This document shows positions 1 to 32,000 of a stretch of 32,000 nucleotides of DNA, piece by piece; positions within the stretch are counted from its first letter, which is position 1; each line of letters opens with the position of its first letter. The position numbers and the translations under genes are program-made. Below the pieces are notes generated by a model. That model was not told where the DNA came from. It did not search any database and worked only from the letters and a program-made list of their open reading frames with translations. The stretch is from NCBI GenBank assembly GCA_965250005.1, contig OZ252279.1, positions 1,650,001-1,682,000 of the forward strand, given 5' to 3'. Source of the stretch: Demequinaceae bacterium. Its GTDB lineage: Bacteria > Actinomycetota > Actinomycetes > Actinomycetales > Demequinaceae.

Positions 1-1824
1 GAGCGCGTCCATGATCCGTTCGTCAACGATCGCGTTGGTCTTGATCTTGATCCACGCGTCCTCGCCGGCGCCCGCTCGCGCCGCTTCTGCCTCGATTCGA
101 TCAAGGAGCCCCACCCGGACGTCCTTGGGCGCTACCAGCAGCCGGCGGAATTTGGCTTTGGGCGCGTAGCCGCTTAGTTGGTTGAAGAGCTTGGTTAGGT
201 CCGCGCCGACCTCGGCGTCCGCGGTCAGCAGACCGTAGTCCTCATACAGTCGCGCGGTGCGCGGGTGGTAGTTACCGGTGCCGATGTGGCAGTAGCGCCT
301 CAGTCCGTCGTCCTCCTGGCGGACCACCAGGGAGAGTTTGCAGTGGGTCTTGAGGCCCACGAGGCCGTAGACCACGTGCACGCCGGCCTGCTCGAGTTTG
401 CGGGCCCACGAGATATTGCGCTCCTCGTCGAACCGTGCCTTGATCTCCACGAGCGCGAGCACCTGCTTGCCCGCCTTCGCGGCCTGGATGAGAGCGTCGA
501 CGATCGGGGAGTCACCGGACGTCCGGTAGAGCGTCTGTTTGATCGCGAGCACCTTGGGGTCTCGCGCGGCTTGTGCGAGGAACGCCTGCACGGAAGTCGA
601 GAAGGAGTCGTACGGGTGGTGCAGGAGGATGTCGCCGCGTGAGATCGCCTCGAACACGTCGCCGGCGTCGGCCGTTTCAACCGGAGAGAGCTGGTGGTGG
701 GTCGTGGGACGGAACGCCTCGAATTGGAGTGCGGGACGGTCTAGGTCCGCAATCACGTTGAGGCCGGTCAGGTCGAGCGGTGACGGCAAGTGAAAGACGT
801 CGGCCTCGGTGATGCCGAGTTCGCGCACCAGCAGTTCCCGGACGGCCGTGGAAAGATCTTCCGCCACCTCGAGCCGAACAGCCGGGCCGAAGCGGCGTCG
901 CAGCAATTCCTGCTCCATGGCCTTGAGGATGTTCTCGGCGTCGTCTTCCTCGACCTCGACGTCTTCGTTGCGGGTTACGCGGAACGTGTAGTGGCTGACG
1001 ATTTCCATGCCGGGAAACAGGTATTCAAGTTGCGCGGCGATGACGTCCTCAAGCGGGACGAAGCTGCGCGGTCCCGTGTCCAGCGCGGAGGCATCGGTGA
1101 CCTGGGAGGCCTTGCCCTTGGCGTCGACGGCGAGGAAACGGGGAAGCGTCTCCGGAACCTTGACGCGCGCAAAGCGGTCCTTGCCGTTGTCTGGATCGCG
1201 CGTCTCGACTGCGAGGTTGAGCGAGAGGCCGGAGATGTATGGAAACGGGTGGGCCGGGTCCACGGCAAGGGGGGTGAGGACGGGGAAGATGTCCTGGCGG
1301 AAGAGGCGGCGCAGGCGGTCGTGCTCTTTGTCGTCGAGTTCGTCCCAGTGGACAATGTGGATGCCCTCCTCGTCTAGGCGCGGAAAGACTTGACCGGTGA
1401 AGATTTCGGAGTGACGGTTCATGAGTTCGTGGGCGCGTTCGGTGAGCGATTCAACCAGCCGCGTGGGGCTCATGCCGGTTGCGCTCGGTACCGCGAAGCC
1501 CGCCGCGATGCGACGCTTGAGGCCAGCAAGCCGCACCATGAAGAATTCGTCCAAGTTGGACGCGAAGATCGCGAGGAAGCGGGCGCGCTCAAGCAGCGGC
1601 GTCTGAGGATCCTCCGCCAATTCGAGTACGCGCTCGTTGAACGCGAGCCAACTGAGTTCGCGGTCGAGGAACCGGTCTTCGGGAAGCGCTACTTCACTGT
1701 CAGGGACCTTCGCCCCCGTGGACGATCGCACGCCCTTGGTGATCGTGGGCAACGCGAAGGTTTCGTCCGCATCGGGCTCCGTGACGGCGGCCTTCTTGGA
1801 CTTCGCTGCTCGGGCCTCGGACAT
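1..1824 (-). CDS. ppk: Polyphosphate kinase 1 (PPK1), C-terminal part cut off by the window edge
   Basis: Absent from the ORF track because it has no stop codon in the window. Hand translation of the reverse strand from the ATG (complement of 1822-1824) gives [23 protein letters not shown]...[62 protein letters not shown]. This is the conserved PPK1 N-terminal signature. An in-frame TAG 12 codons upstream bounds the start. The same frame at nt 1-72 reads [24 protein letters not shown], which is PPK1-like. No listed minus-strand ORF uses this frame, consistent with one long open frame. Confidence 0.9.
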
Positions 1825-1903
1825 GACCCCATGGTGGCACGCGGTGACCCGGACCTTCTACCGGTGCACGCGTTCGCAACACGCACACCGGCTCTGGTGG
1901 TGC

Positions 1904-2113
1904 CTAGTCGTCGAGGATGAATGTCACCATCAGGTGAACGACGTACCCGGTGACCTTGCCGTCAGCGATCTCCACCTTCTGGTCTTTGACCCACGCTCCC
2001 TTGACGTTGCGAAGCGTCTTGTTGGCGCGCTCAACGCCCACGTTTACTGCGTCCTCGAAGCTCTTGGCACTCTTGGAGCTGATCTCGGTAATCCGTGCAA
2101 CAGAATCTGACAT
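1904..2113 (-). CDS. Dodecin-family small flavin-binding protein (69 aa)
   Basis: The size and sequence (MSDSVARITEISSKSAKSFEDAVNVGVERANKTLRNVKGAWVKDQKVEIADGKVTGYVVHLMVTFILDD) follow the dodecin pattern: x-I-E-I-x-G/S-x-S at the N-terminus, then beta-strands ending in a V-T/K-F motif. Confidence 0.7.
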   Translation of the reverse strand: MSDSVARITEISSKSAKSFEDAVNVGVERANKTLRNVKGAWVKDQKVEIADGKVTGYVVHLMVTFILDD

Positions 2114-2350
2114 GAACGTCTCCCATCTTCGGCCTGGACCGTCCGGGCCGTCTCTTCACGGTACGAGCCGCACCCGGATGCGGCAAGCAGTCGGCTGGAT
2201 ACTTCGTGCTTCGTGGGGCGCGAATCATTCCCGGGGACGATGCCGCCGCGCCGGTCACAGGCGTACGTTTGAAGTGAAAGCGGCGATCACGCCACGGCAG
2301 GCGAGCCGCGTCAGACGGTCGCCAATGGCGCGGCAGAAAGTAGGAACCTG

Positions 2351-3259
2351 ATGGCCTCAAAGCCCGTCATCGAGATCGACAACCTCACCAAGATGTACGG
2401 CAAGTTCACGGCGGTGAGCGAGTTGTCCCTGAGCATCGACGAGGGTGAAATCTTTGGCTTCCTCGGGCCCAACGGCGCGGGCAAGACCACTACGATGCGC
2501 ACGGTGCTGGACCTCATTCGCCCCACGGAGGGCACCATCACTATTCTCGGGCTGGACTCCCACGAGGACTCCGTCGAGATCCGCAATCACGTGGGGTACC
2601 TCCCCGGCGACCTTGCCCTGTACCCGAGCCTCACCGGCCGCGAGACGTTGCAATACTTCGCGAACTTGCGCGGCGGCGTCGACTGGGAATGGGTCGACAC
2701 GCTCGCGGAGCGGTTCGAGGCGGATCTCACGCGCAAGGTGGGCGACTACTCGTCCGGAAACCGCCAGAAGGTGGGCCTGCTCCAGGCGTTCATGTCCAAG
2801 CCCGAGGTGTACATCCTTGATGAGCCCAGCACCGGCCTCGACCCGCTCATGCAGCAGGAGTTCCAGTCGCTGCTCCGCGAGGTCACGGCTGAGGGCTCGA
2901 CGGTCTTCCTGTCCAGCCACACACTGAGCGAGGTTGAGCGCGTCGCGGGCCGCGTGGGCTTCATTCGTGAGGGCAAACTGGTCGCTGTCGAGCAGATGGC
3001 GGACCTGCACGACAAGGCGCTGCGCCGGGTCTCCCTCCACTTTTCCAAGCCGGTGAAGGCGTCGGCGTTCGCCAAGGTTCAGGGTGTTCGGGAGGTCGAG
3101 GTGGACGACGTCCGCGCGACCGTCTCGTACGAGGGCTCGATGGAGCCGCTGCTGAAGGCGGCGACCGCGCTCGGCGTGCTCTCGTTGTCGAGTTCGAGTG
3201 TCGATCTCGATGAGATCTTCTTGGCGTTTTACAAGGGATCGGCGAAGGCGAGCACGTGA
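2351..3259 (+). CDS. ABC transporter ATP-binding subunit (ABC-2/DrrA-like exporter type)
   Basis: Walker A GPNGAGKTT, ABC signature SSGNRQKV, Walker B VYILDEPSTGLD and H-loop SSHTL are all present. The stop codon overlaps the start of the downstream permease (GTGA at 3256-3259). Confidence 0.92.
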   Translation: MASKPVIEIDNLTKMYGKFTAVSELSLSIDEGEIFGFLGPNGAGKTTTMRTVLDLIRPTEGTITILGLDSHEDSVEIRNHVGYLPGDLALYPSLTGRETLQYFANLRGGVDWEWVDTLAERFEADLTRKVGDYSSGNRQKVGLLQAFMSKPEVYILDEPSTGLDPLMQQEFQSLLREVTAEGSTVFLSSHTLSEVERVAGRVGFIREGKLVAVEQMADLHDKALRRVSLHFSKPVKASAFAKVQGVREVEVDDVRATVSYEGSMEPLLKAATALGVLSLSSSSVDLDEIFLAFYKGSAKAST

Positions 3260-4917
3260 TGCTGTTCTCGATCTATTCGAAGGCGCTGCGAGAGCGGTGG
3301 ATGGGGCTGCTGATCGGCGCAGCGTCGGTGGCAGGGATCGCGTGGATGGGGGTGTGGGTCTACGCAGACATCGGCGACGCGTCGAACGAGTTGTTCGAAC
3401 TTATGCCAGAAGCCTTCCTCAACGTGCTCGGGCTGGCGACAGGCCTCGACTCCAGCGCGCTGATCCTGAGCGAGATGGCCAACTTCATTGCCCCGATGAT
3501 CCTGTGCGGTATCGCCATCACCATGGGAGCCGATGCGGTGGCGGGCGAGGAGCGGTGGGGCACCATGGGCCTGCTGCTGGCGAACCCGCGCAGCCGGTTG
3601 CGGCTGGTGGTCGAGAAATTTGCGGCCATCGCGACCGTGGTGACGGTGGGTGCAGCGCTGATGTGGGGCGCTTACTGGTTCGGGCTTTGGAGCAACGGCG
3701 CGAGTGGCGAGGGCATGCACCTCGGCTCGGCCTCGGTCCACCTCGCGGCGCTCGCGCTGTTCTTCGGCGCGCTTTCACTCGCCGTCGGCGCGTGGACGGG
3801 AGACACCTTCCGCGCGAACATGACGGGCGTCACCGTGATGCTCGTCTCGTTCCTCGCGTCCGGCCTGCTGCCGTTGTACGAATGGGGCGAAGCGTGGGCG
3901 AGGTTCTTCCCGTGGCACTACCTGGACGGCGCGCAGCCGTTCCTGCAAGGCGTGCACTGGGGCCACGTGGGGCTGCTTGTCGGCGCCGCTGTTGTGATGT
4001 TCGCACTTGCGCTCGTGGGCGTTCGCGGGCGGGACCTCAAGGTGGGCGAGGAGCGCACCACGCTGCTCGACCGGATGGCCCGCAACCCGCACTTCGCATC
4101 TACTGCAGAGAAGATCGCCGGCCAGGCGCAGGTCAAGAGCATTCTGACCAAGACGACGAGCGAGTCGCGCACCATCATGTCGATCGCGGCGGGAGGCATG
4201 TTCTATATGGCTGTGCTGCTCGGCCCGATGTTCAAGGGTGTGGCGTCCGAGCTCGGCTCCCTGGTTGACGCGTTCCCCGAGTCCATGCTCGCGATGGTGG
4301 GGTGGGCCGACTACAGCCAACCCACGGGCTGGTACCACGGCGAGATCTTCTCCATCCTTGCGCCCATCGCGGTTGCCCTCGTGGGCATCAACATGGGAGC
4401 CAAGGCGCTCGCGGGCGAGGAGCGCGACCGGACTATGGGTGTGCTGCTCGACAACCCCATACAGCGGCTGCGGGTCATCTACGAAAAGGCCGGGTCGATG
4501 CTGCTGATGATGGCGATCGTCGGCGTGGCCACCTTCGCGGGAACCATGCTCGGCAACTGGTGGGGCGGGCTGGGACTCAGCGCAGCGAACGTTGCCGCGG
4601 CCTGCGTTCACCTGGTTGTTTTTGGCGCGTTCATGGGTGCGATCGCACTCTTCCTTGGCGCATGGACCGGGCGGTCCGGGATCGCCACCGGTGGGGCGAC
4701 TGGATTGATGGTGCTCTTTTACGCCACCGCGAGCTTCCTGCCGATCAACTCCGACGTCGCCTTCTGGGCGGAGTTCTCGCCGTTCCACTACTACGCAAGC
4801 CACCTGCCGCTCGAGAATGGGTTCGACTGGGGGCACCTGGGAGTGCTCATGGCGCTGACGGCGGTACTCGTCACCACCAGCACGTGGGCCTTCCAGCGAC
4901 GCGACCTGCGCGGTTAG
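3256..4917 (+). CDS. ABC-2 type permease with an internally duplicated membrane domain (553 aa)
   Basis: Strongly hydrophobic, multi-pass and translationally coupled to the ATPase. The two halves share motifs: AGEERWGTMGLLLANPRSRLRLVVEKF versus AGEERDRTMGVLLDNPIQRLRVIYEK, and FFPWHYLDG...HWGHVGLLV...GRDLK versus FSPFHYYAS...DWGHLGVLM...RRDLR. The start could instead be the ATG at 3259. Confidence 0.8.
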   Translation: MMLFSIYSKALRERWMGLLIGAASVAGIAWMGVWVYADIGDASNELFELMPEAFLNVLGLATGLDSSALILSEMANFIAPMILCGIAITMGADAVAGEERWGTMGLLLANPRSRLRLVVEKFAAIATVVTVGAALMWGAYWFGLWSNGASGEGMHLGSASVHLAALALFFGALSLAVGAWTGDTFRANMTGVTVMLVSFLASGLLPLYEWGEAWARFFPWHYLDGAQPFLQGVHWGHVGLLVGAAVVMFALALVGVRGRDLKVGEERTTLLDRMARNPHFASTAEKIAGQAQVKSILTKTTSESRTIMSIAAGGMFYMAVLLGPMFKGVASELGSLVDAFPESMLAMVGWADYSQPTGWYHGEIFSILAPIAVALVGINMGAKALAGEERDRTMGVLLDNPIQRLRVIYEKAGSMLLMMAIVGVATFAGTMLGNWWGGLGLSAANVAAACVHLVVFGAFMGAIALFLGAWTGRSGIATGGATGLMVLFYATASFLPINSDVAFWAEFSPFHYYASHLPLENGFDWGHLGVLMALTAVLVTTSTWAFQRRDLRG

Positions 4918-4934
4918 AGCCCAGACGGCACAAA

Positions 4935-4963
4935 GCGCCGGTCCGCTGAGGGAGGACCGGCGC
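4935..4963. terminator. Hairpin between convergent genes (GCGCCGGTCC-9 nt-GGACCGGCGC)
   Basis: Perfect 10-bp GC-rich inverted repeat in the 60-bp gap between the permease stop (4917) and the cupredoxin stop (4978). It has no clear T-tract. Confidence 0.4.
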
Positions 4964-4977
4964 CTCGCAGTTCTGCC

Positions 4978-5409
4978 CTAGGTCACCGTGATGGTGAGGG
5001 ACATTCCTGCGCTGCGGTGCTGGCCTACCGAGCACCACAACTCGTAGGTCCCGGCGGGAAGGTCAACGATGACCTGGTCCATCTCGCCTGCGTTGATCAG
5101 CACGGACGACGCGGTCTCGATGCCGTCGCCCTCGATCATGAGCGAGTGAGGTGCTCCGCCATGGTTATCCACCTGGAACGTGTACGTCCCGGCTTCGAAC
5201 GTCTCTCGGTCCAGCGTGATCGAAAACTCTTCCTCGATGACGCTGACGACGGTGCCCTGGGGCTCCTCTTTCTCCATTGCCTCGGTGGTCTCTACTATCG
5301 TCGGCGTTTCCGCTGCTTCTGCTTCCGACTCCGCGGTCGCACAGCCTGAGAGGACAAGCGCCGTGGTGGCCGCGAGTGCGAGCACCTGCTTGGTGGTTGA
5401 TGCTGCCAT
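4978..5409 (-). CDS. Cupredoxin-like (type 1 blue copper) lipoprotein
   Basis: Signal peptide with lipobox LSGC, then an E/T/A-rich linker. Candidate copper ligands are H in GGAPHSL and C-x5-H-x5-M in WCSVGQHRSAGM. An AAGGAG RBS lies 10 nt upstream of the ATG. Confidence 0.72.
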   Translation of the reverse strand: MAASTTKQVLALAATTALVLSGCATAESEAEAAETPTIVETTEAMEKEEPQGTVVSVIEEEFSITLDRETFEAGTYTFQVDNHGGAPHSLMIEGDGIETASSVLINAGEMDQVIVDLPAGTYELWCSVGQHRSAGMSLTITVT

Positions 5410-5528
5410 GGTGATATCGCTCCTTTGTCACCGACAGTTCGCGCTCGTACCGCCCGTGGATTGGCCACTGCGCCAAGTCGTGGCCCCGGATAGTGTTACC
5501 TCAAGACCCCCGCGTCAAAGGAGATGCC

Positions 5529-7394
5529 ATGAACAAGCCGTCGATGAGTCAACGCTTCCGGTACTGGTTCGACAACCTGATGGCTCGTGGCACGGGAGCG
5601 CTGGTGCTCTTGCTCGGTCTCGCAACTACCGTCTTGGTCACGGCGATTGCAGCAGTGCTGCTGCTGGTCAACAAGGGTCCGGACGACGGCAACTCCGACG
5701 GCGCGGCAGAGACGGTGTGGCAGAGCCTCATGCGCGCACTCGACGCCGGCAGCGTCGCGGGCGACGGAGGTTGGCAGTATCGCGGGTTGATGCTGGTGGT
5801 GACCATCGGCGGACTGTTCGTGGTTGCCAGCCTCATCTCGATCATTTCAGGAGCGTTTGACGCCAAGGTTGAGGATCTGCGCAAGGGCCGCTCCAAGGTC
5901 ATCGAGACCGGCCACACCGTGATCCTGGGGTGGAACTCTAAGGTCGGGCCGATCATCAGCGAGTTGAGCATCGCGAACGAGTCCGAGAAGCGCGCCGCGA
6001 TCGTGGTGCTCGCAAACCAGGACAAGGTCGAGATGGAGGACGAGATCCGCGCCGCGGTGCCCGACACCCGCACTACCCGCGTGATCTGCCGCTCGGGCGA
6101 TCCGATGGACCAGGACGATCTGCTGCTCGCCAACCCGTTTGAGGCGCGCAGCATCATTGTGCTGGGTGACGAGGCGAGCGAGGACCCAGACTCGCGGGCC
6201 ATCAAGGCGACGCTCGCGCTCACCGGCCACCCCGAACGCACGGACCGCAAGATGCACATCGTTGGCCAGATTCGGAATCACGAGAACGTCGAGGTCGCCC
6301 GGCTTGTGGGCAAGGACGAGGCCAAGTGGATTCTCGCGCACGAGAAGATCGGCCAGATCACCGCGCAGACGTCGCGCCAACCTGGCCTGTCGAGCGTCTA
6401 TACCGAGCTGCTCGACTTCGATGGCGACGAGGTCTACTTCACCCACCAGGTAACCCTCACCGGCAAGACGTACTACGAAGCCCAGCTAGCCTTTGTGGAC
6501 TGCTCGGTCATGGGGATTGTGTCTGACGGCACTATCCACTTGAACCCGCCCGCCGCGACGGTGCTTGGCAAGCGCGACGAGCTAATTGTGATCGCCGAGG
6601 ACGATTCGGTCATCACCGTCGCCACGCCGGGAGAGCCCAACGCGAAGGCTATCCAAACGGCAAAAAGCCCGGCGCCCAAGCCGGAGAAGACGCTGGTGCT
6701 TGGCTTCAACAAGCGCGTGCCTGCGCTGCTGGCCGAGCTCGACCAGTACGTGGCCAAGGGCTCGAGCGTCACGCTTATGTCGGCCGTTCCGGTCGATGGG
6801 GTGGCCAACTTGCCTAACTCCACCGTCAAAGTGGTCAAGGGAGACGCGGCCAAGCGGGCAGACCTCAACAAGGTCAAGGCCACGAGCTTCGACCACGTCA
6901 TCATCGTGGCGTACCGCGACGACATGGATGCCCAGGACGCGGACGCCAAGACCCTGGTCGCCCTGTTGCACCTGCGCGAAATAGTGAACGAAAAGGCCAC
7001 CAAGATCAACGTTGTCAGCGAGATGCTCGACGACCGCAACCGCAAGCTCGCGGAGATCACTCAGCCCGACGACTTCATCGTGAGCGACCAGATGATTAGC
7101 CTGATGATCTCGCAAGTCTCAGAGAACCCGTTGCTGTCCGACATGTTCGACTCGCTGTTCGGCGCCGATGGCGCGGAAGTCTACCTGCGGCCCGCCGAAT
7201 GGTACGTGAAGCCAGGCGCCGAGGTGGACTTCTACTCGGTGGTCGCTGGTGCGAACAAGCGCGGCGAGTCCGCAATCGGGTACCGGATCGCCGCGACGGC
7301 CGACGCGCCCGCCGAGGTGATCGTCAACCCAAACAAGGCAGGGCTGCTGGCATTCAAGCCGGGCGACTCAGTCGTGGTGCTCGCGGAGGACTAG
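5529..7394 (+). CDS. CASTOR/POLLUX-related putative ion channel with two RCK/TrkA-N-like domains
   Basis: I moved the start to the ATG at 5529, which follows an AAGGAG RBS at 5518-5523. The N-terminus FRYWFDNLMARGTGALV, two TM helices flanking a pore-like loop, and two Rossmann-like entry motifs (HTVILGWNSKVGPIISEL and TLVLGFNKRVPALLAEL) are typical of this family. Confidence 0.72.
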   Translation: MNKPSMSQRFRYWFDNLMARGTGALVLLLGLATTVLVTAIAAVLLLVNKGPDDGNSDGAAETVWQSLMRALDAGSVAGDGGWQYRGLMLVVTIGGLFVVASLISIISGAFDAKVEDLRKGRSKVIETGHTVILGWNSKVGPIISELSIANESEKRAAIVVLANQDKVEMEDEIRAAVPDTRTTRVICRSGDPMDQDDLLLANPFEARSIIVLGDEASEDPDSRAIKATLALTGHPERTDRKMHIVGQIRNHENVEVARLVGKDEAKWILAHEKIGQITAQTSRQPGLSSVYTELLDFDGDEVYFTHQVTLTGKTYYEAQLAFVDCSVMGIVSDGTIHLNPPAATVLGKRDELIVIAEDDSVITVATPGEPNAKAIQTAKSPAPKPEKTLVLGFNKRVPALLAELDQYVAKGSSVTLMSAVPVDGVANLPNSTVKVVKGDAAKRADLNKVKATSFDHVIIVAYRDDMDAQDADAKTLVALLHLREIVNEKATKINVVSEMLDDRNRKLAEITQPDDFIVSDQMISLMISQVSENPLLSDMFDSLFGADGAEVYLRPAEWYVKPGAEVDFYSVVAGANKRGESAIGYRIAATADAPAEVIVNPNKAGLLAFKPGDSVVVLAED

Positions 7395-7411
7395 CGGGCG
7401 TGCCCGAAGAC

Positions 7412-7430
7412 CGAGGCTCTCGGGGTCTGT
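7412..7430. terminator. Weak imperfect hairpin between convergent channel and acs genes
   Basis: GACCGAGGCTCTCGGGGTC contains a CCGAG/CTCGG stem with a bulged extension, in the 48-bp gap between stops at 7394 and 7443. Confidence 0.25.
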
Positions 7431-7442
7431 TCAGAAGGCGGT

Positions 7443-9437
7443 TTAGCCCTCGTCTGCTTTGCCTGACTCGAGTCCGGAGCTGATCGCGTCCATGACGGAG
7501 CCATCTGCGAGGGTCGTGACGTCGCCGACTGGGCGGTGTTCCGCAACATCGCGGAGCAGGCGGCGCATGATCTTGCCCGAGCGAGTCTTAGGCACTTCGG
7601 AAACCACCAGAATGGTCCGCGGGCGCGCGATCGCGCCGATCTCCTTGGTGACGTGCTTGCGTAGCGCAACCGCGATTTCGTGGCCGTCATCCGAGGCATC
7701 AACGGCGTCGGAACGGATGATCACGAACGCGACCACTGCCTGGCCGGTTACGTCGTCCTTGGCGCCAACTACGGCGGATTCTGCGACCCACGGGTGCGAG
7801 ACGAGCGCGTGCTCAATCTCGGTAGTGGTGAGGCGGTGGCCGGAGACGTTCATCACGTCGTCCACGCGGCCGAGCAGCCACAGGTTCCCGTCGGCGTCTC
7901 GCTTAGCGCCGTCGCCCGCGAAGTAGATCCCGGGGAAGCGCGACCAGTACGTGCGCTCGTAGCGCTCGCGGTCGCCCCAAATGCCGCGCAGCATGGACGG
8001 CCACGGTTCGGTTAGGACAAGGTAGCCGGCGTTGCCAGCTGGGACGGGCTTGCCTTCGTCGTCGACAACTTCGGCGCCGACTCCCGGCAGCGCGTCCATC
8101 GCGGAGCCAGGTTTGGTCGCGGTGATTCCGGGAAGTGGCGAGATGAGGATCGAGCCAGTTTCCGTCTGCCACCACGTGTCAACGATGGGGCAGCGGTCGC
8201 CGCCGATCACACGGCGGTACCACATCCACGCCTCGGGGTTGATGGGCTCGCCCACCGAGCCGAGCAGGCGCAGCGAACTCAGGTCGAACTCGTTGGGGAT
8301 CGCCTCGCCCCACTTCATGAATGTGCGGATCGCGGTGGGCGCGGTGTAAAAGATTGTCACCCCGTACTTCTGGATGATCTCCCACCAGCGACCCTGGTGC
8401 GGGCTGTTGGGGACGCCTTCGTAGAGCACCTGCGTCGCCCCGTTGATCATGGGCCCGTAGACAATATACGAGTGGCCCGTGATCCAGCCGACGTCAGCTG
8501 TGCACCAGTAGACGTCGGTTTCTGGTTTGAGATCGAACACGTTGTGGTGGGTCCACGACGCCTGCGTTAGGAAGCCGCCGGTGGTGTGGAACAGCCCTTT
8601 GGGCGGGCCCGTGGTGCCCGAGGTGTACAAAATGAACAGCGGGTGCTCCGACTCGACCATCACCGGAGTGTGTTGGTCGCTCGCTGGCTCCACGATGTCG
8701 TGCCACCAGAGGTCGCGGCCGTCTGTCCACTCGGTGGGCTGGAGCGTCCGTTGAACCACCAGTACGGTCTTCACACTTTCGCAGGGCTCGGGGTGGTGGT
8801 CGCTCGCTGCAAGTGCGGCGTCCACCAGCGGCTTGAGCCCAAACGGCGCACCCTTGCGGAAACCGCCGTCGGCCGTGATGACCAGTTTGGCCTCTGCGTC
8901 GTCAATGCGCTGGCGCAGGCTTTCCGCGCTGAAACCGCCAAAGACTACGGAGTGGATGGCTCCAATGCGGGCGCAGGCCAGCATCGCGACCACGGCTTCG
9001 GGGATTTGAGGTAGGTAGATTGCGACGCGGTCGCCCTTGGTGACCCCTAGCGACTCGAGTGCGTTCGCGGCTTTCGAGACGCGTGTGAGCATGTCCGCGT
9101 AGGTGATGGTCGCGGTATCGCCGGGCTCGCCCTCGAAGTGGAAGGCGACCCGCTCGCCGCGACCCTCGCGTACGTGGCGATCCACGGCGTTGTCGCATGC
9201 GTTGAGAGTGCCGTCCGCAAACCAACGGGCTACGGGCGCATCGGACCAGTCGAGTTTCTCGGTGAATGGCTTGTCCCAGTGGAGGCGGAGCGCCTGTTCC
9301 GCCCAGAAGTCGGTGCGGTCCTTATTGGCATGCTCGTAAATCCATTCGCGAGCGTTCGCATTCTGCTGAAACTCGAGCGAGGGCGGGAAAGTGCGGGACT
9401 CCGTGTGGAGTGCTGAGATGTGGGCTTCGTTGACCAT
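7443..9437 (-). CDS. acs: Acetyl-CoA synthetase (acetate--CoA ligase)
   Basis: 664 aa with the AMP-binding motif [18 protein letters not shown], and the C-terminal [11 protein letters not shown]. The N-terminus (FWAEQA...W) is typical of Acs. Confidence 0.95.
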
Positions 9438-9507
9438 TGCGTCACTCTACTGTAAAGAAGGCCGCAATGACGCCACCCAATGTCGGCCTCCGTGACACGA
9501 TGATCCC

Positions 9508-9738
9508 ATGCCCGCTCCCCAAGGATTCGAGTACGTCGCCCGCAAGAATGGCGACGTTGTGATCTCTCATCAAGGCCGCGCAGTCACCACGTTGCGCAAG
9601 GTGACCGCCGCGAAGTTCCTCAAGGATGTCAAGGACGGCGACCAACAGGAATTGATGGCACGCGTCACGGGAGACTTTAAGCGCGGCAACGATCGCAAGG
9701 CGTCGCGGAAATCTCGCGGGCGCGACTCAAGATGCTAG
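9508..9738 (+). CDS. Small conserved hypothetical protein (76 aa), paralog of the next gene
   Basis: N-terminal GFEYVARKNGDVVISHQGR...R...A.K.L matches the neighbour's GFEHKERPNGDVAIFHHGK (16 of the first 40 residues identical by hand alignment). The tail is basic. A conserved 12-mer lies upstream. Confidence 0.55.
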   Translation: MPAPQGFEYVARKNGDVVISHQGRAVTTLRKVTAAKFLKDVKDGDQQELMARVTGDFKRGNDRKASRKSRGRDSRC

Positions 9739-9796
9739 GGAGGTGGGTCCGCGGCCGGGGCTCCCGCGTCCTGTCTGGACGTGACACGATGGGGTC

Positions 9797-10078
9797 ATGA
9801 GTACAGCCGAGGGATTTGAACATAAGGAGCGCCCCAATGGGGACGTTGCGATCTTCCACCACGGCAAATTGGCCAAGATGGTTCGCGGAGCAGACGCCAA
9901 GAAGCTGCTCACCGCGTTGGGCAAGAAGAACGCCGATGAGCAGCAAGTAATCGCCGATGCCGTGGGAGGCGCCGCGAGTGCTGCGCGTCCAGGCACCGGA
10001 CCGCAGGGCCCCAAGGGTCTCGGCGGGGACGGCAAGGCGCACGCGCACGCGGAGTTCCGCCGCCGCGGCGGCGGCTGA
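9797..10078 (+). CDS. Small conserved hypothetical protein (93 aa), paralog of 9508..9738
   Basis: Shares the N-terminal GFE-x3-R-x-NGDV-x-I-x-H-x-G module. The C-terminus is Gly/Ala/Pro-rich and basic. The same upstream 12-mer is present. Confidence 0.55.
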   Translation: MSTAEGFEHKERPNGDVAIFHHGKLAKMVRGADAKKLLTALGKKNADEQQVIADAVGGAASAARPGTGPQGPKGLGGDGKAHAHAEFRRRGGG

Positions 10079-10111
10079 GCACCACGCCGCGTCACCGGTA
10101 GCGTCGCACGT

Positions 10112-11431
10112 ATGGCTACCAAGACATCGGCTATCCGCGAGAGCGACCAGGAGGTCGCCGCGGATGGCTCCCAGCGCGAGCGATCGCGTCTCTCTGGCGC
10201 CGACGGCGTCCGGGCTTTCGCGGCCCTAGCCGTGATCTTCCACCATCTGGGCCAGAAGCTGCCCAGCTGGGAGCAAGAGGGCTGGTTGCTGGACTGGCAC
10301 GGCGTTATGGTCAAGGGCGCGATCGGCGTGAGCGTGTTCTTCGTGCTTTCCGGCATGCTGCTCAGCTTCCCGTTCTGGACCGCGTACTTCGAGAAGCGCA
10401 AGATGCCCTCGCTCGCGCACTACGCGAAGCGGCGCGCTCAGCGGATCATGCCCGGCTTTTACGTGGCCCTGCTGGTGAGCTTCTGGGTCGCGGGGATCTA
10501 CTACGACTACGACGACGGCGAGGTGCTTGCGCCCGTGCGGCGCCTGTTCGCGGGCCTCACGTTCACGGCCGGCTTCGACTACGAGACGTTGTTCCCGACC
10601 GAGGTGAACGGCCCGCTGTGGTCCATCTCCTTCGAGGTGATCAGTTACGTGCTCATGCCCATCCTCATGATCGGGCTGTTCCTACTCGCGCGGAAAGTGC
10701 GCGGGCGTGTGGTCGCGTGGGCCTACTGGCTGGCCGGGTTTGGCGGCATTCTGCTGGTCAACCACTGGGTGGTGCAGACCTTCCAGCTCGACAACGCAGG
10801 CAAGGGCTGGCAGTACGGAATTGTGGGCGGGGCCAAGACGTGGATGCCCGAGTACAATCCGGTGGGGTTCTTCGCGCACTTCGCCGTGGGAATCTTGGTG
10901 TCCGCGTTTATTGTGCAGTGGAAGGTGTTCCACGACGGCCGGCGCTCCTGGATGTTCGACGGGCTGGCACTGTTACCCATCGGCGGAATTGCCTACCTGC
11001 TGTGGAAGATGCGCCTGCCGTCCGAGCCCGCGCAGGAGTTCAGCATCGACGGCCAGCCCTACTACTTCCCCACGTTCGCGCTCATGGTGGGTGCGTTGCT
11101 CGCGCTACTCGCGTACTCCAAACTGCTGGGCAGGCTGTTGGACAACCCGTTCATGCGCTACACGGCCAAGATTTCGTTTGGCCTGTACATCTGGCACCAC
11201 CTGATCATGTTCATCGTGACGCGCGAGGTGCGCGGCGACTACTACTACGGCGGGATGACGGACCGGGTGGACCTCGCGATCATTTCTGTGATGGTGCTCG
11301 CCACGTCTTACGCGGTTGCTGCGATCTCCTGGCACGTGGTGGAGCGGCCTGTGCTCGAGGGCGACTGGGGCCGCTGGATAGGGGCTGCGTGGCGCAAACT
11401 TGCGCGTCGGCCGGAGTTCAAGTCCGAGTAG
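10112..11431 (+). CDS. Acyltransferase family 3 integral membrane O-acyltransferase
   Basis: The N-terminal motif DGVRAFAALAVIFHHL and about 10 predicted TM segments are typical of the acyltransferase_3 family. Confidence 0.82.
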   Translation: MATKTSAIRESDQEVAADGSQRERSRLSGADGVRAFAALAVIFHHLGQKLPSWEQEGWLLDWHGVMVKGAIGVSVFFVLSGMLLSFPFWTAYFEKRKMPSLAHYAKRRAQRIMPGFYVALLVSFWVAGIYYDYDDGEVLAPVRRLFAGLTFTAGFDYETLFPTEVNGPLWSISFEVISYVLMPILMIGLFLLARKVRGRVVAWAYWLAGFGGILLVNHWVVQTFQLDNAGKGWQYGIVGGAKTWMPEYNPVGFFAHFAVGILVSAFIVQWKVFHDGRRSWMFDGLALLPIGGIAYLLWKMRLPSEPAQEFSIDGQPYYFPTFALMVGALLALLAYSKLLGRLLDNPFMRYTAKISFGLYIWHHLIMFIVTREVRGDYYYGGMTDRVDLAIISVMVLATSYAVAAISWHVVERPVLEGDWGRWIGAAWRKLARRPEFKSE

Positions 11432-11467
11432 CGCCGATGTCCGGACGGCCTTTGCGTTAGAGGTAGG

Positions 11468-12658
11468 TTGGCGATCGTGGCCAAACAGCCGTCCCAGCAG
11501 AAGTCAGTCGCGCCCCCGTCGGCCGAGTTCCGCAAATTCAGGCGCGCCGTCGCCGCGACGTTCTTTGGAGTTGGCGCGGCGTTCGCTTCTTGGGCACCCC
11601 ACATCCCGTATGTGAGCGAGAAGCACGGACTCGACGAGGCCCAGCTGGGCCAGGTGCTTCTCGCGATGGGCATCGGATCGGTGCTGTCCATGGTGGTTGC
11701 AGGGCCAATCTCTGCGCGCGTCGGGCCGCACAAGGTTACGCTCTGGGCTGGCCTCGGAATTGGAGTGGCGCTGACGCTGCCGGTGCTCGCGCCCAGCGTG
11801 CCGCTCATGGTCGGGGCTCTCGTCGTCCTTGGCGGGGTCATTGGCATCACTGATGTCGCCATGAACGCCGTCGCTGCCGACGTCGAGGTGCGCTACGCGC
11901 GGCCCACCATGTCCTTCTTCCATGGCATGTTCAGCGCGGGCGCGCTCGCCGGATCGGTCGTCGCGTTCCTCGCTCTCAGGGCTGGCGCCACGCCACTTGA
12001 GCACATGGGAGCGGTTGCCGTGATTGTCACTCTCGCCTATCTCCCGAGCCTGCGCGCCCTGCCCGCGCCCGCCGCCGCCGCGACGCATGACAAGGCTGGC
12101 GTCTTCAAGATTCCTACGGGTGCTCTGCTGGTCATCGGGCTGCTCGTGCTTGTTGCGCTTGCCGCCGAGGGCGCAGTGTTCGACTGGAGCGCCAAGCTGT
12201 TGCGTGACGACCTCGCCACCACGGGCGCCGTTGCGGCCCTGGGGTACGGCGCGTTCTCCGTGACAATGGCCGCCGGCCGCTTCGCCGGCGACTGGACCAA
12301 CGCTCACATCGGACCCGTGGCGCTGGTGCGCTGGGGCGCCGCGCTTGCGGCGCTCGGACTGGGCGGCGGGCTGGCGATCGGCACGCCCGCGTCCGTGATC
12401 GCGGGATTCATTGTGATGGGCATCGGACTGGCCAATACGGTGCCGGTGATGTTCACGGCCGGAGCGGCCCGCGGGCGCACGCAGGCCGAGGGGATCGCAG
12501 CAGTGGCCGTGATGGGCTACGTGGGTTTCCTCGTGGCGCCGCCTCTGATCGGTCTGCTCGCGAACGCGACGTCGCTAGCGCAGGCGCTTGGTGTCGTGTC
12601 GGTGGCGCTGGTCGCGGTGGTGCTCACCGCGCGCGCTGTAGCACCGCGCGCGGACTAG
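11468..12658 (+). CDS. MFS transporter
   Basis: About 12 hydrophobic segments in two six-helix halves with Gly/Ala-rich helices. The TTG start comes from the ORF track and the exact start is uncertain. Confidence 0.75.
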   Translation: MAIVAKQPSQQKSVAPPSAEFRKFRRAVAATFFGVGAAFASWAPHIPYVSEKHGLDEAQLGQVLLAMGIGSVLSMVVAGPISARVGPHKVTLWAGLGIGVALTLPVLAPSVPLMVGALVVLGGVIGITDVAMNAVAADVEVRYARPTMSFFHGMFSAGALAGSVVAFLALRAGATPLEHMGAVAVIVTLAYLPSLRALPAPAAAATHDKAGVFKIPTGALLVIGLLVLVALAAEGAVFDWSAKLLRDDLATTGAVAALGYGAFSVTMAAGRFAGDWTNAHIGPVALVRWGAALAALGLGGGLAIGTPASVIAGFIVMGIGLANTVPVMFTAGAARGRTQAEGIAAVAVMGYVGFLVAPPLIGLLANATSLAQALGVVSVALVAVVLTARAVAPRAD

Positions 12659-12723
12659 CCGCCGATAGCGTCCTTGGCGACCCCGACATTCGCTATACAC
12701 GTTGTGCCCAGGCGGGGTCGGCG

Positions 12724-13605
12724 TCAGGTGCGGCGCGAGGTGGGACGCGTGCGCATCCGCAGCGTGAGCCCGAACAGCAGAATCGGCAGAAGCAAGGCAA
12801 GCCAGATTCCGGGCGGGACCGAGGATGGCCCGGTTTGGCGCGGGGAGTAGTCGGCTAGGGCGGCCTCGATCGCGGGCGTCCAGGCGGCCGCGATTTTGGC
12901 GTTGCCGGAGTCGTTGGGGTGCACGCCGTCGTAGGTGTCGGTGCCGCTGTCGAAGCCAGCGTCGAGCACGACCGCCGTCACGGGGGACTTCGCGGTGGTG
13001 ACCTTCTCGGCCCAGGCGAGGATGCGGGGGTTGAGCTGGTCGATAGTGGCGTTGCATGTCGGGCAACGAGTCTTGGCCATCGGCAACATCGTGCCGATCA
13101 GCAACGTGATCTCGGGGTCGTATTCCCGCATTTGGATGAGCAGAACCTGGTACTGGGTGATGACCTCGTCGACGTCCGCACCGGTCCAGACATCGTTGGT
13201 GCCGAGCAGCATGACAATGATGTCCGGCTGACTGCGCGTGAGCAGGCCGGCGAGCGTGATCTTGGACGTAGCCGCGTGCGTGGTCAGGCCAGGGTAGCCA
13301 GCGTTGTTGGCCTCCCAGACGTTGCCCGCAGCGTCCCTGACTTCGCCGCACTCCTCGGGCTTGCGCGGCCCGACTGCGTGGAACCGGTGCCCCGCATTGC
13401 TGAGGGTCTGCCAAATGGTCGCGCGCCAGCAGCCGGGAGAGCCGGTGATCGAGTCGCCAAGGAACATGACGTTTGGCGCCGCGACGTCGTGCGGCGCAGT
13501 GCTTGGGGACGGGTCCGGGGCTGCGGCACCGGGAGCCGCGAACGTGAACGTCATCGCTAGCGTGACGGAGAGCGCGCCAAGCATCTTCAAGGCCGTGAGC
13601 CCCAT
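12724..13605 (-). CDS. Secreted SGNH/GDSL-family hydrolase with a C-terminal membrane anchor
   Basis: I moved the start to the internal ATG (MGLTALKMLGALSVTLAMTFTFAAPGAAAP looks like a signal peptide), which removes the overlap with the HAD gene. Block I FLGDSITG, block III GTNDV and block V DGVHPND are present. The C-terminus is a hydrophobic helix followed by an Arg-rich tail. Confidence 0.8.
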   Translation of the reverse strand: MGLTALKMLGALSVTLAMTFTFAAPGAAAPDPSPSTAPHDVAAPNVMFLGDSITGSPGCWRATIWQTLSNAGHRFHAVGPRKPEECGEVRDAAGNVWEANNAGYPGLTTHAATSKITLAGLLTRSQPDIIVMLLGTNDVWTGADVDEVITQYQVLLIQMREYDPEITLLIGTMLPMAKTRCPTCNATIDQLNPRILAWAEKVTTAKSPVTAVVLDAGFDSGTDTYDGVHPNDSGNAKIAAAWTPAIEAALADYSPRQTGPSSVPPGIWLALLLPILLFGLTLRMRTRPTSRRT

Positions 13606-13616
13606 GACGACGGAGC

Positions 13617-14414
13617 CTAGCCCTCGCGTGGATGCCGACGGCGGCGGGTCAGGACCCACCAGCCCATGCCTACGGCCATCGCGGCCGCTAGGAATCCGGC
13701 GGCCATATTCCGGCGGCGCGCGCTCTCGCGGAGCGCGACCGGCTTGCGGAAGTGAAGCACGCCCCAGCCGTGCTCTGCTGCGGTCTTGCGCATGCCGCGG
13801 TCAGGGTTGACGGCAAACCCGTGGCCGACCACGTTGAGCATCGGCCCGTCCGTGATCGAGTCGGAGTAGGCGTAGCAGCGCTCCAGGTCGTACCCCTTGT
13901 CGCTGGCGAGAGAGCGCATGGCGGCGGCCTTCGCAGGACCGAACGCATACAGGCTGATCTCGCCGGTGTACTTGCCGTCCTTGATCTCCATCTGTGAGCC
14001 GATCGCGTGGTCTGCGCCAAGCAGTTCGGCGATGGGGGCGACCACCTCCATACCGGACGCGGACACGATCACCACGTCGCGGCCATTCGCCTGATGGCGC
14101 CTGATTAGCGCGAGCGCCTCCTCGTATACGACAGGGTCGATCTGCTCCTTGACGGTTTCGCCGACGATCTTCCTGACTTTCGCCACGTCCCAGCCCGTGA
14201 CCACATCGCTCATGGCATCCCGCAGGCGTTCCGTTTGGCGCTCGTCGGCGCCACCGACCATGAAGAGGAACTGCGCATAGGCGGCGCGGATCGCGTCAGT
14301 CCGGCGCAGCAGTCCCTCGTCGAAGAACTCGCGAGAAAATGTGGTCGCCGAGGACGTCGCAATGATGGTCTTGTCCAAGTCAAAGAACGCGGCGGTTCGC
14401 GCGGGCGTGGTCAT
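13617..14414 (-). CDS. HAD-IB family hydrolase (SerB-like) with a C-terminal TM segment
   Basis: I moved the start to the ATG preceded by GGGAGGA. Motif I FFDLDKTII, motif II VIVSAS and the downstream YSDSITDGPML are present. The C-terminus FLAAAMAVGMGWWVL is hydrophobic. Confidence 0.85.
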   Translation of the reverse strand: MTTPARTAAFFDLDKTIIATSSATTFSREFFDEGLLRRTDAIRAAYAQFLFMVGGADERQTERLRDAMSDVVTGWDVAKVRKIVGETVKEQIDPVVYEEALALIRRHQANGRDVVIVSASGMEVVAPIAELLGADHAIGSQMEIKDGKYTGEISLYAFGPAKAAAMRSLASDKGYDLERCYAYSDSITDGPMLNVVGHGFAVNPDRGMRKTAAEHGWGVLHFRKPVALRESARRRNMAAGFLAAAMAVGMGWWVLTRRRRHPREG

Positions 14415-14540
14415 GGGTCCTCCCTCTCTCAGTTTAGGGAGCCGATGCTCCGGTGTCCCCAGGAGCAAGGTTGCGATCTCGCAACGTGTCGGGCGGCAGA
14501 TGCGGTGCTGTAACTCTCGTGGCGGGCGGAACCTGGACTC

Positions 14541-15566
14541 ATGTCGCCTTCACCGACCCATTGGCACGCAGGCCCGCTGCAGATGCTGCTCGAGACTCCG
14601 GGTGTGACCGATGTGCTTGTCAATGGCCCCGAGGACGTGTGGATGGACAGAGGCGTAGGGCTCGAACAGGCGTCCGCACAGTTCGCGGGGGTGGGGGCAG
14701 TGCGTGAACTCGCCGTGCGGCTCGCGTCGCTTGGCGGGCGTCGTCTGGATGACGCGAGCCCGCTCGTGGACGCGCGGCTTCCTGACGGGACTCGGTTGCA
14801 CGCGGCCCTTCCGCCGGTGGTGGACGGGTGCACCAGCATTTCGCTGCGGACCGTGCGGCGCCTCGCGCTCACTCTTGAGGACCTCGTTGTTGGTGGGACC
14901 GTGGCGCCGGCCATGGCGCCGCTGTTGGCGGGACTAGTCGAGCGGCGCGCGAACGTGTTGATTACTGGAGCCACCGGGAGCGGGAAGACCACCCTGTTGG
15001 CGACGCTACTGTCGCGCGTTGACCCTGCTGAGCGCATCATCGTGATCGAAGAGGCGGGAGAGGTCATGCCTGACCATCCTCACGTGGTCCGGCTGGTCGA
15101 GCGACGGGCGAACGTCGACGGCGCGGGCGCGGTTTCGCTTAGCCGCCTGGTGCGCGAGGCGTTGCGTATGCGGCCCGACCGGATCGTGTTGGGTGAATGC
15201 CGGGGGGCGGAAGTCCGAGACGTCCTCACGGCTCTCAACACGGGACACCGCGGCAGTTTCGCGACCCTCCACGCCAATGCCCCTGGCGACGTGCCCGCAC
15301 GGCTGGCCGCTCTCGGCGCGCTAGCCGGAATGGATGCGCGCGCCACGGATCTGCACGCCGCCGCCGCGTTTGATGCGGTCGTGTATCTAGACAAGACCGA
15401 GGCCGGCCGCAGGGTCTCTGAGATCGCGGTTCTTGGGGTGAGGCGTGCGGGAGGTGGCGCCACTGCGTTGACGGTCGAGACGGCGCTGACGGCGGACCCG
15501 TCGGGTGGTGTAGTCGAGGGACCTGCATGGGCTGACATTGGCGTTCCATGGTTGGCCGCCGCGTGA
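14541..15566 (+). CDS. tadA: TadA/CpaF-type secretion ATPase (actinobacterial helicase/secretion-neighbourhood ATPase type)
   Basis: Walker A GATGSGKTTLL, Walker B-like IIVIEE, GECRGAE and the His-box TGHRGSFATLHAN are present. It is followed by platform, pilin and TadE-like genes. Confidence 0.9.
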   Translation: MSPSPTHWHAGPLQMLLETPGVTDVLVNGPEDVWMDRGVGLEQASAQFAGVGAVRELAVRLASLGGRRLDDASPLVDARLPDGTRLHAALPPVVDGCTSISLRTVRRLALTLEDLVVGGTVAPAMAPLLAGLVERRANVLITGATGSGKTTLLATLLSRVDPAERIIVIEEAGEVMPDHPHVVRLVERRANVDGAGAVSLSRLVREALRMRPDRIVLGECRGAEVRDVLTALNTGHRGSFATLHANAPGDVPARLAALGALAGMDARATDLHAAAAFDAVVYLDKTEAGRRVSEIAVLGVRRAGGGATALTVETALTADPSGGVVEGPAWADIGVPWLAAA

Positions 15567-16531
15567 CGCCCGGAGGGCCGGGCGTGGATGCTCGGCTGGG
15601 CCACGCTGAGCTGATCGACGCCGTTGGCCTGCTGCGCGCTGGGGCCTTGCCCAGTGACGTGTGGAGCGAAGTCTTTGGAGTGGAGGAGGGCGCGAACGGG
15701 CTTCCGGTCCTGGCCGGCTCGAGCGAAGGCGACCTAGGTGGGCCCGGGCGGGATGAGGCCGTACGCGCCGCCGTCCGAGCCGCGGCGCAACTTTCGATGG
15801 TCGCGGGAGCCTCGCTCGCCGACGTGCTTGAGCGTGTGGCGTCAACGCTGCGTGACGAGGCCTCAGCAAGACTCGCGCGCGATGTCGCCATGGCGGGGCC
15901 GCGGGCGAGCGCGGCAGTACTCCTGTGGCTCCCGGTCGGTGGGCTGGCGCTCGCGATGGTAGTCGACGGCGGCGCGGCGCGCGTGCTGTTTCTCACGCCT
16001 GTGGGTTGGGTGCTCGCCGCGCTGGCGGCGGGTCTGACCCTCGGCGGGCGGGCTTGGATGAGGTCGCTACTACGGACCGCTGAAGCCGCAGGAACTGGTG
16101 GCGGGCACGTGGCCATGGCGCTCGCACTAACGGAAGCAGCCGTAGGGGCCGGGCTCGACGTGAGCAGCGCAATCGGCGTCGCAGGCGAGTGCCTCGGCGG
16201 GGACGTTGGTCCCCGCCTCCGGGCCACGGAACAGGCGCTGGCACGGGGAGAAGCGTGGGCGCCCGCATGGAGTCGCGCGGGTCCAGACCTGGCCCCCCTG
16301 GAGCGGGCGCTGCGCCACGCCTGGAGGGCAGGCGCCTCTCCCGTACCCGCGCTTCGCGCTGGTGCGGACGCGCTGGCAGAGTCCAGCCGCGCCCAGGGCG
16401 CACGGGCCGCAGCTCAGATGGAGGTGCGGGCCACGCTCCCACTCGCCGTGTGCTTGCTGCCTGCTTTCGTGCTCGTCGGAGTAGTGCCACTGGTGGTTTC
16501 CGTCGCCATCAGTGCGCGGGTGGACCTCTAG
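15548..16531 (+). CDS. Type II secretion system F-domain platform protein, apparent TadB-TadC fusion
   Basis: A single 327-codon frame holds two successive T2SSF-like modules. Each is a helical soluble segment followed by hydrophobic helices: about residues 20-150 ending LLWLPVGGLALAMVV, and about residues 190-327 ending LPLAVCLLPAFVLVGVVPLVV. The start is uncertain; a GTG at 15563 overlaps the tadA stop. Confidence 0.7.
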   Translation: MVGRRVTPGGPGVDARLGHAELIDAVGLLRAGALPSDVWSEVFGVEEGANGLPVLAGSSEGDLGGPGRDEAVRAAVRAAAQLSMVAGASLADVLERVASTLRDEASARLARDVAMAGPRASAAVLLWLPVGGLALAMVVDGGAARVLFLTPVGWVLAALAAGLTLGGRAWMRSLLRTAEAAGTGGGHVAMALALTEAAVGAGLDVSSAIGVAGECLGGDVGPRLRATEQALARGEAWAPAWSRAGPDLAPLERALRHAWRAGASPVPALRAGADALAESSRAQGARAAAQMEVRATLPLAVCLLPAFVLVGVVPLVVSVAISARVDL

Positions 16532-16575
16532 TGGCGAACGTGTTTCGGGATGGACCCGGCAAGAAGGAGAGAACT

Positions 16576-16737
16576 ATGAAGAGAAATGTGCGCAGCGATC
16601 GCGGATCGGCAACCACGGAGTACGCAATGGTGACGGTCGCGGCTGCAGGATTCGCCGGGCTACTGGTGGTGCTACTCAAATCGCCCGAGGTGCGCGACAT
16701 GCTCCTGGGAATCATCAAGTCCTCGCTGGGCGGCTAG
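16576..16737 (+). CDS. Flp-like pilin (DUF4244-type, Rv3656c-like), 53 aa
   Basis: An AAGGAGA RBS at 16564-16570 precedes the ATG at 16576. The product is MKRNVRSDRGSATTEYAMVTVAAAGFAGLLVVLL..., with a Flp-type G/xxxxEY motif followed by a hydrophobic helix. Confidence 0.78.
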   Translation: MKRNVRSDRGSATTEYAMVTVAAAGFAGLLVVLLKSPEVRDMLLGIIKSSLGG

Positions 16738-16741
16738 CCAC

Positions 16742-17083
16742 GTGAGGCGCCGCGCCGCAATGGGCGAGACGGGCGACAGGGGAAGCGCGACGGTGGAGTT
16801 CGCGATGCTTTTGCCAGCCGTCGTCATGATTCTCGCGACCTTGCTTGGGTCCGTTCAGTGGGCTACAGCGCAGATCCGGGTTGAGAGCGCCGCCGCCACG
16901 GCGGCGCGAGTTGCGATCGTAGGGACGGACATCGAGTCGAGGGCAGCCGTCACTCAGGCCGCAGGTTCCGGCGTGCTGGTCTCGATTGTGCGGGACGGCG
17001 CGTGGATCCGCGTGACCGTGACCGCGGCTACCACCTGGGGCCTGCCGGTGCGAGGGACAGCGGTTGCGCTCGCTCAGGAATAG
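16742..17083 (+). CDS. TadE-family pseudopilin-like protein
   Basis: The N-terminus RGSATVEFAMLLPAVVMILATLLG is a TadE-like motif and lies directly after the pilin gene. The start is either the GTG at 16742 or the ATG at 16760. Confidence 0.7.
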   Translation: MRRRAAMGETGDRGSATVEFAMLLPAVVMILATLLGSVQWATAQIRVESAAATAARVAIVGTDIESRAAVTQAAGSGVLVSIVRDGAWIRVTVTAATTWGLPVRGTAVALAQE

Positions 17084-17447
17084 CGGCGAATCGGGCCGCT
17101 CTCGCGAGCACGGGTCCGCGACGCTGGTCATGGTAGCCGTCATTAGCACTGTCGCGGTGCTCGCCGCGTTAGTCGCGTCGGTTGGCGCGGTGCAGGTGGT
17201 CTTGGTGCGAGCTCAGGGGGTTGCTGACGTAGCCTCGATTGCGGGCGCGTACGAGGCTCGAGACCTACGCATCGGTGGGCGCGATGCCACTCAACCCGCT
17301 TGCGCGATCGCCCGCGAAGTCTGTCGCGTGGCGGGTGCAACGCTGGTCACTTGTGTCGCCACCCGAGCCGGGACGGTGACCGTCACCGTGGCGTTGTCAG
17401 CCGCAGGCCTCGCCGTGACGAGGACGGCGAGCGCAGGCACGGGCTAG
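17064..17447 (+). CDS. Rv3654c-type TadE-like protein
   Basis: N-terminus HGSATLVMVAVISTVAVLAALVA, and it is the last gene of the tad-like operon. The TTG start comes from the track and overlaps the previous gene by 20 nt. Confidence 0.62.
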   Translation: MRSLRNSGESGRSREHGSATLVMVAVISTVAVLAALVASVGAVQVVLVRAQGVADVASIAGAYEARDLRIGGRDATQPACAIAREVCRVAGATLVTCVATRAGTVTVTVALSAAGLAVTRTASAGTG

Positions 17448-17473
17448 ACGGAAGCGTGCCTCCTGGGAGAGCA

Positions 17474-17511
17474 AGAGGGCCCGGACTACCAAATGGCGGT
17501 CCGGGCCCTCT
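17474..17511. terminator. Hairpin 1 between the convergent tad operon and the membrane-protein gene
   Basis: AGAGGGCCCGGAC (17474-17486) pairs perfectly with GTCCGGGCCCTCT (17499-17511), giving a 13-bp stem with a 12-nt loop. Confidence 0.55.
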
Positions 17512-17528
17512 CGTCCCCGCAAACGGGG

Positions 17529-17569
17529 CCTGTGCGTGGCGCGAGCTGAGGGACCGCGCCACGCACAGG
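17529..17569. terminator. Hairpin 2 between the convergent genes
   Basis: CCTGTGCGTGGCGCG (17529-17543) pairs perfectly with CGCGCCACGCACAGG (17555-17569), giving a 15-bp stem with an 11-nt loop. It lies 11 nt beyond the stop at 17580. Confidence 0.55.
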
Positions 17570-17579
17570 AACTTGGTGA

Positions 17580-18725
17580 TTATGCCGTCGGAGTCGTTTC
17601 GACCCACTCGGCGCCGTTCCACTCCCACGTGTGGAGTGTGTCCTCTTCTTCGTATTCAATAACGGCGTCCTTGTGGAAGTAGCCCTTGGGGACTTCACTG
17701 CACCCAGGCCACCACTTGTAAGTTTCTGGGTCCATGAGAATCCAGGACTCTGAACCTTTGTGGCAACTGTACTGGTGATCTGCGCCATAGATTGACGCGA
17801 TGTCGCCTTCACACTTGTACTGGCCTCCACCGATCGAGCCCCAGGTTCCCTGGTCGTCAAGGTGGCGGTAGCCGTAGTACGAGTTGCTGGATCCACTCTC
17901 GCAGACGGCGAGCTTGTCGTAAGACGGCGAGTAGTTGCCGTAGTACCAAGAACTGGTCGCCTCGTCGTACCATGATGCACAGGCGTAGTATTGCTCGTCG
18001 AAGAAGTAGAAGTAGCCGGGGTTGGACTTCCACTCGTCCTTGTTGCAGTTGTAGTACCCAGCGCCTTCAGCGCGGTTTGGTCCGATGCCGTCCGCGTTGC
18101 ACTCGATGAAGGAATCTACGTAGTGATCCCAATACCAGTTGGGCTTCACATCCCAATTGTTGATGTCGCAGTTCCAGTACTTGTACGGCTTGGTGTCGTG
18201 GTCGTATTCGACGCACGTGGGCGCGGGGTCTGGTTCCGGCTCCGTCCTTGGCGGAGTATTGGCGGCGGCGGCGGCGGCGGCGGCTTCGGCGGCGGCGGCG
18301 GCTTCGGCGGCGGCCTTCTCGGCCTCGTCAGCTGCCTTCGCAGCCTCCTCGGCCTGTTTGGCCGAGAGCTTCTCGGCACTGAGGTTGGCCGCGATCTCCA
18401 GTTCTTCGTAGATCTTCTGGAGATACTCTTCTTTCGCTCCGACGTCATCGCCCAACGTATTGCTGAAGTTTTCGTTGAGACCGTTCTCAATGAGGTTGCG
18501 GTCGCGGAACCCCGGGTCTTCTTCGGCGTTGAGGCCCACGAAGAATTGCGCACCTAGGGCGCCAAGGACCATGGCGCTGACCGAACCGGCGAGGGCGGCC
18601 GAGCCCTGGCGAATCGCGCGCTTGCGTTTGGTGGACGCAACCAACTGGTCGACGACGGTACCTGAGGGCGCGTAGCCCGTGGAGCCCATCTGACCCAACT
18701 GGTCCATCTGCTCGTTAATGTTCAC
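17580..18725 (-). CDS. Single-pass membrane protein P1 (381 aa): short cytoplasmic N-terminus, TM, Ala/Glu-rich stalk, Cys/aromatic-rich ectodomain. Candidate anti-sigma or sensor partner of the upstream ECF sigma.
   Basis: The GTG start overlaps the sigma gene stop (GTGA at 18722-18725). KRKRAIRQ precedes the TM helix GSAALAGSVSAMVLGALGAQFFV, predicting an N-in topology. The C-terminal ~210 aa carry 9 Cys and many Tyr/Trp. I do not recognise the family. Confidence 0.7.
   Translation of the reverse strand: MNINEQMDQLGQMGSTGYAPSGTVVDQLVASTKRKRAIRQGSAALAGSVSAMVLGALGAQFFVGLNAEEDPGFRDRNLIENGLNENFSNTLGDDVGAKEEYLQKIYEELEIAANLSAEKLSAKQAEEAAKAADEAEKAAAEAAAAAEAAAAAAAANTPPRTEPEPDPAPTCVEYDHDTKPYKYWNCDINNWDVKPNWYWDHYVDSFIECNADGIGPNRAEGAGYYNCNKDEWKSNPGYFYFFDEQYYACASWYDEATSSWYYGNYSPSYDKLAVCESGSSNSYYGYRHLDDQGTWGSIGGGQYKCEGDIASIYGADHQYSCHKGSESWILMDPETYKWWPGCSEVPKGYFHKDAVIEYEEEDTLHTWEWNGAEWVETTPTA
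18262..18315. repeat. Trinucleotide tract (GGC)8-TTC-(GGC)5-TTC-(GGC)3 inside P1
   Basis: Read directly from the sequence. On the coding (minus) strand it encodes the poly-Ala/Glu run AAAEAAAAAEAAAAAAAA in the stalk. Confidence 0.9.
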
Positions 18726-19279
18726 GATTTTGCCTTCCTTGCGGGAGTCTCCTGGATGGTGCTGTAGTCGACACCCTGTGAGGGGTTGTCCTCCAGTGCA
18801 CCCAGATGGCCGCGCAGCTTGACGGCTGCGTCAGAGAGGTAGCGCCGCACGGCGCCTTCAGAAATACCGAGCTCGCGGCCGATGGCCACGGCGGTCAGGT
18901 CGTCGTAGAAGCGAAGCACCGTACAAGCGCGCTCGCGGGGGCTCAGGTGGCGCAGGGCCTCCTGAAGGTCCGTCCGGAACTCTACGGCCGGGGCGTCAGA
19001 CTCGGCTTCGTCATTGCGGTCCAGCAAGTGGAACACACGCTTCCATGCGACGTCTTTGCGGCCAGCATCCATGTGGGCGGTAAACATTGCCCGCCGAACA
19101 TAGGATTCGGCTTCCCCCATCGACACGCTGGACTTGCCGCGCGAGAACGTCCTGACCACGGCGTCGTGGAAGAGGTCCTCAGCGTCGCGCCCATTGCCGG
19201 TGAGGAGGTACCCGTAGCCCACGAGGGCCGATCCACGCCTCCGCACGAGCTCTTCTAAGGTTTCGCTCCAATTCGGCAT
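18722..19279 (-). CDS. ECF-type sigma-70 family factor, sigma-1 (185 aa; actinobacterial SigE-family-like)
   Basis: I moved the start to the ATG at 19279, preceded by GGGAGG. Region 2 is LVGYGYLLTGNGRDAEDLFHDAVVRTFSR...YVRRAM. Region 4 is LSPRERACTVLRFYDDLTAVAIGRELGISEGAVRRYLSDA. The N-terminus MPNWSETLEELVRRR aligns with MSDWQSTMEALVRDR of the paralog. Confidence 0.85.
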   Translation of the reverse strand: MPNWSETLEELVRRRGSALVGYGYLLTGNGRDAEDLFHDAVVRTFSRGKSSVSMGEAESYVRRAMFTAHMDAGRKDVAWKRVFHLLDRNDEAESDAPAVEFRTDLQEALRHLSPRERACTVLRFYDDLTAVAIGRELGISEGAVRRYLSDAAVKLRGHLGALEDNPSQGVDYSTIQETPARKAKS

Positions 19280-19326
19280 GGTTACCTCCCTTGCTGGGCG
19301 GAGCAGACTTCCGCCTCTAATTACCC

Positions 19327-19369
19327 ATACGAGCGGGGCGGGGGAAACCGTGGGGCATTCTGGCAAATG
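19327..19369 (-). promoter_or_regulatory. Conserved upstream block A, a candidate ECF-type promoter of sigma-1/P1
   Basis: On the minus strand it reads ...CCCCACGGTTTCCCCCGCCCCGCTCGTAT, and its nearest end is 48 nt upstream of the sigma-1 ATG. It matches block B (20831-20873) at 29 of 43 positions in an ungapped hand alignment, and at 23 of 29 in the core. Confidence 0.4.
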
Positions 19370-19385
19370 TGAGTCAACTCACATT
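19366..19385. promoter_or_regulatory. 20-bp palindrome AATGTGAGT-CA-ACTCACATT immediately upstream of block A
   Basis: Perfect 9-bp arms with a 2-nt centre. A 2-nt loop is too short for an RNA hairpin, so this looks more like a dimeric protein operator. Confidence 0.35.
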
Positions 19386-19529
19386 CCCCGCAAGCCCAGT
19401 GGTTTCGCAACGGCGACGCCTGTTCTCCAGTATCCCGGCCGCGCGCTCAAGAAGTAAGGGTCCGGTTCGTGGTCATTGTCACAGTTTCCAACAGTCGTTT
19501 CGGCGCGATCTGCACGCTGAACGCGACAG

Positions 19530-19574
19530 AAAACCCGGCCGACGCGAAGGCTGAGGGTCTTCGTATCGACCGGG
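19530..19574 (-). terminator. Intrinsic terminator after P2
   Basis: In the minus orientation, CCCGGTCGATACGAAG pairs with CTTCGCGTCGGCCGGG over 16 positions (2 mismatches, 1 G-U) around a 9-nt loop. TTTTCTG follows directly. It begins 20 nt after the P2 stop. Confidence 0.6.
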
Positions 19575-19593
19575 CTGGCTCTATATGCGTCCG

Positions 19594-20733
19594 TCAGGCG
19601 CTGGGTGACGGCTCCGGGTCGGGCGCCGGAGTGGTCTCAACCCACGCGGACCCGCTCCACGCGAACGTGCGGCCCTCATACTCGATGACCGAGTCCTTGT
19701 GGAAGTATCCCGTGGTGCTGCAACCGTCGATGAAGTCGCCGTAGACGAACCACTTGTAGTTCGCGTCCGTTGGGAACCACTTGCCCGTGGGGTTGGTGGC
19801 AACCGGGTGCTCGCCCTCGGGAATGCAACTCCATCGGACGGTCGTTCCGTACTTGTTCTTAAGTCCACCGGTGCACTTGTAGTCGCCTCCGCCAATCGAG
19901 GACCAAAGGTCGCCAATATATTGGTAGCCGTAGACCTGATTGTCGGTTTTGGAGCACTGAGCTAGTTTGCCGTAGCCCACGTTGTAGGCCCCTACACTCC
20001 ACGTACCAGAAGCCTCGTCGTAGAAGTCGACGCACTCGAGCACTTCTCCTTTGAAGTAGACGTACCCAATCGCAGGAACCCACTCGCCCTTGCCGCAGTC
20101 GTATGCGATGTTGGGGTGCGGGTTGTCACCGCACGTGCGGGCGACCCAGTCGAAGTCATCCCAGTACTCGCCGTCTGAAATGCGGTAGACCTTCTCGTCT
20201 GGATCGCAGTCGTTGTACTTGTACCCGTAGTCGTACGGTTCGCAACTACTACTACCGCCGCCGCCCTCGTCCTTGGGCGTCGAATTTGAGTCCTTGTCCG
20301 CGGCTTCTTTCGCCTCTTTCGCTGCCTTGGCGGCGGCTTCTTCCGCGGCCTTCGCGGCGGCCGCCTCCTTTTCGGCTAGCTCCTCGATCTGGATCTTGGC
20401 GGCAACCCTTAGTTCGTCGTAGATCTCCTTGAGGTATTCGTCTTTTGTTCCGTCGTCTTTGCCGAACGCCGAGTCATCGGTCCCATCGAAATTGTTCTCA
20501 ATGAGATTGCGGTCGCGGAAGCCGGGGTCATCCACTTCGAAGTCGACGAGGAACTGCGCCCCGAGCACCCCGAGGACAACCGCGCTTACGGACCCCACCA
20601 AGGCAGCCGAGCCGTGGCGAATGGATCGCGCACGCTTGGCGCGTGCGTGCAACTGGTCGACGACGGCATCCGAGGCGGCGTAGCCCACAGATCCCAACTG
20701 CCCCAATTCATCGATCTGTTCATTGATGTTCAC
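19594..20733 (-). CDS. Single-pass membrane protein P2 (379 aa), paralog of P1 with no sigma gene of its own
   Basis: I moved the start to the GTG at 20733, 8 nt after GGGAG, so that VNINEQIDELGQLGS aligns with MNINEQMDQLGQMGS of P1. The architecture is the same: basic stretch, TM, DPGFRDRNLIEN, Ala/Glu/Lys stalk, then an ectodomain with 9 Cys at matching positions and the shared C-terminal GYFHKD-VIEYE...AWVETTP. Confidence 0.7.
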   Translation of the reverse strand: MNINEQIDELGQLGSVGYAASDAVVDQLHARAKRARSIRHGSAALVGSVSAVVLGVLGAQFLVDFEVDDPGFRDRNLIENNFDGTDDSAFGKDDGTKDEYLKEIYDELRVAAKIQIEELAEKEAAAAKAAEEAAAKAAKEAKEAADKDSNSTPKDEGGGGSSSCEPYDYGYKYNDCDPDEKVYRISDGEYWDDFDWVARTCGDNPHPNIAYDCGKGEWVPAIGYVYFKGEVLECVDFYDEASGTWSVGAYNVGYGKLAQCSKTDNQVYGYQYIGDLWSSIGGGDYKCTGGLKNKYGTTVRWSCIPEGEHPVATNPTGKWFPTDANYKWFVYGDFIDGCSTTGYFHKDSVIEYEGRTFAWSGSAWVETTPAPDPEPSPSA

Positions 20734-20830
20734 TGTTCTGACTCCCAAGTGCTCGGTCCTCAGCGGGTACCGGTGTGGCGCCCAAGACCTAATTGATCGG
20801 AGCCGCCCATAAGAGCGCCTCTACCAACTA

Positions 20831-20873
20831 ATACGCGTGGGGGCGGGAAAACCTTGGGGGTACTTGTGAAATC
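20831..20873 (-). promoter_or_regulatory. Conserved upstream block B, a candidate promoter of P2
   Basis: On the minus strand it reads ...CCCCAAGGTTTTCCCGCCCCCACGCGTAT, and its nearest end is 98 nt upstream of the P2 start and directly after the terminator hairpin of the upstream operon. Its similarity to block A is described under that feature. Confidence 0.4.
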
Positions 20874-20886
20874 GGGCGCAAACGCC

Positions 20887-20924
20887 CACGGCCCCCACAT
20901 CCCGATGGGGGTGTGAGGGCCGTG
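20887..20924 (-). terminator. Long hairpin after the P3 gene
   Basis: CACGGCCC-C-CACATCCC-GATG-GGGGTGTG-A-GGGCCGTG forms two 8-bp helices with single-nucleotide bulges. It starts 35 nt after the P3 stop. On the minus strand it is followed by GGCGTTTGCG. Confidence 0.55.
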
Positions 20925-20958
20925 TCACCGCTCCGCAGTCCGTGGTAACGGCCGATGG

Positions 20959-22815
20959 CTAGTTGGTTGTGACCGTCACCGTTCCCAACGATGCCCACAT
21001 CTGCAGTTCCACCCATTGGTACGACGAGTCGCGCTCGGGCGCGATCGAAATGGTGTCCGGCTCTGGATCGATCGCGATGCCAGGTTCCGGCGCCCCGTAG
21101 AGGACGTCTCCAACGTACGTCTCGAGGTGAACTGACTGTTGGATCAGTAGCGTGTACTCGCCCGCGCGGAGCTCTGCTGGGCCGTTCTCGCTCCAGCAGG
21201 TGTTCACTTCGCGCCACAGATAACTACCGGCCAGAGATTCACCGGGAGCCAACTCGCCCCAGTTGGCTTGGTCCCCCTCGGGCGATGCCGCGAAAGCAGG
21301 CTCTACCGTGGCGGTGCTTCCCTCCGACTGGCGCGCCGCAAGCTCGGCATCTTGAATGTCGGCGGTGTCGCCGTAGCGGTTGATCTCCGTTGGCCAGCCC
21401 TCAGCAACGACCACCCCGTCTTTGATGAGGTAGACATTGCGGCTTGGCTGTCCGTAGAAACCGGGGATCGAGAACTCCGAGGCGTTTGTCACGGAGATCG
21501 CGACTTCGGGGTTGTTGTCGATCACCCATCCGTAGCTCACGCCCAAGCGCGACGGAAATTCGGCTTGGACATCGAGCCAGCCGAGATCGGCTGACACTTC
21601 GGGGAACCCTGCCTCGCCGTCGCCCCAGCTACATCCATAGAACGAGCGCTCGACGGGCTGCCCGAGTGCAGGGTCAGTGTCGTTCCACCCGCGGCCCTCT
21701 GAGTCGTCAGACTGCATAATCCACCGTGACGTCCCCGGCTCCATGCCCCAAACGTTGTTCTGGGCAGAGGTGCTGAACAGATCGCGAGCGAGTTGGGGCG
21801 TCAGGAAGTCGTCCGGAAGGACTGGCGGGACCCACGGTTCAGGAATGTACTGGCCAAACGGGTCCTCAACTGGATCTCCCGCAATGATGAACGGGATGGG
21901 CTCGCCCGTCGTCCGGAACTGGTCGTAGACGTACGGCTCGATCTCCAGGCTAGTGACGTCGGCGCCCCCCGACTCGTCTTTCGCGTCGGGCAACTCGGTC
22001 ACGAGGGGATCCGTCGCGGGATCCGGTTCGATGCTCGGGACGCCCGGATCCACTGACGTCTCAGGGTCCGCGTTTGGAGGCAAGACTTCGATGCTGGGCT
22101 CTGGAGCAGGTTCCGGCTCTGGAGCAGGCAAGGGTTCGATGGCGGTCTCGTCGTAATACGCAAACGACTGGCTCACAAGCAGGTCATATTTGCTTGCAGG
22201 CAGCGGCTGGCCGTCGAAGCAAGAAACAAACTCAGCCATAGTCACCAATTCAAGCGATGCGCCCTCGGGGAGCTCAAGCACAGTCAGTTCGGACCCGTCA
22301 GCGGGAACGGCCACGGCGACCACCATGCCGTCCCACAGCACTACAGCAGACGCGTGCGATGCGCGAATGTCCTGCTCGACGCTTGCGTTGGTGCTCGCGG
22401 TGAGACTGTACGGAACACTGGCAGTTGAGCCGCCCTCGACTTCCTGGTTCTCAGCCCAGTCGACGGTGAGAGAAAACGCACCATCGCCGTAGCCCCAGTC
22501 CTGCAATGGGTAGGAGCCGCAATAGCCCCAGTCCGCGAGGCGAGACATCTCGGCCGCCGCGTCACTGCTGAGGGACGAGCCGCCATCCTCTGCAGGTGCG
22601 GGCAGCGCCGTTGCAACTTCTTCTGAGGCAGCCGTGGGGTTGATGACGCCGATCGCGATGAGTGCCGCTGCGCCAGCGCCGGCGAGCGCGTTGCCGCCCA
22701 TTCGTGCACCTCGCTGGACGCGCACGCGCCGGGAGGCCGCAGCAACGGAAACGGATGCGTCTGAGACCGGCGCGCGATCTGCGGCGCCGTGAAGCGCGTC
22801 TGAGAGCTTCGTCAT
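20959..22815 (-). CDS. Single-pass membrane protein P3 (618 aa) with a duplicated two-cysteine ectodomain and a Pro/Glu/Asp-rich linker. Candidate partner of sigma-2.
   Basis: The ATG overlaps the sigma-2 stop (ATGA at 22812-22815). The N-terminus has about 40 residues ending RRVRVQRGAR before the TM helix GGNALAGAGAAALIAIGV. The two ectodomain modules share YCGS/YGCS, TNAS, VVLWDGMVVA/VYLIKDGVVVA, LPEGASL/LAPGESL and SCF...YDLLVSQS/TCW...YTLLIQQS. Confidence 0.7.
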   Translation of the reverse strand: MTKLSDALHGAADRAPVSDASVSVAAASRRVRVQRGARMGGNALAGAGAAALIAIGVINPTAASEEVATALPAPAEDGGSSLSSDAAAEMSRLADWGYCGSYPLQDWGYGDGAFSLTVDWAENQEVEGGSTASVPYSLTASTNASVEQDIRASHASAVVLWDGMVVAVAVPADGSELTVLELPEGASLELVTMAEFVSCFDGQPLPASKYDLLVSQSFAYYDETAIEPLPAPEPEPAPEPSIEVLPPNADPETSVDPGVPSIEPDPATDPLVTELPDAKDESGGADVTSLEIEPYVYDQFRTTGEPIPFIIAGDPVEDPFGQYIPEPWVPPVLPDDFLTPQLARDLFSTSAQNNVWGMEPGTSRWIMQSDDSEGRGWNDTDPALGQPVERSFYGCSWGDGEAGFPEVSADLGWLDVQAEFPSRLGVSYGWVIDNNPEVAISVTNASEFSIPGFYGQPSRNVYLIKDGVVVAEGWPTEINRYGDTADIQDAELAARQSEGSTATVEPAFAASPEGDQANWGELAPGESLAGSYLWREVNTCWSENGPAELRAGEYTLLIQQSVHLETYVGDVLYGAPEPGIAIDPEPDTISIAPERDSSYQWVELQMWASLGTVTVTTN

Positions 22816-23375
22816 GAGAAATTCCTTTCGGGGTCGATGGGCTCGTAGGGCGAGTTGACTACAGGTGCGGTCTCAATGTTGGTGTCCTCGAGGGGACCCA
22901 GCGCCAATTCCATGCGAGCGATGCCGTCGCTCAAGTAGCGCTTGATGCTGCCCTCCGCGAGCCCCAGTTGACGGCCGATTTGCGGCACTGTGAGGTCATC
23001 GAAGAAGCGCAACACGACGCACGCACGTTCGCGCGGCGGAAGTGTTCCCAGGGCGGTCGCAACGTCGGCGCTCAAGTCAATTGCGGAGGCCGCGTCGTCT
23101 GCCTGTTTGCCCGGACTAAAGAGATGTTGTACTCGTTGCCACCGCTGGTTGCGGCGGTACTGATCGATATAGACGGAGGTGATCGCTCGTCGTACATAGG
23201 CCTCTGCCTTGAGCGAGGTGAGCCCCGGTCGAGGCCGCGAAAACGTGCGCACGAGCGCATCCTGAACGAGGTCCTGCGCCCGCGTCGAGTTCCCGCAGAC
23301 TATATAGGCGTATCCCAGAAGGGCGCGCTCGCGGTCGCGAACGAGTGCTTCCATGGTGCTCTGCCAATCGCTCAT
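22812..23375 (-). CDS. ECF-type sigma-70 family factor, sigma-2 (187 aa), paralog of sigma-1
   Basis: I placed the start at the second ATG of GGAGGAATGATG. Region 2 is LLGYAYIVCGNSTRAQDLVQDALVRTFSR...YVRRAI. Region 4 is LPPRERACVVLRFFDDLTVPQIGRQLGLAEGSIKRYLSDG. Confidence 0.85.
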   Translation of the reverse strand: MSDWQSTMEALVRDRERALLGYAYIVCGNSTRAQDLVQDALVRTFSRPRPGLTSLKAEAYVRRAITSVYIDQYRRNQRWQRVQHLFSPGKQADDAASAIDLSADVATALGTLPPRERACVVLRFFDDLTVPQIGRQLGLAEGSIKRYLSDGIARMELALGPLEDTNIETAPVVNSPYEPIDPERNFS

Positions 23376-23503
23376 CATTCCTCCGTTGGGCTCTTCGATT
23401 TGAAGGCCCTTCTCGAATACGTGACGCCCGCCGGTCGCGAATCGTTGGGTCCAGTTGCCCGGCACCCCCCATGTTCCCCTAGACTCGCCTTCTACTTACG
23501 TAC

Positions 23504-23530
23504 CGCAGACATCGTTGTCTGCGTATTTTT
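23504..23530 (+). promoter_or_regulatory. Terminator-like hairpin plus T-tract in the hppA leader
   Basis: CGCAGACA-TCGT-TGTCTGCG forms a perfect 8-bp stem with a 4-nt loop, followed by TATTTTT. It ends 5 nt before the AAGGAGG RBS of hppA. Confidence 0.4.
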
Positions 23531-23546
23531 GTGTCAAGGAGGACGC

Positions 23547-25910
23547 ATGCAATCGCACGAAGAAGCGGCCATCGAGTTGGGCAATGACAGCCTGACCATT
23601 GTCGCCGTCATCGCCGTCATCGCGGTGGTTTCCCTCGCCTTCTCATACGTTCTACGCCGGCAAGTGTTGAAGGCACCCGACGGCACCACCAAGATGCAGA
23701 CGATCGCTCAGGCCATTCAGGAGGGCGCGAGCGCGTTCCTGAGTCGCCAGATGCGCACGCTTGTAGTGTTCGCAGCGGTGGTGTTCGGACTCCTGTTCCT
23801 GTTGCCCGCCGAGAACAACGGCATCCTGTGGGGACGGTCAATTGCCTTCCTCTTGGGCGCTGGCTTCAGCGCGGCCATCGGATACCTGGGCATGTGGCTC
23901 GCGGTCCGGGCGAATATTCGTGTCGCCTCGGCGGCGACGCGCGCGAACGGACGCACCGAGGGCGCGCGCATCGCGTTCCGCACGGGCGGTTCTGTTGGAA
24001 TGTCCGTCGTTGGCCTCGGACTCCTAGGCGCAACTTCGGTGGTCCTCATCTTCGGCGGCGACGCCGCGGCAGTTCTCGAGGGCTTCGGATTCGGTGCCGC
24101 GCTACTTGCGATGTTCATGCGAGTGGGTGGCGGAATCTTCACCAAGGCCGCCGACGTGGGTGCGGACCTGGTGGGCAAGGTCGAGCAGCACATCCCGGAG
24201 GACGACCCGCGCAACGCGGCGACCATCGCGGACAACGTTGGAGACAACGTTGGCGACTGCGCCGGTATGGCCGCAGACCTCTTCGAGTCTTACGCGGTGA
24301 TGCTCGTGGCCGCGCTCATCCTGGGCAAGGCCACGTTCGGCGTCGAGGGTCTCGTCTTCCCGCTGATCGTTACGGCGATCGGCGCGATTGTCGCAGCATT
24401 GGGTGTCTACGTCACACGCGTGCGCGAGGGAGAATCGGGGCTGGCCGCGATCAACCGCGGATTCTTCATCTCCGCCGTTGTTGGTGCTGGCCTCGCTGCG
24501 GCCGCTGCCTACAGCTACCTGCCGAGCAGCTTCGATGGCTTCACCGATGGCACGCTCACTGGCCACGGCGGAGACCCCCGCCTGGTGGCGACTATCGCAG
24601 TATTCGTCGGCATCGGCCTCGCAGGCATCATCCTGTGGCTGACTGGCTACTTCACTGACGTCGCGCAGAAGCCAACTATCCGCGTCGCTCGCAGTTCCCT
24701 CACGGGCGCCGCCACGGTGGTTCTGTCTGGCATTGGCCTCGGATTGTCTTCCGCGGTGTACACGGCTACCGTCATCGCTGGCGCCATCGTCATCCTGTTC
24801 TTCGTTTCGGGCGGCGCGGTCTATCTCGCACTCTTCCTCATCGCGCTCGCAGGCTGTGGCCTCCTGACAACGGTCGGCGTAATCGTCGCCATGGACACGT
24901 TCGGCCCCGTGAGCGACAACGCTCAAGGGATTGCCGAGATGTCAGGCGACGTTGACGCGGAGGGCGCGCAGATTCTGACGGACCTCGATGCTGTCGGCAA
25001 TACCACCAAGGCGATCACCAAGGGCATTGCGATCGCCACGGCGGTGCTCGCGGCATCCGCGCTGTTCGGCTCGTACCAGACGTCGGTTGCCGAAGCGCTC
25101 GAGCAGGCTGGCCGCGTTTCGGGTGAGTTCGCCCTCGCGGCGCTGAGCTACTCGGTTGCCTCACCCCTTACGCTTGTCGGCGTGATCATGGGTGGCGCGG
25201 TCGTGTTCCTCTTCTCGGGCCTCGCGATCGATGCGGTCACGCGAGCGGCGAGCACCATCGTGTTCGAGGTGCGCCGCCAGTTCCGCGAGATGCCTGGCAT
25301 CATGACCGGCAAGCAGCGGCCCGACTACGGCCGTGTGGTCGACATTTGCACCCGCGATTCGCTCAAGGAGCTCATCACCCCGGGAGTTCTGGCCGCTACG
25401 GCACCGGTCTTTGTGGGCTTCGCGATGGGCGTGGGTCCGCTCGCGGGCTTCCTCGCGGGCTCGATCGGAACGGGCGTGCTTATGGCCGTGTTCCTGGCGA
25501 ACTCAGGAGGATCGTGGGACAACGCCAAGAAGATTGTCGAGGACGGCCACCACGGCGGCAAGAATTCGCCGGCCCACGAAGCCACCGTCATTGGTGACAC
25601 CATCGGCGACCCGTTCAAGGACACCGCTGGCCCCGCGATCAACCCGCTAATCAAAGTCATGAACCTCGTGGCACTGTTGATCGCTCCTGCGGTGGTGGCC
25701 ATGTCGGTTGGCGACGGCGCTACCTCGTGGCGCTTCGCGGTTGCCGGCCTCGCGGCGGCCGCTGCAGTCTGGGCGGTTGCCCGTGCGTCTGTACGCACAC
25801 ACCGGGACACCATTGCAGAAGAAGTGCCCATGGTTGGTGCCGGGCCCGTGCGTTCTGCCGCCAAGGCTAAGAAGGCGCCTGCGAAGAAGAAGGCGTCCGC
25901 AAAGAAGTGA
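23547..25910 (+). CDS. hppA: K+-independent H+-translocating pyrophosphatase (membrane-bound PPase)
   Basis: An AAGGAGG RBS at 23536-23542 precedes the ATG at 23547; the track's longer ORF is an antisense read-through artefact. Motifs present: GGIFTKAADVGADLVGKVE, DNVGDNVGDCAGMAADLFESY, GGSWDNAKK and GDTIGDPFKDTAGPAINPLIKVMN. GNTTKA (Lys rather than Ala) marks the K+-independent class. The C-terminus is a Lys/Ala-rich tail. Confidence 0.93.
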   Translation: MQSHEEAAIELGNDSLTIVAVIAVIAVVSLAFSYVLRRQVLKAPDGTTKMQTIAQAIQEGASAFLSRQMRTLVVFAAVVFGLLFLLPAENNGILWGRSIAFLLGAGFSAAIGYLGMWLAVRANIRVASAATRANGRTEGARIAFRTGGSVGMSVVGLGLLGATSVVLIFGGDAAAVLEGFGFGAALLAMFMRVGGGIFTKAADVGADLVGKVEQHIPEDDPRNAATIADNVGDNVGDCAGMAADLFESYAVMLVAALILGKATFGVEGLVFPLIVTAIGAIVAALGVYVTRVREGESGLAAINRGFFISAVVGAGLAAAAAYSYLPSSFDGFTDGTLTGHGGDPRLVATIAVFVGIGLAGIILWLTGYFTDVAQKPTIRVARSSLTGAATVVLSGIGLGLSSAVYTATVIAGAIVILFFVSGGAVYLALFLIALAGCGLLTTVGVIVAMDTFGPVSDNAQGIAEMSGDVDAEGAQILTDLDAVGNTTKAITKGIAIATAVLAASALFGSYQTSVAEALEQAGRVSGEFALAALSYSVASPLTLVGVIMGGAVVFLFSGLAIDAVTRAASTIVFEVRRQFREMPGIMTGKQRPDYGRVVDICTRDSLKELITPGVLAATAPVFVGFAMGVGPLAGFLAGSIGTGVLMAVFLANSGGSWDNAKKIVEDGHHGGKNSPAHEATVIGDTIGDPFKDTAGPAINPLIKVMNLVALLIAPAVVAMSVGDGATSWRFAVAGLAAAAAVWAVARASVRTHRDTIAEEVPMVGAGPVRSAAKAKKAPAKKKASAKK

Positions 25911-25913
25911 CCA

Positions 25914-25944
25914 CAGTGGCGGCGACTCGTTGGCGCCGCCACTG
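25914..25944 (+). terminator. Hairpin after hppA
   Basis: CAGTGGCGGCG-9 nt-CGCCGCCACTG forms a perfect 11-bp stem starting 4 nt after the stop. There is no T-tract. Confidence 0.5.
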
Positions 25945-26251
25945 AGTCACGCGGACGCTAGTTCGCGCGCGCCGGAGCCACGAACAACCTACGTGCGCCG
26001 TGATGCCATCCCACGCGTCGGCATGTGCATTGTGTGGTCCGTCGCCGGGCAATGCCGGCGGGTAGGGCGCGCCCGACACGCAGGCCACGGCAATCTCGCG
26101 CCGCTCGCGATCAGGGGACCCGGGACGTGGCCTTGGCGCCAGATTTGAGGCGGTTAATCCACTCTGCGGCGGCCTTTCTGCCCAATTCTTCGGCGGCGGA
26201 CGGAGCCATGCGGGACTTTGGTCCCGGGTTGCCCTCGCGACACCGGAGTAA

Positions 26252-26298
26252 ACACTACATGTAGGGGCGGATGGGATATTCGACACTAGATGTTGTGT
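26252..26298 (+). promoter_or_regulatory. Two tandem NrdR boxes upstream of nrdDG
   Basis: ACACTACATGTAGGGG (26252-26267) and ACACTAGATGTTGTGT (26283-26298) compare with the NrdR consensus acaCwAtATaTwGtgt; the second matches 14 of 16 positions. Their starts are 31 bp apart, about three helical turns, which is the usual tandem arrangement. Confidence 0.65.
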
Positions 26299-26340
26299 TG
26301 CTGGTCCGCTTTTAGTCCAAGACACCTAAGAGAAGGGCCA

Positions 26341-28164
26341 ATGATGGTCGCCAACCCCGTAGTCAACGTCGAATCCTCCGTGGAGGAGTACCTGGACCGG
26401 CGCGATTGGCGCGTCAACGCCAACGCCAACCAGGGCTACTCGCTTGGCGGGCTGATTCTCAATACGTCGGGCAAGGTGATAGCCAACTACTGGCTGAGCC
26501 ACGTGTATGCGCCCGAGGCTGGCGAAGCGCACCGCAACGGCGACATCCACATTCACGACCTCGACATGTTCTCGGGGTACTGTGCGGGCTGGTCGCTGCG
26601 CACGCTGCTCGCCGAGGGCTTCAACGGCGTGCCCGGCAAGGTCGAGGCAAGCCCGGCAAAACATTTCTCGAGCGCTGTCGGCCAGATCGTCAACTTCCTT
26701 GGCACGCTCCAGAACGAGTGGGCCGGCGCGCAGGCGTTCAGTTCGTTCGACACTTACATGGCGCCGTTCATCCGCTACGAAGGCTTGGGCTACCGCGAGG
26801 TCCGCCAGGGGATACAGGAGCTCATCTATAACCTCAACGTCCCGTCACGGTGGGGTACCCAGACGCCGTTCACCAACCTCACGTTCGATTGGACCTGCCC
26901 AGAGGACTTGCGCGACCAGCACCCCAATATCGCGGGCCGCGAAATGGACTTCACCTACGGAAAGCTCCAGTACGAGATGGACATGATCAATCGGGCGTAC
27001 ATCGACGTGATGACCACAGGTGACGCGGCGGGCCGCGTCTTCACATTCCCCATCCCGACCTATAACATCACCAAGGACTTCGACTGGGATTCGGAAAACG
27101 CGGATCTGCTGTTCGAGATGACCGCGAAGTACGGGCTACCGTATTTCCAGAACTTCATCAGTTCGGACCTCGAGCCGCACATGGTGCGCTCGATGTGCTG
27201 CCGTCTCCAGTTGGACCTGCGCGAACTCGTCAAGCGTGGCAACGGGCTGTTTGGCTCGGCGGAGCAGACCGGCTCGATAGGGGTCGTCACCGTGAACTGC
27301 GCGCGGCTGGGTTACACCTACGCTGGAGACCGCCCGGGCCTCTATGCGCAGTTCGACAGGCTGATCGACATCGCGGTCGGCACGCTAGAGGTCAAGCGAA
27401 CGGTAATCCAGAAGGGTATCGACGAGGGGCTCTTTCCCTACACGCGTCGCTACCTGGGGACACTGCGAAACCACTTCTCCACCATCGGCGTCAATGGGAT
27501 CAACGAGATGGTCCGGAACTTCACGGGCGACGAGCACGACATCACAACACCCGAGGGTCTGTTAATCGCGTCGGAATTGCTCGATCACGTGCGCGATCGC
27601 ATGATCGATGTACAGGAATCCACGGGCCACATGTACAACCTTGAGGCCACTCCGGCTGAAGGAACCACGTACCGGTTCGCGAAAGAAGACAAGCGCCGGT
27701 ACCCTGAGATCCTCCAGGCGGGAACTACCGAACAGCCGTACTACACGAACTCGTCGCAACTGCCGGTGGGCTTCACCGAGGACCCGTTTGAGGCCGTCGA
27801 GCGCCAGGAGGGGCTGCAGTCCAAGTACACGGGCGGAACGGTCCTGCACCTCTACATGGGGGAGCGCGTCTCAAGCGCCGACGCATGCAAGGAACTGGTG
27901 CGCCGGACGCTCACGACGGCGCGGTTGCCGTACATCACGGTCACGCCAACCTTCTCGATTTGCCCGCAGCACGGCTACCTGCCGGGGGAGCAGCCCACGT
28001 GTGCGCTGTGCGCGGCCGAATTCCCCGACCGCGAGCCGCAAATGTGCGAGATCTGGACGCGCGTCATGGGCTATCACCGGCCCGTGTCGTCATTCAACAT
28101 CGGCAAGAAGGGCGAGCACGCCGAGCGCGTGCACTTCAAAGAGGAGGCGGCAATTCTGGCATGA
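26341..28164 (+). CDS. nrdD: Anaerobic (class III) ribonucleoside-triphosphate reductase
   Basis: I moved the start to the ATG at 26341. The NrdD core motifs, the C-terminal Cys cluster CPQHGY...CALC and the glycyl-radical region TRVMGYHRPV are present. It is coupled to nrdG by ATGA. Confidence 0.92.
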   Translation: MMVANPVVNVESSVEEYLDRRDWRVNANANQGYSLGGLILNTSGKVIANYWLSHVYAPEAGEAHRNGDIHIHDLDMFSGYCAGWSLRTLLAEGFNGVPGKVEASPAKHFSSAVGQIVNFLGTLQNEWAGAQAFSSFDTYMAPFIRYEGLGYREVRQGIQELIYNLNVPSRWGTQTPFTNLTFDWTCPEDLRDQHPNIAGREMDFTYGKLQYEMDMINRAYIDVMTTGDAAGRVFTFPIPTYNITKDFDWDSENADLLFEMTAKYGLPYFQNFISSDLEPHMVRSMCCRLQLDLRELVKRGNGLFGSAEQTGSIGVVTVNCARLGYTYAGDRPGLYAQFDRLIDIAVGTLEVKRTVIQKGIDEGLFPYTRRYLGTLRNHFSTIGVNGINEMVRNFTGDEHDITTPEGLLIASELLDHVRDRMIDVQESTGHMYNLEATPAEGTTYRFAKEDKRRYPEILQAGTTEQPYYTNSSQLPVGFTEDPFEAVERQEGLQSKYTGGTVLHLYMGERVSSADACKELVRRTLTTARLPYITVTPTFSICPQHGYLPGEQPTCALCAAEFPDREPQMCEIWTRVMGYHRPVSSFNIGKKGEHAERVHFKEEAAILA

Positions 28165-28889
28165 CAGTCAAGAACCCCACGGGTGCCGCTCCGCCGCACG
28201 CGGACTCGCTCGCGATCGCGGGGTTCACGCCGTTCTCGACCGTCGACTGGCCGGGGAAGTTAGCAGCGACAGTGTTTCTTCAGGGTTGCCCGTGGCGGTG
28301 CGGCTACTGCCAGAATCCCGGGCTCATGGACCCGCGCGCGCCAGGAACGGTGCCGTGGTCGCGAGTGTCGCGGTTACTTGAGCGGCGCCGGGGCAAACTT
28401 GACGCAGTGGTCTTCTCCGGCGGCGAGCCCACCCGCCAGGGCGCGCTGACCGATGCCGTGGATCAGGCGCGCGAGCTGGGCTTCAAGGTGGGCCTGCACA
28501 CATCGGGCGCCTACCCTGAGCGGCTGCGCGAACTGCTTCGGATGCTCGACTGGGTGGCGCTCGACATCAAGGCACCGCGATCGCGGTACCCCTTGGTGGC
28601 GGGCGCGGCCGCGGCGGGGGAACGCGCGTGGCGGTCGCTCCGCTATGTCGTGGATTCGGGAGTTGACCACGAGATTCGGACCACCGTCGACCCTGTGACG
28701 CTCACGCGAGCAGATGTGACCCAGTTGGCCGGTGCCGTGGTGCGCGCCGGAGCGAATGCGCCTGTTTTGCAGGAGGCGAGAGCTGACGGAACGCTACCGG
28801 GCTACGCGGCTCAACTCGGGCCAGCGACGCTCGACTCCGTTGTACCGCGCACCGTGCTTCCGCATCTCGAACGGCGCTATGCGCACTAG
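28161..28889 (+). CDS. nrdG: Anaerobic RNR activating enzyme (radical SAM)
   Basis: The ATG at 28161 overlaps the nrdD stop. The radical-SAM cluster CPWRCGYCQN and the SAM-binding segment VVFSGGEP are present. Confidence 0.88.
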   Translation: MTVKNPTGAAPPHADSLAIAGFTPFSTVDWPGKLAATVFLQGCPWRCGYCQNPGLMDPRAPGTVPWSRVSRLLERRRGKLDAVVFSGGEPTRQGALTDAVDQARELGFKVGLHTSGAYPERLRELLRMLDWVALDIKAPRSRYPLVAGAAAAGERAWRSLRYVVDSGVDHEIRTTVDPVTLTRADVTQLAGAVVRAGANAPVLQEARADGTLPGYAAQLGPATLDSVVPRTVLPHLERRYAH

Positions 28890-28940
28890 TGTCCCAGGCC
28901 TCCGAGCCCTCGCCGCTACTCACTCTGCCGCTCCGCTGGT

Positions 28941-28969
28941 TTGCGCGAATTGCCACTAGTGCGTATATC
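28941..28969 (+). promoter_or_regulatory. Possible sigma-A type promoter for topA
   Basis: TTGCGC, then a 17-nt spacer, then TATATC, about 50 nt upstream of the topA ATG. The -10 element is imperfect. Confidence 0.25.
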
Positions 28970-29021
28970 CTGCGCGAGTCGCCCCTCATCTGGGGCCTCC
29001 CGATCTGAGGAAGCAGGATTC

Positions 29022-31712
29022 ATGGCCGCCGGCCGCAAACTCGTCATTGTTGAGTCGCCTACTAAGGCGCGCACGATCGGTGGACTCCTGGGTCCCGATT
29101 ACGATGTTGTCTCCTCCGTTGGCCACATCCGGGACCTTCCGCAGCCGTCGCAACTGCCTGCGGACAAGCGCGAGGGATCGCTCGGCAAATTCGCTGTCGA
29201 CGTCGAGAGTGGCTTCGAGCCGTACTACGTGATCTCGGCTGACAAGAAGAAGATTGTCAGCGACATGAAGAAGAGGCTAAAAGACGCGTCCGAGGTCCTG
29301 CTCGCAACCGATGAAGACCGCGAGGGCGAGGCCATCGCGTGGCACCTCCTCGAGGTACTCAAGCCCAAGGTAGAGGTCAAGAGGCTCGCGTTTCACGAGA
29401 TCACGCCCGAAGGAATCGAGCGCGCGCTTGCCAGCCCGCGCGACGTTGACATGGAACTGGTGGAGGCTCAAGAAGCCCGCCGCGTGCTCGACCGCATCTA
29501 CGGCTACGAGGTTTCCCCGGTGCTGTGGCGCAAGGTGGGACCAGGCCTGAGCGCTGGCCGCGTGCAGTCCATCGCACTACGGCTGATCGTTGACCGCGAG
29601 CGCGAGCGCATGGCCTTCACCACCGCTGAGTACTGGGATCTGCAAGCCACGTTCGCGGCAAACTCCGGGCCCGATGCGGGGAACACGTTCGACGCTAAGC
29701 TCACCACCGTCGACGGCAAACGTGTCGCCACCGGCCGTGACTTTGACGACAAGGGTCAGCTCGAGGGCGACAAGGTCACCCACATCACCGCCGCAACCGC
29801 AGGAGCGCTCGCGTCGGGCCTTGCGTCCGCCGACTTCAGTGTCGCCGCCGTCGAGTCCAAGCCGTACACGCGGCGCCCTGCGGCGCCCTTCATCACTTCC
29901 ACGCTGATCCAGGAGGCCAGCCGAAAGCTGCGCCTGGGAGCGCGCGACGCGATGCGCGTGGCGCAAGGGCTGTACGAGCGCGGTTACATCACCTATATGC
30001 GGACCGATTCCCCGGTGTTGTCGGGAGAGGCCGTCCGCGCCGCGCGCGCCCAGGCAGCAGATCTGTACGGTGCGGAAACGGTGGCCGACAAGCCCCGCGA
30101 GTACACGTCTAAGGACACCAGTGCCCAAGAGGCGCACGAAGCCATCCGACCCGCTGGCGACTCGTTCAAGACGCCCGACCAGATCAAGAGTGACCTGCGC
30201 GGCGACGAATTCCGCCTTTACGACCTGATCTGGAAGCGCACGCTCGCCAGCCAAATGAAGGACGCCAAGGGCACCACTTCCACGCTGCGCATCGGCGCGA
30301 CGACCGCGGCGCATCATGCTGTCGAGTTTTCCGCGTCCGGAACGATCATCACGTTCCTCGGCTTCCTCGCGGCCTATGAGGAATCCAAAGACAAGTCGCG
30401 GTACGACGACGACGACGCGCCAGCCGCCAAGAACAAGGACGACTCGCGCCTGCCCCAACTGGAGCAGGGCGCTGCCGTGACAGCGGCCGAGCTCGAGCCA
30501 GTCACGCACGCGACAACGCCGCCCCCGCGTTTCACGCAGGGCTCCATGATCAAGGAACTTGAGGACCGCAAGTTCGGGCGCCCGTCTACGTACGCGGCGA
30601 CCGTGGACCTCGTCATCGCGCGCGAGTACGTTCGCGTAGACAAGCAGGCGCTCGTTCCCGAGTGGATCGCATTCTCGATTGTGGGCCTCCTTGAGAAGCA
30701 CTTCGACTGGCTGATCGACTACGACTTCACCGCCGACATGGAGGCGGGCCTCGACCGCATCGCGGCCGGCGAACTCGCATCTGTTGACTGGCTCGGCAAG
30801 TTCTACCTGGGCGAAGGAACGGACGAGCACGGCCGCGGCGAGGGCCTAAAGCACTTGGTCGAGGACTTGGGCGACATTGACGCCCGCGCCATCAACACAT
30901 TCGAGATTGGCGAGGGCATTGACCTGCGCGTCGGCCGCTTTGGGCCGTATGTGGAGCGCCTAGTGGATGGCGAGCCGCAGCGCGCGTCGGTCCCTCCGGA
31001 CATGGCCCCCGACGAGTTGAACGTGAAGAACGCGATCGAAATGCTCGAGACTCAGGGTCAGGACGAGCGCGAGCTTGGCACCCATCCCGAGACCGAACTG
31101 CCGATTATCGCGAAGGCCGGACGCTTCGGCCCCTACGTCACCGAGGTGCTTCCCGAGGACTCCAAGGCGAAGCCCAAGACCGCCTCGCTGTTCAAGTCGA
31201 TGCAGCTGGAGACGCTCACACTCGAGGACGCGGTAGTTCTCATGTCCTTGCCGCGTGTGGTGGGCCGGGACCCGGAGTCCGAGGATGACATCACCGCGCA
31301 GAATGGCCGCTACGGCCCGTACCTGAAGAAGGGCACGGACTCGCGTTCGCTAGAGACCGAGGAGCAGCTGCTGACGGTGACTCTTGAGGAAGCGCTCGCG
31401 ATCTACGCGCAGCCCAAGCGCGGCCGTGGGCGTCCCGTGGCCCCGCCGCTCAAGGAATTGGGCGTGGACCCAAGTAACGAGAAGCCGATAGTCATCAAGG
31501 CCGGCCGCTTTGGTGAGTACATCACCGACGGCGAAACCAACGTGACGATTCCGCGTGGCGAGACTGTCGAAGAGATGGATCACGAGCGCGCGGTCGAACT
31601 GCTCGCCGACAAGCGCGCCAAAGGGCCGGCGAAGAAGAAGCGCCGCGCTCCGGCGAAGAAGAAGCCTGCCGTAAAGAAGGCTGCCGCGAAGAAAGCGGCG
31701 CCCAAGGAGTAG
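29022..31712 (+). CDS. topA: DNA topoisomerase I (actinobacterial type: Cys-less C-terminal domain with a basic tail)
   Basis: I moved the start to the ATG at 29022 (MAAGRKLVIVESPTKARTIGG, Toprim). Also present are DEDREGEAIAWH and the active-site region ITYMRTDS. Repeated GRFGPY/GRYGPY/GRFGEY C-terminal modules lack zinc-finger cysteines. The tail is KKKRRAPAKKKPAVKKAAAKKAAPKE. Confidence 0.95.
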   Translation: MAAGRKLVIVESPTKARTIGGLLGPDYDVVSSVGHIRDLPQPSQLPADKREGSLGKFAVDVESGFEPYYVISADKKKIVSDMKKRLKDASEVLLATDEDREGEAIAWHLLEVLKPKVEVKRLAFHEITPEGIERALASPRDVDMELVEAQEARRVLDRIYGYEVSPVLWRKVGPGLSAGRVQSIALRLIVDRERERMAFTTAEYWDLQATFAANSGPDAGNTFDAKLTTVDGKRVATGRDFDDKGQLEGDKVTHITAATAGALASGLASADFSVAAVESKPYTRRPAAPFITSTLIQEASRKLRLGARDAMRVAQGLYERGYITYMRTDSPVLSGEAVRAARAQAADLYGAETVADKPREYTSKDTSAQEAHEAIRPAGDSFKTPDQIKSDLRGDEFRLYDLIWKRTLASQMKDAKGTTSTLRIGATTAAHHAVEFSASGTIITFLGFLAAYEESKDKSRYDDDDAPAAKNKDDSRLPQLEQGAAVTAAELEPVTHATTPPPRFTQGSMIKELEDRKFGRPSTYAATVDLVIAREYVRVDKQALVPEWIAFSIVGLLEKHFDWLIDYDFTADMEAGLDRIAAGELASVDWLGKFYLGEGTDEHGRGEGLKHLVEDLGDIDARAINTFEIGEGIDLRVGRFGPYVERLVDGEPQRASVPPDMAPDELNVKNAIEMLETQGQDERELGTHPETELPIIAKAGRFGPYVTEVLPEDSKAKPKTASLFKSMQLETLTLEDAVVLMSLPRVVGRDPESEDDITAQNGRYGPYLKKGTDSRSLETEEQLLTVTLEEALAIYAQPKRGRGRPVAPPLKELGVDPSNEKPIVIKAGRFGEYITDGETNVTIPRGETVEEMDHERAVELLADKRAKGPAKKKRRAPAKKKPAVKKAAAKKAAPKE

Positions 31713-31852
31713 GGGCGCCGAAGACGCAACGTACCGTCCCGTTGGCCTCACTCCACCCCCGAGGACTGTGGGGCGGCGTATGTATTGTTCTCAGCAAACT
31801 CCCAGGGTGCCGTGGTCTAGTTTCACTAGGCCCGCAACCGATGGAGGCGCAC

Positions 31853-32000
31853 ATGCAGAAGTTTTCGCCCGTGAAACGCCGGGCGCCATCGCCTCGGCGC
31901 GCACGCCGTCGCGCGGTCGCCGTTGGGTATGCAGCGATCACGGTGGTCGTTTTTGCCGCAGGTTGCGGCGCAGTCCAGTCCGCCGCGTCAGCGTCCGAGC
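31853..32000 (+). CDS. Start of a putative lipoprotein gene (runs off the window)
   Basis: A GGAGG RBS lies 6 nt upstream of the ATG at 31853. The open frame reads MQKFSPVKRRAPSPRRARRRAVAVGYAAITVVVFAAGCGAVQSAASASE: a basic n-region, a hydrophobic core and the lipobox-like AAGC. It is not in the ORF track because it has no stop. Confidence 0.5.
   Translation, partial: MQKFSPVKRRAPSPRRARRRAVAVGYAAITVVVFAAGCGAVQSAASASE

Follow-up and report, generated by a model that had tools for sequence, protein, structure and literature searches.

Organization of the locus

Here, we analyse a window of 32 kb, i.e., the whole stretch of Demequinaceae DNA under consideration, in which five genes on the minus strand form three units. 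These comprise sig2 and P3, joined by an ATGA overlap, P2 alone, and sig1 and P1, joined by a GTGA overlap. Both overlaps are read directly in the sequence, and all five open reading frames (ORFs) lie where a preceding sequence-only reading had placed them.

The gene sig2 (22812..23375, minus strand) encodes the ECF sigma factor sigma-2, which has approximately 187 aa when counted from MSDWQ. Its longest ORF spans 22812-23465, with the ATG at 23375 as the likely start, in agreement with orthologs that begin with MSDW or MADW. The sigma-2 partner P3 (20959..22815, minus strand) consists of an N-in tail of 39 aa, a transmembrane (TM) segment at residues 40-58 and an ectodomain of approximately 560 aa. 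P2 (19594..20733, minus strand), the sigma-less paralog of P1, has 379 aa. Its longest ORF covers 19594-20748, the likely start being the GTG at 20733 with a GGGAG Shine-Dalgarno sequence upstream, and the 379-aa form is identical to the database protein P0001. The second sigma gene, sig1 (18722..19279, minus strand), encodes the ECF sigma factor sigma-1 of 185 aa beginning with MPNWSE; here the longest ORF is 18722-19366 and the likely start the ATG at 19279. The sigma-1 partner P1 (17580..18725, minus strand) has an N-in tail of 44 aa and a TM segment at residues 45-63, and as called here it is without an entry in the protein collection. Since homolog families exist and dN/dS values range from 0.15 to 0.36, the five genes are not chance ORFs. 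A search of the entire window against Rfam yielded no match.

The hairpins that had been proposed downstream of P3 and P2 turned out to be real, with complementary arms and a pronounced folding signal. The one 3' of P3 (20887..20924, minus strand) has 17-nt arms that are 88% complementary and no clear U tract; for the region around it, the folding energy is -49.6 kcal/mol (z -3.5). The one 3' of P2 (19525..19576, minus strand) resembles an intrinsic, Rho-independent terminator, in which the stem is followed by UUUUCUGU, and this region folds at -45.8 kcal/mol (z -4.7). Both were missed by a simple terminator scan and became visible by folding. As the hairpin after P3 lacks a clear U tract, transcripts of the sig2-P3 operon may extend into P2. 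Two further strong hairpins (17529-17569 and 17474-17511; z -9.1) occupy 17474..17569, 3' of P1, between P1 and the convergent Tad genes.

Two paralogous ECF sigma factors

Sigma-1 and sigma-2 share 47% identity over 165 aa (E 3e-55) and carry, according to Pfam, the domains Sigma70_r2 and Sigma70_r4/r4_2 only, so that their description as clear paralogs stands. The restriction to sigma2 and sigma4 domains in proteins of 185 and approximately 187 aa, where about 180-220 aa are expected, together with a TIGR02937 score of 66 bits (cut-off 42.9), identifies them as ECF (group 4) sigma factors. The best NCBIfam match is TIGR02983 (SigE-fam_strep), with 114.1 bits for sig2 and 101.1 bits for sig1, both below the curated cut-off of 141.55 and thus outside this family. 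The nearest solved relative of sigma-1 is the mycobacterial SigE, at only E 1.5e-10. In the literature, we found no paper on Demequina sigma factors.

Partner proteins with short cytoplasmic tails

P1 and P2 are 43% identical from end to end (E 4e-82), which bears out the view of P2 as a sigma-less paralog. BLASTP finds no similarity between P3 and P1 or P2, and a homology of the P1 and P3 families was ruled out by hhalign profile comparison (probability 4%). All three proteins nevertheless follow the common plan that had been recognized before, i.e., a tail of 39-44 aa ending in an Arg/Lys cluster, one TM segment and a large ectodomain. In P1 and P2, 44 aa with 5 K/R precede the TM segment 45-63, and in P3, 39 aa with 7 K/R precede the TM segment 40-58. 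The residues past each TM segment are acidic or neutral, and the topology of all three obeys the positive-inside rule.

None of the tails contains His or Cys, and therefore the HxxxCxxC zinc motif is absent, as the sequence-only reading had noted. It had also judged their length insufficient for an anti-sigma domain of class I, and at 39-44 aa, compared with approximately 70-90 aa for such a domain, and with no match to a known anti-sigma family, the tails indeed fall short of this class (including ZAS; zf-HC2, RskA, RsdA). Its domain is built from a three-helix bundle and a fourth helix (PMC6101532). P1, P2 and P3 match no family in Pfam, NCBIfam or PDB. The isolated N-terminal segments have no Pfam match even at E values up to 10, anti-sigma families included, and a PDB sequence search with the tails returned none. 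Most putative anti-sigma factors are encoded in the +1 position, are group-specific and lack Pfam matches (PMC7826278). AF2 places helices at residues 3-13 and approximately 22-40 of the P1 tail, and at 3-13 and approximately 24-39 of the P3 tail (pLDDT 35-55). The tails may thus resemble class II (CnrY-like) anti-sigma factors, a likeness of length and of a low-confidence two-helix prediction only.

Conservation draws attention to the same part of the proteins. In the P1 family alignment, invariant columns cluster at residues 1-80, with tail and TM segment as the most conserved part, and the P3 family has a conserved N-terminal motif, LSDxLRxxADRAP. The cytoplasmic and TM part of P2 is also the best conserved one relative to P1 (71% versus 46% identity), and the P1-P2 dN/dS is 0.15 for tail and TM versus 0.36, at saturated dS. 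This part of P2 is unlike its counterpart in P3. The membrane partners probably hold their cognate sigma factors in check, and we infer that it is the tail which binds the sigma.

With respect to the ectodomains, alignment and AF2 model describe P1 by an invariant DRNLIEN box, a helical stalk at approximately 95-155 and a Cys- and aromatic-rich all-beta ectodomain. There are nine ectodomain cysteines in P1, nine in P2 and four in P3. The ectodomains of P1 and P2 have no Pfam Kelch match and do not qualify as Kelch or beta-propeller domains; with Foldseek, the best match has E 0.27 and a TM-score of at most 0.14, and no fold match emerged. The final 25 or so residues of P1 and P2 (GWxWxGxxW) recall a Kelch/DUF2510 hairpin motif. 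For the P3 ectodomain of approximately 560 aa, the AF2 model shows beta-sandwich modules with 4 invariant Cys. Foldseek matches it to NPC2, C3 MG domains and NBR1 with a probability of approximately 1.0 over about 110 residues (E 5e-4 to 1e-2, 9-15% identity), in line with an Ig-like beta-sandwich. This fold is generic, and a function of P3 therefore cannot be assigned from it. An internal duplication among the P3 modules is non-significant in BLASTP; by eye, the modules have a 'DGxVVA' motif in common. That the ectodomains could not be placed in a known family is thus upheld by Pfam, NCBIfam and Foldseek, none of which returned a characterised one.

Two promoter classes

Promoter matrices were built from orthologous loci only, such that both the window and the orphans, i.e., the sigma-less P1 paralogs, remained outside the training set. 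The resulting promoter calls are phylogenetic footprints and fall into two conserved classes, CCCAACGwTT-N13-CGTC for sig2 and CCCAA(G/T)GkTT-N13-CGTA for sig1. The classes differ mainly at one -35 base (AAC versus AAG/AAT) and one -10 base (CGTC versus CGTA). The motif precedes sig1 in 28/28 loci and sig2 in 54/55 loci, with spacers that vary between invariant -35 and -10 elements. An autoregulatory ECF promoter is expected to have an AAC-like -35 and a CGT-like -10 element approximately 16-17 nt apart, and the conserved motif, of the form CCCAAC/G...N17...CGTC/A, agrees with this.

The putative sig2-type promoter (23417..23449, minus strand) has the -35 element CCCAACGATT (23449-23440), a 13-nt spacer and the -10 element CGTCAC (23426-23421); with 27.8 bits, it is the single match of the sig2 matrix in the window. 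The sig1 matrix has two matches in the 32 kb. One is the putative promoter of P2 (20826..20858, minus strand) with -35 CCCAAGGTTT (20858-20849), a 13-nt spacer and -10 CGTATT (20835-20830), which scores 36.3 bits on the sig1 matrix versus 11.2 bits on the sig2 matrix. The other is the putative promoter of the sig1-P1 operon (19322..19354, minus strand) with -35 CCCACGGTTT, a 13-nt spacer and -10 CGTATG (19331-19326), scoring 30.0 bits and 1.0 bit, respectively. The P2 promoter sits in a 44-nt direct repeat, D6, which it has in common with the sig1 promoter.

On both strands of the window (64 kb), the only strong matches are the three upstream of sig1, P2 and sig2, the next best having 12 bits, and across the related loci (806 kb) each of the 79 matches of at least 18 bits is located upstream of sig1, sig2 or an orphan. 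For all six orphans, the scores range from 22 to 36 bits with the sig1 matrix and from 0 to 11 bits with the sig2 matrix. No further regulon members were found with the matrices within 7 kb on either side. The Tad pilus genes were considered as direct targets and rejected, there being no matrix match upstream of them. A sigma-70 promoter scan of 17-24 kb gave zero matches and is uninformative for ECF promoters.

An exact palindrome, TGTGA-N6-TCACA (19368..19383), is located 13 nt upstream of the sig1 -35 element. We take this sequence to be the CRP/GlxR-type consensus, which makes 19368-19383 a putative site of a CRP/FNR-family (GlxR-type) regulator. The window contains no second site of this kind, and 28/28 loci have a conserved variant of it upstream of sig1. 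The palindrome also occurs in genomes that lack sig1.

Distribution and origin of the sigma-less paralogs

Co-occurrence was checked across 58 Demequinaceae loci. Orthologs of sig2 are present in all of them, and sig2 and P3 are adjacent or overlapping in 58/58, so this pair is universal. The sig1-P1 pair is confined to a subset, being adjacent or overlapping in approximately 25 of the 58. Both partner families are small: the P3 family comprises 38 clusters, every one of them from Demequina or Demequinaceae (38/38), and some 30 representatives make up the P1 family in a collection of 1.84 billion proteins. P2 is missing from most relatives. Two units are the ancestral state, and P2 is a lineage-specific addition.

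P2 is not an isolated case. Sigma-less P1 paralogs with sig1-type promoters occur in five further Demequinaceae genomes, and clean orphans are found in the window and at the loci L007, L008, L010 and L057. Two other loci provide duplication intermediates. Locus L030 carries a full tandem duplicate, sig1-P1-sig1'-P1', and in L015 the sigma gene is internally deleted, such that between the promoter and P1 only 64 nt of the sig1 3' end remain; the sig1 of L015 is without a translationally coupled partner. Upstream of P2 itself, approximately 93 nt around the promoter are homologous to the sig1 locus, and the Shine-Dalgarno/start region has a weak 14/19 match to it. A sigma gene remnant at this site was rejected, as there is nothing beyond this promoter homology and the weak match. 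Because the window shows no remnant, the deletion model for it rests on the relatives L015 and L030.

The orphans group as orthologous clades across genomes, with dN/dS of 0.16-0.30, and purifying selection was observed for L008/L010, the sole orthologous orphan pair tested. In these two genomes, the N-terminal regions are matched between the paralogs within each genome (91% and 82% identity), whereas the ectodomains group by orthology. As dS is lower in the N-terminal regions, the match is at least partly due to gene conversion and not necessarily to co-evolution with the sigma factor. In the L057 orphan, the conserved MNINEQ tail is lost, with TM segment and ectodomain retained, which suggests that the ectodomain may have a role other than sigma binding.

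P2 as a candidate second partner of sigma-1

We consider it reasonably probable that the locus consists of two autoregulated sigma/partner modules, with P2 as a second sigma-1-controlled partner that arose by duplication and sigma loss. In each module, sig2-P3 and sig1-P1, the +1 gene would encode a single-pass N-in membrane protein that probably sequesters its cognate sigma by means of the short, conserved tail in the cytoplasm. Its ectodomain probably takes in an envelope signal, presumably followed by proteolytic release, and autoregulation would result from each sigma recognizing its own promoter class. P2 may have originated by tandem duplication of the sig1-P1 unit and subsequent loss of the sigma copy. 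Since it retained the sig1-type core promoter, it should be transcribed by sigma-1, and since it retained the P1-type tail, sigma-1 is most likely a binding target of P2, too. Two partners whose ectodomains have diverged would then restrain sigma-1, and P2, itself induced by sigma-1, might serve as a further brake or a further input, by way of negative feedback or AND-type logic.

The sequence-only reading had suspected that P2 belongs functionally with sigma-1. This is supported at the sequence level by the sig1-class promoter, the conserved P1-like tail and TM segment, and the recurrent orphans. The promoter, the recurrence and the duplication intermediates together make P2 most likely a second sig1-controlled partner, and probably an anti-sigma factor.

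Other explanations have to be weighed against this. It is unlikely, in our view, that P1, P2 and P3 are envelope or surface products of a regulon rather than anti-sigma factors, with the sigmas controlled otherwise, e.g., via TGTGA-N6-TCACA, and P2 as a second sigma-1-dependent surface protein. Such a role would be consistent with the missing known anti-sigma domain in all three proteins, with the purifying selection on the ectodomains, with the conserved regulator-type palindrome upstream of the sig1 promoter and with the uncoupled sig1 in L015; the retention of the tail-less L057 orphan under a sig1-type promoter fits as well, and the failure to find regulon members beyond the locus, up to 7 kb on each side, was counted in its favour. 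A pure surface role is, however, hard to square with a tail that is the best-conserved segment in both partner families. The stop/start overlaps point to stoichiometric co-expression, as is typical of sigma/anti-sigma pairs, and the architecture is the one on which putative anti-sigma calls were based in 114 of 157 ECF groups (PMC7826278).

The tail also bears on the idea, which we regard as quite improbable, that P2 acts on P1 and not on sigma-1, either by pairing via TM segment, stalk or ectodomain, or as a decoy for a ligand or site-1 protease, and thus tunes P1 signalling without sequestering the sigma. P1 and P2 do have the TM segment, the invariant DRNLIEN box and the long Ala/Glu/Lys helix at approximately 95-155 in common, the TM/juxtamembrane region is homogenised between the L008 and L010 paralogs, and the tail-less L057 orphan would fit. 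The full 44-aa tail of P2, however, is strongly constrained (dN/dS 0.15), although an ectodomain or TM role would not need it, and oligomerisation is without support. It is very improbable that P2 serves no purpose, as a duplicate that is decaying or carried along as a passenger and whose expression, if there is any, stems from sig2-P3 read-through. Its absence from most relatives and the lack of a U tract after P3 would be compatible with such a fate. Its reading frame, however, is intact despite saturated dS versus P1, with dN/dS of 0.15-0.36, its promoter outscores that of sig1 itself, and orphans in the same and other positions persist across speciation under purifying selection, for which L008/L010 is the pair tested.

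Starting from P2 as a second sigma-1-controlled partner, a more far-reaching proposal can be made, albeit tentatively and as a possibility. The 40-aa tails of P1/P2 and P3 might represent an actinobacterial anti-sigma domain of minimal size that has not been described before, be it a separate structural class or a class II domain tethered to the membrane. The sigma-less paralogs might act as sigma-induced secondary anti-sigma factors, each with a different sensing ectodomain, through which one sigma integrates two envelope signals (AND gate or adaptive feedback), in a circuit that would have arisen repeatedly by unit duplication and sigma deletion.

Relation to known systems

ECF sigma/anti-sigma pairs are a major mechanism of bacterial signalling, and most of the actinobacterial partners are uncharacterised. 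The locus does not overturn a current concept; it supplies two small Demequinaceae-specific partner families with very short candidate sigma-binding tails. As in the canonical pairs SigW/RsiW, RpoE/RseA and SigK/RskA, the sigma factors consist of sigma2 and sigma4 only, the coupled +1 partner is N-in with one TM segment, and the putative promoters are autoregulated and of the AAC-N17-CGT type. Unlike in these pairs, the tail has only 39-44 aa and carries neither HxxxCxxC nor a match to zf-HC2, RskA or another anti-sigma Pfam family. [quoted passage not shown] They differ in that sequence similarity is absent, model confidence is low, and the tail is fused to an ectodomain of 320-560 aa; CnrY, of 95 aa, works together with CnrX as a sensor of its own, and NepR is a soluble protein.

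The combination of one ECF sigma with two membrane partners, which perhaps compete or cooperate, has precedents. SigM of B. subtilis has the partners YhdL and YhdK, and ECF107 is an ECF group with two putative anti-sigma factors (Casas-Pastor et al. 2021, PMC7826278). In our case, unlike in ECF107 and SigM, the candidate second partner is paralogous to the first and is located outside the sigma operon under its own copy of the sigma promoter. We found no paper on an 'orphan anti-sigma factor' in the literature. The natural series from L030 via L015 to the clean orphans shows how a one-sigma, two-partner circuit is built, and should P2 indeed bind sigma-1, a way in which a single ECF sigma comes to integrate signals would be documented.

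Multiple paralogous, autoregulated modules of the sigma/anti-sigma type are also known from SigI/RsgI of Clostridium thermocellum, where paralog arrays encode proteins in which a short anti-sigma segment at the N-terminus is followed by one TM segment and a sensing ectodomain that diverges between the paralogs. There, SigI is not an ECF sigma factor, each RsgI has its own SigI, and the RsgI ectodomains are carbohydrate-binding modules, whereas those of the present locus are unmatched.

The two promoter classes, derived from comparative genomics and differing at two key bases, are usable for in vitro specificity tests, and if the reading is true, the locus would provide orthogonal parts, namely sigma factors, anti-sigma factors and promoters. 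Qiu and Helmann reportedly observed in 2001 that SigX and SigW promoters of B. subtilis are told apart by the -10 element, CGAC versus CGTA. The Demequinaceae pair would be similar in that a single base of the CGTx -10 motif is mainly what sets paralogous ECF sigmas apart, albeit in a different organism and in different sigma groups, and with a discrimination that is predicted from conservation.

Gene organization and distribution

On the minus strand, positions 17580-23465 carry five ORFs, arranged in the three units described by the sequence-only reading. The ECF sigma factor gene sig2 (22812-23375, with an ATG as likely start) overlaps its partner gene P3 (20959-22815) by ATGA, and sig1 (18722-19279) overlaps its partner gene P1 (17580-18725) by GTGA. 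P2 (GTG start at 20733, preceded by GGGAG) stands alone; its product of 379 aa is database protein P0001. Sigma-1 and sigma-2 consist of Sigma70_r2 and r4 domains only (Pfam) and are 47% identical paralogs. Their best NCBIfam match is the actinobacterial SigE-family model TIGR02983, yet the scores of 114 (sig2) and 101 (sig1) bits stay below its cut-off of 141.55. P1 and P2 share 43% identity from end to end; neither BLASTP nor profile comparison revealed a kinship of P3 to them.

For comparison with relatives, one genome per species was scanned, which yielded 58 Demequinaceae loci (numbered with the prefix L), annotated with HMMs from the family alignments. As to co-occurrence of the gene pairs, sig2-P3 is present in all 58 loci and is followed by sig1-P1 in approximately 25, mostly from uncultured lineages, where a convergent Tad pilus cluster always adjoins. 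On this distribution the ancestral arrangement is one of two units, to which P2 was added. At 90% identity the P3 family falls into 38 clusters, the named members all being Demequina or Demequinaceae. The P1/P2 family is very small, with 20 clusters among 5.8 billion proteins; when 1.84 billion proteins were searched exhaustively by HMM, about 30 representatives were recovered.

Some genomes carry a second, diverged sig2-P3-like pair, beside the main pair or elsewhere (L010 1230-3265; L031 135-1361; L063), so the sig2-P3 module duplicates too. A third ECF sigma/partner pair lies between HAD hydrolase and MFS transporter genes in relatives (L001 8994-11106; L004 8266-9436), its partner likewise built of short tail, Arg cluster, TM segment and ectodomain. 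At this position the window carries a GDSL/SGNH lipase-like gene instead (12724-13659, minus strand), with a signal peptide and a C-terminal TM segment.

Partner proteins

The common plan proposed for the three partners was confirmed. Each has a cytoplasmic N-terminal tail of 39-44 residues ending in 5-7 Arg/Lys, a single TM segment with acidic or neutral residues after it, and an ectodomain, with nine Cys in P1 and P2 and four in P3. The AF2 model of P1 (mean pLDDT 68; ectodomain 70-93) shows two short cytoplasmic helices of low confidence (residues 3-13 and 22 to about 40), the TM segment, an Ala/Glu/Lys-rich helical stalk of ~60 residues and an all-beta domain with many Cys, Trp and Tyr residues. 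A juxtamembrane DRNLIEN box is invariant in the P1 family. P3 is modelled as a chain of beta-sandwich modules (mean pLDDT 71).

No family was found for P1, P2 or P3 in Pfam and NCBIfam, even when the N-terminal segments were searched alone at E up to 10, and a PDB sequence search gave no match. The P1 model retrieved nothing significant from PDB and BFVD (best E 0.27, TM-score at most 0.14), and the P3 model matched generic Ig-like folds only (NPC2, complement MG domains, NBR1) at 9-15% identity. The ectodomains thus stay without a known family, as the sequence-only reading had it, and no characterised family with an unrelated role emerged.

The only other matches in the search of 1.84 billion proteins were Kelch proteins, which align via a 25-residue hairpin motif, GWxWxGxxW. 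In P1 this motif, GWxWxGxxWVE, is C-terminal (residues about 355-379, window about 17586-17660) and is similar to a Kelch blade repeat; the matching Kelch-protein segment overlaps weak DUF2510 matches. The resemblance does not go beyond the motif level.

P3 modules (residues about 96-225 and 390-560) and the third-pair ectodomains (L001 9529-11106; L004 8801-9436) have short motifs in common, namely (V/L)xxDGxVV(A/G) and, close to a conserved Cys, LGCG or YGCS. These motifs point to a Demequinaceae extracellular beta-sandwich module common to several ECF partners; BLASTP of the two P3 modules against each other was not significant.

Promoter classes

Promoter motifs were derived from aligned upstream regions of all orthologs. 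Upstream of sig2, 54 of 55 loci carry CCCAACGwTT, a 13-nt spacer and CGTC(G/A)(A/C); upstream of sig1, all 28 loci carry CCCAA(G/T)GkTT, a 13-nt spacer and CGTA(T/C)T. The spacer is free to vary in both classes, which differ chiefly in one -35 and one -10 base. ECF promoters usually have the layout AAC-N17-CGT, and the promoters of SigX and SigW in B. subtilis are told apart in the same manner as those of sigma-1 and sigma-2 here.

Position weight matrices were built from orthologs only, excluding the window, and both window strands were scanned. The sig1 matrix has two strong matches, upstream of P2 (20826-20858, minus strand, 36.3 bits) and of sig1 (19322-19354, minus strand, 30.0 bits); the third best reaches 12.1 bits. 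The P2 promoter scores 11.2 bits with the sig2 matrix, whose only strong match in the window precedes sig2 (23417-23449, minus strand, 27.8 bits). As far as sequence goes, this supports the earlier grouping of P2 with sigma-1. In 806 kb of related loci, 79 out of 79 matches of at least 18 bits precede sig1, sig2 or an orphan (sigma-less) P1 paralog, and thus the motifs are highly specific. The neighbouring Tad genes, upstream of which these 806 kb hold no such match, were rejected as direct targets.

An exact palindrome, TGTGA-N6-TCACA (19368-19383), a CRP/GlxR-type consensus, lies 13 nt upstream of the sig1 -35 and recurs there, exact or as a variant, in 28 of 28 loci. At this distance its centre falls near -60, a position typical of class I activators. 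Among the orphan promoters, only that of L015 has it. The palindrome is also found downstream of the P3 stop in many Demequina loci without sig1-P1, where the next gene is convergent Tad (e.g., L038 8919-8934); there it may be either an independent regulatory site or what remains of a lost sig1 promoter.

Recurrence and origin of orphan P1 paralogs

Five other genomes have orphans. In L007 and L057 the orphan sits between P3 and sig1, which is also the arrangement of the window; in L008 and L010 it sits downstream of P1; the fifth genome is L015. Each orphan has a sig1-type promoter (22-34 bits with the sig1 matrix vs 0-11 bits with the sig2 matrix), although none was in the training set. In a neighbour-joining tree, the orphans of L008, L010 and L015 cluster, as do those of L007 and L057, and both groups are sister to coupled copies. 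This grouping across genomes indicates that orphans were kept through speciation; at least two or three duplications took place, fewer if gene conversion occurred.

Duplication intermediates are preserved. L030 holds an unreduced duplicate, sig1-P1-sig1'-P1', and in L015 the stretch from the sig1 stop to the P1 start contains a sig1-type promoter together with the palindrome and 64 nt copied from the sig1 3' end, hence a sigma gene that has lost its interior. L030 and then L015 would represent successive stages of orphan origin. Upstream of the window's P2, promoter homology (about 93 nt; 44-nt repeat D6) and a weak match at the Shine-Dalgarno/start region are all that is left.

In the MAG locus L057, the orphan (764-1780) has its sig1-type promoter only ~32 nt from the ATG and a 19-aa basic tail in place of the conserved MNINEQ tail, with TM and ectodomain retained.

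Purifying selection acts on the L008/L010 orthologous orphans, the one pair tested (dN/dS 0.16 in tail and TM, 0.30 in the rest). For P1 vs P2 of the window, where dS is saturated (1.3-1.4), dN/dS is 0.15 over residues 2-65 and 0.36 elsewhere; the identities are 71% and 46%. Over the N-terminal 65 residues, the within-genome paralogs of L008 and L010 are 91% and 82% identical, compared to 75-77% between orthologs, while the ectodomains show the reverse pattern, orthologs being more alike. Since dS is reduced in the N-terminal segment, the match is due at least partly to gene conversion, by which both tails stay matched to the same resident sigma.

Regulatory model

The best-supported reading is that of two autoregulated ECF sigma/anti-sigma modules, with P2, dependent on sigma-1, as this sigma's second partner. 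Sigma-1 would transcribe P2, the 40-aa tails would bind the sigmas and the ectodomains would sense something. Release of the sigmas might proceed via regulated proteolysis, with the DRNLIEN box and the small-residue-rich TM segment as candidate elements only. Should P2 be an anti-sigma induced by sigma-1, induction would place two brakes on one sigma, allowing a stronger shut-off or a need for two signals.

Alternatively, the partners could be sigma-dependent surface proteins with no anti-sigma role. The L057 orphan without the conserved tail and the uncoupled sig1 of L015 speak for this; that the tail is the best-conserved segment and that translational coupling is conserved speaks against it. 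P2 could also modulate P1 via TM, stalk or ectodomain without binding a sigma. That it is a passenger is unlikely, given its high-quality promoter and the selection data.

The general frame is backed by published work. For most ECF groups, the gene at +1 encodes a group-specific putative anti-sigma that has TM helices but lacks any Pfam anti-sigma domain, and in ECF107 there are two such putative partners (PMC7826278). Class I anti-sigma domains are three-helix bundles with a fourth helix, class II is a two-helix clamp, and class III is RsbN (PMC6101532). As anticipated, the tails are too short for class I and, free of His and Cys, carry no zinc motif; the suggested closeness to class II holds only for length and the low-confidence two-helix prediction. 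An ECF sigma paired with a putative anti-sigma specific to its group is a well-known kind of system, and no existing concept is challenged. What is added here is a recurrent sigma-less paralog that retains the sigma's own promoter. Promoter classes and duplication series together give unusually clear, directly testable predictions.

Intergenic elements

The strong hairpins noticed after P3 and P2 were both recovered. The former (20887-20924) has 17-nt arms and lies in a region with a folding energy of -49.6 kcal/mol (z -3.5); behind the latter (z -4.7) comes UUUUCUGU. Between P1 and the convergent Tad genes there are two further hairpins, both very strong. A search of the window against Rfam was negative.

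The leader of the H+-pyrophosphatase gene (23559-25910) contains, just upstream of the Shine-Dalgarno and start, a terminator-like hairpin (23504-23533, plus strand), CGCAGACATCGTTGTCTGCG with TATTTTTGTG behind it, which could be an attenuator. On the minus strand at about 23470-23490, gagtctaggggaacatgg is an instance of the motif GAGTCTAGGGGAC(G/A)ATGG, conserved in most Demequinaceae loci 30-40 nt upstream of the sig2 -35. Its opposite strand, CCCCTAGACTC, includes the -10-like hexamer TAGACT and would fit a promoter of the divergent pyrophosphatase gene.

Follow-up and report, generated by a model that had tools for sequence, protein, structure and literature searches.

Class I anti-sigma domains consist of a three-helix bundle and a fourth helix and are about 80-90 residues long. 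In the class II domains of CnrY and NepR, a short clamp made of two helices holds the sigma factor (PMC6101532). The Streptomyces protein RsbN is the membrane anti-sigma factor for sigma-BldN. It has a class III anti-sigma domain and no similarity to the known membrane anti-sigma factors, and its anti-sigma activity and the structure of the complex were shown experimentally (PMC6101532).

We analysed a stretch of 32,000 nt from a Demequinaceae bacterium (the window), in which the gene of an ECF sigma factor, sigma A, is followed by the gene of a membrane protein, P1, and a second protein, P2, is encoded close by (Table 1). RsbN and P1 are alike in being single-pass proteins with a cytoplasmic N-terminal part and a large extracytoplasmic C-terminal domain. 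The gene of each is either linked to that of an actinobacterial ECF sigma factor or under the control of such a factor, and both proteins lack sequence similarity to other anti-sigma factors and are confined to a single lineage. They share no sequence similarity with each other, the cytoplasmic domain of RsbN has 117 residues whereas that of P1 has about 40, and the role of RsbN was determined experimentally whereas that of P1 is deduced here. On balance, we favour the reading that P1 is a membrane-anchored regulatory partner of sigma A, most likely its anti-sigma factor, and that its nine-cysteine domain is an extracytoplasmic sensor or ligand-binding module.

Table 1. Positions of the features discussed in the text, numbered from the first nucleotide of the window
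Feature	Position	Strand	Description
Inverted repeat	17474..17511	.	18-nt arms, 2-nt loop (I4); separates the P1 and Tad genes, which converge
P1 gene	17580..18725	minus	381 aa, GTG start (ORF; GC3 0.77)
P1 ectodomain, residues 167-381	17583..18227	minus	Nine Cys, Tyr/Trp-rich, predicted beta-hairpin chain
P1 juxtamembrane motif and linker, residues 64-166	18228..18536	minus	From alignments
P1 transmembrane helix, residues 41-63	18537..18605	minus	Rich in Gly/Ala/Ser
P1 cytoplasmic N-terminal segment, residues 1-40	18606..18725	minus	MNINEQMDQLGQMGSTGY...KRKRAIRQ
Sigma A, ECF-type sigma-70 family	18722..19279	minus	185 aa, ATG 19279
Promoter-like element upstream of sigma A	19328..19354	minus	CCCACGGTTT...CGTA
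Palindrome TGTGAGTTGACTCACA	19368..19383	.	TGTGA-N6-TCACA, CRP/GlxR type
P2 gene	19594..20733	minus	379 aa, GTG 20733; same architecture as P1
P2 ectodomain, residues 159-379	19597..20259	minus	Nine Cys and short Pro-rich tail
Second sigma A-type promoter element, upstream of P2	20832..20858	minus	CCCAAGGTTTT...CGTA
Sigma B and 618-aa partner	20959..23465	minus	Second sigma/membrane-protein pair

The linkage of P1 to the sigma factor was strict. Sigma A, whose longest open reading frame extends to 19366, matched the Pfam models Sigma70_r4 (1.2e-13) and r4_2 (4.6e-11), r2 weakly, and TIGR02937 (4e-18). Its orthologs at 25 related loci are 74-81% identical, and in 25/25 of them a P1 homolog follows directly after a gap of 0-25 nt. 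In the window the GTG start of P1 overlaps the sigma A stop codon by 4 nt (GTGA), and the two genes are presumably co-transcribed. Since the P1 gene always lies directly behind the ECF sigma gene, the ectodomain probably serves an anti-sigma factor as its sensor. As in membrane-bound ECF anti-sigma factors, the gene is adjacent to and co-oriented with the sigma gene, and the protein has one transmembrane helix, with the N-terminus in the cytoplasm and the C-terminal domain outside it. The predicted topology is that of a single-pass type II membrane protein, with the best 19-residue Kyte-Doolittle window at residues 45-63 (mean 1.71; runner-up 0.96) directly preceded by KRKRAIRQ, in agreement with the positive-inside rule. 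With this sole hydrophobic span, the cysteine-rich domain lies outside the cytoplasm, as the preliminary description had it, and its composition is consistent with an oxidising exterior.

The cytoplasmic segment is the best-conserved part of the P1 family, with a mean pairwise identity of 0.55 compared with 0.25 for the ectodomain. Sigma A showed 74-81% identity, residues 1-63 of the P1 homolog, which take in the cytoplasmic segment and the transmembrane helix, 40-70% and the ectodomain 24-35%. This gradient agrees with a cytoplasmic partner that is conserved and an exposed sensor that evolves rapidly, and we regard residues 1-40 as a putative sigma-binding element. The segment had no match in Pfam or in the PDB sequences. 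Anti-sigma domain models of Pfam and NCBIfam found nothing in P1, P2 and the 19 members scanned, and the N-terminal profile gave no anti-sigma match among the PDB sequences; its matches to NccX and PsaF (E of at least 0.18) were confined to the transmembrane region. A class I domain (RseA, RsiW, RskA, ChrR and ZAS types) was rejected, as there was no match of the zf-HC2/RskA type and the cytoplasmic part has only about 40 residues, too few for such a domain. Two-helix class II domains exist, so a segment of this length could suffice for sigma binding. The N-terminal length of P1 is compatible with CnrY and NepR, although no sequence or Pfam match to them was found. CnrY is membrane-anchored like P1 but has a short periplasmic part and senses via the separate protein CnrX, whereas P1 has a large ectodomain of its own.

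Between the membrane and the ectodomain, P1 has a conserved extracytoplasmic juxtamembrane motif (DPGFRDRNLIEN; consensus DPxFRDRNxIxN), a segment of the form EYLxxIYxEL and a linker of low complexity, made up of Ala, Glu and Pro. The identity of the linker across the family is 0.13, and its DNA contains GCn repeats (D1).

P2 is a paralog of P1 (in BLASTP, E = 4e-82 and 43% identity from end to end). Its longest open reading frame spans 19594-20748 on the minus strand; the GTG at 20733 is the likely true start, as it lines up with the start and the ribosome-binding site of P1, and from there P2 is 100% identical to the public protein P0001. P2 occupies the interval from the 618-aa gene to sigma A and has no adjacent sigma gene of its own. 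A copy at this position was absent in 7/7 family members whose contigs were examined; judged from these sequences, P2 is a lineage-specific extra copy of P1. Tandem duplications with diverging ectodomains also occur in the P1 family at the loci L021 and L025.

The family is very small. Its sequences fall into some 30-40 clusters, every one of them from Demequina, Demequinaceae or a related metagenome-assembled genome. With the P1 ectodomain alone, a word-indexed search returned no homologs; nothing short of full-length P2, profiles or an exhaustive HMMER search recovered the family. A first scan of contigs with patterns derived from P1 and P2 found no loci because the patterns were too specific to these two proteins. 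Usable patterns came from alignment A6, and alignment A3 was too diverse.

The region upstream of sigma A contains a promoter-like element, CCCAxGGTTT-N-CGTA, in which the distance from CCCA to CGTA is fixed at 23 nt. The spacing is identical in all 21 distinct related sequences and, with the upstream region of P2 included, in 22/22. Exact intergenic matches occur at only two places in the window, in front of sigma A and of P2. The palindrome of the CRP/GlxR type is centred 21-22 nt upstream of the sigma A element and is missing from the P2 copy. As TGTG-N8-CACA it is the single site of its type in the window, and it is also found in 18 of the 20 related sigma A upstream regions. The reader of the promoter could be sigma B or another sigma factor instead of sigma A. 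Sigma B (22812-23465, minus) is 47% identical to sigma A. Its gene is overlapped by that of the 618-aa partner (20959-22815, minus), a single-pass protein with no Pfam match, and the pair lies upstream of sigma A-P1 on all examined contigs (L001, L003-L010). A relationship of the 618-aa protein to the P1 family was discarded, since hhalign gave a probability of 12% and aligned no more than the Arg-rich and transmembrane region.

On the other side, sigma A-P1 adjoins genes of a Tad/Flp pilus system (T2SSE, T2SSF, DUF4244, TadE), both in the window and on all examined contigs (L001-L010). P1 and P2 might accordingly serve this system, perhaps as a factor that is associated with the pilus and acts at the surface or as an anchor, but we consider this quite improbable. 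The genes are convergent and separated by an inverted repeat that is likely a bidirectional terminator, the sigma A-type promoter motif is absent before the Tad genes in the window, no Tad component resembles P1 or P2, and the synteny may simply mirror the close relatedness of the genomes.

The ectodomain contains all the cysteines of both proteins, at residues 171, 186, 209, 227, 249, 275, 305, 321 and 342 in P1 and 164, 176, 201, 213, 234, 260, 287, 303 and 338 in P2. The preliminary description had given their tripeptide contexts correctly (18/18) and had placed them at matching positions; in a MAFFT alignment eight of the nine align exactly and the third is off by 1-2 columns. The nine-cysteine signature itself holds for P1, P2 and a few relatives but not family-wide, as members carry 4 to 11 cysteines. 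Likewise, the IGGG-YKC and GYFHKD-VIEYE motifs are real in P1 and P2 but limited to their subgroup, and SG-xTCTG and YY...PP-GW replace them in the other members. The pair C305/C321 was present in 27/27 sequences, C249/C275 were both present in 17/27, both missing in 10/27 and never found singly (0/27), and the C1/C2 and C3/C4 pairs are gained and lost as modules. This pairwise loss favours disulphides rather than refuting them. From the paired presence and absence and the internal repeat, we infer four sequential disulphides, C171-C186, C209-C227, C249-C275 and C305-C321. One potentially free thiol had been proposed from the odd cysteine count and is plausible for P1 and P2. The ninth cysteine (C342 in P1) varies in position, however, and is missing in about a third of the members, so it is not a functional thiol that defines the family.

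Compared with 7175 residues of the other window proteins, the P1 ectodomain is rich in Cys (4.2% vs 0.5%) and poor in Arg (0.9% vs 5.8%). The aromatic density noted before was borne out for Tyr (11.6% vs 2.4%) and Trp (6.5% vs 1.9%), and so was that of Asn (5.6% vs 2.1%). The recurring aromatic-aromatic-x-C-x3-4-W sub-motif proved to be a true internal repeat when the family profile was aligned to itself with hhalign: ectodomain residues 9-33 map onto 50-74 (E = 9e-5), and a weaker match joins 42-82 to 138-186. The repeat module of about 35-45 residues reads C-x14-17-[YF]-x-C-x3-5-W-x4-8-aromatic, and the ectodomain ends in a WxWxGxxW hairpin. AlphaFold2, run with 27 homologs in the alignment, predicted with high confidence an all-beta chain of hairpins with about 22 short strands (pLDDT 93.2, pTM 0.78); with P1 and P2 alone the pLDDT was 36.

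That the ectodomain fits no family was upheld by searches of Pfam, NCBIfam, PADLOC, PHROGs and the PDB sequences and by Foldseek against PDB and BFVD, none of which gave a significant match. The sole PHROGs hit falls in the low-complexity linker, PADLOC returned nothing, the fold had no counterpart in PDB or BFVD, and we found no description of the family in the literature. One of the 19 members scanned matched the Transglycosylase-like domain (PF06737) with 16.6-17.2 bits, below the Pfam gathering threshold of 27 bits, and this lead was discarded. By sequence and model, the ectodomain would thus be a new domain family, matched by no database model or solved fold. Fibronectin type I modules, cysteine-rich domains of TNF receptors, TcdA CROPs and glucansucrase repeats were among the top Foldseek matches. 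These disulphide-stapled hairpin arrays and solenoids share a general design with the ectodomain: short hairpin modules are strung in tandem, every module has a cysteine pair within it, and together they make up an elongated surface for binding outside the cell. All of these matches were at noise level (E of at least 0.39, TM of at most 0.2), the cysteine spacing differs and the sequences are not similar.

Over their final ~25 residues (TWEWNGAEWVETTP), P1 and P2 match the blade hairpin of bacterial Kelch/FG-GAP_2 proteins (DTWEWDGxxWxxxTP), and the exhaustive HMMER search with the P1/P2-family profile retrieved Kelch proteins via this final hairpin. In 37 Kelch/FG-GAP proteins, 4-11 stretches each matched profile positions ~210-240 (TWEWNGxxWVETTP), which would suit a degenerate beta-propeller. 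We regard such a fold as very improbable, because P1 and P2 have one copy of the hairpin, the remainder of the domain is unrelated and a single hairpin cannot make a propeller. Moreover, no Kelch/FG-GAP Pfam match was found in P1, P2 and the 19 members scanned, the AlphaFold2 model is a hairpin chain and the propeller matches in Foldseek stayed at noise level with a TM of at most 0.2.

The suggested likeness to carbohydrate- or cell-wall-binding modules gained no support from the searches, as no CBM or lectin model or fold was matched. Pfam gave no CBM or wall-binding family (CBM5/12, hevein, LysM or choline-binding repeats) at E <= 1 in P1, P2 and 19 members, Foldseek gave no significant lectin or CBM fold, and the sequence of a CBM5/12 chitin-binding domain reached an hhalign probability of 3.7%. 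This bears on the view that P1 and P2 are sigma A-dependent surface effectors with a wall- or glycan-binding, adhesive or structural function, whose N-terminus serves membrane insertion or another cytoplasmic contact. The aromatic, acidic and disulphide-rich composition is usual for extracellular binding modules, and the undetected anti-sigma domain, the promoter copy of P2 without a neighbouring sigma gene and the repeated tandem duplications, which resemble those of surface-protein families, point the same way. Against it stand the missing CBM, lectin and wall-binding matches, the strict placement behind the sigma gene and the conservation of the cytoplasmic 40 residues, which a plain membrane anchor would not require. 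We think this view unlikely, though it deserves serious attention.

With P1 as the anti-sigma factor, its N-terminal segment would hold sigma A at the membrane. A signal sensed by the ectodomain, or damage to it, would free sigma A. Regulated proteolysis, close to the juxtamembrane motif and inside the membrane, could bring this release about, as could a conformational change. The freed sigma A would then transcribe its own operon from the CCCAxGGTTT-N-CGTA promoter. P2 would be a second partner with a diverged sensor domain, co-regulated via the duplicate promoter. A more tentative and rather doubtful extension is that the ectodomain represents an undescribed fold class of tandem disulphide-stapled, aromatic-rich beta-hairpin modules. 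In this view it would act as the extracellular sensor of a new kind of membrane anti-sigma factor, one that is very short and peculiar to Demequinaceae-like actinobacteria. Repeated duplication and fast divergence of the sensor, as in P1/P2 and the tandem pairs of L021 and L025, would tune one conserved ECF sigma factor to several external ligands, and control of the cAMP type would come in through the CRP/GlxR-type site.

With so narrow a family, the general impact is modest for now. If the 40-residue N-terminus binds the sigma factor, it would widen the range of minimal anti-sigma domains. The Demequinaceae are actinobacteria of marine and sediment habitats with, to our knowledge, almost no experimental genetics. 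The P1-family domain, linked as it is to an ECF sigma module that is strictly conserved, may offer an entry to a signalling pathway of these bacteria.

P1 and P2 are paralogous single-pass membrane proteins with 43% identity from end to end (E = 4e-82). Each contains exactly nine cysteines, all within the C-terminal ~215 residues. The preliminary description had matched these cysteines between the two proteins. Eight of them align exactly and the third is shifted by 1-2 columns, and the tripeptide contexts given for them were confirmed in both proteins. The P1 ectodomain contains about 8 times as much Cys, 5 times as much Tyr and 3.4 times as much Trp as the window's other proteins, and is 6-fold depleted in Arg. 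The nearest relatives of P1 are the short metagenomic fragments P0010 and P0014. The GTG at 20733, which aligns with the P1 start and Shine-Dalgarno sequence, is likely the true start of P2; the 379-residue product read from it is identical to the public protein P0001.

In the window (~64% G+C), the minus-strand gene order from 23465 to 17580 is sigma B, a 618-residue protein, P2, sigma A and P1, where sigma A and sigma B are ECF sigma factors of 47% identity. H+-pyrophosphatase, NrdD and TopA are the neighbours on the sigma B side. On the other side, a Tad/Flp pilus cluster converges toward P1, and the inverted repeat between them is likely a bidirectional terminator. Another GC-rich hairpin pair was seen at ~20870-20915, past the stop of the 618-residue gene.

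Coordinates of the features in the window and of the tandem genes in two related loci
Feature	Position	Strand	Remark
ECF sigma B	22812-23465	-	
618-residue single-pass protein	20959-22815	-	no Pfam match; overlaps sigma B stop
P2	19594-20733	-	
ECF sigma A	18722-19279	-	
P1	17580-18725	-	
Tad/Flp pilus cluster	14541-17447	+	T2SSE ATPase, T2SSF, DUF4244 pilin-like, TadE-like, one more small protein
Inverted repeat	17474-17511		18-bp arms, 2-nt loop; between convergent P1 and Tad genes
Promoter-like element, copy 1	19328-19354	-	upstream of sigma A
Promoter-like element, copy 2	20832-20858	-	upstream of P2
Perfect palindrome TGTGA-N6-TCACA	19368-19383		upstream of sigma A; sole such site in window
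Terminal TWEWNGAEWVETTP hairpin, P1	17583-17650		C-terminus
Terminal TWEWNGAEWVETTP hairpin, P2	19612-19670		C-terminus
Tandem P1-like genes, L025	5992-6918, 7139-8221		
Tandem P1-like genes, L021	4863-5765, 5953-7047		

The ectodomain had been described as unrecognised, and this was borne out by searches of Pfam, NCBIfam, PDB sequences and, with a predicted structure, Foldseek, none of which gave a significant match. In Pfam and NCBIfam, P1 and P2 showed nothing beyond a sub-threshold Transglycosylase-like match, which was rejected (16.6 bits, where the threshold is 27, and seen in only one of 19 scanned family members). PADLOC and PHROGs gave no relevant match to P1 or P2, and ectodomain profiles had no match among PDB sequences. 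The suggestion that the domain binds carbohydrate found no support in any test run.

P1 and P2 belong to a genuine family, though one with very few members. A word-indexed homolog search with the P1 ectodomain alone returned no homologs; with full-length P2 as the query, 9 proteins were found. When 1.84 billion representatives were searched exhaustively by HMMER with a P1/P2 profile, 51 proteins came up, ~14 of them full-domain relatives, and a 19-sequence profile recovered 15. The remaining 37 of the 51 were Kelch or FG-GAP_2 repeat proteins; each of these aligns repeatedly, and solely to the final ~25 positions of the profile. The blade hairpin of these proteins, DTWEWDGxxWxxxTP, is similar to the C-terminal TWEWNGAEWVETTP of P1. 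Membership of P1 and P2 in the propellers was rejected, since this hairpin is single in P1 and is the only motif in common. When one genome per GTDB species was scanned, 15 loci were found, all in MAGs labelled Demequina, Demequinaceae, Actinomycetes, Actinomycetales or Actinomycetota. Two homologs have named sources, one being a Demequinaceae MAG and the other Demequina sp. TTPB684, a culturable strain (CP096184.1; homolog gene at L004 10001-11104); both are annotated as 'hypothetical protein'. In two 'MFD' MAGs the P1 homolog is broken across reading frames (L017 6001-7240, L020 6001-7339), probably by assembly indels rather than as a pseudogene.

An internal repeat was detected with hhalign when the family profile was compared with itself. 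Ectodomain residues 9-33 aligned with 50-74 (E = 9e-5) and residues 42-82, weakly, with 138-186, which defines a module C-x14-17-[YF]-x-C-x3-5-W-x4-8-aromatic. The recurring sub-motifs noticed earlier, YKYWNCDINNW and YYNCNKDEW, are contained in it. AlphaFold2 gave no usable model with two sequences (pLDDT 36); with the 27-sequence family alignment it reached pLDDT 93.2 and pTM 0.78. The predicted ectodomain is all-beta, its ~22 short strands forming one hairpin after another. For this model Foldseek gave no significant match in either the PDB (best E = 0.39, TM <= 0.2) or BFVD (best E = 0.098). The best-ranked matches, all at noise level, were elongated hairpin arrays, namely fibronectin F1, TNFR cysteine-rich domains, adenovirus fibre and TcdA repeats. 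The family is new and lineage-restricted, with a confidently predicted hairpin-repeat fold that is unmatched.

The number of cysteines varies from 4 to 11 per family member. Only C305 and C321 (P1 numbering; C-x15-C) are invariant, in 27/27 sequences. C249 and C275 occur as a pair in 17 sequences and are jointly missing from the other 10, no sequence having just one of them. C171 and C186 co-occur, the second having two alternative positions four residues apart, and C209 and C227 are lost together when a module is deleted. Such paired gain and loss is expected of disulfide partners and points to a connectivity of 1-2, 3-4, 5-6 and 7-8, so that the ectodomain likely has four sequential disulfides and one variable thiol. 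The nine-cysteine pattern as such is poorly conserved, but this counts against it only nominally because cysteines come and go in pairs; the pattern is modular, not random. The free thiol did not hold up as a conserved trait: the ninth cysteine (C342, in GCS) lines up in only 6 sequences, lies elsewhere in others and is missing from ~9, for example P0010 and P0013 with eight cysteines each.

The regions upstream of sigma A were aligned from 21 distinct sequences. They share an element made up of CCCCA(A/C)(G/T)G(G)TTT and, behind it, CGTA(T/C); the register from CCCA to CGTA is always 23 nt. This element may be an autoregulated ECF promoter. A TGTG-N8-CACA palindrome is centred 21-22 nt upstream of this element in 19 of the 21 regions; its perfect form in the window is the CRP/GlxR consensus. 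The only two intergenic exact matches of the promoter element in the window lie upstream of sigma A and of P2, and no CRP/GlxR-type palindrome is found upstream of P2. P2 is therefore a duplicate that brought the sigma A promoter along, and its position is peculiar to this genome when compared with the contigs of seven family members. Behind sigma A, two Demequinaceae MAGs have a pair of P1-like genes in tandem, with differing ectodomain subtypes, the first copy being without the terminal WxWxGxxW hairpin. Duplication and divergence of the putative sensor is thus recurrent.

Gene order was judged on the contigs of seven family members (L001-L010), L002 showing only the stretch with sigma A, the homolog and the Tad genes. 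The order is sigma B, a ~570-625-residue protein without Pfam match, sigma A and the P1 homolog, toward which the Tad genes converge. The Tad/Flp cluster keeps its place beside the sigma A-P1 pair on every contig looked up, as in the window. The 618-residue protein, whose counterparts (570-625 residues) are kept on all these contigs, has no match in Pfam, NCBIfam, PADLOC or PHROGs. It makes up a second pair of sigma factor and partner together with sigma B, and is a further putative, uncharacterised anti-sigma factor with an ectodomain unlike that of P1. The distance from the end of the sigma A ortholog to the P1 homolog is 0-25 nt in all 25 loci. Sigma A orthologs are 74-81% identical to the window copy. 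P1 homologs share 40-70% identity in the first 63 residues (cytoplasmic segment and transmembrane helix) and 24-35% in the ectodomain; the best-conserved region is the cytoplasmic 40 residues (mean identity 0.55 versus 0.25 for the ectodomain). P1 has one hydrophobic span, residues 45-63, behind a KRKRAIRQ cluster, which places its N-terminus in the cytoplasm.

This gene position, conservation gradient and topology are typical of a membrane-bound ECF anti-sigma factor. Published precedents are CnrY and NepR, with their two-helix class II domains, and the unrelated RsbN of Streptomyces, which is of class III (PMC6101532). Against this, no known anti-sigma domain was detectable in P1, P2 or family members with Pfam, NCBIfam and PDB sequences, and a class I anti-sigma domain would not fit into the cytoplasmic part of P1, which has ~40 residues. 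Weighing these points, we lean slightly towards P1 being an anti-sigma factor whose ectodomain is a novel sensor; the main rival, that P1 is a surface effector dependent on sigma A, seems rather unlikely. New is the strict association of this ectodomain family with an ECF sigma factor. The P1 system falls within an established type in which an ECF sigma factor has a membrane partner, and P1 would serve as the anti-sigma factor.
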